Shown: piece by piece, positions 1 to 64,000 of the stretch
How the letters are laid out: each line of letters opens with the position of its first letter
Numbering within the stretch: position 1 is the stretch's first letter
Sequence record: PQ850622.1
Source of the DNA: Escherichia phage OliverMaurmann_Bas86
Reading direction: 5' to 3' (one strand)
Length of the DNA: 64,000 nt
Program-made: the position numbers and the translations under genes
The notes under the pieces: generated by a model
Told to the model about the DNA's origin: nothing
The model's database searches: none
The model's input: the letters and a program-made list of their open reading frames with translations, nothing else

Positions 1-1619
1 TTGGTGTAACTCGTACTGGTATCAACTCTGATATCAAACAGTTTACGCAGAAGGTAACTTTCCAGCAACCTGTTACTGTTCCTGATGCTGTAGGTGATTA
101 TGATGCAGTTACACTGAGACAGCTTCGTAACAGTAGTGGAGGTTCTGGTGGTCCTACCATGAGCGGTATCTCCAACTTTGGTATTGGCGATTTCCATCTT
201 CGTGATAGTCGTGCTTTTATCCCAGCTTTTGAAGTTTTGTCTGACGGGCAGCTTCTGAATCGTGCTGACTACCCAGATCTGTGGGCTTATGCACAATTAT
301 TGTCACCTATAGAGGATTCAGAGTGGGTAGATGACATTTACCAACGAGGTAAATACTCTAAAGGAGATGGCTCCACTACTTTCCGTGTTCCAGACCGAAA
401 TGGTATTCAGCTTAACTCCCTTCCGGCGCTTTATGGACGAGGTGATGGTGGAGCTTCGGCTGCTAATGGTCTAATATTTGATGCTGCTGCTCCTAATATT
501 TATGGGGATATTGGTGGTGTTGTTGCTTATGGTCAGACTGGAGCTATCGCCAGAGGGCAGGAAGAAACGGCTCTCGCCCCTCAACCTAGCACTGGTAATG
601 GTGTCTTGAGGGTTAGTTTAAATGCCTCACTAGTCAGTCCTGTTTATGGTCGTTCCACTGATGAAATCCTAACCCGTAACTTTGTAGGCGTTTGGACTAT
701 TCGTGCGCATGGTGGTTTTACTGCTGCTAATACTTCTTGGTCAGTTATTAATAGTGATGCAAACCGTCCTGCTGGTGGAACTCGAGCAACTAGTGGTTCT
801 ATTATTGCTGAATATAAAATTGGTTCAGAAGTAGAGGCTTCTACTACGCTCCAAACTGATGCTTATATCGACGGAGCTTACTATGGGGTTATCAATGTTT
901 ATAATAAAACCAAAGGAGTTACCAAGCAACTATCTTTTGACGATTCTGGAACCCTGAACTCTGATAGATATGCTGCTCGGTTTGGGACATTGATGACTTG
1001 GAGCGAAACAGGAAGTCGCAGAGGTACTTTTTCTATAGACAACCAAGGGATAGGGACTAACTTCTCCTTCAACTCCATACTAAGTGCCTCTCAAGCAACT
1101 AGTGGGGGGTACAAAACTACCACCCATGTTGGCATGATTCACAACGATACTGGATCTTTTGCTGATTCCTGCTGGCATGTTGCAGGGGATGAAGACAACA
1201 AATACGGTTGTCGTTTAACCCTTAGACCAAGCAGGAATGAGATTTATTACTACACTTGGCAGCCCGGCTCCACTGGAACTTACACTCTTGCTATGAATCC
1301 TGTGTCAGATGAAAGGTTGAAACACAACATTCAAGACCTCTCGCCTGATGAAGCAATTCGTGCGATTAAAGGTTTGGACTTCAAATCGTTTGTGTACAAC
1401 AATGATAATCAAGGAAGAACTCGTCGTGGTATCATTGCACAGCAGGCAGAGAAAGTTGAACCTCTTTATGTTAAAACTCGTAAATTCCATGACAACGATG
1501 GGGTAGAGCAGGAACAGAAAGAGTTGGATGCAACTCCAATGCTTTTAGATACCATGCAGGTTGTTCAAGATCTGCTGAAGCGTATTGAAGTTCTAGAAGC
1601 GAAGTTAGCAGAGAAGTGA
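1..1619 (+). CDS. tail fibre / tailspike protein, C-terminal portion (5' end cut by window edge) with C-terminal intramolecular chaperone domain
   Basis: Frame of the 159..1619 ORF stays open back to position 1; C-terminus ERLKHNIQDLSPDEAIRAIKGLDFKSFVY...GIIAQQAEKVEPLYV matches the autocleaving chaperone (peptidase S74-like) module of phage tail fibres. Confidence 0.55.
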   Translation, partial: GVTRTGINSDIKQFTQKVTFQQPVTVPDAVGDYDAVTLRQLRNSSGGSGGPTMSGISNFGIGDFHLRDSRAFIPAFEVLSDGQLLNRADYPDLWAYAQLLSPIEDSEWVDDIYQRGKYSKGDGSTTFRVPDRNGIQLNSLPALYGRGDGGASAANGLIFDAAAPNIYGDIGGVVAYGQTGAIARGQEETALAPQPSTGNGVLRVSLNASLVSPVYGRSTDEILTRNFVGVWTIRAHGGFTAANTSWSVINSDANRPAGGTRATSGSIIAEYKIGSEVEASTTLQTDAYIDGAYYGVINVYNKTKGVTKQLSFDDSGTLNSDRYAARFGTLMTWSETGSRRGTFSIDNQGIGTNFSFNSILSASQATSGGYKTTTHVGMIHNDTGSFADSCWHVAGDEDNKYGCRLTLRPSRNEIYYYTWQPGSTGTYTLAMNPVSDERLKHNIQDLSPDEAIRAIKGLDFKSFVYNNDNQGRTRRGIIAQQAEKVEPLYVKTRKFHDNDGVEQEQKELDATPMLLDTMQVVQDLLKRIEVLEAKLAEK

Positions 1620-1622
1620 GAT

Positions 1623-1642
1623 AAGCCCCTTCGGGGGCTTTT
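1623..1642 (+). terminator. rho-independent terminator after tail fibre gene
   Basis: Hairpin AAGCCCC-TTCG-GGGGCTT followed by TT, immediately after stop at 1619. Confidence 0.5.
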
Positions 1643-1708
1643 AGGAGTGAAACTGGTGAATAAGTAATGAAACTACTATATCCAAAAGGAAAATGAAAGG
1701 AGAAGAAA

Positions 1709-1927
1709 ATGAAAATGATGAAACAGGTAACTTATGGTCTAGCTTGCTTAGGGACAGGTTTTGTGATTTCCACAGCAGTACCTGTAAATGCAGTAGGCTC
1801 TCATTCTATTATAGAAGCTCCTGTAGAGAAGCTTAGTTCTCAATGTAAACAAAGGACCATTCAAAATAATTTGGTTGTTATTTGCCCAGACGCTCAATCT
1901 TCAGCTCTGAGAAAAATTCTTCCTTAA
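1709..1927 (+). CDS. small membrane/secreted protein next to lysozyme (holin or spanin candidate)
   Basis: 72 aa, N-terminal hydrophobic segment VTYGLACLGTGFVISTAVPV, RBS AAAGGAGAAG upstream. Confidence 0.35.
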   Translation: MKMMKQVTYGLACLGTGFVISTAVPVNAVGSHSIIEAPVEKLSSQCKQRTIQNNLVVICPDAQSSALRKILP

Positions 1928-1960
1928 TTGACCTAAAATAACAACAAAAGGAGGTCAAAG

Positions 1961-2452
1961 ATGGACGCTATCGCATTGCCGCCTGTACAGATGAGCCTAA
2001 GTCCGGCTGGTATGGAGTTTATCATGAAGCATGAAGGCATGAGAACTAAAGCCTATAAAGACTCCGCTGGAATCTGGACTATATGTGTAGGGGCTACGCG
2101 CGATATGAATGGGTATCCAGTAAGACAAGGATTAACGTATTCTATAGAGGATTGTCTAGCTCTGCTAGATAGAGACACACAAGACTCTGTTCGTGCTACT
2201 CAGAAAAACATAAGAGTTCCTATGCTAGCTCATGAATTTGATGCTGTCACTTCTTTCAACTTTAATGTTGGTGGTGGTGCTTTGTCAGCTTCAAAACTTA
2301 GGAAAGTGATCAACGGAGATGTGAAGGGTGATGTTTACTCAGAGTTCTTACGTTGGGATAAGATAACTGTTAAAGGTGTAAAGCAGCGGAGTCCGGGACT
2401 TCACAATCGCAGGGTTGCAGAAGCAAATCTATACACTACAGGAAAATATTAA
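1961..2452 (+). CDS. lysozyme, glycoside hydrolase family 24 (T4-lysozyme-like)
   Basis: MKHEGMRTKAYKDSAGIWTICVGA gives the Glu..Asp..Thr catalytic spacing of T4 lysozyme; RBS AAAGGAGG. Confidence 0.8.
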   Translation: MDAIALPPVQMSLSPAGMEFIMKHEGMRTKAYKDSAGIWTICVGATRDMNGYPVRQGLTYSIEDCLALLDRDTQDSVRATQKNIRVPMLAHEFDAVTSFNFNVGGGALSASKLRKVINGDVKGDVYSEFLRWDKITVKGVKQRSPGLHNRRVAEANLYTTGKY

Positions 2453-2464
2453 TGGAGGTGCCTT

Positions 2465-3268
2465 TTGGCTATCGAAACAACTGCGGTAGTTACTACCGAT
2501 TTAAACCCCCTATACCCACGGGACAGGGACTACCTTTATGAAGGGGCTGCCCAGATACGACTGGTCAAACAAGTCTTAATTAACACTTTCCCTAACATCA
2601 CAGAGCCGGTTCAACTTGACTCAGATTCTTTCAACATCCTAGCAAACAAGGTCTCTTTTACTGGAGACTCTATGGACGTTGGTGGTTTGATGATTAAGAA
2701 CCTAACTCCGGGAACTGGTGATAAAGATGCTGTAACCAAAGGTCAGATGGAAGCTTTCATGTTGAATTGGATGCAAAATAAACTATACCGTATTGGTTCT
2801 TATTACATCACTGAGGAAGATATTAATCCGGGAGACTCCAGCTCTCTTGGCTTCGGTTCTTGGGCTAAAGTAACTGGTGTTGTTATGGGTACTGGTGTTG
2901 TTAACCCTGACGGTTCTGTTCCTAACGCCCAGCGTGTGGAATTCCAAGCAGGTGGTACAGGAGGTCGTGTATTCAACACAATCCGTGCTGATAATATGCC
3001 TCTTACTACAATCAATGGTTCTAGTTTCCAAGTCAGTTCTTATTCCCACTCGCACAACATCACGATGGGTCGAGGTGATGCTAGTGGTCACAATAGCAGC
3101 CCTAATTGGTATAGTCCGGGTGGTGGTTACACTCAGGTAACTGACACCAACACTCACTCCCACTCAATCACAGGTTCTGTTAGTTTTGGGCGTGATGATG
3201 TATCAAGACAACCTATCAACACTTTGCCGCCTTTCAGAGCAGCGCATATTTGGAGACGTATTAGCTAA
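2465..3268 (+). CDS. tail fibre-like protein with His-rich C-terminal repeats (TTG start)
   Basis: SD GGAGGTG 5 nt upstream of TTG; HSHSHNITMG...HSHSITG motifs resemble metal-binding HxH repeats of tail fibre tips. Confidence 0.4.
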   Translation: MAIETTAVVTTDLNPLYPRDRDYLYEGAAQIRLVKQVLINTFPNITEPVQLDSDSFNILANKVSFTGDSMDVGGLMIKNLTPGTGDKDAVTKGQMEAFMLNWMQNKLYRIGSYYITEEDINPGDSSSLGFGSWAKVTGVVMGTGVVNPDGSVPNAQRVEFQAGGTGGRVFNTIRADNMPLTTINGSSFQVSSYSHSHNITMGRGDASGHNSSPNWYSPGGGYTQVTDTNTHSHSITGSVSFGRDDVSRQPINTLPPFRAAHIWRRIS

Positions 3269-3277
3269 GGAGGAATC

Positions 3278-6200
3278 ATGGCGCTTTATCCAATAAAATC
3301 TTTAGGGGCTGTAGGGGTTATTGCTGACCAAGCTCCAACTGATTTAGCACCTAATGCTTTCACTAATGCTATCAATGCCCGCTTTGTAGAGCAAAGAGTT
3401 TTTAAGACGGGGGGCAATGCCCCTCTTTCTTATGTAGAAGAAGATAAAGAGATTACACCACTCTCTTTTATCTCAATGCCTTTTGACTACTACAGTGCAG
3501 GTAATAGCTTTCTGGTTGTTGGTACAGACAAAAAGCTATATAAGTTGACAGATGAAAGCTTGACAGATATCAGCCGTAAGGTTGCCACTGTCACAAAAAG
3601 AGCTTCTGCTTCTATTAAGATTTATCCGGTTGTTTCTCAGATTGTTCCTAAAGAGACTTCCATTTCAATGAATTTCAACCAAACTAAAACTTTGGAAGTT
3701 TCTGTTCTTCCGGAAGATGCTAATAATACATCTCTGGTTTGGGAAGTCAGTAATTCCTCTTATGGTAAGGTAGAGGTTGATCCTAGTAATCCTAAAATTG
3801 CAACTCTAACTTCTTATGAAAGAGAGGGGAATTTAGTAGTCACTGTATCAACAGCCGATGAATCTATCAGCGCTCAGATTGCAGTAAACATTATAGATGG
3901 TGATTCTGGTATCTTCTTAAGCCAAGACACAATAACCGTTCGTAAAGGTGGTAACACTACAATAACTGCTGTTACTGGAAAAACCCCTGTAACTTGGACT
4001 TCTAGTAACAATTCAATCCTCTCCATCACACCGAACACTAACACACTAACGGCATCCTTATTTGCAAATGGAGAAGGCAGTGTTACTGTAACAGCGGATA
4101 ATGGCGTGAAGAGTGCTTCGTGCCAAGTTAATGTTATACCACAGATTGACAGCATCACTCTAAGTCAGACTGATGTCCAAATGAGCAGAGGTACTCAGTA
4201 CGTCCTGACTGCTACAGTTAATCCTTCAGATGCTCCTAATAAGACGATAACTTGGACTTCCTCTAACCCTAATATTGCTACAGTTTCCGGAAACAGTACA
4301 GAAGCAGTAATCACTGGACTACTTGCTGGGTTTACTGAAATCACAGCTGTTACCCAAGAAGGAAATAGAGCAGCAACTTGTACGGTAAGGGTAGACCTAG
4401 GTGGAAGAATGATGCGAACTTCTGCAATGTCTTTTTCGGAACCTATGGTTAAGGAGGTACAGTCAGAGGTTGACAATACCTATGCCCCTGCTGAAACAGA
4501 AGAGGTTTTGTATTTTGTAAGTGAGCCTTCTGGTATAGACACTTCAGGTATGTACGAAGGGAACAACTTCTACGACTACTCAAACGTCAATGACATGGAA
4601 GGTTTTGCACGGGCTGCACTTTTGGCTAACGATGCTCCTTTACAGTCGCTCTCTTTAGATATTATTAATGCATCCCTTGATGTTGGAGAAGACATTGTAA
4701 TCACAGCTAATGCTTTACCTGAGGGAGAGTATTTCTACCAGTGGACAGTAGACAAAGCAGGTTATGTTTCAACTACATCTACTACTGGAAAATCTCTAAA
4801 ACTGACAGCTATTCGTAAAGGTGAGATCAAAGTTACTTGTACTGCTAGTCAAATGACTCAGAAAGATTATGATGCTTTTGACGACTATCCTTGGTATCAC
4901 ACCATAATCTCTAACTGTGCAGTGGCTACCACTCATTATGAAACACCACAGGTCAAAGAGTTTGAATCTGAGTATTTCGTAGATCTTCCGGGATGGGGTG
5001 AGCAAACAGTCGTTGATAATGATGGCAATCCTTCTGTTAAGAAATTTAACTGGAAGTGTGAGCGTATTCGTGCATTCAACAACAGACTTTTTGCTCTGAA
5101 TATGAGGGAATCTAATGCATCTGGTGTAACTACTCACTACCCTCTAAGACTTCGGTGGTCGAATTTCGCTAACGAAAACAAAGCTCCATCTCTTTGGGAT
5201 GATTATGCTTATGATCGTTTAACAACTTCAGACCTATCAGCAAACATTGTTGGTCAAACTGAGGCTTTGGAAAATGGGTACGCTGGGTATATAGATTTAG
5301 CAGATTCTAACGGAAGTTTGATTGATGTACTTCCTCTGAAAGATTACCTTTTTGTTTACACGGAGTTCGAAACCTACATTGGTTCTCCAACCAATAACAC
5401 ATATCAGCCCCTTATGTTTAAGAAGCTGTTTAATGACTCTGGCATACTTGCTCCTGAGTGTGCAGTTGAAGTCGAAGGTGGACACTTCGTAGTAACTCAA
5501 AATGATGTGATCTTACATAATGGTGCATCTAAAAAATCTATAGCATCTAACCGAGTCAAGAATCTTCTCATTAATGAGATCTGTCTAGTAAACCCTCTAG
5601 CTACTAGAGTTCACCTACACCAAGACAAGAAAGAGGTTTGGGTTTTATATGTAGGTCCGGGAGAGCCTAAAGAGAGTTTTGCTTGTAATAAAGCCGCTGT
5701 TTGGAATTATGAGTTTGACACTTGGTCTTTCCGTACAATACCATATGCTCAGTGTATTGGGTTAGTCGATCCACCAGTTCTTGAGAGAGGTCCAATCTGG
5801 GCAGATTTTCAAGAGATCACTTGGGATGATCCCTCTATTAACCAATTAGTCTGGAGAAAGGATGCTAATAACTTCCGTCAAAGGATTACAATAGTTGGCT
5901 CTTTCCTGAAGGGATTCTATCAAGTGGATGTTGGTGCTCTGGACTACATCTATGATAGAACCAATGATAGGATTATAGAAAAACCTTTAGAAATGAGGCT
6001 AGAAAGAACTGGTATTGATTTTGATAATGTCACTAATGAGTGGAATCAAAAACATATTAATAGATTTAGACCTCAAGTTACTGGTACAGGTACTTATACT
6101 TTTGAAGTCGGTGGAAGTCAATTCTCAAACGAGTATGGACACAATCACTCAACTAAAGAGTTTAGGGTAGGCTCAGATCGTCATGTATCCGTGAGACTGA

Positions 6201-6301
6201 ACCATCCATACCTATTCTATAATGTTATAGATAATGATGTTAACAGTAATGCTTCTATGAATGGTTTAACCATAGAGTTTAGTGTTGGCGGTCGAAGATA
6301 A
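3278..6301 (+). CDS. large virion structural protein with bacterial Ig-like (Big_2-type) domains
   Basis: 1007 aa; repeats such as LTATVNPSDAPNKTITWTSSNPNIATVSGNSTEAVITGLLAGFTEITAVTQEGNRAATCTVRV match the Big_2 signature; SD AAGGAGG. Confidence 0.55.
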   Translation: MALYPIKSLGAVGVIADQAPTDLAPNAFTNAINARFVEQRVFKTGGNAPLSYVEEDKEITPLSFISMPFDYYSAGNSFLVVGTDKKLYKLTDESLTDISRKVATVTKRASASIKIYPVVSQIVPKETSISMNFNQTKTLEVSVLPEDANNTSLVWEVSNSSYGKVEVDPSNPKIATLTSYEREGNLVVTVSTADESISAQIAVNIIDGDSGIFLSQDTITVRKGGNTTITAVTGKTPVTWTSSNNSILSITPNTNTLTASLFANGEGSVTVTADNGVKSASCQVNVIPQIDSITLSQTDVQMSRGTQYVLTATVNPSDAPNKTITWTSSNPNIATVSGNSTEAVITGLLAGFTEITAVTQEGNRAATCTVRVDLGGRMMRTSAMSFSEPMVKEVQSEVDNTYAPAETEEVLYFVSEPSGIDTSGMYEGNNFYDYSNVNDMEGFARAALLANDAPLQSLSLDIINASLDVGEDIVITANALPEGEYFYQWTVDKAGYVSTTSTTGKSLKLTAIRKGEIKVTCTASQMTQKDYDAFDDYPWYHTIISNCAVATTHYETPQVKEFESEYFVDLPGWGEQTVVDNDGNPSVKKFNWKCERIRAFNNRLFALNMRESNASGVTTHYPLRLRWSNFANENKAPSLWDDYAYDRLTTSDLSANIVGQTEALENGYAGYIDLADSNGSLIDVLPLKDYLFVYTEFETYIGSPTNNTYQPLMFKKLFNDSGILAPECAVEVEGGHFVVTQNDVILHNGASKKSIASNRVKNLLINEICLVNPLATRVHLHQDKKEVWVLYVGPGEPKESFACNKAAVWNYEFDTWSFRTIPYAQCIGLVDPPVLERGPIWADFQEITWDDPSINQLVWRKDANNFRQRITIVGSFLKGFYQVDVGALDYIYDRTNDRIIEKPLEMRLERTGIDFDNVTNEWNQKHINRFRPQVTGTGTYTFEVGGSQFSNEYGHNHSTKEFRVGSDRHVSVRLNHPYLFYNVIDNDVNSNASMNGLTIEFSVGGRR

Positions 6302-6307
6302 CAAATA

Positions 6308-6334
6308 GGGGCTTCGGCCCCTTTTATTGTTTTT
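6308..6334 (+). terminator. rho-independent terminator
   Basis: GGGGC-TTCG-GCCCC followed by TTTTATTGTTTTT. Confidence 0.7.
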
Positions 6335-6348
6335 AATTGGAGGTACTT

Positions 6349-7317
6349 ATGGGTGCTGGAGGTTTTCGAAAGAATACTGGTAGAAACAACACCACACTTC
6401 CGTACAATGTTGGTTTTCTAAACAATGTGCAGGATACAGAAACTTACAACGTTGCCGTCTATGATGAACTACAAAAAGTTAGTACAGCAACTAATCAGAT
6501 GTTTCAAGCCATTGATGAAATACATGAAGAAATTGATGTTAGGATTAAAGCTCTTAATGCAATGAATCTTCAATTTGATGAACTTGAAAACAGAATTACT
6601 ACAGAGATCGAAACAGCTATTGCTGACATTCAAACACAGATGGGCAATCTGTCCACTGAAGATATTTGGGATAATTCAGTACAACCGCCAGTTAAGCTAG
6701 AAAGTTCTATGGCAGGGTTTAAAACTTCTATAGAAGGTAATGAGGTTAAGATACAGTCTGTTGAGGGAATCGTAAACCAGCAGGGAGAGGAAATTGGCTT
6801 AGTTCAAACAGAGATCTCCAACATTAACAGCAGTCTATCTTCTTATATGAAGCTATCTGACTACGAAGCTACGTGGGGAATTAACTCAAACGTCAACGGC
6901 AGGTATGCTGGTGTCAAACTAACTAACAACGGCACGAATAGTCAGTTCCAAGTTACAGCTGATAAGTTTGTTGTAGGTGATGGTAACTCGGGTAATACAC
7001 CTTTTGTGTTTGAAGGAGGTCGAGCTAAGATAGAGTTTGCTGATATTAAGAACGTCAATATCACAACTGCTCAAATTGCTAATGCTCGTATTCAGTTTGC
7101 TCAAATAGATAACGTGTGGATTACTGATGGTCAGATTGCCAATCTTACAGCTAACAAGATCACTGCTGGCTCTATGAGTGGTTCAAACTGGAGACTTACT
7201 GTTGGTGGGGATTTTGTGATGGGTGGCACAGGTGGGGCACAGCTCTGGATGAATGGTAATAGAATTGATTTCTATGATGGGAGCGGTGCACTGAGAATCA
7301 GAATAGGGAGTTGGTAA
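6349..7317 (+). CDS. tail fibre-like structural protein with coiled-coil region
   Basis: ATG at 6349 preceded by GGAGGT (ORF track begins at TTG 6337); coiled-coil N-terminus then Gly/Asn-rich beta-like region. Confidence 0.45.
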   Translation: MGAGGFRKNTGRNNTTLPYNVGFLNNVQDTETYNVAVYDELQKVSTATNQMFQAIDEIHEEIDVRIKALNAMNLQFDELENRITTEIETAIADIQTQMGNLSTEDIWDNSVQPPVKLESSMAGFKTSIEGNEVKIQSVEGIVNQQGEEIGLVQTEISNINSSLSSYMKLSDYEATWGINSNVNGRYAGVKLTNNGTNSQFQVTADKFVVGDGNSGNTPFVFEGGRAKIEFADIKNVNITTAQIANARIQFAQIDNVWITDGQIANLTANKITAGSMSGSNWRLTVGGDFVMGGTGGAQLWMNGNRIDFYDGSGALRIRIGSW

Positions 7318-7318
7318 T

Positions 7319-8350
7319 ATGGCTTATGGAATATGGTGTCAACCTGTAGGACCGGGACCAGCTTCCCCAGCTCCTCTCTTTATTGATAGCGGAAGCACTT
7401 TTCCTCAAATAAAAAATTCAATAAGTGGGAGTTTCAACTTTAACGGGGCTGGTAGATCTTTTCCTATTAGTGGGTGGGATGGGAGTGGTCAAATAGTGAT
7501 TGTACCAACAGGCTCTCTTTGTTGGCAATGGGAGGTTCCTCCTAATTTAGTTCCTGATGTATATTGTGTCAACAATATCTATGTAGAGAATAACACATCA
7601 TTCAGGGTTACATTAAACCAAAACCCGGGAAGCAACCCTTTGTTTGACTGTGGTTTCAATGTATATCAAATCTACCCAAGAGCTGATAGGAACTATGGAA
7701 TAACCTTCTCTAATACAGCTGATTATTTCTCTATCTCAGATGCTGGGATTGTGGGTCAATGCATCTGGGCTTGGCAAGGAACTATAAACAACGCTCTACA
7801 GATACCTGATATTGGTGGTTTCTATATGCCTAATGCTGTAGTTTTTGCTAACTGGTCTGATGGTGGTGTTGGTTTATCTTATACATCAGGAGATAGGGTG
7901 ATTCGAGTTTATCAAAACAGGTCTTATAACAATGGCAACACTAATGAAGGTGGTTCTGTGTTTGCTAGGGTTGCTGTATTTTGTAATGGTGCTGGGGTTC
8001 CTGAACACAACGGCGGTTTAAATATATACTCTCCCGGAACTACTCAGTGCGTATTCTCTACTTATAGGTCTCCTTTTACAGTAGACACTTTCGTAGGCTC
8101 AGCAGGTGGAAATACTGGCTTAGCTTATCCTATGATTCCTCTGTCTTCTGGAGTTGGAGCTATCAGAGGAAGTGGGAGTGGTTGGTATTATCAACAAATG
8201 CGTTCTCATACCATGTCAGGGTCTTCAATAGGAACTGGATATGGTAGATATATGTTCCAATGGTCTAATAGTTATGACTTAGGTTCTAATGCTGCTGTTA
8301 ATATCTCCATCCCTGTAATCAACGCTGCTAAGATTTTTGCAGGTTTATGA
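7319..8350 (+). CDS. virion structural protein (unknown function)
   Basis: 343 aa ORF tightly packed in the structural operon; Gly/Ser/Asn-rich. Confidence 0.4.
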   Translation: MAYGIWCQPVGPGPASPAPLFIDSGSTFPQIKNSISGSFNFNGAGRSFPISGWDGSGQIVIVPTGSLCWQWEVPPNLVPDVYCVNNIYVENNTSFRVTLNQNPGSNPLFDCGFNVYQIYPRADRNYGITFSNTADYFSISDAGIVGQCIWAWQGTINNALQIPDIGGFYMPNAVVFANWSDGGVGLSYTSGDRVIRVYQNRSYNNGNTNEGGSVFARVAVFCNGAGVPEHNGGLNIYSPGTTQCVFSTYRSPFTVDTFVGSAGGNTGLAYPMIPLSSGVGAIRGSGSGWYYQQMRSHTMSGSSIGTGYGRYMFQWSNSYDLGSNAAVNISIPVINAAKIFAGL

Positions 8351-8362
8351 TAAGGAGTTTTT

Positions 8363-9160
8363 ATGACAAAAATAATGGGAGTGTCAGAGCTTGACCCTTT
8401 GGTCCAACAAGCTTCTAAGAAATATGGCATTCCTGCTGCTCTTATACATGCAGTGATTCAGAGAGAGTCTAATGGAAGACCTTCTGTTGAATCTGGTACA
8501 GGACCAGTAGGTTTAATGCAAATCAGTAAGGGGTTGGCTAAAGATTATGGATATAAACTTGAAGATAGGTTAGACCCTGCAAAGAATATTGACATGGGTG
8601 CTAGATATTTAAGAGATAACCTGAAAGCTTTTGATGGTGATGTGAGGAAGGCTTTGGTGGGGTATTCAGAAGGAACTGGTGGTGCTAAGCAAATGTTTGC
8701 TGGTAAGAGAGGGTTTACACCTCAAGCTTTAGATTCAATGAATAATAAGCTGTTCCTACCATTCTTTGATAAGAACACAGCAGCGGCACAAGTGGCTAAT
8801 CCTGTAGGTGCTTTGAAAGCAGTTCAGCCTGTGGACCAGTTTGATTCTAATACGCTGACTAGAGAAGGTGCTGCAAACGCTCCTACTCAAGCAGAGATAG
8901 CTGCAAGCAAGGCTGGAGCTTTAGGTGGTCGTCCTGTAGAGTTTTACTCTGATGAACAATCTACTGGGGAAAATCAAAAACCTCAACAGAACTTTGGAAA
9001 TGCTGTATTGGCAGCTGCTTCTATGCTTGCAGGAAAACAGCCTAACTCTCAAACCGTACAGAGAGCACATGCCCCTACTCAAGCAGGTTCTCGATACAGT
9101 CCACAAACACAAGCCGTGCTGAGACGTTTGTCTAGCATAGGTACTGATATTTACAGATAA
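8363..9160 (+). CDS. lytic transglycosylase (SLT domain), probably virion-associated
   Basis: ALIHAVIQRESNGRPSVESGTGPVGLMQI contains the SLT catalytic Glu-Ser and GLMQ motifs; RBS AAGGAG. Confidence 0.7.
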   Translation: MTKIMGVSELDPLVQQASKKYGIPAALIHAVIQRESNGRPSVESGTGPVGLMQISKGLAKDYGYKLEDRLDPAKNIDMGARYLRDNLKAFDGDVRKALVGYSEGTGGAKQMFAGKRGFTPQALDSMNNKLFLPFFDKNTAAAQVANPVGALKAVQPVDQFDSNTLTREGAANAPTQAEIAASKAGALGGRPVEFYSDEQSTGENQKPQQNFGNAVLAAASMLAGKQPNSQTVQRAHAPTQAGSRYSPQTQAVLRRLSSIGTDIYR

Positions 9161-9169
9161 GGAGGACGT

Positions 9170-10222
9170 ATGTCTCTTTTCGGTTCTGCTCCTAAATCTA
9201 AGACTACGGTAGCTCCGTCTTCTCAGGTTGATGCTCTTCTGAAACAGATTGTAGCAAATGCTCAGGCTATGAATCAAAACGATCAAGGTTTTATTGGTCG
9301 TAACGTAGCGGGTTTTAATGAAAACCAAACAGCAGCTCTTTCTAATTTAGCAAATTCTAACACACTCAACCAACTCAGTCAGATGTACACCCCTAGAACT
9401 CAACAAGGGTTGGACCAGATGAATGAGTTGGCTCAGAAATATCAAAACCTAGTTAATAAAGGTGGTATCACTGCTCAGGATGTTAATAATTTTAGCTCTG
9501 GATTGAATAGCTCTGCTTTAGCTAAGTCTACAGGTAAAGCTGCTGCTAATGTATCTCTTGGTAATGGTTCTGATTCAGGTTCTCTTAGACGTGCTGCTGC
9601 TCAAGGTGCTGCTCTTTCTTCAGCGAACACTAATCTCTCTCGCTCTATTCAGGGTAAAAATATGGGTGTTAACACTCTTCTGAATAACAACTCTTATCAG
9701 CAAGGTTTGCTAAACGCTCAATCTGGTTTAGCAGGTCAGAACTTGAATCTAGGTGCTGCTGGAGTACAAGCTGGTCAACAGGCAATACAGAATCAGCTTA
9801 CTGCTGGTAATCTTCAACAACAGCAAGATCAACTCCAAGCTAACAACAATTGGGAGAATGCTATTGGCAATCAACAGTACGGTTGGAATCAGCTTAACAA
9901 TCAGCTTAATGTATTAAACTCAGTAAGCCCTATGGCTGGATACACTATTACTAATAAAGGTGCTGCCCCTAGTGCTTCGCAACAAATCCTTGGTGCTGGC
10001 GTTACAGGTCTTGGTATTGCTGGTCGTTTAGGTGCTTTTACCCCTAACCAGCAAACTACTAATGCTTGGAACTCATACAATGCTTCTGGAGGTCAAGCCG
10101 GATTGGCTGGTCCTATGATTGGTGGCTCAAACCTGTCTCAACAGAATGGTCAGAGCAACTGGTTATCTACCGCAGGAAGTAATATCTTAGGTGGTGTTCT
10201 AGGAGCCTTTGGAGCAAATTAA
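9170..10222 (+). CDS. Q/N-rich low-complexity virion protein (paralog A)
   Basis: 350 aa; N-terminus MSLFGSAPKSKTT...GFIGRNVAGFNENQTAALSNL parallels the next gene; Gly-rich C-terminus. Confidence 0.45.
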   Translation: MSLFGSAPKSKTTVAPSSQVDALLKQIVANAQAMNQNDQGFIGRNVAGFNENQTAALSNLANSNTLNQLSQMYTPRTQQGLDQMNELAQKYQNLVNKGGITAQDVNNFSSGLNSSALAKSTGKAAANVSLGNGSDSGSLRRAAAQGAALSSANTNLSRSIQGKNMGVNTLLNNNSYQQGLLNAQSGLAGQNLNLGAAGVQAGQQAIQNQLTAGNLQQQQDQLQANNNWENAIGNQQYGWNQLNNQLNVLNSVSPMAGYTITNKGAAPSASQQILGAGVTGLGIAGRLGAFTPNQQTTNAWNSYNASGGQAGLAGPMIGGSNLSQQNGQSNWLSTAGSNILGGVLGAFGAN

Positions 10223-10231
10223 GGAGGAGCT

Positions 10232-11200
10232 ATGGCTTTATTCGGTGGTGGGAGTAGCAAGACTACTTCTAAAATGACAAGACCTGACTACATTCAGTCC
10301 TATATTGATCAGTTGGTCAATCAGGTTAATAACACTAGTTCAGGCGATTATGTGTATCGAGAAAATGTTGGACTTAATCAAAACCAGCAAGAAGCTCTGA
10401 ACAATCTATCACAATCTGGTGCATTAGGTGCACTTTCTTCTCAGTATATGGATGCTGCTCAATCTGGCTTAGGTTATCTAGATAATGCATACTCTGGATA
10501 TAACAACCTGTCTAACTCTGGTCAAATCACTGGGGAACAGATTGGTGCTCTTGCAGGCCAGCTCTATGACGATGAGGCTGTGCAAGCAGCTATTGCAGCG
10601 AATAATGAACAAACCCAACAGAGTTTGGCTAGGAATGCACTTCCTCAAATCTCTCAGCAGTTTGCTGGTCAGCAAGGTTCTGGTGCACGTATGGCTAAAT
10701 CTTTTGCTCAAGGTGATGCTCTGAACCAGATGCAGAACACAGCAACCAATATTACTAATAGTGCTTATGACTCCGCTCTAACTCAAGCACAGAACATTCT
10801 TTCTGGTAATAGACAAACACAAGCATCTGCTTTGGGTGGTTTATCTAACATTGGCTCCAATCTTGCTAATCTAGGAAACCAAGCTGGTCAGTTATCACAA
10901 CAGCAAATGATGAATCAGTGGAATGCAGGACTGCAACAGCAGCAACAACAGCAGTCTGATTTGAACAATGCTTATGAGAATGCTCAGAATGCCGCTAATT
11001 GGGGTTGGCAGGATATTAACAATCAACTAGGTGCTGCTGGGGTTCTTAATGGAGCTTTAGGGACAACCACAACTACTAAAACATCTGGTGGTAGTGGAGG
11101 CTTCCTAGGTGGTGCTGCTAGCGGTGCTGCTGCTGGCTCAGCTTTTGGCCCTTGGGGTGCTTTAGCTGGCGGTGTTATCGGTGGCTTAGCTAGCTCTTAA
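10232..11200 (+). CDS. Q/N-rich low-complexity virion protein (paralog B)
   Basis: 322 aa; N-terminus MALFGGGSSKTT...YRENVGLNQNQQEALNNL and Gly-rich C-terminus parallel 9170..10222. Confidence 0.45.
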   Translation: MALFGGGSSKTTSKMTRPDYIQSYIDQLVNQVNNTSSGDYVYRENVGLNQNQQEALNNLSQSGALGALSSQYMDAAQSGLGYLDNAYSGYNNLSNSGQITGEQIGALAGQLYDDEAVQAAIAANNEQTQQSLARNALPQISQQFAGQQGSGARMAKSFAQGDALNQMQNTATNITNSAYDSALTQAQNILSGNRQTQASALGGLSNIGSNLANLGNQAGQLSQQQMMNQWNAGLQQQQQQQSDLNNAYENAQNAANWGWQDINNQLGAAGVLNGALGTTTTTKTSGGSGGFLGGAASGAAAGSAFGPWGALAGGVIGGLASS

Positions 11201-11214
11201 TTAGGAGAATAATT

Positions 11215-12882
11215 ATGCAACAAACTTCTTATGCGTATCTTCGCAGTCAAGACCCAAGAAATCAGATTTATGGTGTTAAACAAGGGGCCGCTTCGGCCTC
11301 TCCATACATGGCAAGACCTGCTTACCCAGCTGCTGATGTTTCAATGTATAGTCAGAGACCTCCTGCCTCTCCTGTAGGTTTATCCTCTCTTGTTGCTACT
11401 GCTCAAGAAGACCAAGAAGCTATGTTAAATCCGGGATTTAGGCAGCGCCTTATGGAAGCAGAGAATCAAGGGACTCCTACAAGCCTTCAGGGTATTGATA
11501 TTGGCGAACCAGCTCCTGCTATGAATAACCCAGATCTATCCTCTGATGAGGGTCTACAAGCTGCTGGGTTGATGCCTAGTGACCCACTTCCTGTTACTCC
11601 TCCTCGTAAACCTCTGGAAGAAACAGATAAAGAGTTCTCTCCAGTTCAGGTGGAACAGGCTCAGAATGTTATTAACACTTTAGCTAATAGTAATCCAGCT
11701 CCTGAAGGTATGGCTGGTGCAACTCGTGCTAAAGACCAAGAACGTATTAATAATGATATTATGGAAGTAGCTAAAGCTAAAGATCCAGCACAAGCTTGGA
11801 ATGAGCTTCAGAAGCAACCGTTCTACCAGAAGTCTAGTTTCTATACTGGCTTAATGGGTGTTGGTCTTTCTATCATGTCAGGTAAATCCCCTATTGAAGC
11901 TTTCCAGATTGGTTCTGGCTTAGCTGCTCAGGATGAAACTAAACAACAACTAGAAGCCAACCGTGATGCTCTGTTAGAACAAGGCTATTCTCAAGATTCA
12001 GTTGCTGCTGCAATTGCTTCGGGAGATCCCTCCCTTCTCAAAATGCGTCAGATTAGTCCTCAGGAGAAGATGGCTCTTGCTGCTCAGGATGAAGAACGTG
12101 CTAATCGTGAGTGGGATAGACGTCAACAGATTCAAGAGAATTCGATGCGGGAACGTGCTGCTGAAACTCGTCGTGCTGCTGAAGAACGTGCTAATGCTCA
12201 GTTCGAGAAACAGAAAGAACTTATTGGATATCGTGATCAAGTTAAAGCAGAGCGTGCAGAGAAGGCTGCTCAGAGCTTTACTTTCAACCCTAAAGAAGTT
12301 CGTCTGGCTCAGAACACAGCAGAAGGTACAGTTGCTAAGCAGTGGGCAGAGAAAGCAGGTCTGTTCAACCAGTCTCATAAGGACTTGGATTTAGCAGACA
12401 AAGCTGTTAAGGATAAGGATTACCAAACTGCTCGTTCTGCTTACATGCAGGCTATTATGAACTCCGCAAGGGCAGAAATTGGTGCTAACCGTTCTCTCCA
12501 AGCTGATGACTTGGCTCACTTTGCAGAAGACCCGTCAATCTTCGTTAAGGTTGGTAATACTTGGTCCCTTAAAGCAGGCTATCGTCCTTCTGATGCTGCT
12601 CTGTCATATGCTCGTAAGCAGGCAACTGTTGGTGCTACTTCCGCTGAGAAAGGTGTGAAGGATGCTAAGAAAGCAACAATTGAGGCATATATCGGTTCTG
12701 GTATGGATAAGAAAAGAGCTACAGCTCTTGTCAACCGTGCTATCCCATCTGCTGGTTTCTATGACCCATTCGGTACGTTTGAGAGTGAAGCTGAAGCAGC
12801 TGTTGGTGGAGATACTACAAATCCTCGCTTAACAGGTGCTCTTTCTTCTTCAGCGGCAGATACGAGTTGGATGTTCCAGTAA
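11215..12882 (+). CDS. virion internal/structural protein
   Basis: 555 aa ORF with RBS, between structural genes; coiled-coil-rich. Confidence 0.4.
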   Translation: MQQTSYAYLRSQDPRNQIYGVKQGAASASPYMARPAYPAADVSMYSQRPPASPVGLSSLVATAQEDQEAMLNPGFRQRLMEAENQGTPTSLQGIDIGEPAPAMNNPDLSSDEGLQAAGLMPSDPLPVTPPRKPLEETDKEFSPVQVEQAQNVINTLANSNPAPEGMAGATRAKDQERINNDIMEVAKAKDPAQAWNELQKQPFYQKSSFYTGLMGVGLSIMSGKSPIEAFQIGSGLAAQDETKQQLEANRDALLEQGYSQDSVAAAIASGDPSLLKMRQISPQEKMALAAQDEERANREWDRRQQIQENSMRERAAETRRAAEERANAQFEKQKELIGYRDQVKAERAEKAAQSFTFNPKEVRLAQNTAEGTVAKQWAEKAGLFNQSHKDLDLADKAVKDKDYQTARSAYMQAIMNSARAEIGANRSLQADDLAHFAEDPSIFVKVGNTWSLKAGYRPSDAALSYARKQATVGATSAEKGVKDAKKATIEAYIGSGMDKKRATALVNRAIPSAGFYDPFGTFESEAEAAVGGDTTNPRLTGALSSSAADTSWMFQ

Positions 12883-12907
12883 TCTAAGACCTAAGTCCTA
12901 TCTCTTA

Positions 12908-12916
12908 TAATGTATA
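12908..12916 (+). promoter_or_regulatory. candidate phage-specific promoter element TAATGTATA (overlaps a TATAAT hexamer)
   Basis: Intergenic TATAATGTATATAGG about 40 nt upstream of the 12953 ATG; the same 9-mer recurs at 22828 and 22899. Confidence 0.45.
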
Positions 12917-12952
12917 TAGGAGGTAGGACATTTTTATTTATAAGGAGACGTT

Positions 12953-15900
12953 ATGGCTAATTTAAAATCGTGGGAAGAAGCTTCCAAAGCTCCTGCGTAT
13001 CTGAATGCCTCTCCAGAGCAACAGGCTCAAATGAGAGAACAATACAAGGCAGCAGGGGGCACTATTCCTGAGACTCAACCACAAGAGCAACCACAACAAG
13101 AAGAACGAGGTGTTATTGGGGAGTTTGCTCAAGGTGTGTCTAACGCTCTTCAATCAGGTGGTGCTAACATTGCAGCTAGTGCTGCTAAAGGTTTAGGTGG
13201 GCTGGTAGAGATTGGTGAAAACCTAACTGGTTCGGAAACAAGCTATGGTAAGCGCATTCAAGAGAACTCTAAGCAATTGCTGGAAGAACGCTTATCCAAG
13301 ATAGAAGATGGTTTTGGTAAAACAGCTGGTCAGTATGCTGGTGTTGCTGCTGATATTGGTTTGACAGTTGCAAACCCTGCTGTTGCTGCTGCTGTTATCG
13401 CAGCTCGTGAAACAGGTCGTGCTTATGCTGATCAAACTCCTAAAGAAGATGAAGATAAGTCAATCTTAGATGCTGCTCTTGTTGGTGGTGCTAACTACGC
13501 TGCTCAGAAGATACTTCCGGGCATGACTGGTACAGCTTCTACTACTCTAGGTCGTGTAGGACAAAGCGTAGCCTCTAACGCGGTTGCTGGTGCTAAGGGT
13601 GGTGCTATTGTTGGTGCTGCTGAAGCTCAGAACAAATATGGAGATGATACTACTCTAGCTAATGTCTTAGAAGGGGCTATTGAAGAAGGTGCACTCGGTG
13701 CCGCTTATGGTGGGGCGATTGGTGGGGTTCATGGGTTAATAAGTCGTCCTAGTCCTCAAGTGTTTGATCGTACTCCTGAGCATGTTAAGACTGACATTGC
13801 TGCTGAAGATGAGGCTATTCGTAAAGCTGCTAACGCTGATGAACTTCGTGAAGCCTATGCTAAAGCTGAGAATGCTAATGCTGCCTCTGCTTTAAACCTT
13901 CTGGATGAAAATGGTTTCCGAATCACAGATGCAGTTGCTATGGACTCTCCTGCTGTTCAACGTATATTAAATACAGATCAAAATCGTGCAGAGAAGGCTG
14001 CTACGGTTCAGAAAGATAGTTCTAACGTTCCCGGTCTTAATCCTTTAGCTTCTCCTAAGAAGACTCAAGGTAAAGCTTTTGCTGACAATGAGTACAACCA
14101 GAAACAAGCTGTGGCAATGAAAGATGCAATGGCTGACTACACTAAAGATAACACCAAAGCCCTTACTGATGTTCTAGACAATCTAGACCGAGAGTTAGTA
14201 GCTCTGAGAGCAAGTGGTGATTTTACTGGTAGTGCTATTGACATTAAAAACCGTACTCAAGCTGATCGTGATTTTATTGATGCTTATAAAACTTTTTACA
14301 GTGAAGCTAATCGTTTCAAAGCTCGTGATGGTGAAGACCTAAACAACTTCATTGATAAAGCTACTCAGTTGCAGAAGCTCTCTGAAAATGTTTCTCCAGA
14401 AATGAAGAAGGCCATTGGTGGATTAAAGAAACTAAAAGGTATGCCTGAAGGTTTTAACCCTATCCAAGATGCTTTCACTCTGAATAATACAGCTAAGTTC
14501 ATGAGTAACCAAGACCGTGGTTGGACCTCTCTGACTGATGACGGTTTTCGTGAAGCTCCGGCTCCTGTGTTAGTTAAGAATCCTCTCGGTGCAGCCAAGT
14601 ATGTACTTAACCGCTTTACTTCCGATCGTGCTCGTGCTCAACGTGAGAAGCAACAGTCAGCTAATAGCGAAGCTATCCGCTCTTTGGCTAGGGCTGATTT
14701 AGAAGTACAACGAGCTAGGACTCAGGCTGAAGAAGCAAGAGCAAAAATGGAAGAAGAACCAACCACAGAAGACATCAAATTCCGTACTCAAAATGATGCA
14801 CCTTCCGAACCGGTTCGTGAGGAGCCTTCTGCTACTACTGTGACAGAAGAAATTCCTTCCTCTCCAGCTCCAACTGAAACACCTCTTACTGCGAGGGATC
14901 TAGTTGCTCAAAGACGTGCTCTCCAACAAGCAGAGCTTAGACGTCAAGAAACTGAAGCTGCTCAGGCTCAAGAAAGTGCTACACCAGAACCTGAACCACA
15001 GCAAGAAGCTCTTACAGCTAGAGAATTAGTAGCTCAGCGTAGGGCTGTAGCAGAGGCTAAGAAACGTCAAGAGGCAGAGGAAGCAGAACGTGCTAAAGAA
15101 GCTCCTGAGGAGGCCGTAGAAGAGCCTAAAGAGAAACCTGAGCCATTACCTGCTCGTGCTCCTAAAGCTCCTGAGAAGGCTCCTGAGCCTGTTAAACCAT
15201 CACTCGGTGTAGAGCGTCTGGCTTCTATGTCAACTGCTGCCCGTCAGGCAACAAAAGATCGTGCTGACCGATTTGCTCGTTCTTTGTATTCGGCTGCTGC
15301 TAAAGCTAAAGCTACTGCGGAAAACTTCCTTTCTTATAAAGGAGACCCTAAAGAGCTTATGCGTCGTATCCGTCAGGAAGACCAAGCAAACAACACACAG
15401 CGTCATGAAGAGATGGCTAGAAATCAACTGGCTTCCCAGCAAGGCATTGCTTCTGCTAAATCTCAACATGTTCGTGCCTCTTTTGCTGATTGGGTAAAAG
15501 AACGTGGGTTGCCTTCTGATATCGCTACTAAAGCCTTACGGGCTGAAGAGAAAGGTTTAGGTGGGAACGTCACAAGCCTAGATTCACTGAAACGAAGAGC
15601 TGAACGTTTATATCAGAAACAGAGAGATGATGAATTTGACCGTCTCTATCGAGAGGCTCTGGAAGAGAATAAAGCGTTTGACAAGAAAGATGCTCCTAAA
15701 CTGGTAGATCAGAAGAAAGAACTTCAGGATGAAATTGGTACACTGCTTGATGCAGAACCTTTACGTCCTGCTCAGAAAGATGCTATGCGTAAGATCATGG
15801 AAGACTTTGTGGAGAGTAAGTTTAAATCTTCAGAGAAAGCTGGAAGGGTTGAGGCTTTGGAAGTTGGTCAAATGAAGGATGTGTGGGATGGGTTTATTAA

Positions 15901-17398
15901 TACCTATAACCGAGAAGTTAACATGTTCAACAAGGCTAACAAGAACTCTCAATACGAAGCAGCGGCTAAACACTTGCAAGCACGTCAAGAACGTCTTGAG
16001 ACGCTCCGTAACAGAGCTAAGGCTCGTAATGATGCCAAGGCAGCTATGGAAGCTGAAAAGCAGTCATTGGAAGCTATAGCGGCTCAGAAATCCGAGATGG
16101 AGAAGATGTTCAAAGAGTTGCCTGAAAGTGTCAGAGAAGCTCAGGAAGGTCGTACTTTGAAACAGCTTGCTGCTCACCACGATAAAAACTCTCCAGTACC
16201 ACCAGAGCGTTTCCGTAGTATTATTGAACGTATTCACAACGCTGAGAGTGATTACCTCGATCGCAAACGTCGTTTGACCGAAGCAGAGGAAGATGCTCGT
16301 GAGGCTAAGTGGAATAGGATGTATGAACAGGCTGAGGAAATGAACCGTAGGTTTGATATTGATTCTAGAGTGAAGAGAGACAAGGCTCTGAAAGAAGCTC
16401 AGGAACGAGAGAATGACCTAATGGCAGTTCAACGTCAACGTGATGACATTCATAAACGTTTAGTCAACACTCTGGAAGAGAAGGGGGTTTCTAGAGAGGA
16501 TGCTGAAGCGTATGCTGGTTCTTATATGGACAATCGGTATGCTTTGTTAGAGAAACCTATGACTCCAGTGGAACATCAGAATGCTCGTGCTCGTATCGAA
16601 TCTGACGTAGAGAAGTTTGTTAAGAAGTATGAAACAGCTACTCCAATCGAAAGAGAGATTGCTAAGGCAACTGGTGATGCAGATGGGAAAGCTTCTGACC
16701 TTGATGCAGAAACAGCAAAAGCTATCGAAGATGCTCGTAAAGTTGATTCTGATTTTAAGAAACTTTTAGATGAAGAGAAAGAAATGGAGAAGATTCGTTC
16801 GGCTCTACCTGAGGATGAAAGATCTCAGGCTAACTCTGATATTCTTGAAAGTATTAAGAAGCAGGAAGATGACTTTGCTAACAAAGCAGAGAAAGCTTTT
16901 ATTGAAGGGAAAGACTTGCAGGAGTTGGCGAGTGTTGCAGAGGTTCTAGATAGGGTTCATGGTGCAGATAAGGCTGGTAACAACCGTCGATTTGTACGTG
17001 CTCTACAGACTGCTGCTGAGAACAAGAAACGTTATGGAGATAATCCAGTGGCTTGGTTTAGTGCTGATGATTATTCTGCTATTGCGAAACTTGGTGCTGC
17101 TTCGGCAGGTGGTAACAAATCTCGAGCACTTGAGAAAATCTTTGGTTCTACAGCAGAACAAGCTAAAGGGAAACTTTTAGGGAGGGATGATGTAGCTAAG
17201 ATTAGACGTGTGATTGAAGCGAATCCTAATGCTAAGATTCCTTCTTACAAGACAACTACTCGACAAGAGTATTTACAGTTCTTGGAGAAGTATAATGATG
17301 AGGGAGAGTTGAAAGTCAAACGTGGTTCTCTGTCTGACAAGTTAGAAAGGGGTAAGCGTCAAGCTAAACTTCGTGTTAGAGTTCGAGCTAAGGAGTAA
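12953..17398 (+). CDS. large internal virion / DNA-ejection protein
   Basis: 1481 aa, Ala/Gly-rich N-terminus then long E/K/R/A-rich coiled-coil; last gene of the structural operon; RBS AAGGAG. Confidence 0.5.
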   Translation: MANLKSWEEASKAPAYLNASPEQQAQMREQYKAAGGTIPETQPQEQPQQEERGVIGEFAQGVSNALQSGGANIAASAAKGLGGLVEIGENLTGSETSYGKRIQENSKQLLEERLSKIEDGFGKTAGQYAGVAADIGLTVANPAVAAAVIAARETGRAYADQTPKEDEDKSILDAALVGGANYAAQKILPGMTGTASTTLGRVGQSVASNAVAGAKGGAIVGAAEAQNKYGDDTTLANVLEGAIEEGALGAAYGGAIGGVHGLISRPSPQVFDRTPEHVKTDIAAEDEAIRKAANADELREAYAKAENANAASALNLLDENGFRITDAVAMDSPAVQRILNTDQNRAEKAATVQKDSSNVPGLNPLASPKKTQGKAFADNEYNQKQAVAMKDAMADYTKDNTKALTDVLDNLDRELVALRASGDFTGSAIDIKNRTQADRDFIDAYKTFYSEANRFKARDGEDLNNFIDKATQLQKLSENVSPEMKKAIGGLKKLKGMPEGFNPIQDAFTLNNTAKFMSNQDRGWTSLTDDGFREAPAPVLVKNPLGAAKYVLNRFTSDRARAQREKQQSANSEAIRSLARADLEVQRARTQAEEARAKMEEEPTTEDIKFRTQNDAPSEPVREEPSATTVTEEIPSSPAPTETPLTARDLVAQRRALQQAELRRQETEAAQAQESATPEPEPQQEALTARELVAQRRAVAEAKKRQEAEEAERAKEAPEEAVEEPKEKPEPLPARAPKAPEKAPEPVKPSLGVERLASMSTAARQATKDRADRFARSLYSAAAKAKATAENFLSYKGDPKELMRRIRQEDQANNTQRHEEMARNQLASQQGIASAKSQHVRASFADWVKERGLPSDIATKALRAEEKGLGGNVTSLDSLKRRAERLYQKQRDDEFDRLYREALEENKAFDKKDAPKLVDQKKELQDEIGTLLDAEPLRPAQKDAMRKIMEDFVESKFKSSEKAGRVEALEVGQMKDVWDGFINTYNREVNMFNKANKNSQYEAAAKHLQARQERLETLRNRAKARNDAKAAMEAEKQSLEAIAAQKSEMEKMFKELPESVREAQEGRTLKQLAAHHDKNSPVPPERFRSIIERIHNAESDYLDRKRRLTEAEEDAREAKWNRMYEQAEEMNRRFDIDSRVKRDKALKEAQERENDLMAVQRQRDDIHKRLVNTLEEKGVSREDAEAYAGSYMDNRYALLEKPMTPVEHQNARARIESDVEKFVKKYETATPIEREIAKATGDADGKASDLDAETAKAIEDARKVDSDFKKLLDEEKEMEKIRSALPEDERSQANSDILESIKKQEDDFANKAEKAFIEGKDLQELASVAEVLDRVHGADKAGNNRRFVRALQTAAENKKRYGDNPVAWFSADDYSAIAKLGAASAGGNKSRALEKIFGSTAEQAKGKLLGRDDVAKIRRVIEANPNAKIPSYKTTTRQEYLQFLEKYNDEGELKVKRGSLSDKLERGKRQAKLRVRVRAKE

Positions 17399-17407
17399 AC
17401 AAGAAAA

Positions 17408-17444
17408 GCCCCCAACCTGAAAAGGAAGGGGGCTTCTTTATTTC
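17408..17444. terminator. bidirectional terminator between convergent operons
   Basis: GCCCCC-(14 nt loop)-GGGGGC flanked by A-run upstream and TTCTTTATTTC downstream; sits between the + gene ending 17398 and the - gene ending 17496. Confidence 0.55.
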
Positions 17445-17495
17445 TAGATGTTAGAATCCATCGAATTCATCATACATCCCAATTTTCTTCTTCAA

Positions 17496-17762
17496 TCACA
17501 AGACCTCCCAATCATCTGCAAACAAATCACCCTGAGATGGAACCCATCCGGGTTGCATAATACCCTGAGCATTCTTTAAGTCTAAATGAGGGGCGATGAC
17601 GAATCGACCAGTGATGCCAGCTTTTTCATAATCAGAACCCGGTCGAGCTTCTTCTACTTCATATCCACCTTCTTTGATGATGAACTGATTTGCACCATTC
17701 CAACCAGAGCGAGCAATCCTCTTCCCTTCTTTTACTTTAATAAGCGCTGAACTGAAATCCAT
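17496..17762 (-). CDS. DUF2829-like protein (family that includes the Thoeris anti-defence protein Tad2)
   Basis: MDFSSALIKVKEGKRIARSGWNG ... HLDLKNAQGIMQPGWVPSQGDLFADDWEVL matches the DUF2829 pattern. Confidence 0.5.
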   Translation of the reverse strand: MDFSSALIKVKEGKRIARSGWNGANQFIIKEGGYEVEEARPGSDYEKAGITGRFVIAPHLDLKNAQGIMQPGWVPSQGDLFADDWEVL

Positions 17763-17770
17763 TTGTTCTC

Positions 17771-18073
17771 CTAGATTAAATCGTAATACTTAATAATATC
17801 AGAGAGCTTAAACTCTCGAATGTCATTCTTATCATTGTCCCAAGCGGTCATTATCCAACAAGGTTTGCCCCCATTATGATAACGGGAAGAAGCAACTGAG
17901 GTTCGTAAAGGAATAACGGAGCGGTCTGCAATCTCGCCTCTCCAATTACGATAGCTAAAGCGAAGAACTTGTTTCGTAGATACTTGATCATGTGTGTTTT
18001 CCTTGTTCATAGATTCAAAGATTTCCCTTTCTTCAGGAGTCTCTAGATTTTTTAAATTCGCGTCTTGCATCAT
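17771..18073 (-). CDS. hypothetical protein
   Basis: 100 aa ORF; start may be internal given overlap with the next gene. Confidence 0.3.
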   Translation of the reverse strand: MMQDANLKNLETPEEREIFESMNKENTHDQVSTKQVLRFSYRNWRGEIADRSVIPLRTSVASSRYHNGGKPCWIMTAWDNDKNDIREFKLSDIIKYYDLI

Positions 18074-18437
18074 TCTCTTCCTTAGTTTTTATCTTATGGC
18101 AAGGCTCTTTGCATAAGACTTGAAAACCATCTTTCTCAACTAAAGCCCTCTCGATGATTTCATCCCAAGTAGCTTCATGGTCCACTGGGACAATAGGCTC
18201 TATATGGTCTACTGCTACGTCTTTAAGAGGAGAATCATTACCACACATAGCACACTTATAGTGCATTGCCAGTTTGCCAGTTTTAGGGTTGATTTTACGT
18301 TCTGTCTGAGCCTCTTTGAGAGAATCAAACATAGGTTTCCATTTCCTAGTCAGAGAACGAATCCCTGACTTAATGAAGGAGTTATAACGTGCTTCAGTCC
18401 ACTGACCAGAGCATCTTGTCTTCTCAGCTTTCGCCAT
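18033..18437 (-). CDS. HNH endonuclease
   Basis: CAMCG...VDHIEPI...LCKEPCH zinc-binding HNH motif. Confidence 0.55.
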   Translation of the reverse strand: MAKAEKTRCSGQWTEARYNSFIKSGIRSLTRKWKPMFDSLKEAQTERKINPKTGKLAMHYKCAMCGNDSPLKDVAVDHIEPIVPVDHEATWDEIIERALVEKDGFQVLCKEPCHKIKTKEENDARREFKKSRDS

Positions 18438-18615
18438 AACCTACATCCATATCAGCGTCTTCCCAAATGCGTTTATTGACTCGGTGTGATTCTTTATCAG
18501 CACGAGGGATACGACCTGTGCGACGATCAAATGCTTGGTGCTTAATCTTTTGATCTTTACGAGATTCACGAGTAGAGGAGTTTTCATCATACGAACGATA
18601 GTCAAATTTACCCAT
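18424..18615 (-). CDS. hypothetical basic protein
   Basis: 63 aa ORF. Confidence 0.25.
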   Translation of the reverse strand: MGKFDYRSYDENSSTRESRKDQKIKHQAFDRRTGRIPRADKESHRVNKRIWEDADMDVGYGES

Positions 18616-18628
18616 TATAATATCCTTA

Positions 18629-19471
18629 TTACCAAGTTTTATCTAACCATGACCAATCAAAGAGGTCACCTTCAGCTTGTCCAACGAAGAGCAATCGAGC
18701 ATTTTCTAACATCTTAGCTTCTGCTTCTTCCTCGAACCTTTTATAGTATTCCATTCGTATAATATGATAAAGAGTCCACTTATCGAATACCTTCTCAATA
18801 AGTTTGATTGCAGCCTTACTACCAATGCCTTTACGACGCATTACTAGATTGCCACCCCACATCATTTCAACCTTCTCACCGCATCCGGGAATGTTATCTG
18901 TGCTATCCCCGATCAGCATCTGGTAGAAGAAGTTCTGCCATGCTACTTCTTCTGATACATAGTGAGGAGGTACTTCTTTCTGTCTCTCCCCGCAAGCCCA
19001 ACGGTAATGCCATCCGGGAGTGATTAACAAGTCTTTATCACGGGTGCAAATGATAGTGTTCTTATCACGTCTCTGTCTTTCAGCTAGGGCATCATCCGCC
19101 TCTCTCCCAAAAACTTCTACGTATTCGTAATTCTCTTTAATGTAATCACTGACATTTTGCCAGTGGTGAGGTCTTTCTCCCGGTGGTCGATTAGCTTTAT
19201 AACCTTGCTGCTTAGCAATATCAAACCGAAAATTACCACCTTCGCTGAAGTAAAAGATTGTTTTCTCACAACCAGACCTTGCAATGATTACATCTATTTT
19301 ATGTTGAAGTCGTTCAATCAAGAATCCATAATCAACTGGAACACGACCTGTGTCTAGAAAAGGATGCTCTTGTGTAAGAGCACCGACTTCATATCGCAGA
19401 ACATCTGCATCCACAATTGCTACTTCAGGATAGATTACATCAGACATAGAGATCTCTCCGTGTCTCTTCAA
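18629..19471 (-). CDS. 5'-3' exonuclease / flap endonuclease (FEN, RNase H-like)
   Basis: GDSTDNIPGCGEKV...GIGSKAAIKLI matches the helix-3-turn-helix region of Pol I-type 5' nucleases; true start may be ATG at 19447. Confidence 0.65.
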   Translation of the reverse strand: MKRHGEISMSDVIYPEVAIVDADVLRYEVGALTQEHPFLDTGRVPVDYGFLIERLQHKIDVIIARSGCEKTIFYFSEGGNFRFDIAKQQGYKANRPPGERPHHWQNVSDYIKENYEYVEVFGREADDALAERQRRDKNTIICTRDKDLLITPGWHYRWACGERQKEVPPHYVSEEVAWQNFFYQMLIGDSTDNIPGCGEKVEMMWGGNLVMRRKGIGSKAAIKLIEKVFDKWTLYHIIRMEYYKRFEEEAEAKMLENARLLFVGQAEGDLFDWSWLDKTW

Positions 19472-20036
19472 TAATCCACTCTAAATCATCAACTGCCTCT
19501 TCTACAGAACGGTCATTAAAGAGGAGGTAGGTTGGTAGGTTTGTTCCTTCAATATAAGAACGGGAGTCCCCTTCAAAGGAGCAGCCATCTCGGAGAATCT
19601 GAACTACTCGAACATAGAAGTGTTTCTCTAGTTCTTCAACTTCAGCTTTGAACCCACCATCAGAGAAGACGATAACATCATTCTGTGATGGGATACGTTG
19701 TTGAATACTGCTAACAGCAAGTTTACCCATGCAGGTCTCACCAAACATAGGTTTCAGATAATCCTCACTAGTTGCAATCATCAAGTCTCGAACTGACTTA
19801 CCGCCCCATTCAGGACGGATATGTTCTTTCCACTCACGGTCGTTGTACAGCTCCATGAACTTATAAAGAGGGAGACCTAATGCAGCAGCAGCCACCCGAT
19901 ACATAGGCTCCTTAAAAGCCTTTACATGCGGTCTAAACTCAGTGTTACCAGCGGTCTTCTCTAACCAAGCATTAGCGATTGTATCTTTACCACAACCCGG
20001 AGGTCCATTTAGAATTACTACTAATGGTTTACTCAT
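19440..20036 (-). CDS. P-loop nucleotide kinase (dNMP kinase-like)
   Basis: Walker A VVILNGPPGCGKDT; overall layout resembles T4 gene-1-type dNMP kinases. Confidence 0.5.
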   Translation of the reverse strand: MSKPLVVILNGPPGCGKDTIANAWLEKTAGNTEFRPHVKAFKEPMYRVAAAALGLPLYKFMELYNDREWKEHIRPEWGGKSVRDLMIATSEDYLKPMFGETCMGKLAVSSIQQRIPSQNDVIVFSDGGFKAEVEELEKHFYVRVVQILRDGCSFEGDSRSYIEGTNLPTYLLFNDRSVEEAVDDLEWIIEETRRDLYV

Positions 20037-20686
20037 TATTGAATCATCCCTTGAAGATCTTCTTTATCAAAGTGCTTCTCTACTACCGCTTCATACAGAT
20101 CACGATTCTCCGAATAACGGCGATAGAAGGTTCCGTGTGAAATTCCCAGCTCTTGTTGGATGTGATCATGAGGAATACCGAGGAAGAGCATTGAGAACAT
20201 ACTTGCCATCTTGCGGTTTTCCATAATATCACTTAGGTCTTGGAAGAAGAAAAAGATTCTAGATTCCAAGAATGGGTCTCCAGTAGAATCATGCTTATCC
20301 ATAGCAATCTCTAAAGGACTTTCCCATGAATTCATCTCGGGAGGTCTAAACATATCAGCCTCTGGAATAGAATAGATACGTCTGTCTCCAACTGTCTGAC
20401 GATTAGAACGAATCGACCAGATGATATTCTTCACACGATAAGTCATGTGTTCAATATCTTTTTCATCGGTAAGCAGTAGTTCTTCTTGCTTTGCAAATAC
20501 AAAACGCCAAGAGTTCAGTAACACTTCCTGAGCAACATCCTCTGCTTCGTGATAATCTTTAATGTCGTACATAAAATACTTATGCACAACTTTCCAATTC
20601 TCTCGATAGAATTCATCGAAGGTTGGGTAGTACTTAATAGGTATGCCATGAATACGATAGCGTGTGGGTGTTGTCTTTTTCTTCAT
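20036..20686 (-). CDS. phage-encoded sigma factor (ECF-like sigma-70 family)
   Basis: Region-2-like [13 protein letters not shown] and C-terminal region-4-like [18 protein letters not shown]. Confidence 0.6.
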
Positions 20687-20710
20687 AAGTCATCCTTAAC
20701 TTACTTTACA

Positions 20711-20935
20711 TTAAACTACACAGAATAAATACATTGCTGTTTCAGGGGAAGGTATGTGGTCACTAGGATATCTAACCCTAATCCACTCATCATCTTCTGC
20801 TACATAATAAGCCCAATAAGACCCATTTTCATTAATAAAGAACTTGAAGGTACAACCAAAGATTTGGTTATTGTGTTCCCATACTGCATGAAACTGAGTA
20901 ACACCTTCTGGTATTGTAAGTTCCGCTCTGATCAT
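20711..20935 (-). CDS. hypothetical protein
   Basis: 74 aa ORF. Confidence 0.3.
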   Translation of the reverse strand: MIRAELTIPEGVTQFHAVWEHNNQIFGCTFKFFINENGSYWAYYVAEDDEWIRVRYPSDHIPSPETAMYLFCVV

Positions 20936-21198
20936 TGTATTCCTCTCTCCTTTAGAGCTTTAAGCAAACCGTTGTGGTTAGCGGCACAGGTTGTATAATT
21001 GTCCTGATACCACTCGAGTGTTGTTGCAAGTGCTACTCCCTGTCCACTCTGAAGTAAAGGGAGGTCTACATCACATTCAGCTTTTAGGTTTGTTGGTAAG
21101 GGCATTAGCTGCCTGCTGTTGTCGCTCGTTGAACAAGCCATCAAACTAGAAGCGAGCAAAATCACCAAACAACTCTTTTGCTTTTTCTTTGTAAGCAT
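20932..21198 (-). CDS. lipoprotein (o-spanin-like candidate)
   Basis: From internal Met: MLTKKKQKSCLVILLASSLMAC with lipobox-like SLMAC, then Pro/Cys-containing mature part. Confidence 0.4.
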   Translation of the reverse strand: MLTKKKQKSCLVILLASSLMACSTSDNSRQLMPLPTNLKAECDVDLPLLQSGQGVALATTLEWYQDNYTTCAANHNGLLKALKERGIQ

Positions 21199-21496
21199 TT
21201 TCTGCACCTTCTTGAGTGCTATGATAACCAAGCCAAATTACTTTGTTTTGATATCCGATACGAGCACTCCATTTATTAATATCTGACCTGTATCCTACAC
21301 CTTTTATTCCAGTTAAAGAGTTCTTTTGAACTATTTTATTGGCATTGTTGAGGACAGGTGTTGCTTTTCTTAGATTGCTCCAAGAGTTATTAGACTTATC
21401 TAAATCTTTATGGTCTATTTGGAAATCGGGAATTTCTCCAGTTTTTATATACCAAGCAACTCGGTGAGCTTTGTATGTCTTTCTCTGAAAATTCAA
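21146..21496 (-). CDS. HNH homing endonuclease with AP2-type DNA-binding domain
   Basis: HRVAWYIKTGEIPDFQIDHKDLDKSNNSWSNLR (HNH) and GYRSDINKWSARIGYQNKVIWLGYHSTQEGAENAY (AP2-like). Confidence 0.6.
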   Translation of the reverse strand: MNFQRKTYKAHRVAWYIKTGEIPDFQIDHKDLDKSNNSWSNLRKATPVLNNANKIVQKNSLTGIKGVGYRSDINKWSARIGYQNKVIWLGYHSTQEGAENAYKEKAKELFGDFARF

Positions 21497-21627
21497 TGTT
21501 ACATAACCAGCTTTTGTTTTACACCCTGCAACCTTTCCTGCGAGTCTTGAGTTCCACTGAGCGCTCTTATCTTTAGAATGTTTCCAGTACAGAAGACCGG
21601 AAGCCTCGTCATAAGACAGATATTTAA

Positions 21628-21969
21628 TTAATTCTTTAATTTCAGTGCCTCCGCTGCTTGTTGTTGTCGTTCATTGAAAAGTCCTACATACTCATCACTA
21701 GCACACACATTGTAAAAAACTGGCTTAGTCTTTTCATAATGCATCTCTTTGTAAATAGTTTCCGTGTTCTTCTTCCAGTTAGATAAACCAGTCAGAACTT
21801 TCTGAGCCACTTCATCAGCAGCCTTAGCTCTCTCAACCTCAATCTCTTGCTGTTTCTTCTCTTGGTCAAGAGCATTACTATCACTTCTGTATTGCTCAAA
21901 CTTGACACCACCAAAGAAAACCAGAGCTGTGAAGATTAAAAAACCTATATTGTTTTGAAGCTTTTCCAT
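21628..21969 (-). CDS. membrane-anchored coiled-coil protein (i-spanin-like candidate)
   Basis: Start taken at ATG 21969 (MEKLQNN); TM IGFLIFTALVFFGGV then Glu/Lys/Gln-rich helix. Confidence 0.4.
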   Translation of the reverse strand: MEKLQNNIGFLIFTALVFFGGVKFEQYRSDSNALDQEKKQQEIEVERAKAADEVAQKVLTGLSNWKKNTETIYKEMHYEKTKPVFYNVCASDEYVGLFNERQQQAAEALKLKN

Positions 21970-21980
21970 TTTAACTCCAA

Positions 21981-22004
21981 CGAAAAAAGCCACCCGAAGG
22001 TGGC
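21981..22004 (-). terminator. rho-independent terminator (reverse strand)
   Basis: On - strand AGCCACC-TTCG-GGTGGCT followed by TTTTTT. Confidence 0.6.
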
Positions 22005-22027
22005 TAAGCTATTACAAGGAGAGATTC

Positions 22028-22768
22028 TTAGAATGGGCTATCATCTTCTTCAAAGGTTGATTGCGGCTCTTCGTTAATGGTAGGAATACTTGGAGTAGCA
22101 TCTTTCTGTTCAGTGTCAGAAGCTTTAGTAACTTCACGACCAGCCAGAGGGATATTCTTAGCATCGTTAGCTTGAGTCAAGAGGTTACGTTGGAATGGGA
22201 AGATTGCTTGATAAGCAGCTAAGTTAGCGTCAGTCTCAGCATACGGTTCGAAGAAGATCAACTCACTACGAGGAGCACCTACCGCGTCACGATATTTAGT
22301 CGGGATTGGAGTGATGCTTTTAATGGAGTTTTTCTTCTCACCAGCTTTATTGGTGTAAGAGTTAACCAGAATGTTAACAGGCTGACCTAACAGCATATCT
22401 TTAAACCAACCCAAATCACCTTTCAGTGCTTGAACACTTGGGTCGATCATTTTAATCAGATTTAGAATACCAGAGTTCTTAGCTCGTGGGTTTACATCAA
22501 AAGATTTAAACTGGCAAGCAGGACGAGGGTCCAGAGGTTTGCCTTCATTATCAGTCCCTGTTGCATCTACGCCAATCAGCTCAAAAGCTAAGTCCATACG
22601 GAAAGCTGGGTTCTTAGGAGTAACTGCTTTGGTTTTAGGGTCAATCCAAGGGTCACGATTGTGAACACCCAAACCTACAACACGAACAATACGTGCTTCG
22701 TACTCACCATCAGGGATTACATCGTAGTTGGATTTACGGGATACAGACAGTTCAGGGATCATAGACAT
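22028..22768 (-). CDS. single-stranded DNA-binding protein-like (acidic C-terminal tail)
   Basis: 246 aa ending ...STFEEDDSPF, resembling the acidic tail ending in Phe of SSBs; has its own promoter-like element. Confidence 0.45.
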   Translation of the reverse strand: MSMIPELSVSRKSNYDVIPDGEYEARIVRVVGLGVHNRDPWIDPKTKAVTPKNPAFRMDLAFELIGVDATGTDNEGKPLDPRPACQFKSFDVNPRAKNSGILNLIKMIDPSVQALKGDLGWFKDMLLGQPVNILVNSYTNKAGEKKNSIKSITPIPTKYRDAVGAPRSELIFFEPYAETDANLAAYQAIFPFQRNLLTQANDAKNIPLAGREVTKASDTEQKDATPSIPTINEEPQSTFEEDDSPF

Positions 22769-22827
22769 ATTAATATTTCCTTATATAGATTTAAGATTGT
22801 TGCTCTCTTTGAGCGGTTTGTATACTA

Positions 22828-22836
22828 TATACATTA
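22828..22836 (-). promoter_or_regulatory. candidate phage-specific promoter element TAATGTATA (reverse strand)
   Basis: - strand reads TAATGTATATAGTATAC about 60 nt upstream of ATG 22768. Confidence 0.45.
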
Positions 22837-22898
22837 CACTTATACAGATAAGGTTCTATTATACTATAACCTTTTTGGTAGTAGATAATGACAAGTAG

Positions 22899-22907
22899 TA
22901 ATGTATA
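22899..22907 (+). promoter_or_regulatory. candidate promoter element TAATGTATATA (forward strand, divergent from 22828)
   Basis: GTAGTAATGTATATATGG on + strand; no + strand ORF downstream. Confidence 0.35.
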
Positions 22908-23103
22908 TATGGTATAGCTAGTAAAGCTATTGCAGGCTTGTATATTGGGCAATCATTGTAACCCTTGCAAGTACCGAAGGGCAGGAGACACCTGCGAGAT
23001 AAAAATAGAGAATTAAGGAATCCTTGATTTAGGTTGTGGGGACTCCTAGGGACTTTGATTCTCTATTAAAATCAAAAGAAAACTTAACTTAAAACAATAA
23101 CTT

Positions 23104-23742
23104 CTACCATTCTAAAAGACCTTTAAAACTAGTTTGTTCTACTGTTCTCTGATAAGGTAAGTTAGATTCTGCTTGTTTGCTTAGCATCTCTTGTACTTTA
23201 TCAGTAATTGGATAATCTTTTTGTAATAAAGAAGCTACCCACTCTTTCCTACTTTCCAGCTCTTTTCTAATTTCTTGCAGAGACACAGCTCTGTAATCAA
23301 TTTGTTCCATAGAGGTACAAAAATATCTCCAATCTTTGATAGTAGAATTATGAGTATGAGCATAGATATTATACTTTCCTCTCATTTCATCAGAGTGAAT
23401 AGGGATATGAGTTACCCAAAATTCTTTGTATTTATAATCACCACTGATGTGTCTAAAGACTTTCATCATATCAGGTAGAAGTTCTAATCTATCATGGTTC
23501 CCTAAGACAAGATGTTTCTCTCCCTTTATTTCAGCGATAATATCAAGTGCATACTTCTCAAACACCCAGTCACCTGTAAAGAAAGTTTTATCACGTTTAG
23601 TAACATGATCAAACGCTGCTAAGATAGCTTTATCATGTTCTTCAATACTACTAAACTTCTTCCTAAAGTTACAGATATTACGATGGCCTAGGTGACCATC
23701 ACCTGCAAAATAAACTTCAGCCACTTTCGTATGTGTCCTCAT
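23104..23742 (-). CDS. metallophosphoesterase (calcineurin-like phosphatase)
   Basis: Motifs AGDGHLGH, FTGDWV, LGNHD, AHTHN. Confidence 0.65.
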   Translation of the reverse strand: MRTHTKVAEVYFAGDGHLGHRNICNFRKKFSSIEEHDKAILAAFDHVTKRDKTFFTGDWVFEKYALDIIAEIKGEKHLVLGNHDRLELLPDMMKVFRHISGDYKYKEFWVTHIPIHSDEMRGKYNIYAHTHNSTIKDWRYFCTSMEQIDYRAVSLQEIRKELESRKEWVASLLQKDYPITDKVQEMLSKQAESNLPYQRTVEQTSFKGLLEW

Positions 23743-23974
23743 AATATGAGTAGTTGAAGGATTCAGCTTTCGTTTCAGCCTCCTCCATATCGTCTGTTTC
23801 CAGAATCACTCTCCAGCCAGAGCCGTTAGGGTATTCAGCTCCCTCATCTAGCCAGACTTTGTATCGTTTAGATTGTGCAACCATCGCAGATGTAATCTCC
23901 ACTGAGAGACTCTTGTAGGAGTCGAGATTGCTCATCGGCATACAGAGCATCAATTTCTTCCTTGAGCTTTGCAA
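23717..23974 (-). CDS. hypothetical protein
   Basis: 85 aa ORF; start uncertain. Confidence 0.25.
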   Translation of the reverse strand: MQSSRKKLMLCMPMSNLDSYKSLSVEITSAMVAQSKRYKVWLDEGAEYPNGSGWRVILETDDMEEAETKAESFNYSYYEDTYESG

Positions 23975-24071
23975 GTTCTACGAAGTTTATCAATTGACCA
24001 TAATCCGTCGCATCAGTGACGAATTGAAACAAACCTTTACCTTCAGCTTTAATAATATACTCTTTAGACAT
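23868..24071 (-). CDS. hypothetical protein
   Basis: 67 aa ORF. Confidence 0.3.
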   Translation of the reverse strand: MSKEYIIKAEGKGLFQFVTDATDYGQLINFVELAKLKEEIDALYADEQSRLLQESLSGDYICDGCTI

Positions 24072-24295
24072 TATAAGATCTCCCTTTGTTTGCTGTTAAT
24101 GACTGTCATCGCTGTGACTGGATTGTTTGTTCCAAGATATTCTAGAACAGGGACACCCTTAGTCGGTTTATCAGCCTCTATGTAATTCTTAACCTTGCCA
24201 CCAAGAACCGCTAGAGAAGCCTGAGCTTCCGCTTCATCATAATGAATTCGGTCAACTGTTTTCTTTCCAATCTTATAAGTGTGAACGTAAATCAT
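24071..24295 (-). CDS. hypothetical protein
   Basis: Start taken at internal ATG 24295 preceded by AAGGA; ORF track gives 24071..24331. Confidence 0.3.
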   Translation of the reverse strand: MIYVHTYKIGKKTVDRIHYDEAEAQASLAVLGGKVKNYIEADKPTKGVPVLEYLGTNNPVTAMTVINSKQREIL

Positions 24296-24306
24296 TTTAA
24301 TCCTTA

Positions 24307-24486
24307 TTAACGAGTTGTAGTACGACTCCAACCTTCAACATAGCAATGACCGCCTACAAACTTAGTAGGTGCATTAAATTCTTTTGATATTCGTGTCTCA
24401 CAATCTTCTTTGCTGAAGTCTCCAAAAATATCTATTACCCAAAGAAACAAAGCAAAAGCGACAGCCCAGCATATAAACTTCTTCAT
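24307..24486 (-). CDS. small membrane protein (59 aa, below ORF-track cutoff)
   Basis: Hand-translated MKKFICWAVAFALFLWVIDIFGDFSKEDCETR...; ATG overlaps upstream stop as ATGA. Confidence 0.35.
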   Translation of the reverse strand: MKKFICWAVAFALFLWVIDIFGDFSKEDCETRISKEFNAPTKFVGGHCYVEGWSRTTTR

Positions 24487-24875
24487 CGTATCACCAGAGG
24501 CTCTTCAGAGTACACAGGAGAGGCTATTTCTACCGGAGGTGCTGCTCTAAGGTCATTAAGCCTTACGCCCTTCAGCATACCATCTAGGTGGTCCATTTTA
24601 GGGATACCGACAGGGAAGTCATCAATCCAAACATCCACAAAGAAACCCAAGCTCTGAGTGACAGAATCCTTCTGAACACCGTTGCAAAAGATAACAGGAA
24701 TATCTAGACTTGCTGCATCTGCTAGAAGCTCTTCATTTGAATACCCATTGGGCTGAGCAAAACGATAAGTGACAATACGAACATCGTGTCCACGAGATTT
24801 CATAAGACCTACAATGTGGGTCCACATCTCCTTGTCCACTGTAAAAGTGTCATCATAATCTAAACCAATATTCAT
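24483..24875 (-). CDS. HAD-superfamily phosphatase
   Basis: N-terminal MNIGLDYDDTFT (DxDxT motif) and later WIDDF. Confidence 0.45.
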   Translation of the reverse strand: MNIGLDYDDTFTVDKEMWTHIVGLMKSRGHDVRIVTYRFAQPNGYSNEELLADAASLDIPVIFCNGVQKDSVTQSLGFFVDVWIDDFPVGIPKMDHLDGMLKGVRLNDLRAAPPVEIASPVYSEEPLVIR

Positions 24876-24891
24876 ACTAGCCTCTTAGACA

Positions 24892-24914
24892 AGAAAAGCC
24901 ACCCGAAGGTAGCT
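24892..24914 (-). terminator. rho-independent terminator (reverse strand)
   Basis: On - strand AGCUACC-UUCG-GGUGGCU (one G-U pair) followed by U-rich run. Confidence 0.5.
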
Positions 24915-25156
24915 TATTTATTCTGTGTTTCCAGTTCACTGATACGAACTTTCAAACCATTAATTTCAGCCTGAGCGGCTTCTAGCTTAATTAGGGCTTC
25001 TTCAGCGTCAGCTTCTGTTTGAAGAACCACAGTAGTTAGTTCATACAAAGCCTGACGTAGTGAATCTTTGCCCATAGAATGAATCTGTGCAACAAAGAAT
25101 TGCTTACCTTCAGTTGTTTCTAGAGTCTCTTTCAATTCTTTAGATGTTAAAGTCAT
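24914..25156 (-). CDS. hypothetical coiled-coil protein
   Basis: 80 aa, heptad-like. Confidence 0.3.
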   Translation of the reverse strand: MTLTSKELKETLETTEGKQFFVAQIHSMGKDSLRQALYELTTVVLQTEADAEEALIKLEAAQAEINGLKVRISELETQNK

Positions 25157-25514
25157 TATTACTCCCTTTCATAAATTTTGAGAACTGTACCACCATCCGC
25201 TTTAATCTGAGCAGCGACTTCATCGCGTTCTTCATTAGAATAAACCAGTTGGTTGTGAAATTTTCCTGTAGCATCTTGGAAATATACATTCCATTTTGGA
25301 GCAGGTTTACGAATCAAATCCATCATTGATCTTTCTCCTCTCGTTCAACCCATGTATGAAAAAGCTCCCCATACACTTTGGCATCATCAAAACGTCCTTC
25401 TTCCTGTGCGAGTTTTTGTTGCTTCAAGCACCATTCAGAACTTTTTACTTCTTCCACTTCCTTGTCTCCTTAAAAAGAACTAATCAATAAGACTAGTTCA
25501 TTTCGTAATACGAT

Positions 25515-25706
25515 TCAGCTCTTCCACGGGAGGTTGATGGTTAAATTCTTAATAGAGAAATCTTTATCAGGAAACTCTTCCATTAACTCAGCCGCTTCTT
25601 GAATAGCTTTTCTTTCTGTGTTATAGATGCAGAAATGTCCATTACAGCAAACAATTGCATCTTTTGCTCCCGTAATGGCCCATGTTTCATGTACATGTCT
25701 AGTCAT
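25515..25706 (-). CDS. hypothetical protein
   Basis: 63 aa ORF. Confidence 0.3.
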   Translation of the reverse strand: MTRHVHETWAITGAKDAIVCCNGHFCIYNTERKAIQEAAELMEEFPDKDFSIKNLTINLPWKS

Positions 25707-25723
25707 TATTCCTCCACTACAAA

Positions 25724-27571
25724 TTAGTGAGTGTGATTCCAGTTTAACCCAATCTTACAATCAGATGCAAGAGGACATTCCATTTTGAGGTATTCACCTG
25801 CTTTACGAACACACTCTTCAGTGAGGGTACGAAGTTTGTTAACATCGTCACGATGTACAGTGAACTGGCCTTCATCATGCATGTCAATAACCTTCGCACA
25901 ACGAACACCATCACGCTCAATCCATTTATTAAGGAATAGCATTGCATACTTCATAACAATCGCCCCAGCGCTCTGTAAGAGAGTGTTTAAGGCTTTATGA
26001 ACCATAACCTTTCCAGTTGCATCTCTTCTCATTGTAATACGACGTCCATCCACACCGTAGATGTATCCACTTTGTGCTTTCTCTGTCATACGTTCAATAA
26101 GAATTGCAATACAAGGATTCTCTGCTAAGAATCTTGCCCTCATGACAGCCCCTTCATCAGAGCCACCACCTACGATGCTTCCTAACTTAGCGTCACCAGC
26201 TCCGTAGTTGAATGCATAGATAAACGTTTTAGCATTATCACGAGTAGGAAGGCCAGCAAGTTTTTGGTTATGTGAGTGAATATCTCCTTCTAAAAGAATA
26301 TCTCTGTACATAACAGCAGAAGCTAGACCGCGTTCAGCTTCTCGTTTCTTAGCTGGGTTGTTTTCCTGCTCTGCTTCAGCGAGCATCTCACGACATTCTT
26401 TGATAAGGTAATGAGCAAGCATCCTCAGCTCAAGACCAGAGCCATCGTAACCTAAGAAGATTTCACGACCAGCAGGTACATAAAATTTATAAGCACCTAT
26501 TGGTTTGTCTTTCTTGCCCGGTTTTCCCATTTCGTAGATAATGTTAGTACCCTTTCGTACGTAACACCCATCAGGGATATGGTTGGTAATGATGAAAGGA
26601 TGGTTATGACTATCGTCTGAGGAATAGTCAGATTGAAAAAGACTGCGGCACTCGTGACCAAACAAACCGCGAGAAGGAATATTAACAACAATGCGATGTT
26701 TAAAACGAAATGTCGGAGTAGCGCAGCTATTAGCTTCGGCGGACAACTTACCATCTTTACGTTCCTTGTCGATAAGCCCGCTAATCAAACCTAGCCTGTG
26801 AGCCGCTACAACGCGTCTCTTAAGCAAACTTCCTACACCCCCTAGCTCACCCCCAAGCCCCTCTTCAAGAGTCTCCTCAAGGTTTGTAGGGGCTGTAGGC
26901 CACTTGTTTGATGTAGCCAAAGCTTTTTTGATTTCATCAAAGGTTACAGGCTTCTTCCTATTAGGGTTGAGACCTAAACCGCTGACATAGGCTTTCATAT
27001 AATTGACAGTGTGATAACGGAAGTGCTTATCCAAAAACCTTCGGATATCAGCATCTATCATCTCTGCTGTCTGTTTCTCTTTAGCGTTACCTCGAATCCA
27101 AGCAGAATACCATGCAGAGTATGTACCATACTTCTTCATAGCTTTACGAATTTCAAAAGTATTCCAAGGTTTCTTAGAATAATTCCACTCTGGAGGTATA
27201 AAACCTTCATCCATCAAGGCTTCTTTGATACGTGCATCTTTTGATGGGTCAAAGTCTACATACTCAACGCAAGTAAACGCCCCACCGATATCTTCTCTTT
27301 TAAGACCAACCCTATCACAATAGAGTTGAGGCCACTTCTGCAAAGCACCGGACTTCTTAAAAGGTTTAGAATAAGTTGAACCATCCACCCGCATTTTGGG
27401 GAGGAGAGGAATCAGTTCTTTATCAATATTGACAATAATCTCTTTGAGAAGATGAACAAACCACCGAGCGTTTCTTCTGTTGAAGTTGACTCCATGCTTC
27501 GCCTGTTTTGAGATTATATCAGCGACTGTCATCTCCGTTATGAAAGGTAACTTATCAGGGTTATCCATCAC
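25724..27571 (-). CDS. DNA polymerase, family A, polymerase domain only
   Basis: Motif A YDGSGLELRMLAH, motif B RDNAKTFIYAFNYGAG, motif C VIDMHDEGQ; no exonuclease motifs in this ORF. Confidence 0.8.
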   Translation of the reverse strand: MMDNPDKLPFITEMTVADIISKQAKHGVNFNRRNARWFVHLLKEIIVNIDKELIPLLPKMRVDGSTYSKPFKKSGALQKWPQLYCDRVGLKREDIGGAFTCVEYVDFDPSKDARIKEALMDEGFIPPEWNYSKKPWNTFEIRKAMKKYGTYSAWYSAWIRGNAKEKQTAEMIDADIRRFLDKHFRYHTVNYMKAYVSGLGLNPNRKKPVTFDEIKKALATSNKWPTAPTNLEETLEEGLGGELGGVGSLLKRRVVAAHRLGLISGLIDKERKDGKLSAEANSCATPTFRFKHRIVVNIPSRGLFGHECRSLFQSDYSSDDSHNHPFIITNHIPDGCYVRKGTNIIYEMGKPGKKDKPIGAYKFYVPAGREIFLGYDGSGLELRMLAHYLIKECREMLAEAEQENNPAKKREAERGLASAVMYRDILLEGDIHSHNQKLAGLPTRDNAKTFIYAFNYGAGDAKLGSIVGGGSDEGAVMRARFLAENPCIAILIERMTEKAQSGYIYGVDGRRITMRRDATGKVMVHKALNTLLQSAGAIVMKYAMLFLNKWIERDGVRCAKVIDMHDEGQFTVHRDDVNKLRTLTEECVRKAGEYLKMECPLASDCKIGLNWNHTH

Positions 27572-27584
27572 CCACTCCTTATAG

Positions 27585-27938
27585 TTATTGGTATATTAAA
27601 TCTGTGAATGCTTGGTTGTCTTCAACAATATCTAAAGCTTCATATGAATCAGCCAATTCATCCACATAAAAGACTGCTGGAACATCTTCTGCTCGCTGTC
27701 TACGAGCTTCTCTCTGTTCATTACTATCCCTCTGAACCTGTGCTAGTTTCATCCCCCACACCTGCTCATACAGCTCTGGATACTTATCGCTAACCACCAC
27801 AAAGTTTCGAGCTGGTTGGTTTCGGTTAATCTTCGCTGTCAATTCGATAAACTGACGAAACTCTTGAATAGAGAGGTTATCATGGATATTGTCCCACTTG
27901 AGAACGCAGTGTCGTTCTAGGCGTTGAGGTACTGGCAT
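27585..27938 (-). CDS. hypothetical protein
   Basis: 117 aa ORF. Confidence 0.3.
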   Translation of the reverse strand: MPVPQRLERHCVLKWDNIHDNLSIQEFRQFIELTAKINRNQPARNFVVVSDKYPELYEQVWGMKLAQVQRDSNEQREARRQRAEDVPAVFYVDELADSYEALDIVEDNQAFTDLIYQ

Positions 27939-27941
27939 AAC

Positions 27942-28211
27942 TTACTCCACTGTCGGGAAAGGTTTCAAATTATTCATAGCTGTACGAACAATAGCACAGA
28001 TTTCAGGGTCACGATAAGAGAGGAATTTTCCATCCTTGCCACGAATCATTACATTAGTTCGCGCTGTTTTGTTAGGTAATAAAGAGATCCCTCCAAGCAG
28101 GTGGTTGGTAGGATGTTGTCCTTGATTAACTTTGTAATCATGAGTGTGAGCCTCACCATTAAAGAGATGATCACGGATTTGAATTAAACTGATTTTCATA
28201 TTATGCACCAA
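27942..28211 (-). CDS. hypothetical protein (tandem paralog)
   Basis: Shares TARTNV..RG..GKF.S.RD...NLKPFP with 28201..28452. Confidence 0.35.
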   Translation of the reverse strand: MVHNMKISLIQIRDHLFNGEAHTHDYKVNQGQHPTNHLLGGISLLPNKTARTNVMIRGKDGKFLSYRDPEICAIVRTAMNNLKPFPTVE

Positions 28212-28452
28212 AGTTAGGGAAAGGTTTCAGGTTTTCAATGGACTTAGCGATACGCTTAGGGACACTCTTATCGCGGAAGGAGATGAATTTGCCATTAGCA
28301 CCACGAAGGGCTACGTTAGTACGAGCTGTTGTTGGATTAAACTGAATCATCTCAACAGAGCCTGTAATGTTTTCTACAGGGAAAGTGTAGCTCTCAGTTG
28401 CATTCATAGAAGGAAGGAAATCAGTTACAGTGATATAAGTTACTTTAGACAT
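28201..28452 (-). CDS. hypothetical protein (tandem paralog)
   Basis: Shares TARTNV..RG..GKF.S.RD...NLKPFP with 27942..28211. Confidence 0.35.
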   Translation of the reverse strand: MSKVTYITVTDFLPSMNATESYTFPVENITGSVEMIQFNPTTARTNVALRGANGKFISFRDKSVPKRIAKSIENLKPFPNFGA

Positions 28453-28474
28453 ATTTATTACCTTAGATTATATA

Positions 28475-28503
28475 AAAGAAAAGGCCACCCGAAATGGGTA
28501 GCC
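28475..28503 (-). terminator. rho-independent terminator (reverse strand)
   Basis: On - strand GGCUACCC-AUUUC-GGGUGGCC followed by UUUUCUUUU. Confidence 0.55.
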
Positions 28504-28519
28504 TTATATTAACTAGAGC

Positions 28520-28798
28520 TTAAAGCTCCTTTGCGACCGCCTGCTGATTTTCCAGCACGATCTCCACTTTTGCCGCCGTTCGAGCGATTTCGAGAGACTG
28601 ATTCAACACGTAAGTTACTTGACGCATTAGAACCTCCCGACTTGATTGATCGTTTATGTCCAACGTCTTTACCTCGGACAGCAGCTTTTCCATCGCGCTT
28701 TTCAACGATGCGACGTGCACGGTGGCGCTGAGCATCTCCGCTCTTGCTACCAACACCTGTCTCCCCACGTTTGATTGCGGTACGTCTTTCTTGCTCAT
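28520..28798 (-). CDS. hypothetical helical protein (alternative overlapping frame 28509..28823 also open)
   Basis: 92 aa helical-looking product; the other frame gives a basic low-complexity product. Confidence 0.3.
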   Translation of the reverse strand: MSKKDVPQSNVGRQVLVARAEMLSATVHVASLKSAMEKLLSEVKTLDINDQSSREVLMRQVTYVLNQSLEIARTAAKVEIVLENQQAVAKEL

Positions 28799-28812
28799 AA
28801 TCTCTTTTCGCC

Positions 28813-29193
28813 TTATCCGTCATTGTTAGTTATCCTCTGATTGAAAGTGTGAATTGCGTGGCAGTTAGCGCAGAGGATTCTGCACTTCTTCATCTCTGCC
28901 TTCACTTGAGAAATTGATCTCGTGTGACCTTGAGATAGCTCAAAGGATTTTTCAGAGGGGTTAATATGGTCAAACTGGAGAGCAGAAGCGTGTTCTTTAT
29001 AGCCACACAGAGAGCATCCGTAAAAGGTTTTAACTCTTCTGATGAATACTAATTGTCGATTTCTTCTCTCTTCATTGTAAAGCCTACGCTTCTCCCTATT
29101 AGCTGGGTCCGCGTACCTGCACCTGTCTGAACAGTATTTTTGAAATACAAACCTCTTCTCAAATACTTCTTGACAAGTAGGACAAACATCCAT
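28813..29193 (-). CDS. HNH endonuclease
   Basis: Cys-rich N-terminus, FDHINP...CANCH. Confidence 0.5.
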   Translation of the reverse strand: MDVCPTCQEVFEKRFVFQKYCSDRCRYADPANREKRRLYNEERRNRQLVFIRRVKTFYGCSLCGYKEHASALQFDHINPSEKSFELSQGHTRSISQVKAEMKKCRILCANCHAIHTFNQRITNNDG

Positions 29194-29268
29194 GTTACTA
29201 ACTCCTCCTTAAAATCCTTATAGGTAAGTACATTACATAGCATCAAGCACAGCTATCATATGCTACTT

Positions 29269-30006
29269 TCATGATTTTTCAGATTCCATTGCTTTAACAA
29301 TAGCTTTACAGAAACCTGAACGAACAATATCGTCTGATTCACCATCTACTAGAGCGGCAAATTCAAATAAATTGTGACGGTATATGAAATCAGTAGCCCA
29401 ATCTAGACCACTCTCACCACGCATGTCGTGCTGATTAGTGTCCCCCATACAGAACATCTGAGAGGTTTCACCAAGACGTGTCATGATTGAATATGCTTCA
29501 TCAGGAGTAGTATTCTGGAACTCATCAACAATTACAATAGAATCGTTGAATGAGCGACCACGGAGATATTCCAGAGGTACGAACTCAATGTTACCGTTGC
29601 CAATTTGACACTCATAGAAGCCTTTACCATAACGCTGAGTGATAACATCAACAATAGGCATTAAGTATGGTTCAAACTTCTCACGAAGCCCACCGGGAAG
29701 TAATCCAAGACTGTTACCCATACCAACAGCAGGTCGGCTTAGGATAATCTTCTCAATCTTCCCACTTTTCAGAGCATCAATAACAGTTGTTGTGATAACA
29801 TAAGTCTTACCACAGCCAGCAGGAGCATCTGTGAATACAACCTGTTTGGTTTTAATTGCATCAAGCAGCTCACTCTGGAATTGGTTCTGAGGTACTACCG
29901 GCTTAGCAAGAACTACTTCTTCAAATTCCCGCTTTCCTTTCTTGGTGACGAGAGCTTCACGACGTAATTCTCTCCGTGATGCTTTCCGAGATTCTCTACG
30001 ACTCAT
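29269..30006 (-). CDS. phoH: PhoH-like ATPase
   Basis: Walker A DAPAGCGKTY, ILSRPAVGMGNSLGLLPG, IVIVDEFQN. Confidence 0.75.
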   Translation of the reverse strand: MSRRESRKASRRELRREALVTKKGKREFEEVVLAKPVVPQNQFQSELLDAIKTKQVVFTDAPAGCGKTYVITTTVIDALKSGKIEKIILSRPAVGMGNSLGLLPGGLREKFEPYLMPIVDVITQRYGKGFYECQIGNGNIEFVPLEYLRGRSFNDSIVIVDEFQNTTPDEAYSIMTRLGETSQMFCMGDTNQHDMRGESGLDWATDFIYRHNLFEFAALVDGESDDIVRSGFCKAIVKAMESEKS

Positions 30007-30184
30007 TTCCTACCTCCGTGTTCTTCATATAAGAAGCTACAGGATTTACACTCTGAGCAATGGATACCTATAACCTTAATTTCGACAAACTTCTTATTCT
30101 TCCCTTTAGTCGGGGAGCCTTTGGCAAGCTCCCGTATTACTTTCGAGTCCAAATGGAGAAGAGTTGATTCACATTTAAAACATT

Positions 30185-30505
30185 TCAGATTGATTTGTCC
30201 TTATGTAAACGGTATACTTCAGTAGTCATACAAGCTATACGCTCGTCATGTGGGAGATGCATACCAGTAGAGCCGTTCCATCCTTCGAACTCTGAATCAA
30301 AGAATCCAATAGGCTCGGGATACATCTCTTGCAAGGTGGTTAAGTCATCAGCCACTTGTTGCCACTTATCGTCAGACCAGATTGGGTCATCCAACCAATA
30401 ATACAAATAGGAGTGGATAAGCATCTGTGTTCTGTGTCGTTTAATCACTTCAGCAGGACTGATTTCATTTCCGTTACCAGTCCTAAATGTACTATCGTTG
30501 ATCAT
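30185..30505 (-). CDS. hypothetical protein with NAD-ligase domain-Ia-like motif
   Basis: HSYLYYWLDDPIWSDDKWQQVADDLTTLQEMYPE resembles the N-terminal NMN-binding helix region of NAD-dependent ligases; too short to be a ligase. Confidence 0.3.
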   Translation of the reverse strand: MINDSTFRTGNGNEISPAEVIKRHRTQMLIHSYLYYWLDDPIWSDDKWQQVADDLTTLQEMYPEPIGFFDSEFEGWNGSTGMHLPHDERIACMTTEVYRLHKDKSI

Positions 30506-30691
30506 TTAGATAACCTTGTGCTCGTAGATGCTGGGGTTGAAATAATGCAACCAGTTTATATATTGTTTCTGTTCAAGGTAGTGTCTGCAATCATGACAAA
30601 AAGCATGACCCAAACCTGTTTCCTCGTTCAGCTTGAAGTTGATAAGAAGCTTCTGCTTTTGACAGAAGCTACATGTTTTGTATAAGTCCAC
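30506..30691 (-). CDS. small Cys-rich (zinc-ribbon-like) protein
   Basis: CSFC...CHDC pairs. Confidence 0.3.
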   Translation of the reverse strand: MDLYKTCSFCQKQKLLINFKLNEETGLGHAFCHDCRHYLEQKQYINWLHYFNPSIYEHKVI

Positions 30692-30836
30692 AGTTTTACC
30701 TATTCATCTGAATTGTGACTACAACAATACTCACAAACTCCGCAGCAAGGACAAATCTCTACTGTAGGGTCGTAAGCATCATCAACTGTCATACCGCACC
30801 GTGTACAGAAAACATCATCATCGTTTTCTTCCAAAA

Positions 30837-31484
30837 TTAACTCTCCAAAGTTTTCTTCAAAGCTGCCCATGAGATTGGATAGAGTTTAGCCATCTCTTCA
30901 TCTAATGACTGAGCAAATAGTCGAACTTCATATTGAGCATGGGATGATAGTCGTTGACGACACAATTCAAACCAGCCATACAAGCTACCAGTCCAGTACC
31001 AAGTAGTTACCATACCTTGAGGTAAAACAAATCTAGCTTGTTCAGGAGCTACGAACTTAATCAATTCGTCATAACTAGCAAGAGATGCCTCGTACGCAGA
31101 GTTAAACAAAGCTAAAGCTTTTGCCTCTTCCTCCCCTTCAAGAAGTATTCCAGAACCAGAATGTAGATCATCTGGACGGGAGAAGATTTCTTTAGGTATG
31201 AAAATATCCACTGCTCCATCTTTATATCTACGACTCATCTCGTTCCAAGAAAAACCAACTTGATGCTTCTGTAACTGTCGTGCAATTGCTATAGGAGCTT
31301 CGCATCTGAAGCTCGCTTGTGGGTGACGAAAAGGACTTACGTGTCGTTCCCGAGCTAGAAAATTTATTAGACGAGTGTCACTTTCTTTTAATTCTTCCCT
31401 TTCTACCCCCATAGTTACACGAGCAGCATTGACTACTGTAAGATCTGAACCGAAGTTATCAATTAATGAAGCTTTGATTGTCAT
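30837..31484 (-). CDS. thyX: flavin-dependent thymidylate synthase (ThyX-like)
   Basis: RHPQASFRCEAPIAIARQLQKHQVGFSWNEMSRRY matches the ThyX RHR...S...SxRY signature. Confidence 0.7.
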   Translation of the reverse strand: MTIKASLIDNFGSDLTVVNAARVTMGVEREELKESDTRLINFLARERHVSPFRHPQASFRCEAPIAIARQLQKHQVGFSWNEMSRRYKDGAVDIFIPKEIFSRPDDLHSGSGILLEGEEEAKALALFNSAYEASLASYDELIKFVAPEQARFVLPQGMVTTWYWTGSLYGWFELCRQRLSSHAQYEVRLFAQSLDEEMAKLYPISWAALKKTLES

Positions 31485-31950
31485 TTATGTAAGTCTCCTT
31501 GACTTTATTATATTCCCTAGAGGCTTCTTCTATGGTTGAGAAGAGTCCTATGTGCTTAGATTTAAATACCGCCCGGTAAGCAATAGAGCCACTTTTCCTT
31601 CTATGGACAGTCACTCCAATCACTCCGGTTGATAAATTATTACTCTGAGCTACTTTGTTTAGGCCATTTCCTGATCTAGTAGTCCCCCTAAGATTCTCTC
31701 TTTTGTTGTTTATCCTGTTGCGGTCTATGTGATCTACTTCTTCAGGAAGCAATCCAGTGTCCCACCAGTAAGCAAGTCGATGAGCGTAGTATCTAGCACC
31801 TTTATAAACGATTCTCAAATACCCATTGGTATTTACAGAACCAGCTATAGACCCTTTGTGTCCTTTTCCATAAGTTTTAACCCATCGGAAATCTCCAGTC
31901 AAAGGGTCGTAATCAAGAGCTTCTTTTATTGACGGGTCAATATCATTCAT
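31459..31950 (-). CDS. HNH homing endonuclease with AP2-type domain
   Basis: YAHRLAYWWDTGLLPEEVDHIDRNRINNKRENLR plus VIGVTVHRRKSGSIAYRAVFKSKHIGLFSTIEEASREY. Confidence 0.6.
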   Translation of the reverse strand: MNDIDPSIKEALDYDPLTGDFRWVKTYGKGHKGSIAGSVNTNGYLRIVYKGARYYAHRLAYWWDTGLLPEEVDHIDRNRINNKRENLRGTTRSGNGLNKVAQSNNLSTGVIGVTVHRRKSGSIAYRAVFKSKHIGLFSTIEEASREYNKVKETYINDNQSFIN

Positions 31951-31965
31951 CCGTGAATACCCTTA

Positions 31966-32295
31966 TTATTTATTGCCTAGAGCTGTATCCAAAAATGCTT
32001 TCAGGTTTGCTTCAGTCTGCATACCGGAGAGGCTGTAGTGTGCACCACTGTTACGGTCAGGCACAACGAAAGCAGGGATACTTCGTACACCATACTTAAC
32101 AGCTTGTTCACGACCATCACCTTCAAGGATGTTAATCTCTTCCACTTCTACATCAAACTCCTTAACAACCTTCTCAAAGGTAGGAGCCATTGCTTTACAT
32201 GGAGCACATGAATTACTATAAAATTTAATTACTTTACTCATTCTATTCCTTGTTAATAAACAGATTGATATGGCGCTGAGTAGCAGGGACAACAA
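31966..32295 (-). CDS. thioredoxin-like protein
   Basis: KFYSNSCAPCKAMAP CxxC active site; true start probably the internal MSKVIKF. Confidence 0.6.
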   Translation of the reverse strand: MLSLLLSAISICLLTRNRMSKVIKFYSNSCAPCKAMAPTFEKVVKEFDVEVEEINILEGDGREQAVKYGVRSIPAFVVPDRNSGAHYSLSGMQTEANLKAFLDTALGNK

Positions 32296-32431
32296 TAAAA
32301 GATTTATACTGCCCTTTTGCTAAATCATGAGCAATCTTCTTTGTCTGACCAAGACCCATTACACAGCCACTAACAATAATGGCATGTGCTTGTAATTCTT
32401 CAGGGAGGTTTAATTTCACTCTTTGGATTCC

Positions 32432-32617
32432 TTACAGCATAACAAGAACGATAATAAGAGGTAGTGTTATAGCAAAATGTACCAGAACAACACTACCTAG
32501 CTTGATAGCTTTAACATCCTCTTCTGCTGGGTTTTCTTTAATTGCTAAATTTCGAGCTTTATAGATAATAGTACCAACTATTAACGACCACACGGCCCAC
32601 ACAACCAATGAAATCAT
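32432..32617 (-). CDS. small two-TM membrane protein (paralog 1)
   Basis: MISLVVWAVWSLIVGTIIYK...VVLVHFAITLPLIIVLVML. Confidence 0.4.
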   Translation of the reverse strand: MISLVVWAVWSLIVGTIIYKARNLAIKENPAEEDVKAIKLGSVVLVHFAITLPLIIVLVML

Positions 32618-32626
32618 ATCAAACCC

Positions 32627-32806
32627 TTATGCAGTCAGAAGGTGAAGCAGGAATGGGATAACAACAGCTACGACAACCATGATGGTTGATGCTGTTTGAA
32701 TCTCACCTTTCTTGTCAGGGGTTTCTTCAATAAGCTTACCAGAAGCCCAATAGATACCACCGCCAATAAAGATAGCCCAAATACCCCATACGATTGCTGA
32801 TAACAT
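32627..32806 (-). CDS. small two-TM membrane protein (paralog 2, 59 aa, below ORF-track cutoff)
   Basis: Hand-translated MLSAIVWGIWAIFIGGGIYWASGK...MVVVAVVIPFLLHLLTA, clearly related to 32432..32617. Confidence 0.35.
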   Translation of the reverse strand: MLSAIVWGIWAIFIGGGIYWASGKLIEETPDKKGEIQTASTIMVVVAVVIPFLLHLLTA

Positions 32807-32867
32807 ATATCTATATCCTTATAAATGAGTTCGCCCCACCTCGGGTTAGGAGACAGGGCGGAGGTTT

Positions 32868-33443
32868 TTAGTAAGACACATCACCACTTGAGTGGGACAT
32901 GTTGCTCTTGACGAAGTAACAGAACTTGCCAAGACCTTCATTAATTTCTTGAAGCATACTCTGGTCCACTGGATAGGTGCACAAGTCTGAATCAAACTCA
33001 TCCATCTTCTCAATGATACACATAAGAGTCATGCACATGTCGGAAAGCATACCGTCCATGTCGAGATCAGCGTTACCTTCTCGGAACCAAGCATGGCCTA
33101 AATAATTACTAGCAGTAGCATCCACTTTAACACAATGAAAGCGCATACGCTCTGCTATTCGGTCGCCTGCCTCACGAGCATAATCTTCTAGTTCATCGAA
33201 CATACCATGAACACCTTGGAAACCAGCTCCAGAGACGTTCCAGTGGTAGTTCTTTGCTTTGATGTGTAGAAGTTCAAGGTTAGCTTGCACACCACACAAG
33301 ATGTGTTCTAAGCTGTTACCGCTAATCAGTTTATTCATTCCCTCAAGACGAGAGATAGAAGAGTCAGTAGTAGAGAATGGGTTGCTAGAACCCACTCGTG
33401 TTAGTTCTGGTAAGTCGAAGACATTATTATGCATTAGGTGCAT
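32868..33443 (-). CDS. Dps/ferritin-like protein
   Basis: LELLHIKAKNYHWNVSGAGFQGVHGMFDELEDYAREAGDRIAERMR resembles the Dps ferroxidase-site helices. Confidence 0.45.
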   Translation of the reverse strand: MHLMHNNVFDLPELTRVGSSNPFSTTDSSISRLEGMNKLISGNSLEHILCGVQANLELLHIKAKNYHWNVSGAGFQGVHGMFDELEDYAREAGDRIAERMRFHCVKVDATASNYLGHAWFREGNADLDMDGMLSDMCMTLMCIIEKMDEFDSDLCTYPVDQSMLQEINEGLGKFCYFVKSNMSHSSGDVSY

Positions 33444-33774
33444 CCCCTTCTAAGTTAGTTGAATTAGCTACATTACGAGCAATGTTATCCATGACCTGCT
33501 GGGTAATAACAATGCAATTCTGTGGGTCTACAGACTTAGAACGCCCCATTTCAGGGTCATAAACCTTAACACGCTTGGCTGTTGAGCCAGTAACTTGCAA
33601 CACTTTGAGAAGATAACCTTGGTTTCCAATAGACCATGCAACAACATCACGATTCTTGATATAACGACCAAGCATATCACGATGATAGAACTGCTGCATA
33701 ACTTTAGCTTTGCTAATCTCTTCAGATGGCGGGGCCACTTTACTCAAATCTAACATAACTCTCTCCTGTTTCAT
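33427..33774 (-). CDS. hypothetical protein
   Basis: 115 aa ORF. Confidence 0.3.
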   Translation of the reverse strand: MKQERVMLDLSKVAPPSEEISKAKVMQQFYHRDMLGRYIKNRDVVAWSIGNQGYLLKVLQVTGSTAKRVKVYDPEMGRSKSVDPQNCIVITQQVMDNIARNVANSTNLEGDAPNA

Positions 33775-33826
33775 ACAATATTCTTATACTGTATATACAT
33801 TTGAGAGTTATCATATCTACTACCAA

Positions 33827-34033
33827 CTAGTAGTGGACCTTGCTAGTCAAGGACCCAGCACTGTTATTATCATTTTGAAACCAGCGATGAATCTCCACTT
33901 TTTCAGCGAGTCCTAAAGCTTTTGTAGCTTTCTTAGCAAGACGAGCTTCTTGTCGTGTGTCGAATAATTTAAGACAGTCACCACCGAGATCTTTGTTAGC
34001 CCATTTAACACGAACTGCCCATAATTTAACCAT
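33827..34033 (-). CDS. hypothetical protein (tandem paralog)
   Basis: Shares W.VRV.W....TRQEAR and C-terminal KVHY with 34033..34248. Confidence 0.35.
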   Translation of the reverse strand: MVKLWAVRVKWANKDLGGDCLKLFDTRQEARLAKKATKALGLAEKVEIHRWFQNDNNSAGSLTSKVHY

Positions 34034-34248
34034 TAGTAATGTACCTTTCCGCTGATATAGAAACGACCTGATTTAAAGTCCTGAGCTTTGTGGATAGTGA
34101 TCTTGTCAATAGTACTTTCGCAGCTTAATAAGAACTTCTTATGAGCGCGAGCTTCTTGACGAGTGTTTCTGATACCCATTGACTCTGTACCACTGCTCCA
34201 GTGAACGCGGACTACCCAACGTCTTTTCATTGTTCCAAACTCCATCAA
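34033..34248 (-). CDS. hypothetical protein (tandem paralog)
   Basis: Shares W.VRV.W....TRQEAR and C-terminal KVHY with 33827..34033. Confidence 0.35.
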   Translation of the reverse strand: MMEFGTMKRRWVVRVHWSSGTESMGIRNTRQEARAHKKFLLSCESTIDKITIHKAQDFKSGRFYISGKVHY

Positions 34249-34782
34249 TTATACGCCTTTAGAAGCAACAACCCCATCAGAGTTATTGTAACGACCCTTC
34301 ACTGCATAGGAATCATCACCAGCGTGAGAGTGTTCAAACATAACCATTTGACCAACACGCATCCCAGCACGAACTCGTAAGCTGTGATTGTGGGTAACGT
34401 TATGGAACTCAAAGGTTAGCTTACTGCTGTTAAACCCTGCATCAGCCCACCCAGCATGTAAGTGGTTCAAACCACAACGAGCCATTGAGGAGCGAAGTAC
34501 AAACAGACTTGAGATGTTATCTGGAAGGTTAAACTCTTCCATTGAGTGCGCTAAGAAGAATTGTCCCGGAGTGATGACAATACCATCTTCAGGGATTTTC
34601 ACCTCTTTCCACTTGAGGTTTTCTTTAGCATCAATGTCAACAATGCCGTCAGCCTGTTCTTCAACAAGGATAGTATCACCAATACGGATATCCACACTAG
34701 CAGCGTTAACATATTTATGCTCCGCATCTAAAAAGCCATTATCAATAACACTGTGTAATTCTTGAGAACCTAAAAGACTCAT
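34249..34782 (-). CDS. dCTP deaminase / dUTPase-family enzyme
   Basis: ASVDIRIGDTI, LRSSMARCGL, AGWADAGFN, GMRVGQMVMF. Confidence 0.6.
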   Translation of the reverse strand: MSLLGSQELHSVIDNGFLDAEHKYVNAASVDIRIGDTILVEEQADGIVDIDAKENLKWKEVKIPEDGIVITPGQFFLAHSMEEFNLPDNISSLFVLRSSMARCGLNHLHAGWADAGFNSSKLTFEFHNVTHNHSLRVRAGMRVGQMVMFEHSHAGDDSYAVKGRYNNSDGVVASKGV

Positions 34783-36227
34783 GAGTTTCTGTTTCCTTGT
34801 ACAGATGATGCCAAATTGTTAATCATGTTACGAGCTGTTTCACGAGTCAGCGTAACACCTGCTAAGTTACTATCAAGTTCACCAACTAATTCACGAGCTG
34901 TTGCTCGGAGTTCTGCACCAAGTGTAGTGTTAGAATGAGCCAGACCATTACGACGACCGACAGGTCGAGGAGTATTGTTAGCATCATTAGCTAAAGATGC
35001 AAAACCAATACGAGCAGCTTCACGAGCGGCTATAGCTGCTACCCGATCTTCCGTAGGGGTTGGCAAATCACCAACTTCTACACGTTCTATATCACTAGAA
35101 CGTAGACCCTGAACAACAGAGCTAACTGTTTCCCATGAACGACGGGAGCGCTGCAAATCACCCATAGATGGAGAAGAAGCAGGTCGAACAGTTACTCCAC
35201 CTGTATCATGAGTGACGTGCCATGTACGAGTACCCATTCCAGAAGAACGGGCACTACCAAAACTACCAGTGAAAGTATCACGAGGTGCCTCTGTAGCAGG
35301 TGCTGCGAATCTTGTCTGTTGCCAAGAGTCACGTCTGTCAGTTCCCGGAGTCCAAGGCTGCGTAATTGCTTCAGCACCTATAGTGGTTAATCCGCTAGAC
35401 CATTCTGTCTGTAGATTAACTTCCTCGTCCAGATAACTACGACCCCTTTCCTGAGGAATGTTTAATATAGTTTCCATCATCTTCAGGGTATAATGATGAC
35501 GCTGATTCTGATATAAATTTACACCAGCCATAGGTCCAACTAAATCACTAATCAGGTGAACTTCTGGCTCACCGAAAGCTCCCATTGCAAGGTGCATGTA
35601 TTCAGTAGAACTGCTATAAACTGCAACAGTTGCTTCAGGCCACTTCTTGTGAACATACTTCATTTCACGACTAGATACCACAGGAATGTCACGAGTGTAT
35701 GACATTGCAAACAAACCTTCGTTTGACACATACAGATTACCAAGAGTCATAAACCCTTGACAGATCATAGGAAAGCGACGGCTTAAAGTATCCATATCCA
35801 AAGGTAGATTAATCATCATCTGGATTTTAACTTGATCAATCTCAATTTCCAGAATCTCTTGGAAAGTGAAAAGCGCTTCAGCATAGGTTGTCCCGTTAAC
35901 AGGCTGAATTAGTCGAGATGTAACCTGAAGCCCCTTACTTTCTGTCCAAGATAAGAAGTTGTCAAGGAATAGTGCAGCATTACCTACGTTAGCAGGGCTG
36001 TTTTCTTGACGAGTGTTCCAACGAAGCCCTCCTTGAACTAGGAAGATATCAACATCATTCGGAGTTCTATTTTGAAAGAACGTATCACGGATAGCACCAC
36101 CTGCAATAACAGGATAGATGCCATCAGGGACTACGTTATCTCTGATCAAATTACGAATCAGGTCAAGCCCTACACTGAGGGCTTCTCCTTCTTGAAGGTT
36201 CAATTCAGATAGTGGAATCTTAATCAT
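34779..36227 (-). CDS. Pol-beta-superfamily nucleotidyltransferase (CCA-adding-enzyme-like head domain) with low-complexity C-terminal half
   Basis: PVIAGGAIRDTFF...NDVDIFL resembles the GGxVRD...DxD head motif; C-terminal ~200 aa Ser/Thr/Arg/Gly-rich. Confidence 0.4.
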   Translation of the reverse strand: MIKIPLSELNLQEGEALSVGLDLIRNLIRDNVVPDGIYPVIAGGAIRDTFFQNRTPNDVDIFLVQGGLRWNTRQENSPANVGNAALFLDNFLSWTESKGLQVTSRLIQPVNGTTYAEALFTFQEILEIEIDQVKIQMMINLPLDMDTLSRRFPMICQGFMTLGNLYVSNEGLFAMSYTRDIPVVSSREMKYVHKKWPEATVAVYSSSTEYMHLAMGAFGEPEVHLISDLVGPMAGVNLYQNQRHHYTLKMMETILNIPQERGRSYLDEEVNLQTEWSSGLTTIGAEAITQPWTPGTDRRDSWQQTRFAAPATEAPRDTFTGSFGSARSSGMGTRTWHVTHDTGGVTVRPASSPSMGDLQRSRRSWETVSSVVQGLRSSDIERVEVGDLPTPTEDRVAAIAAREAARIGFASLANDANNTPRPVGRRNGLAHSNTTLGAELRATARELVGELDSNLAGVTLTRETARNMINNLASSVQGNRNS

Positions 36228-36229
36228 TT

Positions 36230-36778
36230 CTACATTTTCCAGTTGAGAGATGGGGGATTCTTATAATCAAATCCAGCCATTTGGCAAAGACACATGTAAA
36301 CCTTAACTGTCAAGTTAACGTCTTGTTCACAATACGTGAACATGTCTTCAGTGAAAGCATCCCATGCTTCTTCCTGTTCACCATAGTCACCCTTCAGCTC
36401 TCCCAGAAATTCGCCCCATTGCTTGAGGCCATGACCGCGAGGTCCGTGTCTAGGGTCGCCTTTGGGATATTCTGGACTGTCACCAATACGGTCAGGCTTG
36501 AGGTATCGACTCAGGCACAGGGTATCAAAGACATTAAAACGAAAAGGTATCACATGAGAGTAGAATTTAAACAAAGCAGGAAGGTCAAAATCAATAATAT
36601 TGTGACCTATTACTACATCAGCTTCTTTCAGTTTGTGTAGTGCTTCTTCAATTTGGTGAGGGCGATACCCCCACCGTTCTCCAGACAGTACATCAAATAT
36701 CCATATACACCAGACATTCTGAATACCATCATAGAGGTTATCACCTTCAATATCAAACGCATACAGTTTCTTTACCAC
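36230..36778 (-). CDS. 3'-5' exonuclease (DnaQ-like DEDDy), separate from the polymerase gene
   Basis: Exo I FDIEGDNL, Exo [14 protein letters not shown], Exo III YCEQDV. Confidence 0.65.
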
Positions 36779-38562
36779 GGACGTGCCTCCCCTTCTTGTG
36801 AAAGTAAGGAAGCTGCATCTTCTCCGTTGGTGACTGTAAACGGATTATCTTCATCAACTTCATGATCTTCTCGTTCCACAAGACGACCTGTTTCGTTAAT
36901 GTATTTGGTATAGCAAACCCCTGTCTGTCCATAGTTACGCTCTTTGAGCAGACGTATGATTGACAAGTTTTTACCTAACCCATCCGCTTGTTTATTACGT
37001 TCGAAACCGATAATACATTGACACCAGCGCATTAATGAACGTGAGCCAGTAAACTGTACTTCTTTAACCTGACCACCTTCTTCGTGAGGGGCACCGCCCG
37101 CCGGAGCATTCAAGTGAGATAACACAAAAGCAGTGAAGTCTAATTCCTTACACATACCAGCAAGCTCTGAAGCAATCTTACTGATTTCTGTATTCACTTC
37201 GGATGGAGTTAAGTGAGATACCAATGCAGTGATGTTATCAAGAATGATAAATTTACACTGATTCTCAACTACCCAAAAGCGAATACACTGCTTAATGTCT
37301 TCCCATTCGTTCTGCCCAAAGTTGTCATACAAGAAAAACTTATCAGCGTATCGAAGTGCTTCATCTCGTAGCTGGCTTTCTTCGTACTCAACATCTGGTC
37401 GGTGGAAAGGTACAGATGCTGACTTACCTGCAATGTTCTTAACAGACATGCCTACCTTCTCTTCCAAGAAGAAGCCACCACCATTAAAACCATGCTCAAG
37501 GCAAAGCCATGCTACCAGTTCGTGTGCGATTAAGGTTTTACCTGAACCAACACCACCGCCGATTGCAACCATCTCTCCCCAACGAATACCGAAAGTCATG
37601 TCGTTAAGAGTTTTCCACGGATAAGGGATACCCCACTCCGCTTTCTTCAGAGCATCTTCAAGGCAATCAAAAACTGTAACAGCGCCGGCAGGAGATTCCC
37701 GCTTAGCTGAATATTTCAGATTGTTGAAAAGCTCTTGACCTCTCCCTGCAAGTAACATGTCGTTTGCATCTTTGATTTCCTTTTCTTGTCCGTTATAAGT
37801 GAACGTACCTTTTGGAATTCTTGCAAACTTGACATGTGGGTACAGAGAACGACCTTTAGTCAATGCAATCTCTCCTGCATCATCATTGTCCATGCAGAGT
37901 ACAATCTCCTCGAAACCATTAATAAAATCACGATTTCTTGACAACACAGAAGAGATTGAACCTGCACCGAACGGAAGAGAGACACAAGCAGGTTTGATAT
38001 TAGTTGCGTTTGTGAACGCAGTAAGTACGTGGAATCCAGACATACAAGAGAGTGGGTCTTCGAAGATGAAGAGCTTCTTATTGTAAACATCGCCACGTTG
38101 TGCTTGAGCCATACCAAATAAGTCGGCTTCTTTCACATTACCTACATAATAGAACTTCTTGCTGTCTAGAAGTTTTACTTCATATCCAACAATATTCCCA
38201 TCACGTTCACGAGGGAAGAAGTAGCTGTCAGGAGTTTGACCGTCTGTTTGACTTAAACCAATACGGCATCCATAACGTTCAGATACAGCTTTAGGAATTA
38301 AGCGACGAGTCAATTCTCCCTGAGGAAGCTCTAAGCAATCGTCTAAGACTTCTCGGAGTTCTTCAGGGGACAGCTCTTTCTTTTCATTAGGGGTGGGCGT
38401 CGTTCCTTTCTCGAAGATTTCATACGCACCACATCTGTTACATGAACCCCACTCCTCACCGGACTCTTCATTTCGGAAGAGAATCATGTGATTGCGGGTC
38501 TTATCACGACCATGAGAGATACACTCTTTACAGCCCGTGTCTCCCAAAATGATCTTTGACAT
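36772..38562 (-). CDS. DNA primase-helicase (T7 gp4-like)
   Basis: N-terminal zinc ribbon [10 protein letters not shown]...CNRCG; helicase Walker [10 protein letters not shown]. Confidence 0.8.
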
Positions 38563-38597
38563 GCTCTATCCTCCTTGGAATTCCTTGAGCAATCTTC

Positions 38598-38804
38598 TTA
38601 GTAAAACGATCGTATTTCTTCCCACACATCATCTTGCAAGTTTCTAAAACCCTGCAAGGTTTGCTTTGTTCTGTGAATAAATTCTTCAGAGTGCTTATCA
38701 GGTGTGAGCATACTGACAAACTTTTCATAGCGATTAATCTTCCACCGCATCTTCAAGTAGTCAGATTCCAGCTTTCTTAACTTCTGCCTGTCAGTTACTG
38801 TCAT
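38598..38804 (-). CDS. hypothetical protein
   Basis: Internal Met of ORF 38598..38900 chosen to limit overlap with 38791..39222. Confidence 0.25.
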   Translation of the reverse strand: MTVTDRQKLRKLESDYLKMRWKINRYEKFVSMLTPDKHSEEFIHRTKQTLQGFRNLQDDVWEEIRSFY

Positions 38805-39222
38805 CCTTCTCACCTGCCAGATATGCTGTCCAGTCACCAGATTCAACCAGAACATCTTGTTCTTCGTCGATGTGATAAATCCACGCTTCCACAGTTTCAC
38901 CGCTGTCCAATAATACTGGAATCAGCGTACGCTTATAAAAGGTGTATGGGTTATCATTGCCACGGTGACCTTCCAGACCGTCATATGGGCCTTCCAGACC
39001 AGCTTGGGTTGTTTCAAAGACTTCTACACGAACAGGCTTACCATTGCTGTCATGCTCCAAAGATACACTTGGGAAGTATGCTGTGCAATACTGATACAGG
39101 TTACAGTTGTTTACTGTCCACCCTTCACCAATAGACACACCACCTGCACGAGCATTGATAGCATGGTTGTGTTGACCTTTTCTCAAGCTTCCGTAAGTTG
39201 CAACTAGTACTTTATCAGACAT
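38791..39222 (-). CDS. gamma-glutamyl cyclotransferase-like (AIG2/GGCT fold) protein
   Basis: N-terminal VATYGSLRKGQHNH matches the YGSL signature of the GGCT/AIG2 family. Confidence 0.5.
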   Translation of the reverse strand: MSDKVLVATYGSLRKGQHNHAINARAGGVSIGEGWTVNNCNLYQYCTAYFPSVSLEHDSNGKPVRVEVFETTQAGLEGPYDGLEGHRGNDNPYTFYKRTLIPVLLDSGETVEAWIYHIDEEQDVLVESGDWTAYLAGEKDDSN

Positions 39223-39288
39223 TATATTACCTTTTAGTGTTTCAGTTAAATTCGAACTAGCCTCCTCTTTCGAAGAGGCTAAAGCAAA

Positions 39289-39474
39289 TTATTCTACTTC
39301 GAAGTGTTTGATCACACCAGTCAACACATCAGATTGGAATGTACCCACTAGCTCTGTACCTCGGAAGAAGTTAACACTTGTTCCAAGTGATTCAAAGCGA
39401 TCTGCTTGAATGTCCAGAGATTGAATATTTCCTTCTGCTGACATTGTACGAAACATGATTGTGTATTTATTCAC
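39289..39474 (-). CDS. hypothetical protein
   Basis: 61 aa ORF. Confidence 0.3.
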   Translation of the reverse strand: MNKYTIMFRTMSAEGNIQSLDIQADRFESLGTSVNFFRGTELVGTFQSDVLTGVIKHFEVE

Positions 39475-39713
39475 AGACTTGTTACTCCCTTATCTGCTTG
39501 TGCAATTGCGATGATACGCTCAGCACATTCCATTGAATATTTATCACCTCGTTTGAGGAAGGTGATGATTGCAGAGAACTGATTACCAATCATTCTCTTA
39601 TTTGTGATACCGAACTCTTCACAGAGTTGGTTGATAGCTTTACGAGAGCCTACAATCAGAGGCTCTTTTTCTTCGGTCATTCCACGGCTGATCAAATCTT
39701 CGATAGACAACAT
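39471..39713 (-). CDS. hypothetical protein
   Basis: 80 aa ORF. Confidence 0.3.
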   Translation of the reverse strand: MLSIEDLISRGMTEEKEPLIVGSRKAINQLCEEFGITNKRMIGNQFSAIITFLKRGDKYSMECAERIIAIAQADKGVTSL

Positions 39714-39739
39714 TACAAATTCCTTTTTGTTTAATTTAA

Positions 39740-40975
39740 TTACAGAGTTACTGCTACTTCGCTACCTTCAACATTGACAGACTCTAACTTGCGAGGGTTA
39801 TGAATCTGTACCGGATTAACCGGAACGTTCCAACCACTACGGTAGAAGTTACGACCATCACAGAACAAAATGACATTGGCAGACATTGCATTCGGTTGCA
39901 GGTTGTTATGGACATGACGGATATCTGCAATCCAATAACCACGAGACAAAGTGTAACCAGTAGGTGCATTACGAATAGTTTGAGTATTCATCTGACCTTC
40001 CAGTTGCATCTCTTCAGGAACTACATCTACCGAATCAACTGGCTGTGCTACCTGATCTTCCAGTGCAAAGTTTTCATCATTAGCGCTTTCGCTGTCATCT
40101 ACCAACTCACCGTCTCCATCTTCAATCGGAGTCTGGTAAACCACTTTATACTGAGGAGTATAGAGAGGGTTCTGAGCTTTAACAAACTCAAGGATGTTAT
40201 GGCGGTAGGTATCCAGAGTTGTACCAGTCAGGCCCGGTGCTGTATTAACTTCCAGTACCCACGCTTCTTGACCTTTGGTGATAATATCAACTGCACCGAA
40301 ATCCAGACCCATTGATTCAACAGCTTTCACCGCATTGATCAGAGAGGCGTCATTCGGAGCATCTGTGAAGGAGCTTGAGTAAACCCAGCCAGTGTGGTGA
40401 TTACGAATATCTTCACGATAGTTAGGGTCTTCGCGATAACCATTGCGACGAATCTTCTTCTGAACATAGGTGATTACACCTTTGAACACATGAACACGCC
40501 ACTCACGACGTGGGCCTTGAATGCCTTTAGTGTACAGTTCAGCTCGACCAAGACCATCACCCGGTTCTACAACAACAATACCCGAACCAGAGTGACCAGT
40601 CAGCTCATGGCGCTCATACACAATATTACCAGTGTTTGACCACTCCTGAGCAGTCTCTTGAACATCTGTGTATTCCACAGTTTTAACACCTGCTTGGTCC
40701 ATCACACTGAAAGCACGACGTTTGTTCGCTGCCATATATAAGGCTGCGGTACGGTTAAGGACGGTTGCAGAACCAAAGAATGATTCAGGATAGCGACGGT
40801 TCCCGTAGTTAACAACCACATCACCTTCACGAGAACGCCAGCGGCTATTCTCTGAAAGAAGACCCATCACGTTAGCATTGATGCGTTCATCACGGATAGT
40901 ATCACTGATAGCAGATACTAGAGCGTTAACAGAATCAGACGGGCCATACGGAAGAACACGGATACGAGTAGTCAT
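39740..40975 (-). CDS. ATP-grasp family ligase
   Basis: GHSGSGIVVV, EWRVHVF, and C-terminal AWVLEVNTAPGL typical of ATP-grasp folds. Confidence 0.55.
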   Translation of the reverse strand: MTTRIRVLPYGPSDSVNALVSAISDTIRDERINANVMGLLSENSRWRSREGDVVVNYGNRRYPESFFGSATVLNRTAALYMAANKRRAFSVMDQAGVKTVEYTDVQETAQEWSNTGNIVYERHELTGHSGSGIVVVEPGDGLGRAELYTKGIQGPRREWRVHVFKGVITYVQKKIRRNGYREDPNYREDIRNHHTGWVYSSSFTDAPNDASLINAVKAVESMGLDFGAVDIITKGQEAWVLEVNTAPGLTGTTLDTYRHNILEFVKAQNPLYTPQYKVVYQTPIEDGDGELVDDSESANDENFALEDQVAQPVDSVDVVPEEMQLEGQMNTQTIRNAPTGYTLSRGYWIADIRHVHNNLQPNAMSANVILFCDGRNFYRSGWNVPVNPVQIHNPRKLESVNVEGSEVAVTL

Positions 40976-40977
40976 TT

Positions 40978-41208
40978 TTAGATACCTTTTAGTTTAAGAA
41001 TTTCGTTACGACAGGATTGAATTTTAGCTTCGATTGCCCAATACTCAGCGAACATTTCGTCTTCTTGGGCATCGCTTGGAGAGTCAATTAAGTTAAAAGC
41101 AAACGGATACAGCTTTCGCTGCTCCGTTACCAGTTGTTGAAGTCGGAGTTGTTGATACTCCAGCATTGTCAGGTGAGGCTTAGCTCCCTTGCTTGACATG
41201 AGGCTCAA
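40978..41208 (-). CDS. hypothetical protein
   Basis: 76 aa ORF. Confidence 0.3.
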   Translation of the reverse strand: MSLMSSKGAKPHLTMLEYQQLRLQQLVTEQRKLYPFAFNLIDSPSDAQEDEMFAEYWAIEAKIQSCRNEILKLKGI

Positions 41209-41413
41209 CTTTAATCCCCTTCATTTTAACATAGTCAGCCAACACGTTATTGATAACGGTTGGAAAAGGGATTTCTACTGGAGAGTCAACCAGCTTCCCA
41301 ATACCTTCTTGCATCCACTTCTGGATTGCTCGGAGGTTATCACATCCTGTGCTTGTCATCGGAATACGGCGGGTAGTTACCACGTTATCCAACATCAGTT
41401 TACGAACTTCCAT
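41180..41413 (-). CDS. hypothetical protein
   Basis: 77 aa ORF. Confidence 0.3.
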   Translation of the reverse strand: MEVRKLMLDNVVTTRRIPMTSTGCDNLRAIQKWMQEGIGKLVDSPVEIPFPTVINNVLADYVKMKGIKVEPHVKQGS

Positions 41414-41424
41414 AACTATACCTC

Positions 41425-43458
41425 TTAGTGTTTACCTTTACAGTAATCTGAATTACAGATCACCCTGTTTTCTTTGTTCAGTGAGCAAGTTTCTGCATCA
41501 CGCCACGGAATTTGTTTATAACAGACTGCACAAAACCCAATTGAAGTCCAGAGGGCTTTTGTAAACTCAGCTGTTCGTTGTCCATCGTAACTGACAACTG
41601 TTTTTCGGAGAGAGGTTGACTTTTCTGGAAATGTCTCCGCTTTCTCAGCGGGTACCTCCTTTGGGGCATTCTTTGGACCATAAACAGAGATGGCATAAGT
41701 ATCACCACCACGTTTTTCCAAATACGAATTAGGAACATCTGCAAGTGTGATGTCCCCTGAACGTTTTGCTGAGCTGACCATTACAATCATACGGCTAAGC
41801 ATACGTTCATCAACACGAACAGCTACTTCAGGACGACGTGGGTTGGTTGTGTCTACTGCTTTAGTCCAAATATAACCTTCAGATAGAGTAACATTCTTTA
41901 CTTTATCTTTGATTTCTTTGGAGCAGATATAACAAACGTCTTCACCACGAAGTTTACTCATTTCGTTGTCAAACTCGAAATCAGTCTTGACTTCACCACA
42001 GATAGCACATACACCCAAAGGCACATCTTCTTCCTCTTCAGAGGTTTTAGATAACGCTTCGAAGCATTCTGGATGCCAGTATGCCTGATAAGCAAACACA
42101 GCCTTACGAGCATCTTTCCAGTCAATGTGCTTATCACAACCACCACAGTCACCATGAGAGTGAGATTCCCAGAACTTACGAGTGACTTCTACACCATTCT
42201 TAGTGATGAAGGAGTCCTCTGCATCAAAAGGGATATCATCATCAAAATCAGCAGTAGTGCTTTGAGGCTCCTTATCTGTAGCATCAACAAACAGCCCTGA
42301 AGTTAGTACGAGGCGAATCATACTGTCCACTTCGGAGATACAAGCGATTGTCCCGCGATATACTACCTTTGGGTTTTCAAGAGCCTTAAGATATTCATCT
42401 TTGGCTACGTTGTGAACATCCCCTTCGACATACTCTTGGGCTTTATCATCGTAGATGTAACCAACCATCTTACCACGATCTGTGTTGTTATAAGCATGGA
42501 ACTCGTGAGGAGTAATATCCACACGACCATCACGACGATAAGGAAGACCACGATCGGCAGCCAGTTTGTTCTGGTCTTCAATCGCTTTACGACGACGAAT
42601 GTCTCCGCTTGTCACGCCGGGCTTGTCGTCTTTGTTTCCGTAAATGTCGCTTGTGCTGCTGCTTGGTTTGTTTGTCTGTTGGTTCTGATAAAGAGAGGAG
42701 TTCGAGTAATAGCCGCCCCAGCGACTCGTTACCGTAAAAACCGGAAGCTTGTGCTCCACCTCTTGAACCAGAGTCATACGACTGTTAGACACATCAAAGA
42801 TATACTCAGTTCCCACTTTACACTCGAAGTGGTCATTGATACGGTTCTTGTGGGATTTAGAACGCTCTAAAATCCACATAAGCATAGCTTCTTCAGAAGC
42901 CCCAAACCAATCCAAACCACAGCGGGCTAGGTGGAAAGGACGCTCATCATTACGGATAATGTGAAGCGTGTTGTCTTTAGCATCATGCCAAATCAAAGTG
43001 AATGCACCATCCAGTTTTTGGATAGTCTCTGCTGCTCCAATGGTGTTAATTGAGTGGCAGATGTTTTCACTATCAACTTCGAAACGCTTACTGTCAGGAA
43101 GGAGATCTTGATCTAACAGGGTTCCATTATGAACCAGAGTAATATCCCCGTGAGTAAATGGGTGAGCATTTCGAGCATTGACAGCCCCACGAGTGGCATG
43201 TCGGCTGTGACCAACAATCCACGAAGGAGGAACTACGTAGTTCGTAAGCCCTTTGGTAATATTTGTATATTCTGTCTGGAGCATAAAAGCATAAGAAGGA
43301 AGAGCTTCTTTATAAGAGAAGACTTGCTTTTCACCTTTACGCTGACCAAACACACCAGTTGAGTGCTGTCCACGGAAAACACCAGCATACAGAAGTTGGT
43401 TGAAAATGTCCAAATCTGCTGAGGTCATGTTGCCGCCAGCTAATACGATACCACAAAT
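41425..43458 (-). CDS. class-II (Ntn) glutamine amidotransferase with Cys-rich C-terminal domain; probable ATT start
   Basis: In-frame extension upstream of the first ATG reads stop-K-I-CGIVLAGGN-M...FRGQHSTG, i.e. the Cys1 nucleophile and RGxxxxG motif of Ntn amidotransferases; AGGTGG lies 8 nt upstream of the ATT. Confidence 0.55.
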   Translation of the reverse strand: MCGIVLAGGNMTSADLDIFNQLLYAGVFRGQHSTGVFGQRKGEKQVFSYKEALPSYAFMLQTEYTNITKGLTNYVVPPSWIVGHSRHATRGAVNARNAHPFTHGDITLVHNGTLLDQDLLPDSKRFEVDSENICHSINTIGAAETIQKLDGAFTLIWHDAKDNTLHIIRNDERPFHLARCGLDWFGASEEAMLMWILERSKSHKNRINDHFECKVGTEYIFDVSNSRMTLVQEVEHKLPVFTVTSRWGGYYSNSSLYQNQQTNKPSSSTSDIYGNKDDKPGVTSGDIRRRKAIEDQNKLAADRGLPYRRDGRVDITPHEFHAYNNTDRGKMVGYIYDDKAQEYVEGDVHNVAKDEYLKALENPKVVYRGTIACISEVDSMIRLVLTSGLFVDATDKEPQSTTADFDDDIPFDAEDSFITKNGVEVTRKFWESHSHGDCGGCDKHIDWKDARKAVFAYQAYWHPECFEALSKTSEEEEDVPLGVCAICGEVKTDFEFDNEMSKLRGEDVCYICSKEIKDKVKNVTLSEGYIWTKAVDTTNPRRPEVAVRVDERMLSRMIVMVSSAKRSGDITLADVPNSYLEKRGGDTYAISVYGPKNAPKEVPAEKAETFPEKSTSLRKTVVSYDGQRTAEFTKALWTSIGFCAVCYKQIPWRDAETCSLNKENRVICNSDYCKGKH

Positions 43459-43535
43459 TTTCTAATCCACCTGAAGGGTAAACCCTTTCATCTAATTAAC
43501 CTTTAAATGCGCCCTGTATAAGAGCGCCCGTTGTG

Positions 43536-44636
43536 TTACAGCAGTCGTTCTAATTGCATTTCCAGAAGGTCTGGAATATAACCAGTGACGTTATCATCAC
43601 TGCTACCTGATTCACGCATCAATGCAAACATGTGACGAATTTCACGAACCGTTGCGATTCGAGTGCTTTCAATCTGAGGGGTGTAGTAGGTCATGATCTC
43701 TTCGTAGACACTGTTGGCATTACCGCGCACATATCCCAAGAAACCATAGAAGTCATTCATATCACGTAAGTTGATAAGGACTTCACCATCAGGGCCAGTC
43801 TGTTGCACACGAACACGACCAACCAAAGTCACAGATTGCTCACGACAGAAGAGAATATCACGAGCAAGACGATACCCTTCAGTGAGATCACTGTCTCTTG
43901 GAGTATAGTCTAGGGGTAGATGTTGAATCATAGGAGCGAAGCGCAGCTCATTCAACTTCTCAACATAAGCTTCATTGTCTAAATCTGCATATTCAACAGC
44001 CAGTTTCTTGAGAACCAAGAAGCGGTTGACCAGATTCAGAAGTTGGCTCTTTTTCCACTTCGGCTCTGAGATACGGAACTCAACAGAACCAAATTGAGAT
44101 AGAGGCAAAAGATTAAGGGAGGTATATTTATCCCAGCTATTAACAAGAGAGTGGAAGAAAGCTTCCCCGTCTCGGTTGAACGCTGACGAAGCATTCATAA
44201 CTTGTGCTTGAACGACAGCAAAAGCTGGACAGAAGTTGCTACGATAGCGATGGTATCCAGAACATTTGAACATCATCTTTTCATAGAACGTCCATCCAAG
44301 AATAACTTTCTTAAGGATGTTACTATCAGCGTCACGCATATCCATATGAACATGAGTGGAGCAGCGCCAAGTTCCCTCGGCTCCAGAATCCTGTACTGCT
44401 TCACTCAGATTGTTAATAGCACGAAGTAATTCTTCACCGTTGTAAGGTCGTGCACATACTAATTCACAACCATCACGAAGAGAGCCATCTTCAGTACAAA
44501 CCCACATATCAGCGTCAATGTCAGTTGTACCTTCGACTTCTAACTCAATACCAACACCACACTGAAAAGCAATACTTGGATGCGGTTCAGATAAGCGAGG
44601 GTTACGGTATCCAAAAACTTGTGCTACGGTTGTCAT
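43536..44636 (-). CDS. glutamine-synthetase-fold carboxylate-amine ligase (amidoligase)-like protein
   Basis: GVGIELEVEG and STHVHMD resemble the GxExE and HVH motifs of YbdK-type ligases. Confidence 0.45.
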   Translation of the reverse strand: MTTVAQVFGYRNPRLSEPHPSIAFQCGVGIELEVEGTTDIDADMWVCTEDGSLRDGCELVCARPYNGEELLRAINNLSEAVQDSGAEGTWRCSTHVHMDMRDADSNILKKVILGWTFYEKMMFKCSGYHRYRSNFCPAFAVVQAQVMNASSAFNRDGEAFFHSLVNSWDKYTSLNLLPLSQFGSVEFRISEPKWKKSQLLNLVNRFLVLKKLAVEYADLDNEAYVEKLNELRFAPMIQHLPLDYTPRDSDLTEGYRLARDILFCREQSVTLVGRVRVQQTGPDGEVLINLRDMNDFYGFLGYVRGNANSVYEEIMTYYTPQIESTRIATVREIRHMFALMRESGSSDDNVTGYIPDLLEMQLERLL

Positions 44637-45259
44637 AATGATTCCACCAACTCTACATTATATGATGACAGGTCTGAAGAAATATGCTTGAACTTCTCCA
44701 GAAGGTTTAAAGATTGACGACCATTGTCGCCATAACCAGCTTCAAGAAGCACGTTTCCAACGTAAGCCCCTTTGTAATAAACTTTTCCATCGACAGGATT
44801 GATATAGATGAAACGAGTAACCAACCCTTCAAACTCTGGATTAAACAGGTTGTACACCAATTCACCCGGAATCGAACGACCGAGAGAAGGAGGTGCACCG
44901 CGAAGTTTGTTTCCCATCAAACCTTTAGCTCTCTGACGAACAGGGTTGATATGGGTCCAGCTCACCATGTTATTGCCATGCTGAAGGTATCCTACATCTG
45001 GAGATTCCAGAATAAGGCTGTGATCAAACACTGGTATATTGCTAACAATCTGACGTTCAAACTGACCTTCAGAGTTTTTAGTCCAACGTTCTGCCTCAAA
45101 CACTAAAGACATTTCAGCGTCGTGTGAGTAGTCGTCGATATCAAAGTTACCTTGCTGACGAACATCAAGCACATATAGAGGGAGGTTTTTACCATCAGGT
45201 GATCGCTGAGCAATCCATGTTCCACAATAATAGTGTTGAAAATCTCTTAACAAGCTCAC
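44633..45259 (-). CDS. hypothetical protein in amidoligase module
   Basis: 208 aa ORF, overlaps neighbours. Confidence 0.35.
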   Translation of the reverse strand: MSLLRDFQHYYCGTWIAQRSPDGKNLPLYVLDVRQQGNFDIDDYSHDAEMSLVFEAERWTKNSEGQFERQIVSNIPVFDHSLILESPDVGYLQHGNNMVSWTHINPVRQRAKGLMGNKLRGAPPSLGRSIPGELVYNLFNPEFEGLVTRFIYINPVDGKVYYKGAYVGNVLLEAGYGDNGRQSLNLLEKFKHISSDLSSYNVELVESL

Positions 45260-45268
45260 AATATCACC

Positions 45269-46078
45269 TTATACAATCTGGAGTTTAGAGGAGAATTTAT
45301 CCGCTTCTTTAACATCGTTGCTGTTGATGATGTTATGAAGCTTTTCGATTGGAAGACGAGAGTGAAGTGACATCAACACTTCCATATCACAGCCTTGAAC
45401 AACCTTATCCACTTGCTCATAAACAAACTTGCGGGTTGACTTCTCACCAATCCAGAAGTTAGAAAGAGAACGATATTCAATACCGTAGTCCTTGTAACGA
45501 ATAGCAGAAGCCTTTCCGTACAACTCTTTACGACGAGTGTCTTTATCCATGATTACAGCTGGCAAGGACAGGAAGTAATCACACAGCACACCCAACATCA
45601 TTTGAGTTTGTCGATTGATCTCCAAAGTTCCAGAGACACCGAGGTGCACATGGCCCCCAGCAGTACGCAAACCTTTATCGGTTGCGACTGGTGAAGGGTT
45701 CTTTTGTCCAGTGAAGGCGTTGAAATCAGGAGTACAGCCAAATACAAAAGCTGACGGATGGAATGATTCAAGCTCTTCTGAAGTGAACACATGAGAGCTA
45801 ATCCCAAGCGCTGCTTCCAGACCACGATCATTCAGGATTTTGTTAGTCAGATCAATACCGCGCTGAATATTATCATCAAACGCTTCAAACCCTTTCTGTG
45901 GGTTAATATCAAACTCAGCCAGAACGTTGTCTTCTTGAAGACGAACATCAGGAGCCAGATCAATTTTGTTATCTTTAGAACATCCCAGCTTACCAGCCAC
46001 AGAGGTGATAATACCGGAAGCAGTACGAACAAACATTTCCGGATCCGACCCTATTAAGAATTTACGTTTAGTAGTCAT
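45269..46078 (-). CDS. second amidoligase-like protein (weaker match)
   Basis: FLIGSDPEMF and GGHVHLGV echo the same GxExE / HVH pattern. Confidence 0.35.
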   Translation of the reverse strand: MTTKRKFLIGSDPEMFVRTASGIITSVAGKLGCSKDNKIDLAPDVRLQEDNVLAEFDINPQKGFEAFDDNIQRGIDLTNKILNDRGLEAALGISSHVFTSEELESFHPSAFVFGCTPDFNAFTGQKNPSPVATDKGLRTAGGHVHLGVSGTLEINRQTQMMLGVLCDYFLSLPAVIMDKDTRRKELYGKASAIRYKDYGIEYRSLSNFWIGEKSTRKFVYEQVDKVVQGCDMEVLMSLHSRLPIEKLHNIINSNDVKEADKFSSKLQIV

Positions 46079-46545
46079 GCTTTAGTCCAACCTTTATGAG
46101 ATAGATAGTTTTTAAATCTGCCACTGTGCACAGCGCCCATGTGGCCTTGATGTAAGTCGTTGCTTCTACAGAAGTCTCTAAGATTGTATATTGTTACAAC
46201 CTCGCCATCTGGAGATCTAAACTTCCAAAATCTAGCATTCCCTTTCACAGCGTTTTCTTCACTGGTCAGAAGTTGGAAATTACTTGGGTGGTTATTAAGT
46301 TTATCGCCATCGATGTGATCAACAGTCATACCATCCGGAATAGGCCCAATAAACAATTCATACATAAGTCTATGTAATAAAAAGTTCCTTGTTATCTTTT
46401 CAGGAGCCTGAACTGTTGTAAACTTAAGATAACCATCTTTATCAGGAAACAGTTTCCTCTGTTTCCCTGTTCTTGCATGGAATATACTACCGTCTTCGAA
46501 CACCAAGAAGGTAGCAACTCCGACTACTAACTCCCTAAATTCCAT
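46075..46545 (-). CDS. HNH homing endonuclease
   Basis: VDHIDGDKLNNHPSNFQLLTSEEN. Confidence 0.55.
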   Translation of the reverse strand: MEFRELVVGVATFLVFEDGSIFHARTGKQRKLFPDKDGYLKFTTVQAPEKITRNFLLHRLMYELFIGPIPDGMTVDHIDGDKLNNHPSNFQLLTSEENAVKGNARFWKFRSPDGEVVTIYNLRDFCRSNDLHQGHMGAVHSGRFKNYLSHKGWTKA

Positions 46546-46569
46546 AGAGAGCCAATAAGGAAAGCACGC

Positions 46570-47520
46570 TTAGTCATTGTAATACTCCACGAGTTCATCA
46601 AAAAGGGAAACAACACGAGCACCAGCTTCTTCTGGTGTCATTGAGGAAGGTACTGCTTGCATCAGTCGTTCGATAAAACTGCGAACAGTGATTCTGTCCA
46701 TACGCTGATCTAATACTTCTCGCTTGTGACCTGCACAAGTTGACCAGAGACGCAACCACTCACTCATACTTTCATAATGGTCAGGGTCTTGGTCACGACG
46801 GCGTGCCATACGACGGAGAACTCCATCATTATGGTTTCGTACATAACCATCTCGGTTATCATCAACACCGAACACATTCTGAACCCATACGTTTTCAGAA
46901 AATTCATCAGTGGTGCAAATTAGTGGCAGAAATGCAATTGCACTCATGTCACCATCAAAATAAGTCGCTGCTGACTCATCGGTTGAGTCTACGTCATTAC
47001 TATAACACCAGCGACCAAAGAAGTTACGACTTAAACCAGCTAAGCGTAGAGCTAAACCGATTCGTTGTCGCTTAAGCAACTCTTCCTTGTCTTGTACGCC
47101 TTCCTGAAGGAACTCCATTCCATTAAAATCACCATCCAAATAGCTACGGATGGTCATTAGTCCAGTAAACACCTTGTCTGCTGGATGGTTTCGAAGGTTC
47201 ACGGCAATGGAGTTCACCGAAGTGACAGAGAACATATCTTTATAGCAAGACATTGAGTTAAAAATGTCTGTTGCTTCAACTAAAGCTCTTTCGATATCTT
47301 TAGCCGGCACGCCATAAAAATTGTGAGGCCAGAAGTTAATAACTTCAATTTCTGAAGTTCTGTCACGAAGGCTTGTTCGGTTACGACTTTCACCGTTAAT
47401 GTCTGTAACAGAATACATGTGCATACAGTTAAAAGTACCAAAGCAAGCTCTTCCTTTGAACACTGACTCACCGAAATCCTCTGCCGGTGTTACCGGAGCA
47501 ATCGATGCGGAGATTGACAT
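46570..47520 (-). CDS. hypothetical protein in amidoligase module
   Basis: 316 aa ORF. Confidence 0.35.
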   Translation of the reverse strand: MSISASIAPVTPAEDFGESVFKGRACFGTFNCMHMYSVTDINGESRNRTSLRDRTSEIEVINFWPHNFYGVPAKDIERALVEATDIFNSMSCYKDMFSVTSVNSIAVNLRNHPADKVFTGLMTIRSYLDGDFNGMEFLQEGVQDKEELLKRQRIGLALRLAGLSRNFFGRWCYSNDVDSTDESAATYFDGDMSAIAFLPLICTTDEFSENVWVQNVFGVDDNRDGYVRNHNDGVLRRMARRRDQDPDHYESMSEWLRLWSTCAGHKREVLDQRMDRITVRSFIERLMQAVPSSMTPEEAGARVVSLFDELVEYYND

Positions 47521-47528
47521 ATTCGCCT

Positions 47529-48746
47529 CTATTTATTAAAGAATAATTTTTCCATAATGGTTTCCCACTCTTCTGAGGGGAGGGTTGAGAACCCGTTTCC
47601 GTGAAGCCTGTTTGTCATGCAACTAATAATATTGTACATGTTGTAGCTTCGGGTGGATTCTGTTCCATTGTTCCAGTTATAACCGAAAACAATTTTATCG
47701 AAGGAGGTTTTATCCGTAGTTACTTCTCGGATGAACTCAACCAAGAGCGATTTCTCTGTGATGACCGCACGTTCACCATCTGGCAGATTACAATACTGAG
47801 GAAGAAGGATTGGTAAGAACATCGAATTGTTCACTCGACAATCGCGCACACCTTCACTGCGATAGATTAGGCTTGAGAAGTCTTCATCACGCAGGTGTCC
47901 TTCACCTTCAGTGTATTCACACTGTCGCCATTTGGTCTGGCGAGGTTCAACCATTGTACTACCAACGCCTACTGTATACAGAGACGCTTGGAAGATACAT
48001 GAATCGTAATCATTCCCTGTTAAAGCAACTTGCTCATTGCCGAACACATCCACTGAAGAGTTGATCAGTCGGCTGAATGCAAGAGAGGCTAAAGGGGACC
48101 AACCTTTCTTATACATCTTGTTCAACATTTCATACACAGCAGATTTTTCATCATCTGTATAGAATGTACGATTCAGCATCAGATAGAACAGAGCGCGATC
48201 AGCAGGACAACCATCAGTACAAACACCCATGAATCCTACTTCATGCCATACCAGACATGAGTCAGAATCCTTATCCATGAATGCTTCAAAGGCTTCCATT
48301 ACAGCCCTGTCAGTAACATCAGGACGGTTGTTTTCTTCTGCCCATGTTTCTACATGAGAAGGAGGACGAGGGTCTCCATTCTCCACCCCTTCGCGGAAAT
48401 ATTGAGTGGTAATAGGCTTTTTATCACCATAACGTTTTACACCATAAGCGGGAAGGTGTGTACCAGAGTTCCAGATGTACTTAATTTCGGACATAGGCAT
48501 CATGTTTTCAAGAACGTTCTCTTCAGCAGTGCCTTGACGAACCATCATATTTTCACTCCACACCTTAATGCGGATATTCCAGCCGTAGTTGCTGTCATAC
48601 GTGTTATAATAATCAGGATCACCATCTTCATCTTCATCATAATCACCACCCTGATAGTAACCTGCTTTCAGGAAACCATAACAAGGAGGCCAGATGGTTA
48701 CAACATCATCTGATTCTTTCCAGCTTTGAAGTGTTACAGGGAACAT
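47529..48746 (-). CDS. hypothetical protein with acidic N-terminal region
   Basis: 405 aa ORF. Confidence 0.35.
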   Translation of the reverse strand: MFPVTLQSWKESDDVVTIWPPCYGFLKAGYYQGGDYDEDEDGDPDYYNTYDSNYGWNIRIKVWSENMMVRQGTAEENVLENMMPMSEIKYIWNSGTHLPAYGVKRYGDKKPITTQYFREGVENGDPRPPSHVETWAEENNRPDVTDRAVMEAFEAFMDKDSDSCLVWHEVGFMGVCTDGCPADRALFYLMLNRTFYTDDEKSAVYEMLNKMYKKGWSPLASLAFSRLINSSVDVFGNEQVALTGNDYDSCIFQASLYTVGVGSTMVEPRQTKWRQCEYTEGEGHLRDEDFSSLIYRSEGVRDCRVNNSMFLPILLPQYCNLPDGERAVITEKSLLVEFIREVTTDKTSFDKIVFGYNWNNGTESTRSYNMYNIISCMTNRLHGNGFSTLPSEEWETIMEKLFFNK

Positions 48747-48757
48747 CTTTTACCTCT

Positions 48758-56927: not shown

Positions 56928-57839
56928 TTATGCTGCCAGTTGGCGTGCCGCCATAATCTCGGCAGCTTTGCGTAACACTTCCTCTTCTTCCTGCGCAGCT
57001 TTCTCATTAGCTTTGACAGTTGAAGCGTTTGAGATACGACCGCGAAGGTTAGACAATTTTTCAGTCATTTCATTGATCACCTTTTCCATTTCATCGGCGT
57101 ACGAGTCCAGAGATTCAAGCTCTTTAGTTGAGGCATTAATCAGGTAGTCATCGCTGATAGAAACAGTTGAAGCGGTTACTTTCTTAAGGAGTGAATCGAA
57201 AGTTTTCTTAACTTTGCCTACTTCTTCACTCAATGCGATAGTATTGTCAGAAGATGCGCCGTTGCGTTCATCTGCCAGTAGTGCCGCTTCAATACGGATT
57301 GCAGCCAGACGGTCAACCAGTGCATAAATATCCTGATTAAAGTTTTCGTTAACCTTCTGGTTGATCTGGTTTGCTACCGGAACATTGTCGTTGCAACCTT
57401 TGTAGAATGCTGGGTTATCAACCTGCACGTCTTCACCTTTAGCAAAGCGTTCAAAGGAATTAGACCAGCGGGCGCGGTTTTGTTCCATTTTGGCCTTAAC
57501 TTGTTCCGGTTTAGCATCCTCTTTCGCTTTCGCTTCACCTTCCAGATTAATCCATTTCTTTTTACCGTTCGCCCCGTCGCTGTTGTACTTGATCGGGGTT
57601 AAGAAAGAGATGGCAACCGCAATCACGTCTAAGTCACGATAACGCTCAGTTAACAAGAAATCAACCGCCGCCTGCAATACATCCAGTTTCTTACCGTTGG
57701 TGCGGAAGTGCTGCAAATGGCCTAACAGGAAGTTAGAAACATCTTGTTTGATTGCCGCGTTGTTGCTACGAATGTTGTTAGCCAGTGCATTAAAGCCGGA
57801 TTCGTTAACCAGATTAAAAACTTTAGCCATGATATTCAC
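56928..57839 (-). CDS. hypothetical protein (first gene downstream of the non-coding repeat region)
   Basis: 303 aa; sequence looks more GC-rich than the surrounding phage DNA by eye. Confidence 0.4.
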   Translation of the reverse strand: MNIMAKVFNLVNESGFNALANNIRSNNAAIKQDVSNFLLGHLQHFRTNGKKLDVLQAAVDFLLTERYRDLDVIAVAISFLTPIKYNSDGANGKKKWINLEGEAKAKEDAKPEQVKAKMEQNRARWSNSFERFAKGEDVQVDNPAFYKGCNDNVPVANQINQKVNENFNQDIYALVDRLAAIRIEAALLADERNGASSDNTIALSEEVGKVKKTFDSLLKKVTASTVSISDDYLINASTKELESLDSYADEMEKVINEMTEKLSNLRGRISNASTVKANEKAAQEEEEVLRKAAEIMAARQLAA

Positions 57840-57898
57840 CTTTCAATTGTAAGGGCACTATGCCCCCGCTCTCTATGAGCTTTTTAAGTCACTATTGA

Positions 57899-57938
57899 CT
57901 TATCAATAATCACTCAATATCAAGTAATTATTGATAAG
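57899..57938. promoter_or_regulatory. perfect 12-bp inverted repeat CTTATCAATAAT / ATTATTGATAAG separated by 16 nt
   Basis: Read directly; lies in a non-coding region. Confidence 0.4.
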
Positions 57939-58644
57939 CGAGGCGGTCTTATCAGGAGTTAACCTTGCCGCCTCCTTATCCGTGATGTTTCATCTGGTAT
58001 CTTTAATTAGTCGCTATAAATAAAGCCGACCTGATAGCGATGATCAATCATCACAATAAGGCAGTGCGTCCGACTCTATTTAATTACTTTATCGTAACCG
58101 TCGGCAATATCGTCTACTTTGCTTTCGCTCCCGCCTATCCTTTTGTACTAACTCTCAATCGCTAACCATCGCCCACTACGGGAGGTTATTGCGAAAGAGT
58201 CATTAGCCGTCTAATGCATTGACGTTTTATATCTTTCAGCAGGTTTACTACATAAACTGATTATGTACGCCATCAATAGTGGCCTCAAATCATTCACATC
58301 GTAAACGTTCACACTAAACCTTATTGTTAAATAGCAATTTGCCACTTTTTAACCATTCACCGCCGCCCCCAATTGGGCGTTAATTCGTCGGATTTGCCTA
58401 CCCTGATAAACTTCTTTCACTGTAGCACCTTGTTAGCGATGGCCGCCGCTACCCTTTAACCGTGGGCGATTAGTTTAGGCCGTTGCGTGTACTCAATGAA
58501 TCCGTTTTATCAGTGGTGACGTTTCCAGTTAAGGGATTGTAAAAACTGTTTACCCTGATAATTTAGGGAGTCTTACGCCGTTTTATCTGGTATGTTTTCC
58601 GATGGTTATTATCATCCAACATATTCAACCGATATAGGAGAATG

Positions 58645-59440
58645 TTTAAATTGTTAAAGAGCGGTAAATCTATCAGTGTGCTTTCTCACACTATGCAACT
58701 GTTAGCCGTTGTTACGCTTTTCTTAAGCGGTGAATTGCTTAAGTGTGCTCATTATGAATCATGCTGTTTTAGCTGTCAACCGCTTTTTTAATCTTTTTCG
58801 TCGTTCCCTTTATTGGGAGGATATATCAATCAGCTATATTTGATTGAAGATTAAGCGGTAAGGCTTAACTCACGATTCATATTTTTAAAGAGCGGTGTTT
58901 CTTACTGCTTGGTGAACATTCTATCAGAGTGTTCACCTTGTCAACTCTTTTTATCATCTTCTTTTATTCTATTCCCTTATCTCGCTTGAATCTATGCGAA
59001 AGGGCAAGATGATAAATTGTTAAAGAGCGGGGCACTAAGTGCCGGATGTTTCAAGTCATCGCTGACCGTGTGAACATCTTATCATAGTGATTCGATGTGT
59101 CAACAACTATTTTTCGATTAATGCATCTTGATAAACTAGCGACCGTTAAGGCCGCTAACCTTACCTTAGTTCATACGTTTAAAGGTTAAATCTTTATCCG
59201 TACTTACCAGCGATAACACCGCAATAGCTTTGCCTTTATCGGCATCGGCTACCATCTCTTTTGCCTGCTGTAATGTACTACCGACTATTCTCATAATCAT
59301 GTTAGTAACGTTAATGCTAGTGCAAGTGATTTGCGTGTCTTTGCTTGAGAAGGTGTAGATGTTCATTGATAAATCCTCGTTATGGCATGGTTGAGAGTTT
59401 ATCAAGATACACTAATCGAATTATTAAAGAGCAAGGCTAA
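58645..59440 (-). repeat. dispersed direct repeats carrying TTAAAGAGCGG (+ strand) with adjacent sigma70-like -35/-10 hexamers on the - strand
   Basis: TTAAAGAGCGG at 58654, 58885, 59020 and a degenerate copy at 59424; - strand TTGACA-15nt-TAGAAT (58918-58944) and TTGACA-16nt-TAAGAT (59076-59103). Confidence 0.5.
59166..59405 (-). CDS. hypothetical protein
   Basis: 79 aa ORF inside the repeat region; may not be real. Confidence 0.2.
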   Translation of the reverse strand: MINSQPCHNEDLSMNIYTFSSKDTQITCTSINVTNMIMRIVGSTLQQAKEMVADADKGKAIAVLSLVSTDKDLTFKRMN

Positions 59441-59681
59441 ACATCTAGCCTATCAGGAGGTAACTTACTGCATCGCGTCCTGACAAGATTCAATATACAC
59501 TATCCTAAAACCGTTGCAAGCCTTTTTCTAAAATAATTTCACTTTCTTTTAGGTATAGAGGAACACGCGCACGAATAACATCAAGGGAGGAAGAAAACAA
59601 GCATTATAATCAAAAGCTAGGCATGTAGGAGGCGTTCTAACGAGATAAACAGGGGCAAGATGTGCAATCACCTTAGAAATG

Positions 59682-59705
59682 AAAAAAGCGCCTCAAAAGG
59701 GCGCT
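59682..59705 (-). terminator. rho-independent terminator (reverse strand)
   Basis: On - strand AGCGCC-CUUUUGA-GGCGCU followed by UUUUUU. Confidence 0.55.
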
Positions 59706-59725
59706 TAGAGAGTCTTACGGGTTGG

Positions 59726-60052
59726 TTACGGATTGGTGCAAGTGCCGTTACCTGATGCTATTTCGTTCATCGACTCATCGAACAACGTCATGCTAGACCG
59801 CATCATGTGATCAATGGTGATTTGCTTGCCTGTTGTCTGATTGACCAGCATTGCAGACTTACTATCAACTATCTTGCTGTCGTAGTCGTTCAGGTCAATC
59901 AATATTGCCTTGCTGGACTTCTTGCCAGTGTCGTAGTTTTCCATTAGATAGGTGCATTGCAGACCATCTAAACTGGCCTCGTTGAATACGGCAGCATGTG
60001 ACACGGAAGAAACAGCGAACAAGGCAGCACATACAGCTAATTTAATTTTCAT
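59726..60052 (-). CDS. secreted/periplasmic protein with signal peptide
   Basis: MKIKLAVCAALFAVSSVSHA then A; SD GAGGT. Confidence 0.4.
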   Translation of the reverse strand: MKIKLAVCAALFAVSSVSHAAVFNEASLDGLQCTYLMENYDTGKKSSKAILIDLNDYDSKIVDSKSAMLVNQTTGKQITIDHMMRSSMTLFDESMNEIASGNGTCTNP

Positions 60053-60145
60053 GATTCAACCTCAAGAAGAACGTGCAACAAAGAAAAACAAGTCATAGAT
60101 AAATGCTATGATACAGAGAACTAACAGACAATGCAAAAAAAATAC

Positions 60146-60421
60146 TTATGTAACATTACTCACCACTTTATCTAGATGATCATCGAACGTTTCACAAATG
60201 GATTGCACTTCGTCAATATCTAGTAACAGACCGTGACGGGCAAAGAATTGAGCTAACTCAAGATAATCCGCACCAATAAGCATGACACCATTGAAAGGGG
60301 CGATCTTAACATCTTGAGATGTTACCAATAATAAATTACCAATATCAGCAATAGCATCATAATTCAGTGTAACGCCTACGCCGTAATTATGTGTTTCAAT
60401 AATGGCGATAGTTTCCATCAT
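60146..60421 (-). CDS. hypothetical protein (possible tandem paralog)
   Basis: N-terminus METIAIIETHNYGVGV parallels the next gene. Confidence 0.3.
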   Translation of the reverse strand: MMETIAIIETHNYGVGVTLNYDAIADIGNLLLVTSQDVKIAPFNGVMLIGADYLELAQFFARHGLLLDIDEVQSICETFDDHLDKVVSNVT

Positions 60422-60669
60422 TAGTTATCCTCGATAGTCAATAACTCTTCCAGCGATAAGCCAGATTTAACCAGCAAATCACGATACTCGTTAGCATCCA
60501 TCGGATCGAGGCCGGACAATTGAGCGATGGTCATGCGTGCACGTAATGAAGGTAAGGAAACTAAAGCACGGATAGGGATCAATACAAGCCCATATTTACC
60601 ACTGATAACTAAATCACCGTGCTGGATGCACATATGAGCATTTACTACGATTGCAAATGATTCATTCAC
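60421..60669 (-). CDS. hypothetical protein (possible tandem paralog)
   Basis: N-terminus MNESFAIVVNAHMCIQHG; ATGA overlap with neighbour. Confidence 0.3.
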   Translation of the reverse strand: MNESFAIVVNAHMCIQHGDLVISGKYGLVLIPIRALVSLPSLRARMTIAQLSGLDPMDANEYRDLLVKSGLSLEELLTIEDN

Positions 60670-61166
60670 TGGATAGCCTCACAATTAGCAAAGTTAATAA
60701 AGGTTGTATAAACTGCTACACCGTCATTGTAAGCAGTGGTAGCGAGTACAGTTTCACTCACATCCCCATAACTAACGAGATTCGTTACGAACTGTAATTT
60801 CTCTTTCTCGACCTTCTGATATAGAGAGTAAGTCACCATATCTTGATCACTATCAGCACGTTTCAATTTAATGACTGACTGAGTGCCAGATTTCTCGCCC
60901 AATGGGGTAAGAGTGACACGCACATTAGCGGTAGTGACTTCATTGAAGTGTACACGCCAGAAGGCATCATTACCATCACTACCAACGTCACGGCAGACCA
61001 TATCAGGAGCATTCTTAAACGTGCTAACAAAGGATTGCAGACCTGTAGGAGCGGATAACGCTTTATCATCTTTAGCCTGAACATTGGTAGCGATAGCACT
61101 AACACCGATAGCTGCAACCAGTGCATAGGACGCTAGATTGATAGCCTGCATTGCTTTGATAGCCAT
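60666..61166 (-). CDS. secreted protein with signal peptide
   Basis: Start at internal ATG 61166 preceded by AGGAGT: MAIKAMQAINLASYALVAAIGVSAIATNVQA (ORF track extends to 61226). Confidence 0.35.
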   Translation of the reverse strand: MAIKAMQAINLASYALVAAIGVSAIATNVQAKDDKALSAPTGLQSFVSTFKNAPDMVCRDVGSDGNDAFWRVHFNEVTTANVRVTLTPLGEKSGTQSVIKLKRADSDQDMVTYSLYQKVEKEKLQFVTNLVSYGDVSETVLATTAYNDGVAVYTTFINFANCEAIQ

Positions 61167-61439
61167 TATTACTACTCCTGATAAATGAAAGATTGTTTGT
61201 CGTGTGTAGTTACTTAGGCTGATCAACCTTCACTACTCACTATCACCGCTAACTACTTTACATCACTGCTTCATTAACGATAATTCAAACTACGATTGCA
61301 ACTATATATTAAAGGAAAAACATGTCAACCACTTATTTTCAAACTATTTCATAAGTCACTGAATATAAAAGGAATTTAATTTACTAAACTTTCTTGTTCA
61401 GAGATACAGCTTACCAAATAGATGTTATTTTATAACACT

Positions 61440-62480
61440 TACAGAACGGGTAGCAGACCAACGGGATAGATAGATGGGTAAGACGTGCCGCATAGGTTAG
61501 CCAATGGGTAAGAAGCCTAACGAGGAAGGGGAAACGGGTAGGATATAATGTAAGTTAGTTACAGGTAACAGGTCAGACCATGCGGTGATAAATTACCAGT
61601 CAAATTCCCTACTCATCAAAAGAAAAAAGAAACGCTGAAAAAGAAAAGAATAAAAGAAAGAATAAAAATAATAACTAAAGTAAACAACTACCAGTCTAAA
61701 CATACATACATCAATAATCCACTCATGAATAATCACATAAGTTATTACATTCAAACTATGGGGGATGGTCATCAATGGTATAGTTTACATAGGTTATCAT
61801 TAATGTTCTTACTATTAATACCGGTTAGTTATAGTCTTCTATTAGTATGCCTGTACAGTGCTAGCCTTTCATCCCTTCTCAATATGAGTAAGAGAAATAC
61901 GGGTGGGAGAATACTGGTTAGATATACATGGGTATTAAATAGATGGCTTATATCAATGGGTAGGGTATTTATGGGTAGGCATACCTCTGATAGCAGGTAG
62001 GGCAAGGATTAGAGCTTAAAGGCTGATTGATTTCCTAAAGGCGATTGCATTCCCTATAACCCTTTTTTAAATGAGGACTCCCCCTTTTACCAAAACACGC
62101 TCGGAGGGGCTAGGTCCACTCGGTCAAATCAGAATTTTAAACTCTTATATATAACTATATGCCCCAACGTTAGTTGTGGATTTAAGAATAAGGAACTATT
62201 TTATGTGGAAGATTAAGTTACTACTTAAGCAATTCAAATGTAATCACGAGTACTATCCAATCCGGATATCAAGAGGTGATGAACGATTACACACTTATTA
62301 CAAGAGTACATGGAGATGTGCAGACTGTGGTAAGGTGAGGAATAGTAAATGGGTGGATAGGCCTTAATGTGAGGTGGACTTTATGGGTATGCCTTTATGA
62401 GATCCCCTTTACATCAGCGTACATGGGTTTATACATGGGTGGGCCTTTAGATGAGTACGCCTTTATGGGTTGATCACTCT
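61440..62480 (+). repeat. iteron-like array of ATGGGT(A/G) / GGGTA(A/G)G repeats flanking an A-rich tract
   Basis: At least ten same-orientation copies read by eye (e.g. near 61476, 61504, 61537, 61926, 61958, 61971, 62383, 62422, 62434, 62466); 61590-61720 is strongly A-rich. Confidence 0.5.
62203..62367 (+). CDS. small zinc-ribbon protein of the same family as the 52480-53018 cluster
   Basis: ATG at 62203 with AAGGAA upstream: MWKIKLLLKQFKCNHEYYP...YYKSTWRCADCGK. Confidence 0.35.
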   Translation: MWKIKLLLKQFKCNHEYYPIRISRGDERLHTYYKSTWRCADCGKVRNSKWVDRP

Positions 62481-62502
62481 CGTTTATCAGAGGAGAACAA
62501 AT

Positions 62503-62751
62503 ATGTTTCTAGACTTTTTATCAGAGGTACTTCCCTACTTCCGCACTGAGAAATGTGCATTTGTATTTGATGAAGGGGAGGAGTCAATGACTTGTTTGGG
62601 TAGATTAGTAGACCTAGACGATGATGAAGATTTTGATGCTACGATGGACATTAGTTCATTGGGCTGGTTGTACATGAGATGCTTTGTAAGTTACAAGGCT
62701 GAAACGTTTAAAGATTATCGCTATAGCGCTGAAGGAGAGAATGATGAATAA
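62503..62751 (+). CDS. hypothetical acidic protein
   Basis: ATG at 62503 preceded by AGGAGAA. Confidence 0.35.
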   Translation: MFLDFLSEVLPYFRTEKCAFVFDEGEESMTCLGRLVDLDDDEDFDATMDISSLGWLYMRCFVSYKAETFKDYRYSAEGENDE

Positions 62752-63400
62752 CAATATGACAGGAACTAATACACTGAATGCAATCTACGAGAACATGGGA
62801 TGTAAAGGCGAGGTTGTTTACAATGGTAATCTCCGTCCTTTATCAGAGGACACTTTCTATCTGAATCGTGTTCATGAAACTACTGGAGGTCAGTCCCGAG
62901 TTGAGATGGCAAAACAATTGGCTCATGGTTCTGTGTATGGTTATGCTCCTTCAACCCGTGAAATATGGGAAGGTTTGATTCCTTGTACAGAAGCTAAAGA
63001 TGTGAAAGATTATTTCACTGTAGCGAAAGAAGTTAAACGTAAGTGTCCGTCCAATTTAGAAGTTGTTCCGTATGTAGCTGACAAACATGCACACCTACCG
63101 GACTATGCCCGTGAGATGATTGAGATGATAGAAGAGGCTGAGTATGAAGCTCTGAATAATTATTTAAATTCAAAAGAGCAATGGTCTCGTAATGTAGTAA
63201 TTGACGAAGAAGGTAATGAAGTTGTAACGTGGGTGCATGTTAGTGAACAAGCTCTGGACCCCGAGCTTGAAGAATACAAAAAATTTTTGGCGTCCTCTTC
63301 TTTTGAGGTAGAGAATGACAAATCTATTCCAGTTAGCTGGGAAGGTGAAACTGTAGCTCTCCAGACTTTGTTCAACCTACACGTAGGTGATGTAGACTAA
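62741..63400 (+). CDS. hypothetical protein
   Basis: 219 aa ORF. Confidence 0.4.
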   Translation: MMNNNMTGTNTLNAIYENMGCKGEVVYNGNLRPLSEDTFYLNRVHETTGGQSRVEMAKQLAHGSVYGYAPSTREIWEGLIPCTEAKDVKDYFTVAKEVKRKCPSNLEVVPYVADKHAHLPDYAREMIEMIEEAEYEALNNYLNSKEQWSRNVVIDEEGNEVVTWVHVSEQALDPELEEYKKFLASSSFEVENDKSIPVSWEGETVALQTLFNLHVGDVD

Positions 63401-63411
63401 TAAAAGGTGTT

Positions 63412-63438
63412 GCCTCCTCTCGTGGGAGGCTTTTTGTT
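63412..63438 (+). terminator. rho-independent terminator
   Basis: GCCTCC-TCTCGTG-GGAGGC followed by TTTTTGTTG. Confidence 0.6.
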
Positions 63439-63465
63439 GTAACGATAATGTAGAAGGAGTATAAG

Positions 63466-63933
63466 ATGTTTGGAGAAAAAGGAGAACTCACGCCTGCACA
63501 GGTAGCTGAGATTACAGGAAGACTGCCCGGAGTAACGGAAGAACTTGAATCCAAGGGCATGGAACCAAGCACAGGGAAGTTCACTAAAGGTAATAAATTT
63601 GGACGTCCCAAAGGTAGTAGAGGTAAATTGACACAGCTCATGCTCGATCGTGTTGCTGCTAGTCACCTGTCTCCCGATGAAGTGTTGATTCAGATTTATG
63701 AAGATCCAAATATTCCACCTGATCTTAGATTCAAGGCTGCAAGTAAAGTCGCTGATCTGGTATATCCTAAGGCAGCTTCTGTTGAGGTTAAGATTGAGGA
63801 AGAGAATGTAATCAATGAAGAGTCACTGAACGCACAGATTCGAGACTTCTTGACTGGTGCACTGAAAGTGGATGTGCTACCTCCAGAGGACTCTGAGGAC
63901 GCTGAAAAGGAGGAGGAAGCGGACGAGAGTTAA
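63466..63933 (+). CDS. putative DNA-binding protein, possibly small terminase subunit
   Basis: 155 aa with KGNKFGRPKGSRGK basic motif and acidic C-terminus; starts a new operon after a terminator. Confidence 0.3.
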   Translation: MFGEKGELTPAQVAEITGRLPGVTEELESKGMEPSTGKFTKGNKFGRPKGSRGKLTQLMLDRVAASHLSPDEVLIQIYEDPNIPPDLRFKAASKVADLVYPKAASVEVKIEEENVINEESLNAQIRDFLTGALKVDVLPPEDSEDAEKEEEADES

Positions 63934-64000
63934 TAGGAATAAAGGGGAGGGTTCTTTTCGCGAGGGATCTCTCCCTTTTTTTATTTTATTGGAGGAATAT

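What the first reader, a model, noticed from the sequence alone, without database searches (positions are those of the whole stretch)
38598..48746. Amide-bond-forming enzyme module of unknown target
Within ~10 kb on the - strand sit a class-II glutamine amidotransferase (41425-43458), an ATP-grasp ligase (39740-40975), a gamma-glutamyl cyclotransferase-like protein (38791-39222), two proteins with glutamine-synthetase-fold amidoligase motifs (43536-44636, 45269-46078) and several unannotatable ORFs (44633-45259, 46570-47520, 47529-48746, small ORFs at 39289-39713 and 40978-41413). This combination is the toolkit for building or trimming glutamyl/peptidyl amide linkages. It is not a replication or nucleotide-salvage set, so the phage may synthesise a peptide-like metabolite or a covalent modification of protein, DNA or nucleotide. 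I recall comparative-genomic mention of amidoligase clusters in some phages but know of no experimental product.
Basis: partly seen in the sequence, partly recalled or inferred. Interest (0 to 1): 0.85.

Follow-up and report, generated by a model that had tools for sequence, protein, structure and literature searches.

The report
Known phage amide-ligase cassette, product unknown
This stretch of an E. coli phage carries a widely conserved set of enzymes that join and then trim glutamate-type amide bonds. Comparative genomics described the set in 2009, but nobody has yet identified what it makes.

Summary
Every ORF exists at the stated coordinates on the - strand.

The window is a phiEco32-like (Gordonclarkvirinae) coliphage. 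The cluster is the ortholog of phiEco32 phi32_77-88, the cassette Iyer et al. (2009) described computationally. It is therefore not new.

I add four points:
- The gene order is conserved in LUZ24, tf, 7-11, A24, LAh_6, Vp_R1, PA11-like K4 and RIO-1. At least 527 IMG/VR contigs encode the COOH-NH2 ligase.
- The three 'unannotatable' ORFs are conserved parts of the cassette. Two of them are distant paralogs with no confident match to a solved fold.
- GGACT and a PuuD-like Peptidase_C26 replace each other across versions (p = 6e-7). This points to a gamma-glutamyl-amine intermediate that is later unmasked.
- Virion DNA of phage tf, which carries the full cassette, is cut by five restriction enzymes, and the window shows strong restriction-site avoidance. 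Both argue against a DNA modification.

The most likely function is a cytoplasmic pathway that builds a gamma-glutamyl-linked small amide compound. I found no experimental product in the literature.

The parts
47529..48746 (-). unkA, 405 aa, ortholog of phiEco32 phi32_88. First gene of the cassette. Member of a phage-only family with conserved motifs C-[FY]-G, PAD[RK]..L...R, W.Q and G[HY].R.
46570..47520 (-). unkB, 316 aa, ortholog of phi32_87. Distant paralog of unkA.
46075..46545 (-). HNH homing endonuclease, an insertion. Not a functional part of the cassette.
   Evidence: An 'HNH endonuclease' is annotated under the match in SU7. The gene is absent between the orthologous genes of Bas87 and phiEco32.
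45269..46078 (-). COOH-NH2 ligase type 2 (glutamine-synthetase/GCS-like carboxylate-amine ligase), ortholog of phi32_86.
   Evidence: Pfam PF14395, E 2.7e-8, 33.8 bits against a cutoff of 25. PHROG 3815, E 2.6e-111. D50, E55, H143, H145, R183, E201 and R203 are invariant in 8 phages. No solved structure by sequence.
44633..45259 (-). unkC, 208 aa, ortholog of phi32_85 and LUZ24 gp17. It always lies between the two ligase genes and overlaps the start of the next gene.
   Evidence: PHROG 4877. jackhmmer links it to LUZ24 gp17, 7-11, A24, LAh_6 and Vp_R1. Present in at least 61 of 79 IMG/VR loci. No PDB hit with a profile. The 4-base overlap with 43536-44636 is visible.
43536..44636 (-). Amidoligase_2 (GS/GCS-like carboxylate-amine ligase), ortholog of phi32_84.
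   Evidence: Pfam PF12224, E 3.1e-8, 34.2 bits against a cutoff of 22. E31, E33, E35, R54, E58, H95, H97, E186 and R188 are invariant. Present in 77 of 79 loci.
41425..43458 (-). Class-II (Ntn) glutamine amidotransferase domain (residues 1-225) followed by about 450 aa of Cys-rich region of unknown function. ATT start codon. Ortholog of phi32_83.
   Evidence: GATase_6, E 2.6e-14. GlmS and PurF N-terminal domains in NCBIfam and PDB. Cys1, R86, N111-G112 and D129 are conserved. ATT start shown. Four CxxC motifs and no recognisable synthase domain.
41180..41413 (-). DUF7195, 77 aa, ortholog of phi32_82 and LUZ24 gp20. Small conserved partner that follows the GATase gene.
   Evidence: Pfam PF23825, E 3.3e-19. 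Conserved in A24, 7-11, LAh_6, Vp_R1 and LUZ24. No conserved C-terminal Gly-Gly-Gln/Glu.
40978..41208 (-). Small ORF, 76 aa (phi32_81 position). Found only in Gordonclarkvirinae relatives; role unknown.
   Evidence: ORF. No relatives outside close kin.
39740..40975 (-). RimK/MptN-like ATP-grasp ligase (residues 1-270) with a C-terminal extension of about 140 aa. Ortholog of phi32_80.
   Evidence: K85, R122, the G-rich loop, E158, D230, E242 and N244 are invariant. Present in 72 of 79 loci.
39289..39713 (-). Two small ORFs (61 aa and 80 aa), orthologs of phi32_78 and phi32_79. Probably not part of the amide pathway.
   Evidence: tblastn gives 76% identity to phi32_79. They have no counterpart in the cassettes of other phages.
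38791..39222 (-). GGACT/AIG2-like gamma-glutamyl(amine) cyclotransferase, ortholog of phi32_77 (YtfP-like).
   Evidence: Pfam PF06094, E 8.9e-16. PHROG 2520, E 4e-41. Y10-G11-x-L13, E84, Y96 and R98 are invariant. Its distribution is complementary to Peptidase_C26.
38598..38804 (-). Small ORF, 68 aa (phi32_76 position), between GGACT and the primase/helicase gene.
   Evidence: Annotated in Bas87 and 4E8. No family hit.

Best explanation
This is the phiEco32-type phage amidoligase cassette. It is a soluble, cytoplasmic, multi-enzyme pathway that lies immediately upstream of the replication genes on the same strand, and is probably co-transcribed with them.

Proposed mechanism (inferred, not shown):
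- The two glutamine-synthetase-like ligases (COOH-NH2_lig and Amidoligase_2) activate carboxylates as acyl-phosphates. Most likely this is the gamma-carboxylate of glutamate. They join it to an amine.
- The RimK-like ATP-grasp adds a further alpha-linked amino acid, probably glutamate.
- The class-II GATase either supplies ammonia to amidate a carboxylate or hydrolyses a gamma-glutamyl amide.
- The GGACT enzyme finally removes a gamma-glutamyl group as 5-oxoproline and releases a free amine.

The gamma-glutamyl group would thus act as a temporary handle on an amine. This resembles the Puu putrescine pathway, butirosin side-chain synthesis and ergothioneine synthesis.

The substrate is most likely a small molecule. 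Candidates are an amino acid or peptide, a polyamine, or a cell-wall precursor. DNA is unlikely. The three unnamed proteins (unkA, unkB, unkC) and DUF7195 are conserved accessory subunits.

Shown: family membership, intact active sites, conserved gene order, and interchangeability of GGACT and C26.

Inferred: the order of steps, the gamma-glutamyl handle, and the class of substrate.
For: - Family assignments.
- Catalytic residues of all five enzymes are invariant across 7-8 divergent phages.
- The same gene order sits next to primase/helicase in phiEco32, LUZ24, A24, K4 and RIO-1. It occurs elsewhere in 7-11, LAh_6 and Vp_R1.
- Among 79 IMG/VR loci with the COOH-NH2 ligase, 77 have Amidoligase_2, 75 have the GATase and 72 have the ATP-grasp.
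- Many versions carry a Peptidase_C26 (PuuD-like gamma-glutamyl hydrolase, Pfam E 1e-17 to 1e-23).
- In 53 loci with adequate flanks, 19 have C26 only, 26 have GGACT only, 4 have both and 4 have neither. Fisher p = 6e-7. Two different enzymes that both cleave gamma-glutamyl amides therefore substitute for each other.
- All cassette proteins are acidic and lack membrane segments.
- Phage tf carries the full cassette (L065). Its virion DNA is cut by RsaI, HpaI, EcoRV, SmaI and HaeIII (PMC3517423).
- Both independently evolved lines of P. aeruginosa phage FJK.R9 acquired missense changes in the amidoligase and the GATase (PMC11450229). The cassette therefore affects fitness on the host.
Against: - No product, substrate or phenotype has been measured (literature).
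- The order of reactions and the identity of the activated carboxylate rest on analogy with characterised relatives of each family.
- The GATase has no recognisable synthase domain, so its role as ammonia donor or as hydrolase is open.
- Writer-plus-eraser gene sets also occur in protein-tagging systems such as PafA and Dop.
- Gordonclarkvirinae resist restriction systems for reasons nobody has explained (PMC11990801). This keeps a DNA or nucleotide role from being excluded in this lineage.
Confidence: 0.5

Rival explanations
1. Protein tagging. The ligases attach glutamate or a short peptide to a lysine or a C-terminus of a host or phage protein. Parallels are RimK on ribosomal protein S6, PafA/Pup, and tubulin or SidJ glutamylation. 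GGACT, C26 and the GATase would act as erasers.
For: - The ATP-grasp is closest to RimK and MptN alpha-L-glutamate ligases.
- The classical GGACT substrate is gamma-glutamyl-epsilon-lysine (established knowledge of the family).
- The GATase carries Cys-rich, probably protein-binding, modules instead of a synthase domain.
- The invariant Cys of the unkA/unkB family could mark a carrier or a target.
Against: - No ubiquitin-like or Pup-like tag is present. DUF7195 has no conserved C-terminal Gly-Gly-Gln/Glu.
- Three to five ligases is more than known tagging systems need.
- The papers read here do not mention any modification of virion proteins. Those papers were not searched for this point.
Confidence: 0.22
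2. Cell-wall precursor modification for superinfection exclusion. This is the published prediction. The cassette would alter peptidoglycan stem-peptide linkages, by amidation or by an added amino acid, so that later phages cannot infect or lyse the cell.
For: - Later papers attribute this reading to Iyer et al. 2009 and Hardies et al. 2013.
- ATP-grasp enzymes (Ddl) and class-II GATases (mDAP amidation) do act on stem peptides (established knowledge).
- All cassette proteins are cytoplasmic, where UDP-MurNAc-peptides are made.
Against: - There is no Mur-ligase, lipid-II-binding or membrane-associated component.
- The reading has never been tested.
- It does not explain why a gamma-glutamyl-removing step is obligatory and interchangeable.
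- Strictly lytic podoviruses with short latent periods gain little from remodelling the wall.
Confidence: 0.13
3. DNA or nucleotide hypermodification. The cassette would decorate a base or a dNTP with an amino-acid-like group. This would explain the unexplained restriction resistance of Gordonclarkvirinae.
For: [quoted passage not shown]
- The window keeps normal numbers of EcoRV sites (18) and EcoKI sites (8).
- The cassette sits next to the replication genes.
Against: - tf virion DNA is cut by five enzymes whose sites together contain all four bases, and tf has the whole cassette.
- The window shows extreme site avoidance: CCWGG 0 observed against about 94 expected, GATC 139 against 283, PstI 0 against 18. 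This is the signature of DNA that restriction enzymes can cut.
- No kinase, hydroxymethylase, glycosylase-like or DNA-binding domain was found, and all proteins are acidic.
Confidence: 0.07
4. Nutrient rerouting. The enzymes break down or rebuild host gamma-glutamyl pools (glutamine, glutathione, gamma-glutamyl-polyamines) to feed nitrogen and glutamate into nucleotide synthesis during replication.
For: - Every family has a counterpart in the gamma-glutamyl cycle. GCS-like and ATP-grasp enzymes match GshA and GshB. GGCT matches ChaC. The class-II GATase matches Dug3. C26 matches PuuD (established knowledge).
- A glutaredoxin lies next to the cassette in RIO-1.
Against: - There is no significant sequence similarity to GshA or GshB.
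- The hosts already have these pathways.
- Four conserved proteins of unknown function would be unnecessary for simple turnover.
Confidence: 0.08

Closest known systems
phiEco32 amidoligase cassette, phi32_77 to phi32_88 (Iyer, Abhiman, Burroughs and Aravind 2009, Mol Biosyst 5:1636). Also called the 'peptidoglycan modification cassette' of RIO-1-like phages (Hardies et al. 2013).
   Same: It is the same genes in the same order. The DNA is 97-99% identical to phages SU7 and Bas87. The Amidoligase_2 protein is about 70% identical to that of the phiEco32 clade. Pfam PF14395 is named after the phiEco32 ortholog.
   Different: Two differences from the phiEco32 locus: an HNH endonuclease inserted between unkB and the COOH-NH2 ligase, and ATT instead of ATG as the GATase start in this sub-clade. 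As far as I can tell from papers that cite it, the published description names five enzymes. The original paper was not available to me. Here unkA, unkB, unkC and DUF7195 are shown to be conserved parts as well.
Puu putrescine pathway of E. coli (PuuA gamma-glutamylputrescine synthetase and PuuD gamma-glutamyl-GABA hydrolase).
   Same: A GS-like ligase makes a gamma-glutamyl-amine, and a Peptidase_C26 enzyme removes the glutamyl group later. C26 is present in many versions of the cassette.
   Different: There is no sequence-level orthology to PuuA. There are no oxidase or dehydrogenase steps. The window phage uses GGACT instead of C26. Extra ligases and a class-II GATase are present.
Butirosin side-chain pathway (BtrJ ATP-grasp adds a protective gamma-glutamyl group; BtrG, a GGCT-fold enzyme, removes it).
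   Same: An ATP-grasp ligase is combined with a cyclotransferase that unmasks an amine by releasing 5-oxoproline.
   Different: There is no acyl carrier protein and no aminoglycoside genes. The resemblance comes from my own knowledge of that pathway and was not tested here.
Pup-proteasome tagging (PafA ligase, Dop deamidase, Pup).
   Same: GS-fold ligase chemistry on a glutamate gamma-carboxylate, with a paired removing enzyme. Dop and PafA are among the weak structural hits of unkB.

Membership tests
phiEco32-type phage amidoligase cassette | COOH-NH2 ligase type 2 (PF14395) and Amidoligase_2 (PF12224) encoded together | tested here: met
   Both are above the Pfam cutoffs. They co-occur in 77 of 79 viral loci.
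phiEco32-type phage amidoligase cassette | Linked class-II GATase, ATP-grasp ligase and AIG2/GGACT cyclotransferase | tested here: met
   The gene order is identical to phi32_77-88.
Class-II (Ntn) glutamine amidotransferase | N-terminal catalytic Cys, Asn-Gly oxyanion hole, and Arg and Asp that hold the glutamine backbone | tested here: met
   Cys follows the ATT start. R86, N111-G112 and D129 are invariant and align to GlmS.
Class-II (Ntn) glutamine amidotransferase | Fused or partnered synthase domain that accepts the ammonia | tested here: inconclusive
   The C-terminal 450 aa has no family hit, only CxxC motifs.
ATP-grasp, RimK/MptN alpha-L-glutamate ligase group | ATP-grasp Mg/ATP-binding residues and sequence membership | tested here: met
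   For the superfamily the test is met. D230, E242 and N244 align to the RimK metal ligands. For RimK as an equivalog it is not met, because scores are far below the curated cutoffs.
Glutamine-synthetase/GCS-like carboxylate-amine ligases | Acidic strand motif, His-x-His and Glu-x-Arg metal/ATP motifs | tested here: met
   Amidoligase_2 has E31/E33/E35, H95/H97 and E186/R188. COOH-NH2_lig has D12/E14, H143/H145 and E201/R203. No solved structure exists to confirm the fold.
Thymidine/cytosine DNA hypermodification pathways | Pyrimidine hydroxymethylase, 5-HMUDK-type kinase, and aGPT-Pplase or glycosyltransferase acting on DNA | tested here: not met
   None of the ten cassette proteins hits such families. 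DNA of cassette-bearing phage tf is restrictable.
Pup-like protein tagging | Small tag protein with a conserved C-terminal Gly-Gly-Gln/Glu | tested here: not met
   The only conserved small protein, DUF7195, has a variable C-terminus.
Known anti-phage defence or counter-defence families | Match to PADLOC models | tested here: not met
   No hits for any of the ten proteins.

The most novel reading that the evidence does not exclude
The unkA/unkB family has no confident match to a solved fold and carries an invariant Cys. It may be the substrate-defining core of the cassette. The pathway may make a previously unseen gamma-glutamyl-derived compound or conjugate that underlies the unexplained broad restriction resistance of Gordonclarkvirinae. 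It could do this as an inhibitor of host nucleases or as a low-level or site-specific nucleic-acid adduct that bulk digests miss.
Probability: 0.08. Interest if true: 0.85.

Novelty: already known. Interest (0 to 1): 0.42.

Why it matters
The cassette has six to nine genes and is widespread. At least 527 viral contigs encode its hallmark COOH-NH2 ligase, in phages of Escherichia, Salmonella, Pseudomonas, Vibrio, Aeromonas, Proteus, Cronobacter and Pseudoalteromonas. It has been predicted to make an unknown amide-linked product for more than 15 years.

Close relatives of this phage (Bas87-89) now grow on engineered E. coli K-12. Deletion mutants plus metabolomics could therefore settle the question. 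The answer would define a new phage-made metabolite or modification and assign functions to four orphan protein families.

The finding itself adds no new kind of system.

Tried and rejected
- Profile-profile comparison (hhalign) of unkA, unkB and unkC with each other and with the two ligase families found nothing. It also failed to link the two ligase families to each other, so the test is uninformative. My first run used a wrong global-alignment flag.
- Sequence and profile searches of unkC and both ligases against PDB gave no hits.
- The AFDB libraries were not available.
- I tested whether DUF7195 could be a Pup-like tag. Its C-terminus is not conserved, so I rejected this.
- I tested whether long variants of the ligases and the GATase carry informative fused domains. 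None was found.
- The IMG/VR scan seeded with unkC returned only 8 close relatives. The COOH-NH2 ligase seed worked.
- Three key papers were not held: Iyer 2009, Savalia 2008 and Hardies 2013. Their content is cited only through later papers.
- One literature search was too broad and was wasted.
- A reported archaeal-virus occurrence rests on a metagenomic host prediction, so I did not use it against the cell-wall hypothesis.

Full report
**What the window is.** The 10-kb region is 97-99% identical to Escherichia phages SU7 and AnnaHegner_Bas87. It matches 98 phage records, nearly all Escherichia or Shigella podoviruses of the phiEco32 group (Gordonclarkvirinae). In Bas87 the region lies directly upstream of the primase/helicase, the DNA polymerase exonuclease subunit, a 'nucleotidyltransferase' and a dCTP deaminase.

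**Check of the observation.**
- Pfam assigns GGACT (38791-39222, E 8.9e-16), GATase_6 (41425-43458, E 2.6e-14), Amidoligase_2 (43536-44636, E 3.1e-8) and COOH-NH2_lig, 'Phage phiEco32-like COOH.NH2 ligase-type 2' (45269-46078, E 2.7e-8). All four are above the curated cutoffs. DUF7195 is assigned to the small ORF 41180-41413.
- The ATP-grasp (39740-40975) is just under the Pfam RimK cutoff. It is supported by PHROG 2599 (E 6e-169), NCBIfam MptN and RimK models, RimK structures and invariant Mg/ATP residues.
- The three larger unnamed ORFs have no Pfam, NCBIfam or PADLOC hit.
The sequence reads TAG-AAA-ATT-TGT-GGT-ATC with a GGTGGA ribosome-binding site upstream. Orthologs in seven other phages start ATG-TGT-GG, giving Met-Cys-Gly. 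Only this start provides the N-terminal catalytic cysteine.
It is an insertion absent from Bas87 and phiEco32.

**It is a known cassette.**
- The cluster is the ortholog of phiEco32 phi32_77 to phi32_88. The mapping is phi32_88 = unkA, 87 = unkB, 86 = COOH-NH2 ligase, 85 = unkC, 84 = Amidoligase_2, 83 = GATase, 82 = DUF7195, 80 = ATP-grasp and 77 = YtfP/GGACT.
- Later papers cite Iyer et al. 2009 for this cassette and its prediction: cell-wall or peptide modification to block superinfection, or a secondary metabolite.
- They cite Hardies et al. 2013 for its conservation in RIO-1, phiEco32, 7-11, PA11, tf, LUZ24, PaP3 and CW02.
- I found no paper reporting a product, substrate or knockout.

**Anatomy across phages.**
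- The order is [unkA-like][unkB-like], COOH-NH2 ligase, unkC, Amidoligase_2, GATase, DUF7195, ATP-grasp, then GGACT.
- This order recurs in LUZ24, 7-11, Cronobacter A24, Aeromonas LAh_6 and Vibrio Vp_R1. It recurs with rearrangement in PA11-like K4 and RIO-1. It usually lies just upstream of primase/helicase.
- A scan of IMG/VR with a COOH-NH2 ligase alignment found at least 527 viral contigs. Of the 79 loci fetched, 77 have Amidoligase_2, 75 the GATase, 72 the ATP-grasp and at least 61 unkC.
- Active-site residues of all five recognisable enzymes are invariant across 7-8 divergent phages. These are working enzymes.

**The unnamed proteins.**
- unkC is homologous to LUZ24 gp17 and its counterparts. 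Its gene always sits between the two ligase genes and overlaps the start of the amidoligase gene, which suggests a subunit relationship.
- unkB (pLDDT 80) structurally matches only uncharacterised proteins of other cassette-bearing phages, including RIO-1 gp7.
- unkA and unkB are distant paralogs. The tandem pairs in 7-11 and LAh_6 are paralogs by shuffle tests (z 6-7.5).
- The unkA profile retrieves only 24 proteins from 1.84 billion representatives. The weakest of these (P0102, E 3.9e-4) is a 7-11-type protein that carries unkB's PADK..GLM..R motif.
- An iterative search joins 64 sequences, including both unkA and unkB.
- Shared motifs are an N-terminal strand, C-[FY]-G, PAD[RK]..L...R, W.Q and G[HY].R.
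- DUF7195 is conserved (LUZ24 gp20 and others) but lacks a conserved C-terminus, so it is not a Pup-like tag.

**A mechanistic clue.**
- Many marine and PA11-like versions carry a Peptidase_C26 gene (PuuD-like gamma-glutamyl hydrolase) just upstream of the ligases.
- In 53 loci with enough flanking sequence, 19 have C26 only, 26 have GGACT only, 4 have both and 4 have neither (Fisher p = 6e-7).
- Two unrelated enzymes whose common activity is removal of a gamma-glutamyl group from an amine are therefore interchangeable. The pathway very probably passes through a gamma-glutamyl-amine intermediate that is unmasked at the end.
- The same logic is known from the Puu pathway, butirosin side-chain synthesis and ergothioneine synthesis. 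That comparison rests on established knowledge of those pathways and was not tested here.

**Which target?**
- All cassette proteins are acidic and soluble, with no signal or membrane segments.
- Phage tf carries the complete cassette (L065). Its virion DNA was cut with RsaI, HpaI, EcoRV, SmaI and HaeIII for cloning and mapping (PMC3517423).
- The window shows extreme restriction-site avoidance: CCWGG 0 against about 94 expected, GATC 139 against 283, PstI 0 against 18. This is typical of DNA that restriction enzymes can cut.
- These points argue against a bulk DNA modification.
- The BASEL study nevertheless reports that Gordonclarkvirinae are remarkably resistant to restriction systems without any known modification or inhibitor (PMC11990801). 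The window keeps normal numbers of EcoRV and EcoKI sites. A link to restriction evasion is therefore not excluded.
- In directed evolution of P. aeruginosa phage FJK.R9, both evolved lines acquired missense changes in the amidoligase and the GATase (PMC11450229). The cassette therefore matters for fitness on the host.

**Verdict.** The cassette has been described computationally since 2009, and this copy is nearly identical to sequenced phages. My best explanation is a cytoplasmic pathway that assembles and then unmasks a gamma-glutamyl-linked small amide compound (confidence about 0.5). The rivals are protein tagging (0.22), cell-wall precursor modification (0.13), pool rerouting (0.08) and DNA modification (0.07). 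The open question is old and now experimentally tractable, but the finding itself is not novel.

Noticed in passing
window 43456-43458 (- strand), with upstream 43459-43480: The GATase gene starts with ATT instead of ATG. There is an in-frame TAG two codons upstream and a GGTGGA Shine-Dalgarno. The same is true in Bas87 and 4E8. Seven more distant phages use ATG-TGT-GG. This may be translational down-tuning of the enzyme in this sub-clade.
   Followed up: partly
whole window 1-64000: Extreme site avoidance. CCWGG: 0 observed against about 94 expected. GATC: 139 against 283. CTGCAG: 0 against 18. GGATCC: 1 against 11. GGTACC: 1 against 12. EcoRV and EcoKI sites occur at expected numbers. This is relevant to the unexplained restriction resistance reported for this subfamily.
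   Followed up: partly
window 46075-46545 (- strand): An HNH homing endonuclease gene is inserted between unkB and the COOH-NH2 ligase. It is absent from Bas87 and phiEco32. An HNH gene also interrupts the cassette at a different place in UFV-P2.
   Followed up: partly
window 39471-39713 (- strand): This 80-aa ORF is the ortholog (76% identity) of phiEco32 phi32_79. From memory, phi32_79 is the gp79 inhibitor of host RNA polymerase. It sits inside the cluster but has no counterpart in the cassettes of other phages.
   Followed up: partly
IMG/VR loci L031, L040, L058, L066, L076 and about 20 others; K4 locus L008 4860-5480: A Peptidase_C26 (PuuD-like gamma-glutamyl hydrolase) gene lies just upstream of the ligases in many versions. 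It is largely mutually exclusive with GGACT (Fisher p = 6e-7).
   Followed up: yes
window 49285-49525 and 49312-49329 (- strand): A 240-bp intergenic gap with a terminator-like hairpin (GGCTCTC..GAGAGTC followed by a T run) lies about 600 bases upstream of unkA. It matches a terminator annotated in phage 4E8. This is probably the upstream boundary of the transcription unit.
   Followed up: no
window 34779-36227 (- strand); phiEco32 locus L097 12977-14290 and 16947-17603: The gene annotated 'nucleotidyltransferase' in Bas87 lies next to the separate exonuclease subunit. It is probably the polymerase half of a split DNA polymerase I, as stated for phiEco32 and LUZ24-like phages in PMC3517423. 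phiEco32 also encodes ThyX. Together these weaken the BASEL suggestion that the virion DNA contains deoxyuracil.
   Followed up: no
7-11 locus L004 14-1684; A24 locus L005 1-604; LAh_6 locus L006 14130-17268: The larger relatives (7-11, A24, LAh_6) carry nicotinamide/nicotinate phosphoribosyltransferase genes near the cassette. 7-11 and LAh_6 also carry a ribose-phosphate pyrophosphokinase gene. These form an NAD-salvage set that is absent from the window phage's cluster.
   Followed up: no

Follow-up and report, generated by a model that had tools for sequence, protein, structure and literature searches.

A conserved ATT codon as the probable start of a class-II glutamine amidotransferase gene in Escherichia phage OliverMaurmann_Bas86 and its relatives

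Reading frame and catalytic N-terminus

Where does translation of the glutamine amidotransferase gene of Escherichia phage OliverMaurmann_Bas86 begin? The gene lies on the minus strand of the 64,000-nucleotide stretch analysed here (the window; record PQ850622.1), and its source is a phiEco32-like coliphage with 99.9% identity to phage Bas87. A mechanical ORF list opens a 667-residue ORF at ATG 43428. Read on the minus strand, the same frame runs TAG (43464-43462), AAA (43461-43459), ATT (43458-43456), TGT (43455-43453), GGT ATC GTA TTA GCT GGC GGC AAC and ATG (43428-43426), which translates as stop-K-I-C-G-I-V-L-A-G-G-N-M. A Shine–Dalgarno (SD) sequence, AGGTGG (43472-43467, minus strand), is spaced 8 nt from the ATT (ATTAGAAA), and its duplex with the anti-SD has an energy of −5.9 kcal/mol. 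An earlier note on this DNA had described this frame and this spacing, and the sequence confirms both; the strand and the upstream ORF treated below had not been noted there.

The interval between the stop codon and the Cys codon contains no ATG, GTG or TTG; AAA and ATT are the only codons in it, which upholds the earlier claim that ATT is the sole possible initiator. On the sequence evidence, AUU is the only codon able to place the invariant Cys at position 2. The full coding sequence, a homologue of phiEco32 gp83, would then occupy 41425..43458 (minus strand; 677 codons, opening with ATT 43458 and closing at the stop, 41427-41425), with the initiation codon at 43456..43458, which initiator fMet-tRNA would read, and the codon for the catalytic cysteine, TGT, at 43453..43455 (Cys1 after Met removal).

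Searches of the protein against Pfam returned GATase_6 (53.7 bits; cut-off 27) and GATase_7 (25.1 bits; cut-off 25), and the Ntn or class-II glutaminase domain covers approximately residues 2-241 (42736..43455, minus strand). In class-II (Ntn) amidotransferases the nucleophilic Cys is residue 1 of the mature enzyme, and its codon follows either the initiator itself or a propeptide that is later cleaved off. The earlier note had taken the CGIV block for this N-terminal nucleophile, and indeed Cys2 and Gly3 are invariant among 36 homologues. It had also placed the Cys directly after the initiator; in agreement with this, the family profile aligns M1-C2 with residue 1 (Cys1) of mature GlmS (1xff) and PurF (1ecb), and about 42 of 49 database homologues carry an MCG[IL]V N-terminus. 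The catalytic domains in the homologue alignment thus start at the Cys and not downstream of ATG 43428.

The remainder of the active site is also present. Residues R86, H110-N111-G112 and D129-S130 are invariant in the 36 homologues and match the RWATHG, VHNG and TDTE segments of GlmS. In class-II enzymes the Arg binds the substrate carboxylate, the Asn-Gly pair forms the oxyanion hole and the Asp binds the α-amino group. As judged from its sequence, the gene product is a class-II (Ntn) glutamine amidotransferase with the Cys as nucleophile, and glutaminase activity is predicted. The protein resembles E. coli GlmS, PurF and AsnB in fold family, in its catalytic set and in having the nucleophilic Cys encoded right after the initiator, and differs from them in the ATT initiator and in its acceptor part, which is a Cys-rich region of ∼ 420 residues rather than SIS, PRTase or asparagine synthetase domains.

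This C-terminal part (424 residues; 41428..42699, minus strand) contains CxxC pairs. No Pfam family matches it, and only the phage-specific profile PHROG 4736, positions 2-497 of which align to residues 2-514 of the protein, covers a portion of it. SIS domains, two of which at the C-terminus are the criterion for GlmS, are absent from these 424 residues and from the protein as a whole, and the product name GlmS or glucosamine-6-phosphate synthase that many records carry is therefore unsupported. The upstream gene of the cluster encodes an Amidoligase_2 protein (43536..44636, minus strand; PF12224, 34.2 bits), and a COOH-NH2 ligase and a RimK-like ATP-grasp enzyme belong to the same phage cluster.

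Distribution of the ATT codon

The exact module around the start, including ATT-TGT, is present in all 21 of the phiEco32-like loci compared, and across the start region 96 coliphage records show an identity of 95% or more. With metagenome contigs included, whose homologues came from a scan with a tight family alignment, the independently sequenced phages and contigs that have the identical ATT number more than 100. Aeromonas phage BUCT695 also carries the ATT start and the module, and a pattern search of a genome collection located the module in a single MAG contig, where it is identical to the phiEco32-type sequence.

These data bear on the possibility that the ATT is either a sequencing artefact, with an ATG misread, or a recent lesion, in which mutation of the start codon has left a pseudogene. 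ATT is indeed one base away from ATG, and among annotated starts in bacteria the non-canonical ones amount to only 0.004-0.024% (PMC5499595). Against this stand the same ATT in the independently sequenced genomes, where the earlier note had asked whether an ATG might lie just before the Cys, and a reading frame that is intact and under purifying selection across relatives at 70-100% nucleotide identity. Moreover, the protein itself was detected in cells infected with the relative SU10, as nine peptides, none of them N-terminal (PMC4281155). The comparative sequence data refute the artefact or lesion reading, to which we assign practically no probability.

A second possibility is that translation starts at ATG 43428 (43426..43428, minus strand), so that the protein would lack the N-terminal Cys and have a degenerate domain without glutaminase function. 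This is a canonical codon, and it is the start given in the SU7 record as well as in the mechanical ORF list. The codon is, however, Met in only 5 of the 21 clade loci; the other 16, phiEco32 among them, have Leu (CTG or CTC), and with this start the phiEco32-type phages would lack any start for 118 codons. No good SD precedes it. The nine codons before it specify the invariant CGIVLAGG block, and in the 21 loci codons 2-9 vary only synonymously, which indicates purifying selection on the stretch from ATT to Met11 as protein. The catalytic residues of the domain are also all intact. A start at ATG 43428 is consequently extremely unlikely, and the ATG is best regarded as the internal Met11 codon; the earlier objection, that this start would delete the Cys, is sustained. 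Out-of-frame TTG or GTG starts overlapping ATT-TGT-GG were also considered and rejected: these frames are not conserved, that of phiEco32 stops after eight codons, and the triplet is absent in lineages with ATC-TGC.

The codon preceding the Cys was then compared across 87 distinct domains of the enzyme family. It is ATG (as ATG-TGY) in 66, ATT or ATC in 19, TTG in two and GTG in none. ATT or ATC occurs in 8 of 50 clusters formed at 60% identity, with at least seven state changes by parsimony, and is found at the equivalent position in at least eight lineages other than the phiEco32-like phages; inside two of these, ATT and ATC interchange. In many lineages such a codon is preceded by a normally spaced SD. 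A canonical in-frame start upstream of the Cys is absent from the phiEco32 clade and from lineages L028, L056, L057, L061 and L077. The SD is on average stronger at ATT/ATC starts than at ATG starts (mean −8.4 vs −6.5 kcal/mol; one-sided Mann–Whitney p = 0.004, a value that ignores kinship), and that of the coliphage module (−5.9 kcal/mol) is among the weaker ones of the ATT/ATC group. Ascertainment accounts for part of the apparent ATT/ATC excess in the family, since the requirement for Cys1 exposes non-canonical starts that would stay hidden in other families.

Overall, translation of the gp83-type amidotransferase very probably begins at the AUU at 43458-43456. The need of the enzyme for Cys1 would make the true start unambiguous.

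The leader module and the upstream ORF

A 58-nt block spanning −50 to +7 relative to the ATT (43451..43508, minus strand) is identical to phiEco32 and invariant in the ten clade members aligned. It is the longest exact match in a 5.9-kb alignment with phiEco32 that is 70% identical overall, the runner-up being 31 nt. Between the coliphages and BUCT695, which belong to different phage families, the module is ∼ 95% identical and the enzymes only 52% identical. In BUCT695 the SD reads AGGCGG.

The block contains an upstream ORF of nine codons (ATG AAA GGG TTT ACC CTT CAG GTG GAT TAG; 43462..43491, minus strand; MKGFTLQVD*), which is in frame with the amidotransferase gene, starts at ATG 43491 and leaves a gap of 3 nt between its TAG (last base 43462) and the ATT. 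Neither its length and frame nor its ATG and TAG differ among all the coliphage relatives and BUCT695. The BUCT695 peptide is MKGLTLQAD, and nothing points to a functional upstream-ORF peptide, because both differences are non-synonymous.

The constancy of this ORF raises a third possibility for the origin of the N-terminal Cys, in which translation starts at ATG 43491, the TAG is read through, and a 12-residue propeptide, MKGFTLQVD-x-KI, is cleaved autocatalytically to expose Cys1. Ntn amidotransferases that bear a propeptide do exist, B. subtilis PurF (with an 11-residue propeptide) and GltB among them, and in enzymes of this type the N-terminal propeptide is the other route to Cys1 when the Cys is not codon 2. 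Unlike in those enzymes, a stop codon lies two codons 5′ of the Cys in the phage gene, so that a propeptide would be impossible without readthrough. The frame relationship and the conservation of ATG, TAG and length in coliphages and BUCT695 favour the idea, although an upstream ORF has a one-in-three prior chance of being in frame. TAG is an ordinary stop in this phage, where it closes 4 of the 36 long coding-strand ORFs. The sole tRNA in the window is Arg-TCT, and neither a suppressor tRNA nor stop-codon reassignment was found there. Both BUCT695 substitutions would alter the propeptide; the other ATT/ATC lineages do not have such an upstream ORF, and several are without any canonical start 5′ of the Cys. 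Finally, the distance of the SD fits the ATT. Readthrough with propeptide cleavage is thus very unlikely, and initiation at the AUU remains the preferred reading.

Within the upstream ORF, and directly 5′ of the SD core, a hairpin is predicted (UGAAAGGG-UUUA-CCCUUCA; 43472..43490, minus strand). In BUCT695 its stem is the same and one loop base is changed, the only change found in the hairpin; the stem never varies and so offers no covariation. The minimum free energy of the predicted leader fold is no better than that of shuffled sequence (z = −0.43). The hairpin/SD sequence is single-copy within the 64-kb window, and an Rfam scan of 43300-43650 returned sub-threshold chance matches only. A promoter in the invariant block was also considered and rejected. 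The phiEco32 gp36 promoter element, tAATGTAtA (PMC8948821), is absent from it, and a sigma-70 scan finds no promoter in the block.

A second predicted fold, a terminator-like hairpin (GCGCUCU-UAUAC-AGGGCGC; 43509..43527, minus strand), follows the amidoligase gene. It shows compensatory changes relative to the GUGCCUC...GGGGCAC of Kuravirus-type phages. It has no T-run and was for that reason missed by a simple terminator scan; in record OQ689734 a 'terminator' feature is listed under the 2.2-kb match.

Known AUU starts, a proposed mode of control and annotation

Conserved AUU starts are very rare; the two known in E. coli are those of infC and pcnB. The infC start is AUU or AUC across bacteria, and IF3 represses the gene through that codon (PMC5499595). 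At the thrS-infC junction, UAA-GGU-AUU, the gap is likewise 3 nt, and de novo initiation and reinitiation have roughly equal shares in translation of infC (PMC3592434). The phage gene resembles E. coli infC in keeping AUU (AUC in some relatives) across orthologues and in having an SD, and its junction, UAG-AAA-AUU, has exactly the same distance of 3 nt from stop to AUU, a geometry that permits reinitiation. It differs in that the upstream cistron is a nine-codon mini-ORF rather than a full gene, that the setting is a lytic phage, and that the product is an enzyme and not IF3, which makes an autoregulatory loop impossible. The pcnB gene, for poly(A) polymerase I, is likewise an enzyme gene whose inefficient AUU limits expression (cited in PMC5499595), and a low enzyme level would be the simplest functional analogy. 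Unlike the phage gene, pcnB has no requirement for Cys1 and no junction with an upstream ORF, and its AUU does not recur over a diverse family.

On the model of known bacterial initiation, initiator fMet-tRNA would read the AUU, which ribosomes probably reach by two routes, direct binding guided by the SD and reinitiation once the upstream ORF has been translated. Deformylase and then methionine aminopeptidase would strip the Met, as for E. coli PurF, GlmS and similar Ntn amidotransferases; Met removal is expected because Cys is a permitted second residue. The exposed Cys1 would then have the free α-amino group required in glutamine hydrolysis. The weak AUU may have been selected rather than tolerated and, by analogy with infC and pcnB, its likely purpose is low or IF3-sensitive translation, which would keep synthesis of the enzyme low or tied to the IF3 or ribosome status of the cell.

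A more far-reaching proposal is that the ATT belongs to a dedicated translational control module that copies the infC junction, such that amidotransferase synthesis tracks the balance of IF3 to ribosomes or the flow of reinitiating ribosomes, and that the repeated, independent appearance of ATT/ATC, though not of GTG, before Cys1 reflects selection for such control in phages generally. By analogy this is conceivable, and we regard it as tentative and on balance doubtful. The phage gene is an example of an AUU start fixed in more than 100 genomes, with an invariant leader, an infC-like junction geometry and repeated origins of ATT/ATC in the enzyme family. Because the need for Cys1 marks the true start, the family offers a clean natural system for asking what favours weak start codons, and might reveal whether phages set enzyme levels during infection by IF3-dependent discrimination of start codons.

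A case similar in its annotation is ebpA of Enterococcus faecalis. An ATT start was predicted in silico for this gene where the annotation had a downstream ATG, and the ATT attenuates expression (PMC4447247). The rare ATT and the annotated downstream ATG are thus common to both; unlike the phage gene, ebpA encodes a pilus tip protein, is chromosomal and belongs to a single lineage.

Most deposited genomes of the phage group, including Paul, BUCT695 (RefSeq) and SU7, are annotated from a downstream ATG, and the proteins predicted from these annotations lack the catalytic Cys and look inactive. Among the 60 records listed, no fewer than 35 have no CDS that covers the start. The literature searched, which did not extend to the original phiEco32 paper and Iyer et al. 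(2009), makes no mention of the ATT start. The start itself, missed in most other records, is already present in two GenBank entries, phiEco32 gp83 (EU330206, 2008) and Bas87, which were made by independent annotators.

Start codon of the amidotransferase gene

Read 5' to 3' on the minus strand, the start region of the class-II glutamine amidotransferase gene (41425..43458), a homologue of phiEco32 gp83, is ...CAGGTGGATTAG AAA ATT TGT GGT ATC GTA TTA GCT GGC GGC AAC ATG ACC... In the long-ORF frame this gives TAG (43464-43462), AAA, ATT (43458-43456), TGT (43455-43453) and, further on, ATG (43428-43426), translated as stop-K-I-C-G-I-V-L-A-G-G-N-M. A Shine-Dalgarno (SD) sequence, AGGTGG (43472-43467, minus strand), lies 8 nt 5' of the ATT. 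The mechanical ORF list assigned the ATG at 43428 as the start of a 667-aa ORF, whereas the earlier note had proposed the ATT, which retains the nucleophile Cys; the stop-Lys-Ile-Cys reading, the ATT and the AGGTGG at 8 nt that it described are all present on the minus strand. Its description included neither the strand nor a 9-codon mini-ORF (MKGFTLQVD; ATG 43491 to TAG 43462, minus strand), which is in frame with the amidotransferase and stops 3 nt before the ATT.

Five kinds of evidence point to ATT: homologue N-termini, the unconserved ATG, purifying selection, independent sequencing and prior annotation. Roughly 42 of the 49 homologues found in databases have M-C-G-[IL]-V at the N-terminus, and a profile of 36 homologues aligns the M-C positions onto Cys1, the nucleophile and first residue of the mature enzyme, in the E. 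coli GlmS glutaminase domain (1xff) and in PurF (1ecb). The same alignment recovers the RxATxG, HNG and D-S/T family segments, and Cys2 (counted from the initiator), Gly3, R86, H110-N111-G112 and D129-S130 are invariant among the 36. The position of the ATG is occupied by Met in 5 of the 21 loci from phiEco32-like coliphages (the clade) and by Leu (CTG or CTC) in the others; in phiEco32-type phages the next ATG lies 118 codons downstream. Moreover, seven codon variants occur across the clade within codons 2-9 (C-G-I-V-L-A-G-G), all of them synonymous; these codons are therefore translated in the amidotransferase frame, under purifying selection. Together with the recurrence of ATT and ATC among homologues, these observations contradict translation from ATG 43428 and bear out the reading in the earlier note.

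ATT was found in every relative, comprising 96 coliphage records with 95% identity or more across the start region and further IMG/VR and metagenome contigs. Since it is kept in every independently sequenced relative, with more than 100 concordant genomes, comparison of the sequences excludes the base-call error considered in the earlier note, as well as a recent lesion. An artefact or pseudogene is likewise excluded, the reading frame being intact and selected. In GenBank the CDS already starts on the ATT in phiEco32 (EU330206, gp83, 2008) and Bas87 (PQ850594). ATT is also the sole codon able to place Cys at position 2, and it has an SD. Its assignment as the start is secure. In the relative SU10 the protein is made during infection, as judged from 9 peptides, no N-terminal one being reported; its listed expected mass of 63.8 kDa (PMC4281155) indicates a truncated annotation. 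The gene is a new, well-conserved addition to the small class of AUU-initiated genes.

The invariant leader and a proposed route of initiation

Over 5.9 kb aligned with phiEco32, at 70% identity overall, no exact match exceeds a 58-nt block from -50 to +7 about the ATT (window 43508-43451), the runner-up being 31 nt. All 10 aligned clade members share this block unchanged, against just 20-70% invariance in the flanking coding sequence. Its elements follow in this order: ATG of the mini-ORF, predicted hairpin (UGAAAGGG-UUUA-CCCUUCA), SD, UAG, AAA, AUU and the first gene codons. The block matched no Rfam family, is present as a single copy in the window and has a predicted fold that is not unusually stable; a known promoter within it was rejected, as none matched. 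Just upstream, 3' of the amidoligase gene, a terminator-like hairpin (43509-43527, minus strand) differs among subgroups by compensatory base changes (GCGCUCU/AGGGCGC versus GUGCCUC/GGGGCAC); it has no T-run and was missed by a simple terminator scan.

An infC-like start module of this kind, from mini-ORF to AUU, is common to separate phage families. The amidotransferase of Aeromonas phage BUCT695 (Grimontviridae) is 52% identical to that of phiEco32 and groups with those of ATG-using phages such as Cronobacter A24, yet its 45-nt module core departs from the coliphage sequence at two positions: one lies in the hairpin loop, the other in the SD, which reads AGGCGG. It follows that the module either dates from a common ancestor, under very strong constraint, or has moved between lineages. 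An exact phiEco32-type module with its flanks also occurs on an 8-kb contig (CALKAR010000070.1, L128 among the homologous loci compared) from a bacterial MAG that bears the label uncultured Peptococcaceae; the contig is most likely of phage origin and came into the MAG through binning.

Both BUCT695 changes substitute a residue of the mini-ORF peptide (Phe to Leu, Val to Ala); the ATG, TAG and frame of the mini-ORF and the hairpin stem are kept. The in-frame mini-ORF could be taken to yield a propeptide by readthrough of the TAG. This is disfavoured by the unconserved peptide, by the occurrence of TAG as the stop of 4 among 36 long coding-strand ORFs and by other ATT/ATC lineages that have no such upstream ORF. 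In addition, no suppressor tRNA was found in the window, the sole tRNA gene being a tRNA-Arg (anticodon TCT; 52393-52470, minus strand).

Initiation at the ATT would instead proceed with fMet-tRNA, as in infC and pcnB, after which deformylase and methionine aminopeptidase would strip the Met to expose Cys1, the route taken by PurF and GlmS of E. coli; Met removal is expected because Cys is an allowed second residue. The junction UAG-AAA-AUU resembles UAA-GGU-AUU at thrS-infC, both with a 3-nt gap, and at thrS-infC reinitiation and de novo initiation contributed about equally (PMC3592434). By analogy, ribosomes completing the mini-ORF may feed the AUU. In one reporter system expression from AUU was 6- to 8-fold below that from AUG (PMC3592434), and AUU is a target of IF3 discrimination (PMC5499595); any purpose of the weak start codon is conjecture by analogy.

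Four ATG-using loci (L016, L018, L019 and L092, the last from Cronobacter A24) and BUCT695 (L120) carry AAATGTAA(A/T) 25-45 nt 5' of the amidotransferase start. This sequence is similar to tAATGTAtA, the promoter element of the phiEco32 sigma factor (gp36). The coliphage clade has ATTTAAAGGTTAA in its place, and a phage promoter may therefore have been lost there.

ATT and ATC starts across the enzyme family

Four divergent homologues, extended or truncated by gene callers, all have ATT directly 5' of the Cys codon and an SD at normal spacing (AGGAGGA-N7-ATT in two). Among 87 distinct N-terminal domains from IMG/VR, metagenomes and cultured phages, the pre-Cys codon is ATG in 66, ATT in 15, ATC in 4, TTG in 2 and GTG in none. 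ATT/ATC is present in 8 of 50 clusters (60% identity clustering), and parsimony on a neighbour-joining tree requires at least seven changes between ATT/ATC and canonical starts. Such repeated rise in a Cys1 enzyme family is notable. In six lineages neither ATG nor GTG nor TTG occurs from the preceding in-frame stop to the Cys, and close relatives can differ (ATT in L005, ATG in L106). Inside two unrelated lineages, L052/L056/L057 and L028/L126, ATT and ATC are swapped with the leader kept (for example TAGGAGATGAGAAA-AT[T/C]-TGT), mirroring infC, which starts with AUU or AUC (PMC5499595).

SD pairing is stronger before ATT/ATC (mean -8.4 kcal/mol, 11 distinct upstream sequences) than before ATG (mean -6.5 kcal/mol, 61 sequences), with p = 0.004 in a one-sided Mann-Whitney test that ignores phylogeny. 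Non-canonical starts make up 0.004-0.024% of annotated bacterial starts (PMC5499595); the excess in this family is in part an ascertainment effect, as the need for Cys1 exposes such starts.

Annotation of the start is inconsistent among records. It is placed at an ATG 10 codons downstream in SU7 (L002), 118 codons downstream in Paul (L004) and 11 codons downstream in the BUCT695 RefSeq record (L120, NC_070977, 2510-2590), and in at least 35 of 60 listed records no CDS covers the start. The protein predicted from these records lacks the nucleophile. The ATT start is not new to databases, given phiEco32 and Bas87, though most records are wrong; a literature search found no paper discussing it. 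In Pseudomonas phage DMTU_1 (L098) the region is annotated as two separate ORFs, and a TTG-TGT start is overlooked.

Gene identity and neighbourhood

The window derives from a phiEco32-like podophage (Gordonclarkvirinae), the region sharing 99.9% identity with Escherichia phage AnnaHegner_Bas87, 98% with SU7 and ~74-78% with phiEco32-type phages. The N-terminal ~240 residues of the amidotransferase score above the curated cut-offs of Pfam class-II glutamine amidotransferase models (GATase_6, 53.7 bits). A Pfam search of the C-terminal 424 residues (41428-42699, minus strand) returned no family and no SIS domain, so the widespread product name "L-glutamine-D-fructose-6-phosphate aminotransferase", or glucosamine-6-phosphate synthase, is unsupported. 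Several CxxC pairs in this part suggest possible zinc ribbons.

Neighbouring genes encode an Amidoligase_2 protein, a phiEco32-type COOH-NH2 ligase (45269-46078) and a RimK-like ATP-grasp enzyme, and one Pfam family in this cluster is named after phiEco32. This cluster was reportedly discussed by Iyer et al. in 2009. Between a phi32_87-like ORF (46570-47520) and the ligase gene lies an HNH_3 homing-endonuclease ORF (46075-46545, minus strand). In phiEco32 there is no gene at this position and genes 87 and 86 overlap; from this comparison the ORF looks like a strain-specific mobile insertion. An HNH_3 gene is also found just upstream of the amidotransferase in an unrelated locus, L010.

What the first reader, a model, noticed from the sequence alone, without database searches (positions are those of the whole stretch)
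57840..59165. 1.3 kb non-coding region with dispersed repeats and sigma70-like promoters
No ORF of 60 aa or more is listed on either strand here except a doubtful 79-aa ORF at its edge. The motif TTAAAGAGCGG occurs at 58654, 58885 and 59020 (with ATTG preceding two copies) and degenerately at 59424. Two copies sit next to near-consensus - strand promoters (TTGACA-15nt-TAGAAT and TTGACA-16nt-TAAGAT) and short hairpins such as GGTGAACA...TGTTCACC. Possible roles are early host-RNAP promoters, a long structured leader or small RNAs, or a genome terminus if the source contig was circularly permuted.
Basis: seen in the sequence. Interest (0 to 1): 0.6.

Follow-up and report, generated by a model that had tools for sequence, protein, structure and literature searches.

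The report
Phage structured RNA behind boxA sites
This gene-free 1.3 kb of a phiEco32-like coliphage holds known early promoters, each followed by boxA, the signal E. coli uses to protect ribosomal RNA transcription from termination, and they drive a conserved, heavily folded ~0.9 kb RNA that nobody appears to have described.

Summary
The window comes from a phiEco32-like (Gordonclarkvirinae) coliphage. Positions 57840-59165 contain no coding signal, and the early genes here run on the - strand.

Read on that strand, the repeated motif is CGCTCTTTAACAA, which is boxA, the NusB/NusE-binding antitermination signal of E. coli rRNA operons. Four exact matches to the published consensus GYTCTTTAANA occur in 64 kb (0.57 expected). 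All four lie on the transcribed strand within 0.8 kb, three of them 17-81 nt downstream of strong sigma70 promoter matches. In 27 relatives the count is 109 sense and 0 antisense.

Downstream lies a ~0.9 kb RNA, present full-length in all 97 related phage records. 78 of its 255 predicted base pairs keep pairing through changes on both sides, against 39±3 in shuffles and 5-9 with slid partners. G·U outnumbers A·C 192 to 8 at those pairs, which assigns the fold to the - strand. There is no codon periodicity and no Rfam match.

The promoters were already published for SU10 and phiEco32. The papers searched mention neither boxA nor the RNA. The genome terminus lies about 2.5 kb away.

Best reading: an rRNA-operon-like unit in which host Nus factors load at boxA and escort a long untranslated structured RNA. 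The RNA's own function is unknown.

The parts
59492..59519 (-). P0, a weak sigma70-like promoter candidate (TTGCAA-16-TATATT), just downstream of the terminator of the preceding operon
   Evidence: Pattern scan, 9 of 12 matches. No independent support.
59434..59451 (-). Hairpin AGGCUAGAUGUUUAGCCU ending 1 nt before boxA-0 (a boxB-like position)
   Evidence: Fold. The scan also lists it as terminator-like. Conserved in relatives.
59422..59432 (-). boxA-0, GCTCTTTAATA, an exact match to the consensus GYTCTTTAANA
   Evidence: Unpaired in the MFE fold.
59166..59366 (-). 66-aa ORF (the 79-aa ORF from its TTG start) of doubtful coding status
   Evidence: Annotated as a 201-nt CDS in SU7 and PAS59. 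No Pfam or PHROG match. No codon periodicity, p=0.31. Absent from the phiEco32 annotation.
59076..59103 (-). P1 promoter, TTGACA-16-TAAGAT with a TGn extended -10
   Evidence: 10 of 12, TG present. Conserved in the SU7, PAS59, NC-B, Bas88 and TH34 loci.
59031..59043 (-). Hairpin GGCACUUAGUGCC ending 2 nt before boxA-1
59018..59028 (-). boxA-1, GCTCTTTAACA. With its 3' extension, GCTCTTTAACAATTTATCA is identical over 19 nt to the E. coli rrn leader.
   Evidence: The rrn sequence was verified in 5,426 genomes and lies about 100 nt upstream of 16S.
58950..59016 (-). Conserved stem-loop after boxA-1 (UUUAUCAUCUU...AAGAUGAUAAA), ending at the -35 element of P2
   Evidence: Inverted repeat I14, 11 of 11 complementary. 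Compensatory CATCTT/AAGATG to CGTCTT/AAGACG in four relatives.
58918..58944 (-). P2 promoter, TTGACA-15-TAGAAT with a TGn extended -10. The inverted repeat 58911-58937 flanks its -10 element.
   Evidence: At the same place SU10 and phiEco32 have a different promoter, TTGACAAGCTAACACGATGTGTTAAGCT (SU10 Table S2).
58883..58893 (-). boxA-2, GCTCTTTAAAA, about 17 nt from the predicted P2 start. Its position is fixed in all relatives, about 1060 nt upstream of the ATG.
58753..58881 (-). Structured segment between boxA-2 and P3 (helices 2 and 3), present only in transcripts from P1 or P2
   Evidence: 4 pairs with changes on both sides.
58751..58779 (-). P3 promoter, TTGACA-17-CATAAT. Both hexamers are invariant in 28 sequences. 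It corresponds to the published SU10 promoter at 73511.
   Evidence: 11 of 12; invariant columns.
58675..58692 (-). Covarying hairpin (AGUGUG-AGAAAG-CACACU) ending 12 nt before boxA-3 (a boxB-like position)
   Evidence: Helix 8: 3 of 6 pairs change on both sides and 100% of cells are paired.
58652..58662 (-). boxA-3, GCTCTTTAACA, invariant except at the consensus N position in 28 sequences. Its core is unpaired in the consensus structure, and it directly abuts the closing stem of domain I.
58348..58650 (-). RNA domain I (~300 nt), closed by helix 9 and containing helices 10-22
   Evidence: 26 pairs change on both sides.
58324..58347 (-). Conserved hairpin (helix 23) containing the boxA look-alike TGCTATTTAACAA, which is probably not a functional boxA
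   Evidence: It fails the consensus at C4, a position whose mutation (C4T/T6C) abolished SuhB recruitment at the suhB boxA (PMC5725501). It is base-paired in the consensus and MFE folds.
58053..58327 (-). RNA domain II (~275 nt), closed by the long-range stem of helices 24-26 and containing helices 28-35
   Evidence: 33 pairs change on both sides. A covariance model of the 58128-58245 subdomain finds distant relatives at E=8e-26 and 4e-9.
57853..58052 (-). Series of 3' hairpins (helices 36-43), including a stem with the nearly invariant loop CAAGGUUAACUCCUGAUAAGA
56928..57830 (-). Gene for a 300-aa protein of unknown function, co-transcribed with the RNA. No terminator lies between them.
   Evidence: PHROG 13018 of unknown function, no Pfam match. 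It occurs in the same 97 phage records as the RNA. The AF2 model has pLDDT 82 and no informative fold match.
56883..56910 (-). Strong intrinsic-terminator-like hairpin (12-bp stem plus U-tract), the likely end of the transcription unit

Best explanation
The region is the front end of an rRNA-operon-like early transcription unit, read on the - strand by host sigma70 RNA polymerase. Three tandem strong promoters (P1, P2, P3) and one weak candidate (P0) are each followed within about 17-81 nt by a high-affinity rrn-type boxA. In three of the four cases a hairpin sits just 5' of boxA, which is the boxB-boxA order of rrn leaders and not the order of lambda nut sites. I infer that NusB/NusE(S10) bind boxA on the nascent RNA and, together with NusA, NusG and SuhB (plus S4), convert the polymerase into a termination-resistant, RNA-chaperoning elongation complex. 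No phage N-like protein would be needed. That complex then transcribes about 0.9 kb (from P3) to 1.25 kb (from P1) of untranslated RNA, which folds into two large domains closed by long-range stems plus a series of hairpins. It continues into the gene for a conserved 300-aa protein and reaches an intrinsic terminator at 56910-56883. What is shown here: the boxA sequence matches, their strand and position, their conservation, the RNA structure and its strand, and the absence of coding. What comes from the literature: the promoters. What is inferred: Nus-factor loading and its consequences. The function of the folded RNA is unknown. My working view is that it is the main product of the unit, a large non-coding RNA or regulatory leader made early in infection, and that boxA is there because such a long untranslated transcript needs the same protection and folding help as rRNA.
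For: boxA. There are 4 exact matches to the published consensus GYTCTTTAANA (PMC5725501) in 64 kb, against 0.57 expected (0 of 100 shuffles reach 4). All are on the - strand between 58652 and 59432. In 27 non-redundant relatives there are 109 sense and 0 antisense matches, 3-5 per phage. The copies persist even where the surrounding promoter modules have been replaced by unrelated sequence. Five distant relatives, whose 300-aa protein is 45-67% identical, each have 2-3 copies. All are sense, and the last lies 900-935 nt upstream of the gene. The copy at 59018 is identical to the E. coli rrn leader over 19 nt. All four cores are unpaired in MFE folds. The 32 nt upstream of boxA form hairpins far more often than control segments: mean -5.8 against -3.2 kcal/mol, p=7e-16, over 88 distinct contexts. 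Literature: rrn nut-like sites have boxB before boxA, and assembly depends mainly on boxA (PMC8632103). NusB:NusE binds rrn boxA at 5-8 nM and lambda boxA at 80-90 nM (PMC2800207). boxA protects long untranslated CRISPR transcripts from Rho (PMC7665894). Promoters. Three sigma70 promoters are published for this spacer (PMC4281155), and the P3 hexamers are invariant in 28 sequences. RNA. The 811-nt core is full-length in all 97 related records at 75.5-99.8% identity. There are 255 predicted pairs, 78 with changes on both sides and 99.4% of cells paired. Shuffles give 38.7±3.4 such pairs (0 of 500 reach 78) and slid partners give 5-9. The transcribed strand scores -234 kcal/mol and the opposite strand -144 in RNAalifold. 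G·U outnumbers A·C 192 to 8 at the covarying pairs. The single-sequence z-score is -7.05. Out of sample, 81% (L041) and 71% (L042) of pairs hold, against 31-47% for slid controls, with 33 and 20 new pair types. There is no codon periodicity, p=0.67. None of the upstream early proteins has an arginine-rich N-like N-terminus.
Against: Nothing here is experimental. No binding, transcript mapping or antitermination assay could be run, and the phiEco32 transcription papers were not readable. No boxC-like GU-rich element follows any copy. The RNA is not obviously a good Rho substrate: it is highly structured, and C/G is 0.4-0.9 over most of its 3' half. A need for anti-Rho protection is therefore assumed, not shown. 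The unit ends in a strong intrinsic terminator, and to my knowledge rrn-type complexes suppress intrinsic terminators poorly, so boxA probably does not serve long-range read-through of the many hairpins downstream. P0 is weak, and boxA-0 lies about 56 nt before a doubtful ORF, so that copy could act differently, for example in a suhB-like way. The sequences are related, so counts of cells overstate the number of independent events. In the three most diverged relatives only 55-59% of pairs hold in a sequence-based alignment, and the covariance model finds nothing. Salmonella phage 7-11 has no boxA near its early promoters.
Confidence: 0.6

Rival explanations
1. It is an ordinary early-promoter spacer. 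The region only houses tandem host-RNAP promoters, and the repeats and hairpins are promoter-associated or incidental.
For: Three sigma70 promoters are published for this spacer in SU10 and phiEco32. Scans find strong matches. The 11-mer count alone is within chance.
Against: It explains neither ~0.9 kb of sequence downstream of the last promoter that is as conserved as the neighbouring gene, nor 78 compensatory base pairs, nor the 109:0 strand bias of an exact host regulatory motif.
Confidence: 0.04
2. It is a lambda-N-type antitermination system. A phage-encoded protein would bind the hairpins next to boxA and, with Nus factors, allow read-through of the many intrinsic-terminator-like hairpins in the early region.
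For: Hairpins adjoin 3 of 4 boxA copies. There are 19 terminator-like hairpins against 5.2 expected downstream on the same strand. The authors of the 7-11 paper proposed an undefined antitermination strategy for that phiEco32-related phage.
Against: The hairpins lie 5' of boxA, whereas lambda boxB lies 3'. Their sequences differ between copies and between phages, so there is no common protein-binding loop. No small arginine-rich protein is encoded upstream. The boxA copies are of the high-affinity rrn type, which works without N.
Confidence: 0.1
3. It is a Nus-factor sponge or a repressive boxA. Abundant early transcripts with four high-affinity boxA copies would titrate NusB/NusE/SuhB away from host rrn operons as part of host shut-off, or boxA would down-regulate the phage unit as in suhB.
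For: There are multiple rrn-grade boxA copies behind strong promoters. boxA can repress as well as antiterminate (PMC5725501). boxA-0 lies about 56 nt before an ORF start.
Against: This does not explain the conserved structured RNA. Three of the four copies are more than 800 nt from any start codon, unlike the suhB-type arrangement, where candidate sites were sought within 50 bp of a start codon. Titration is compatible with the main explanation and does not exclude it.
Confidence: 0.1
4. It is a replication origin with a structured primer RNA. The host-polymerase transcript would fold and form an R-loop that primes phage DNA synthesis, as with ColE1 RNA II or transcription-activated phage origins (comparison from my own knowledge).
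For: A conserved non-coding region, tandem host promoters and selection on RNA structure are all features of RNA II-type primers. The origin of these phages is not defined in the papers I read.
Against: The cumulative GC-skew turning point is at about 61.0-61.4 kb, not here. There are no iteron-like tandem repeats or AT-rich unwinding element. The RNA runs straight into a translated gene. boxA has no known role in primer formation.
Confidence: 0.08
5. It holds hidden small protein genes. One record (101114UKE3) annotates several 30-49-aa ORFs here.
For: The UKE3 annotation lists nine hypothetical proteins under the query region 57700-59500. Two stop-free stretches recur in relatives.
Against: There is no codon periodicity anywhere in the block, p=0.67-0.88. 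The start codon of the 49-aa + strand ORF is lost in PAS59 and NC-B. The ATG of the 16-aa ORF sits in a covarying helix (helix 11). Most records annotate nothing here.
Confidence: 0.03
6. It is a genome terminus or packaging site exposed by circular permutation of the contig.
For: The window does cross the physical end of the genome.
Against: The terminal-repeat homolog is at 61665-62111, about 2.5 kb from the finding. In linear records the region lies 2.4-4.8 kb inside the right end.
Confidence: 0.01

Closest known systems
E. coli rrn operon leader antitermination (boxB-boxA-boxC; the NusA/B/E/G-SuhB-S4 complex)
   Same: Tandem strong sigma70 promoters. boxA matches the consensus, up to 19-nt identity with the rrn leader. 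A hairpin sits just 5' of an unpaired boxA. boxA lies immediately before the 5' arm of a long-range stem that closes a large structured, untranslated RNA domain. No phage-specific factor is apparent.
   Different: The unit is phage-encoded. There are four boxA copies, one per promoter, instead of one leader copy plus one spacer copy. There is no boxC. The RNA is ~0.9 kb, unrelated in sequence to rRNA (no Rfam or E. coli match), and is followed by a protein gene.
[quoted passage not shown] 2020, PMC7665894)
   Same: boxA is placed ahead of an unusually long untranslated transcript, which protects it from Rho. It is an example of boxA recruited outside rRNA.
   Different: The product there is a repeat-spacer array processed by Cas proteins. 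Here it is a single large folded RNA in a virulent phage.
Lambda-type nut sites (boxA-boxB plus N protein)
   Same: A phage uses host Nus factors through boxA on early transcripts.
   Different: Lambda boxA deviates from the consensus and binds about 10-fold more weakly. Its boxB lies 3' of boxA and binds N. Here boxA is of the rrn type, the hairpins lie 5' and vary, and no N-like protein was found.
suhB-type boxA (Baniulyte et al. 2017, PMC5725501)
   Same: The same consensus, located in a 5' untranslated region.
   Different: That element lies close to the start codon and represses. Here three of the four copies are more than 800 nt from a start codon.
Large structured non-coding RNAs associated with phages and prophages (GOLLD, ROOL; comparison from my own knowledge)
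   Same: Several hundred nucleotides long, with many covarying helices, of unknown function and phage-associated.
   Different: No match to any of the 4,227 Rfam families. This RNA is found in virulent coliphages, sits at a fixed place in the early region, and is coupled to boxA and a downstream gene.

Membership tests
boxA (NusB/NusE binding element) | Matches the gamma-proteobacterial consensus GYTCTTTAANA | tested here: met
   Four exact matches at 58652, 58883, 59018 and 59422 on the - strand, with 0.57 expected. The consensus is from PMC5725501. The fifth look-alike at 58324 fails at C4.
boxA (NusB/NusE binding element) | Lies on the transcribed strand, in the RNA, downstream of a promoter | tested here: met
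   All copies are on the gene strand. Three lie 17-81 nt downstream of predicted starts of strong promoters, which are published for SU10 and phiEco32. The count in relatives is 109 sense and 0 antisense. The promoters are predicted here, not mapped.
boxA (NusB/NusE binding element) | Single-stranded in the RNA | tested here: met
   The cores are unpaired in MFE folds of all four contexts and in the consensus structure for boxA-3. This is a prediction only.
boxA (NusB/NusE binding element) | Binds the NusB:NusE heterodimer | not testable with these tools
   Needs binding assays. The 19-nt identity with rrn boxA, which binds at 5-8 nM, makes binding likely.
rrn-type (N-independent) processive antitermination | nut-like order: boxB hairpin 5' of boxA | tested here: met
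   Hairpins end 1, 2 and 12 nt before three of the four copies; in rrn the distance is 3 nt. Enrichment is seen over 88 contexts, p=7e-16. boxB is reported to be dispensable.
rrn-type (N-independent) processive antitermination | boxC (GU-rich linear element) 3' of boxA | tested here: not met
   No UGUGUGGG-like element follows any copy.
rrn-type (N-independent) processive antitermination | Precedes a long untranslated structured RNA | tested here: met
   About 0.8 kb of non-coding RNA with 78 covarying pairs follows boxA-3.
rrn-type (N-independent) processive antitermination | Confers resistance to Rho-dependent termination and depends on Nus factors and SuhB | not testable with these tools
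   Needs reporter assays or infections in nus or suhB mutants, with or without bicyclomycin.
Lambda N-type nut site | boxB hairpin 3' of boxA with a conserved loop, plus an arginine-rich N protein | tested here: not met
   The hairpins lie 5' of boxA and vary in sequence. No N-like protein is encoded among the upstream early ORFs.
Any described RNA family (Rfam 15) | Covariance-model match | tested here: not met
   No match at E≤1 within 57.8-59.2 kb. The three weak matches elsewhere in the 4-kb search, at E≈0.6-0.8, are chance.
Conserved structured RNA (general criterion) | Compensatory base changes beyond controls, strand-specific G·U pairs, no coding signal | tested here: met

The most novel reading that the evidence does not exclude
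The ~0.9 kb RNA is a new class of large phage non-coding RNA that is made the way rRNA is made: from tandem strong promoters, with boxA-loaded Nus factors acting as antiterminator and folding chaperone, and possibly excised at its long-range stems. It would act in trans during host takeover, for example as a decoy or scaffold for a host protein or a defence system, in a phage group reported to be unusually resistant to the defence systems tested. The boxA copies might in addition drain Nus factors from host rRNA synthesis.
Probability: 0.35. Interest if true: 0.9.

Novelty: new variant of a known kind. Interest (0 to 1): 0.8.

Why it matters
Outside rRNA, host-type boxA antitermination is known from lambdoid phages (with N), suhB and CRISPR arrays. 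As far as I could find, a virulent coliphage family that copies the rrn leader design, without any N-like protein, to produce a large conserved folded RNA has not been described. No paper in the searched library pairs phiEco32 with boxA, and none of the Kuravirus genome papers I read mentions a non-coding RNA here.

It also bears on an open question in the literature on phiEco32-related phages. The authors of the phage 7-11 paper wrote that an antitermination strategy 'remains to be defined'. That remark concerns 7-11, which lacks boxA, so the answer offered here applies to the phiEco32 subgroup only.

It gives a concrete, testable hypothesis for a ~1-2 kb 'spacer' that most of the records I examined leave unannotated. 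It also adds a candidate to the short list of very large structured bacterial and phage RNAs. This one sits in phages that now grow on E. coli K-12 derivatives (BASEL Bas87-94), so genetics and biochemistry are straightforward.

Practically, genome annotators should stop calling small ORFs in this block.

Tried and rejected
- Rfam search of 56.5-60.5 kb at E≤1 found nothing relevant. ARAGORN found no tRNA or tmRNA.
- The two primary phiEco32 papers (PMC2587145, PMC3275717) are not held. I relied on the SU10 and 7-11 papers instead.
- A protein-pattern scan of viral contigs gave only 4 loci, and DNA-pattern scans of viral and metagenome contigs gave 5 and 8. All were close relatives.
- Phage 7-11, a distant relative, has no boxA near its early promoters and no match to the RNA model. 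The feature is therefore limited to the phiEco32 group and its metagenomic relatives.
- The RNA has no similarity in 5,426 E. coli genomes, which rejects host-derived or prophage origin.
- No lambda N-like protein is evident among the upstream ORFs.
- The internal boxA look-alike at 58324 was rejected: wrong base at C4, and base-paired.
- Single-sequence folding cannot tell the strands apart (z=-7.05 and -6.7). The strand was assigned from G·U counts and the alignment fold instead.
- The covariance model of one subdomain did not find the three most diverged relatives.
- The GC-skew turning point is at the genome end, not here.
Full report
SOURCE AND OBSERVATION

The window is from a phiEco32-like podophage of E. 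coli (Gordonclarkvirinae). Positions 57700-59500 are 99.6% identical to Escherichia phage vB_EcoP-101114UKE3, and 97 phage records match. Genes around the finding lie on the - strand. In phiEco32 the early and middle genes are transcribed in this direction (PMC8948821).

There are three exact copies of TTAAAGAGCGG and a degenerate fourth. The promoters TTGACA-15-TAGAAT and TTGACA-16-TAAGAT are there, as is the inverted repeat at 58911-58937. No ORF above 49 aa lies between 57840 and 59165. The same gene-free gap of 1.3 to about 2 kb is present in every relative examined, including phiEco32 between genes 124 and 125.

THE REPEATED MOTIF IS boxA

On the transcribed strand the motif reads CGCTCTTTAACAA. 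I recalled this as the boxA of E. coli rRNA operons and then checked it. My recalled 70-nt rrn leader sequence is present at 100% identity in all 5,426 complete E. coli genomes, at a median of seven places per genome. It lies about 100 nt upstream of 16S rRNA.

The published gamma-proteobacterial consensus is GYTCTTTAANA (Baniulyte et al. 2017, PMC5725501). The 64-kb window has four exact matches against 0.57 expected, and none of 100 shuffles reaches four. All are on the - strand between 58652 and 59432. The copy at 59018 continues GCTCTTTAACAATTTATCA, identical to the rrn leader over 19 nt.

A fifth look-alike (58324-58336, TGCTATTTAACAA) has the wrong base at C4. C4 is one of the two positions whose joint mutation (C4T/T6C) abolished SuhB recruitment at the suhB boxA. 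This site is also base-paired in a conserved hairpin, so I do not count it.

In 27 non-redundant relatives there are 109 exact matches on the sense strand and none on the antisense strand, 3-5 per phage. Two sit at fixed distances from the downstream gene (about -830 and -1060). The rest lie in an indel-rich mosaic segment where whole promoter modules differ between phages, yet each module keeps a boxA.

CONTEXT OF EACH boxA

Three copies follow strong promoter matches: P1 (59103-59076, TGn extended -10), P2 (58944-58918, TGn) and P3 (58779-58751, 11 of 12 matches). The fourth follows a weak candidate, P0.

[quoted passage not shown] Its Table S2 lists ttgacagcgaaaacaacatgattcataat, which is P3 (PMC4281155). 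The promoters are therefore known. Both P3 hexamers are invariant in 28 sequences.

In the E. coli leader a hairpin (boxB) ends 3 nt before an unpaired boxA. In the phage, hairpins end 1, 2 and 12 nt before three of the four copies, and every boxA core is unpaired in the MFE fold. Over 88 distinct boxA contexts, the 32 nt upstream fold more stably than control segments from the same regions (-5.8 against -3.2 kcal/mol, p=7e-16).

According to the literature, rrn nut-like sites have boxB before boxA, the reverse of lambda, and assembly depends mainly on boxA (PMC8632103). No boxC-like GU-rich element follows the phage copies. None of the early proteins encoded upstream has an arginine-rich N-like N-terminus. 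NusB:NusE binds rrn boxA at 5-8 nM and lambda boxA at 80-90 nM (PMC2800207). The phage copies are of the rrn type.

A LARGE CONSERVED STRUCTURED RNA

Downstream of P3 lies a block (about 58750 to 57853 on the - strand) that is as conserved as the neighbouring gene. Its 811-nt core is present full-length in all 97 related records at 75.5-99.8% identity, and most of the listed records annotate nothing there.

The block is not coding. Variable alignment columns by codon phase are [99,105,112] (p=0.67), against [64,45,220] (p=3e-37) in the adjacent gene. The small ORFs annotated in one record lose their start codons in relatives or lie in covarying helices.

A 28-sequence alignment gives an RNAalifold consensus of 255 pairs in 43 helices, and 78 pairs keep pairing through changes on both sides. 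On the control test, 99.4% of cells are paired against 94.2% in shuffles. The 78 double-change pairs compare with 38.7±3.4 in shuffles (0 of 500 reach 78) and with 5-9 when partners are slid by 1-3 columns.

The fold belongs to the transcribed strand. The alignment-fold energy is -234 against -144 kcal/mol for the opposite strand. At the 78 covarying pairs the intermediate states are G·U 192 times and A·C 8 times. The single sequence folds at z=-7.05; its complement folds about as well, which is why the G·U test was needed.

The layout is as follows. boxA-3 (58662-58652) directly abuts the closing stem of domain I (58650-58348). A hairpin follows. Then comes domain II (58327-58053), closed by a ~22-bp long-range stem. 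Then come 3' hairpins (58052-57853), and then the ribosome-binding site and the ATG at 57830. The leaders from P1 and P2 are also structured, with compensatory changes.

There is no Rfam match at E≤1, no tRNA or tmRNA, and no similarity in E. coli genomes.

MORE DISTANT RELATIVES

The downstream 300-aa protein has homologs at 45-67% identity on long assembled contigs. Five such contigs all show gene-free sequence upstream of the gene: 2.7-3.4 kb in four of them, and in L038 a stretch interrupted by two small called genes. Each has 2-3 exact boxA matches, all on the sense strand, and the last lies 900-935 nt before the gene.

A profile search finds homology to the RNA in all five. These sequences were not used to derive the structure, so they are an out-of-sample test. 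In L041, 81% of predicted pairs hold, with 50 double changes, 33 of them pair types not seen before. In L042 the figure is 71%. Slid controls give 31-47%. A covariance model of one subdomain finds the same two at E=8e-26 and 4e-9.

The three most diverged relatives give only 55-59% and no model hit. That part of the RNA is either replaced or beyond the reach of the alignment there, although boxA and the long leader persist. Salmonella phage 7-11, now placed in a different family, has neither feature.

WHERE THE UNIT ENDS, AND WHAT IT IS NOT

No terminator separates the RNA from the 300-aa gene. A strong intrinsic-terminator hairpin follows that gene at 56910-56883. The protein co-occurs with the RNA in exactly the same 97 records. 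It gave no functional lead.

The region is not a genome end. The terminal-repeat homolog is at 61665-62111, and the cumulative GC-skew minimum is at about 61.0-61.4 kb.

INTERPRETATION

Shown here:
- rrn-type boxA copies, strand-specific and conserved, behind published host promoters;
- a large covarying RNA on the same strand;
- no coding signal.

Inferred: NusB/NusE bind boxA and nucleate a host Nus/SuhB complex that makes the polymerase resistant to Rho and assists co-transcriptional folding, as for rRNA (PMC8632103) and CRISPR arrays (PMC7665894).

Caveats:
- nothing is experimental;
- boxC is absent;
- the RNA is structured and not C-rich (C/G 0.4-0.9 over much of its 3' half), so its need for anti-Rho protection is assumed;
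- the intrinsic terminator after the gene argues against boxA serving long-range read-through;
- the function of the RNA is unknown.

Rivals I consider less likely are a lambda-N-type system, a Nus-factor sponge or suhB-like repression, a primer RNA for replication, hidden small genes, and a mere promoter spacer. Each is set out with its evidence in the rival section.

NOVELTY

The promoters are known. I found no paper that pairs phiEco32 with boxA. None of the Kuravirus/Gordonclarkvirinae genome or biology papers I read mentions a non-coding RNA, antitermination signal or conserved non-coding element here. The 7-11 paper explicitly leaves the antitermination strategy 'to be defined'.

I therefore rate this a new variant of a known kind: boxA-dependent protection of a long untranslated RNA, carried by a virulent phage and coupled to a previously undescribed large RNA family.

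Noticed in passing
window 50000-57400, - strand: There are 19 intrinsic-terminator-like hairpins against 5.2 expected, nearly all on the transcribed strand between the small early genes. Several have (C)UUCG(G)-type loops, for example at 53600-53579, 55415-55396 and 56910-56883. They could be terminators, RNA-stabilising hairpins or processing sites.
   Followed up: partly
window 57830 (boundary between the RNA block and the 300-aa gene): The RNA block and the adjacent gene have discordant histories. Against phiEco32 the block is 92% identical and the gene 76%. Against PAS59 the block is 78% and the gene 94%. This points to a recombination breakpoint near the start codon.
   Followed up: partly
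window 58911-58937: The inverted repeat GGTGAACA(N11)TGTTCACC flanks the -10 element of P2, like an operator. The alternative P2 found in phiEco32 and SU10 has its own inverted repeat (AGCTAACAC...GTGTTAAGCT) in the same place. Only the right arm would be in P2 transcripts, so a DNA-level role (a repressor site) is possible.
   Followed up: no
window 59166-59366, - strand: The 66-aa ORF (79 aa from its TTG start) between boxA-0 and P1 shows no codon periodicity (p=0.31) and has no family match. It is annotated in SU7 and PAS59 but not in phiEco32, so it may not be a gene.
   Followed up: partly
window 61665-62111: The window runs across the physical genome end. This stretch is the homolog of the direct terminal repeat of phiEco32 and PAS59, so the source contig is circularly permuted or concatemeric. 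The cumulative GC-skew minimum is at about 61.0-61.4 kb.
   Followed up: partly
L038-L042, positions 1-4500 (Logan/ENA contigs of 43-100 kb): These are undescribed relatives whose 300-aa protein is only 45-67% identical. Gene-free sequence (2.7-3.4 kb in four of them) lies between divergent gene blocks, and in L039 the opposite side is the terminase. They would be the best material for a structure-aware alignment of the RNA.
   Followed up: partly
window 57940-57974 and elsewhere in 57853-58663: The loop CAAGGUUAACUCCUGAUAAGA is nearly invariant across 28 sequences and contains the palindrome GUUAAC, so it could form a kissing loop. CUGAUA(A/G) and its complement UAUCAG recur at least six times in the RNA and leaders. 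CCUCC/CUCCU (anti-Shine-Dalgarno-like) occurs at least four times.
   Followed up: no
window 59726-60052 and homologs: The 108-aa protein upstream is annotated 'terminase' in several records and by PHROG 13168. It has an N-terminal signal-peptide-like sequence and sits in the early operon, so that annotation looks wrong.
   Followed up: no

Follow-up and report, generated by a model that had tools for sequence, protein, structure and literature searches.

Genomic context of the locus

The window, by which we mean the whole stretch of 64,000 nucleotides that was analyzed (Escherichia phage OliverMaurmann_Bas86, PQ850622.1), comes from a phiEco32-like podophage (Gordonclarkvirinae, Kuravirus/Suseptimavirus). 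The locus described here lies between its divergent leftward and rightward gene blocks, and the best GenBank match is 88% identical over 61200-62760. The flanking genes are an ORF at 60666-61166 and three ORFs that encode a gp1-like, zinc-ribbon-like protein of 54 amino acids (62203-62367), a gp4-like protein (62503-62751), and a gp5-like protein (62741-63400). The last of these is misannotated as an "ABC transporter". The following features were located, in order along the window:

61301..61328, - strand: sigma70-type early promoter (TTGACA-16-TATAGT) of the leftward early block, outside the arrays
61446..61539, + strand: array 1, on the right-end unique side of the genome (ACGGGT at 61446, ATGGGT at 61474 and 61504, ACGGGT at 61534)
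61461, + strand: degenerate ACGGGA within array 1
61543..61551, + strand: TATAATGTA, a promoter-like element facing the genome end, with a sigma70 -10 hexamer match and the AATGTA core of gp36 promoters
61617..61684, + strand: A/G-rich polypurine tract, AT skew up to 0.57, GC 0.23-0.25
61725..62000, + strand: spurious ORF overlapping array 2
61758: lone conserved ATGGGG, outside the three arrays
61863..62111: predicted direct terminal repeat (DTR) of 249 bp, by homology to the 193-bp and 250-bp end repeats of phages phiEco32 and NC-B
61899..61976, + strand: array 2, inside the DTR (ACGGGT at 61899, ATGGGT at 61928, 61956, and 61971)
62017..62042, - strand: inverted GCCTTTA pair (TAAAGGC, starts 62017 and 62036), inside the DTR
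62060..62089, + strand: conserved DTR core CCCTTTTTTAAATGAGGACTCCCCCTTTTA
62349..62470, + strand: array 3, on the left-end unique side, of composite GCCTT(T/A)A and A[TC]GGG[GT] units (ATGGGT at 62349, 62383, 62423, 62435, and 62465; GCCTTWA at 62361, 62391, 62443, and 62459)
63446: gp36-type promoter TAATGTAGA before the small-terminase-like gene, the window equivalent of the phiEco32 gene-6 promoter
63466..63933, + strand: small-terminase-like gene, candidate reader of the arrays, by profile match and synteny with the large terminase gene (TerL)

A first-pass annotation, made from the sequence alone, had placed this region between divergent gene blocks, where early promoters would be expected, and the sigma70-type promoter running from 61328 to 61301 on the - strand agrees with that. 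In SU10 and phiEco32 the early promoter is likewise upstream of the last leftward gene (PMC4281155). The ORF at 61725-62000, suspected from the outset to be an artifact, is open only in the window and in MLP3. We consider it an artifact because it is interrupted by early stops or frameshifts in seven of eight close relatives and has no family match.

Genome ends and the direct terminal repeat

Phage phiEco32 has an exact 193-bp repeat at its two ends, and phage NC-B has one of 250 bp. A 193-bp DTR has been established by experiment or from reads for phiEco32, SU10, and YF01 (PMC4281155, PMC9965538). The linear GenBank records of many relatives start within the 61200-62760 region. The window aligns over both DTR boundaries, and these boundaries line up in nine close relatives and in 19 loci. 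As the alignment crosses both boundaries of known end repeats, the window appears to be a circularly permuted assembly and the region a concatemer junction. Many GenBank records of such phages are permuted or carry spurious ORFs at the junction.

We predict that the DTR of the window spans 61863-62111, with its ends placed by homology with phages of known ends. The left boundary would fall between ...GTGCT and AGCCTTTC, with which the DTR starts, and the right boundary between ...GGGGCT and AGGTCC, so that each cut lies within CTAG. These CTAG boundary sites are kept even where the DNA just beyond the left boundary is a mosaic. The conserved core within the DTR is the internal repeat that in SU10 lies 21 nt from the end of the DTR (PMC4281155), and its AATGAGGACTCCCCC portion is kept in distant relatives.

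Array 1 lies 320-420 bp before the DTR, array 2 within it, and array 3 240-360 bp after it. Array 2 occupies the interval from 36 to 114 bp inside the left end of the DTR, where the left cut would fall. The right end of the genome thus includes array 1 and the A-rich tract, and the left end includes array 3. The first-pass annotation had correctly recognized a non-coding cis-acting region but had overlooked that it is a genome-end junction with a predicted 249-bp DTR.

Three repeat arrays in a single orientation

Between 61430 and 62480 the hexamer ATGGGT has 10 copies on the + strand and none on the - strand; at its rate elsewhere in the window, 0.36 copies would be expected. Shuffling these 1051 bases 2000 times with dinucleotides preserved gave a mean count of 0.61 and a maximum of 4. 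The broader motif A[TC]GGG[GT] is present 14 times on the + strand and is absent from the - strand (1.97 +/- 1.32 copies in an equal number of such shuffles, maximum 7). Outside the arrays, any 130 bp of the 64-kb window contain at most two copies, whichever strand is counted. A second element, GCCTT(T/A)A, is found in four direct copies in array 3 and two inverted copies within the DTR, where 0.12 would be expected.

Start-to-start spacings are 28, 30, and 30 bp in array 1; 29, 28, and 15 bp in array 2; and 34, 40, 12, and 30 bp in array 3, which lies between the gp1-like and gp4-like ORFs. The initial description of at least ten non-random copies in one orientation, grouped in three clusters around an A-rich tract and accompanied by a second element, holds at the positions given for it, as does the comparison with shuffled sequence that it had put forward as a check. 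An Rfam scan of 61000-62800 gave no match at E <= 1, and we found no description of Kuravirus arrays in the literature searched.

Conservation among related phages

We compared about 30 related junctions from GenBank, IMG/VR, and metagenomes. The set includes nine close relatives, more divergent phages from GenBank and IMG/VR, nine metagenomic contigs, and six more distant phages that share an SU10-type portal and terminase module. A scan of IMG/VR with the small-terminase-like protein (TerS) yielded five loci, and a DNA-pattern scan of metagenomes yielded 42, nine of which were true relatives.

The layout of three arrays in one orientation is kept in all of the approximately 30 junctions. Array position, orientation, and spacing persist across genera in which the intergenic DNA is otherwise unalignable. 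Array 1 is at the same place in every relative examined, and its motif columns are 100% conserved in nine phages. Within the close group, hexamer columns of the DTR have an identity of 1.00 versus 0.88 for other DTR columns (p about 0.008), and over the whole region the values are 0.96 for hexamer columns versus 0.86 for other non-coding columns (p about 0.001). The conserved core extends from about -3 to +5 relative to the hexamer start, or 6-9 bp. In distant relatives the most persistent parts are the GCCTTTA units of array 3 and the first copy in the DTR, (A)AATAAACGGGT.

Copy number varies by whole units. A 31-bp insertion in the DTR of TH42 adds one ATGGGT unit, and close relatives differ by indels that add or remove units of array 3. 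The left end of phage 7-11 has repeated TGTGATGTTATA motifs, which we considered as a possible analogue; inspection of that end revealed no A[TC]GGG[GT] array.

Such unit gains and losses, together with the recombination mosaic next to the DTR, could suggest that the repeats are non-functional debris of slippage and duplication in non-coding end DNA, but this is very improbable given that hexamer columns are invariant while spacers diverge, that the arrangement outlasts alignable intergenic sequence across genera, and that motif variants shift coordinately within an array.

A small-terminase-like protein encoded beside the junction

The product of the gene at 63466-63933 is, by profile match, a candidate TerS-like protein of the PaP3/NV1 type. 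The gene begins 1.35 kb past the DTR, and in relatives TerL is directly downstream. A profile made from 61 homologs matched small terminases in the PDB (7joq, E = 0.0035; 6w7t, the PaP3 TerS, E = 0.057), in the oligomerization core only. Foldseek with an AlphaFold model (mean pLDDT 70.7) also returned 6w7t at the top, as a weak match (E = 1.5), and searches with the single protein sequence found no significant match in Pfam or the PDB. Similarity to PaP3 TerS by HHpred was reported earlier (PMC9965538). [quoted passage not shown]

The TerS-like proteins of the window and phiEco32 are 91% identical. Residues 33, 35, and 36 form a variable triplet in an otherwise invariant segment, GM.P..G(K/R)F.KGNKFGRPKGSRGK, which comes after a predicted helix-turn-helix.

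Covariation of hexamer type with TerS residues

The hexamer switches as a block among these phages. It is ATGGGT in the group of the window, ACGGGG in phiEco32 and KBNP1711-like phages, and ACGGGT in more distant phages. In 17 phages, just three of the 29 variable columns of the TerS alignment (33, 36, and 138) separate the DTR hexamer types without exception. For residues 33 and 36 the partition is perfect in 21 close relatives and consistent in three of four distant ones, with few independent switches. The combinations are as follows:

Residues 33/36 E/T, DTR hexamer ATGGGT: 11 phages, including the distant L065
Residues 33/36 N/N or N/S, DTR hexamer ACGGGG: 10 phages
Residues 33/36 N/T and D/T, DTR hexamer ACGGGT: L066 and L071
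Residues 33/36 N/T, DTR hexamer mixed: L070

Nearby variable residues (5, 16, 30, and 40) do not follow the motif, judging from the KBNP1711 lineage and ECBP2. The KBNP1711 lineage has a window-like backbone, yet it carries N33/N36 and ACGGGG. ECBP2 has a phiEco32-like backbone, yet it carries E33/T36 and has ATGGGT in arrays 2 and 3. Since array 1 of ECBP2 is ACGGGG, this array can differ in type from TerS and from arrays 2 and 3. In ACGGGG-type phages, array 3 carries ACGGGT and ATGGGG.

The independent evolutionary switches behind this covariation are few, perhaps two to four, and with just 1.4 kb separating TerS from the arrays, the pattern could trivially result from linkage. The neighboring gp5-like protein also has an N-terminal domain whose type partitions equally well with the motif among close relatives. 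Homologs P0133, P0134, and P0137 lack this domain, as does contig L069, which has full arrays, and in L065 it is unrelated although this phage has E33 and the ATGGG type as in the window. Both L069 and L065 weaken the case for the gp5-like protein as the reader of the arrays. A single-sequence search of the PDB and Pfam with the gp5-like protein gave no significant match.

A proposed role in packaging and end processing

The arrays may well be terminase recognition elements, that is, candidate sites for cutting and duplicating the DTR, and this is the reading that we tentatively prefer. Because the repeats surround and fill the terminal repeat, sites for a packaging enzyme appear more likely than a replication origin. 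The position of the arrays relative to the cut sites, their covariation with TerS, and the occurrence of the same layout in T7 all favor packaging. The arrays lie by the cut sites and near the terminase genes. Counting against a packaging role, arrays 1 and 3 are 240-420 bp away from the cut sites, unlike the T7 arrays, which abut the DTR.

We envisage that late in infection the genome would be present as head-to-tail concatemers in which neighboring units share one 249-bp repeat (61863-62111) at each junction. A ring-shaped small terminase, with an N-terminal helix-turn-helix followed by a basic arm, would bind the same-orientation A[TC]GGG[GT] hexamers before, inside, and after the DTR, and array 3 would add its GCCTT(T/A)A units. 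Many weak contacts in the same direction may wrap the junction and place the large terminase at the two boundaries, each between CT and AG. The DTR would then be duplicated in the fashion of T7. By analogy with cosQ-cosN-cosB of lambda, arrays 2 and 3, which are near the terminase genes, might serve initiation and array 1 termination.

Comparison with known packaging sites

When the ends of T7 are joined across its 160-bp DTR, there are 13 copies of CCTAAAG on one strand versus none on the opposite strand. Relative to the DTR start, they lie before it (about -159 to -70), inside it (+17, +41, and +61), and after it (+174 to +340). T7 and the window are thus alike in having a short DTR with a one-orientation motif before it, inside its left part, and after it, and also in having non-coding leader DNA close to early promoters. 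Upstream of its right repeat T7 carries phiOR, in a position comparable to that of TATAATGTA. The two differ in phage family, in terminase, in motif (A[TC]GGG[GT] and GCCTTWA in the window), in the distance of the outer arrays from the DTR, and in that the window would be cut within CTAG. The outer T7 arrays are named SRR and SRL; these junction repeats have been known for decades, and to our knowledge their role has not been established. Because the unrelated T7 shares the layout with a different promoter arrangement, we suggest that the arrays serve the junction itself and not particular promoters.

On the way from the cut to the terminase genes, the cos site of lambda has the repeated gpNu1 sites R1-R3; termination uses a different element, located upstream of the cut. 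Packaging specificity in lambda and phage 21 co-evolves between the TerS helix-turn-helix and the sites. The likeness to cosQ-cosN-cosB lies in repeated small-terminase sites beside the terminase genes, which in the window are candidate sites. Lambda differs in that it has 12-nt cohesive ends where the window has a predicted, duplicated repeat of 249 bp; its R sites are 16 bp long, one is inverted, and IHF is involved.

In the pac region of SPP1 and SF6 (pacL-pacC-pacR; boxA, boxB, boxC), sets of direct repeats flank the terminase cut (PMC4737164). The repeats overlap promoters near the TerS gene, and in the proposed model the DNA wraps a ring of helix-turn-helix domains, although the pac repeats of SF6/SPP1 contribute little to binding by the isolated TerS DNA-binding domain (PMC4737164). 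The window resembles these phages in its direct-repeat sets around a cut site; unlike it, they are headful packagers that make a single imprecise cut.

Replication origin

The first-pass annotation had read the locus as an iteron origin, for which we found no positive support: the core is 6-9 bp long and an adjacent initiator gene was not found. Like the iteron origins of lambda (ori) and plasmids (oriV), the locus has direct repeats in one orientation beside an AT-rich tract, here the 68 bp at 61617-61684 with 23-25% GC. That tract adjoins array 1 only, and arrays 2 and 3 have no AT-rich partner. Typical iterons are 17-22 bp long, which is far longer than the -3 to +5 core, and the observed spacings (28-30, 15, 12, 34, and 40 bp) show no regular helical phasing. 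Also unlike an iteron origin, the repeats are split into three separate arrays, one of them in the DTR. The ORFs at 60666-61166, 62203-62367, 62503-62751, and 62741-63400 matched no Rep or initiator family in Pfam or PHROGs.

An origin could also be primed by a transcript, with TATAATGTA firing into the polypurine tract. An origin in T7 consists of a phage promoter with AT-rich DNA behind it, and the promoters phiOL and phiOR are annotated near the ends of the T7 genome. In the distant phages L065, L069, L070, L071, and ECBP2, TATAATGTA is kept 4-5 bp past the last copy of array 1, and a CTGAAAGAAAAGAAA-type tract is retained in phiEco32 and distant relatives, so that the order of promoter-like element and polypurine tract survives considerable divergence. 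The element carries the AATGTA core of the gp36 promoter consensus (PMC12276001). It is missing in phiEco32, which counts against an origin of this kind. The pair of TATAATGTA and the polypurine tract is the best remaining argument for a nearby T7-like, transcription-primed origin and leaves room for one. The element could equally be a junction-crossing promoter like phiOR.

GC skew had been suggested as a further check. The cumulative minimum does fall at the junction, as an origin would predict, but it coincides exactly with the switch in gene orientation and is therefore uninformative. An origin, whether iteron-driven with unwinding at the A-rich tract or transcript-primed, would also leave unexplained both the array inside the DTR and the covariation with TerS, and we regard it as unlikely.

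Transcription control

A phage early or middle DNA-binding protein could bind the hexamers and silence or activate the early promoters near the genome ends, a possibility to which we give as little credence as to an origin. Every array is upstream of a transcription unit: array 1 precedes the leftward early promoter by 120-240 bp, and arrays 2 and 3 precede gp1 and gp4. The last copy of array 1 abuts the promoter-like element. The gp5-like early protein, whose N-terminal domain switches type with the motif in close relatives, would be a conceivable regulator; the full arrays of L069, which lacks that domain, and the shared ATGGG type of L065, in which it is unrelated, argue otherwise. The arrays keep a single absolute orientation even though the flanking operons diverge, and the DTR of T7 is surrounded in the same way although the T7 promoters are laid out quite differently. 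The earlier suggestion of a "control region" is true as far as it goes but vague.

We also asked about gp36 promoters in particular. The best gp36-type promoter matches in the window (63446, 12908, 22836, and 22899) have no hexamer upstream, and among the hexamer copies only the last one of array 1 abuts a TAATGTA element. The hexamers are thus ruled out as part of the tAATGTAtA gp36 promoters, since genuine promoters of this type lack them. The mapped gp36 promoters of phiEco32 lie upstream of genes 6, 13, 26, 40, 58, and 68 only (PMC4331800, PMC8948821), which does not favor regulation through the arrays. A sigma70 scan predicted no promoter in the conserved block after the DTR.

The remaining probability falls to other functions, for example DNA ejection from the leading end.

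Packaging specificity and its implications

How the terminases of phages with short DTRs locate the junction and make two precise cuts at a fixed distance is poorly understood. If the arrays are terminase recognition elements, the natural variation among Kuravirus phages, with three hexamer types, two candidate specificity residues, and chimeras such as ECBP2, makes the question of terminase specificity directly testable. The analysis adds a lead that is concrete enough to test, namely specificity between TerS and its sites at a T7-like junction repeat, or a pac- or cosB-like site, in another phage family.

From the covariation we draw a more specific proposal, which is possible though rather doubtful. 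Residue 33 (E versus N/S/D) would distinguish T from C at base 2 of the hexamer, and residue 36 (T versus N/S) would distinguish T from G at base 6. Such a two-residue code would divide phiEco32-like phages into packaging-specificity groups (ATGGGT, ACGGGG, and ACGGGT) that do not package one another's concatemers.

Knowledge of the ends and packaging signals aids the assembly, annotation, and engineering of coliphages that are candidates for therapy, and it helps to forecast cross-packaging among co-infecting relatives. If true, the recognition code would for the first time explain in functional terms why one-orientation arrays surround the short terminal repeats of T7-like genomes.

Boundaries of the predicted terminal repeat

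Both boundaries of the predicted direct terminal repeat (DTR) split a CTAG at its centre (CT|AG; window 61861-61864 and 62110-62113). This arrangement is kept in nearly all relatives examined, including those in which the flanking DNA is mosaic; in the distant L070 and L071 the CTAG is absent at the left boundary. The PAS59 record (OQ921332; L002) carries an annotated 275-bp "repeat_region" at its ends that does not match the conserved DTR position (209-457 of the locus); where this record begins and ends probably reflects overlap in the assembly and not the true termini. Several further GenBank records are permuted or begin at non-terminal positions.

Evolution of the hexamer arrays

Within the DTR of TH42 (L019) there is a 31-bp insertion, aligned to window ~61926, that supplies one extra CATGGGTAG unit. 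The insertion shows that the arrays enlarge by whole-unit duplication. ECBP2 (NC_018859; L013 and L022) is a junction chimera. Its array 1, left of the DTR, is of the ACGGGG type, and array 2 (inside the DTR) and array 3 (to its right) are of the ATGGGT type; it encodes a phiEco32-like gp1, a window-like gp5, and a small-terminase-like protein (TerS) with E33/T36 on a phiEco32-like backbone.

Genes and expression timing to the right of the repeat

The early ORF at 62203-62367 encodes 54 amino acids with a zinc-ribbon-like CxH...CxxC pattern and is conserved as phiEco32 gp1; the first array 3 copy overlaps the 3'-terminal codons of this ORF. The product of the gp5-like gene at 62741-63400 is labeled "ABC transporter" in relatives and in PHROGs, a name that looks wrong. 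No Pfam match was found for this protein. Its N-terminal domain is hypervariable and in some cases deleted; the C-terminal domain is acidic and conserved (PSxLEVVxYxxxKHxHLPDYARxMIEMIEEAEYE). A promoter precedes the TerS gene:

63446-63454: TAATGTAGA promoter, located after a hairpin and T-run and 12 bp before the start codon of the TerS-like gene

Its counterpart in phiEco32 is P6, a mapped late promoter; therefore, TerS is a late gene and the ORFs at 62203-63400 belong to an earlier class.

Repeats near the ends of other phage genomes

The sequence around the 160-bp DTR of T7 (L073/L074) has 13 copies of CCTAAAG on one strand vs 0 on the other; three of these copies lie within the DTR. The 1.7-kb non-coding left end of Salmonella phage 7-11 (L068; 840-1110 and 940-1340) contains repeated TGTGATGTTATA units and six copies of CGTGTG, the latter on one strand only. 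The TGTGATGTTATA units were predicted to be promoters in 2015 (PMC4331800) and do not match the late-promoter consensus mapped in 2022 (GTAAtg-16-aCTA; PMC8948821). The left-end repeats may be end repeats of another sequence type.

A possible junction-crossing promoter

Two features lie between array 1 and the DTR:

61543-61551: promoter-like TATAATGTA(T) element, directed towards the genome end
61617-61684: polypurine tract, following the element

The promoter-like element is missing from phiEco32; both features are kept in the distant relatives L065, L069, L070, and L071. Together they could form a junction-crossing promoter, similar to T7 phiOR upstream of the right repeat, or a transcription-primed origin.
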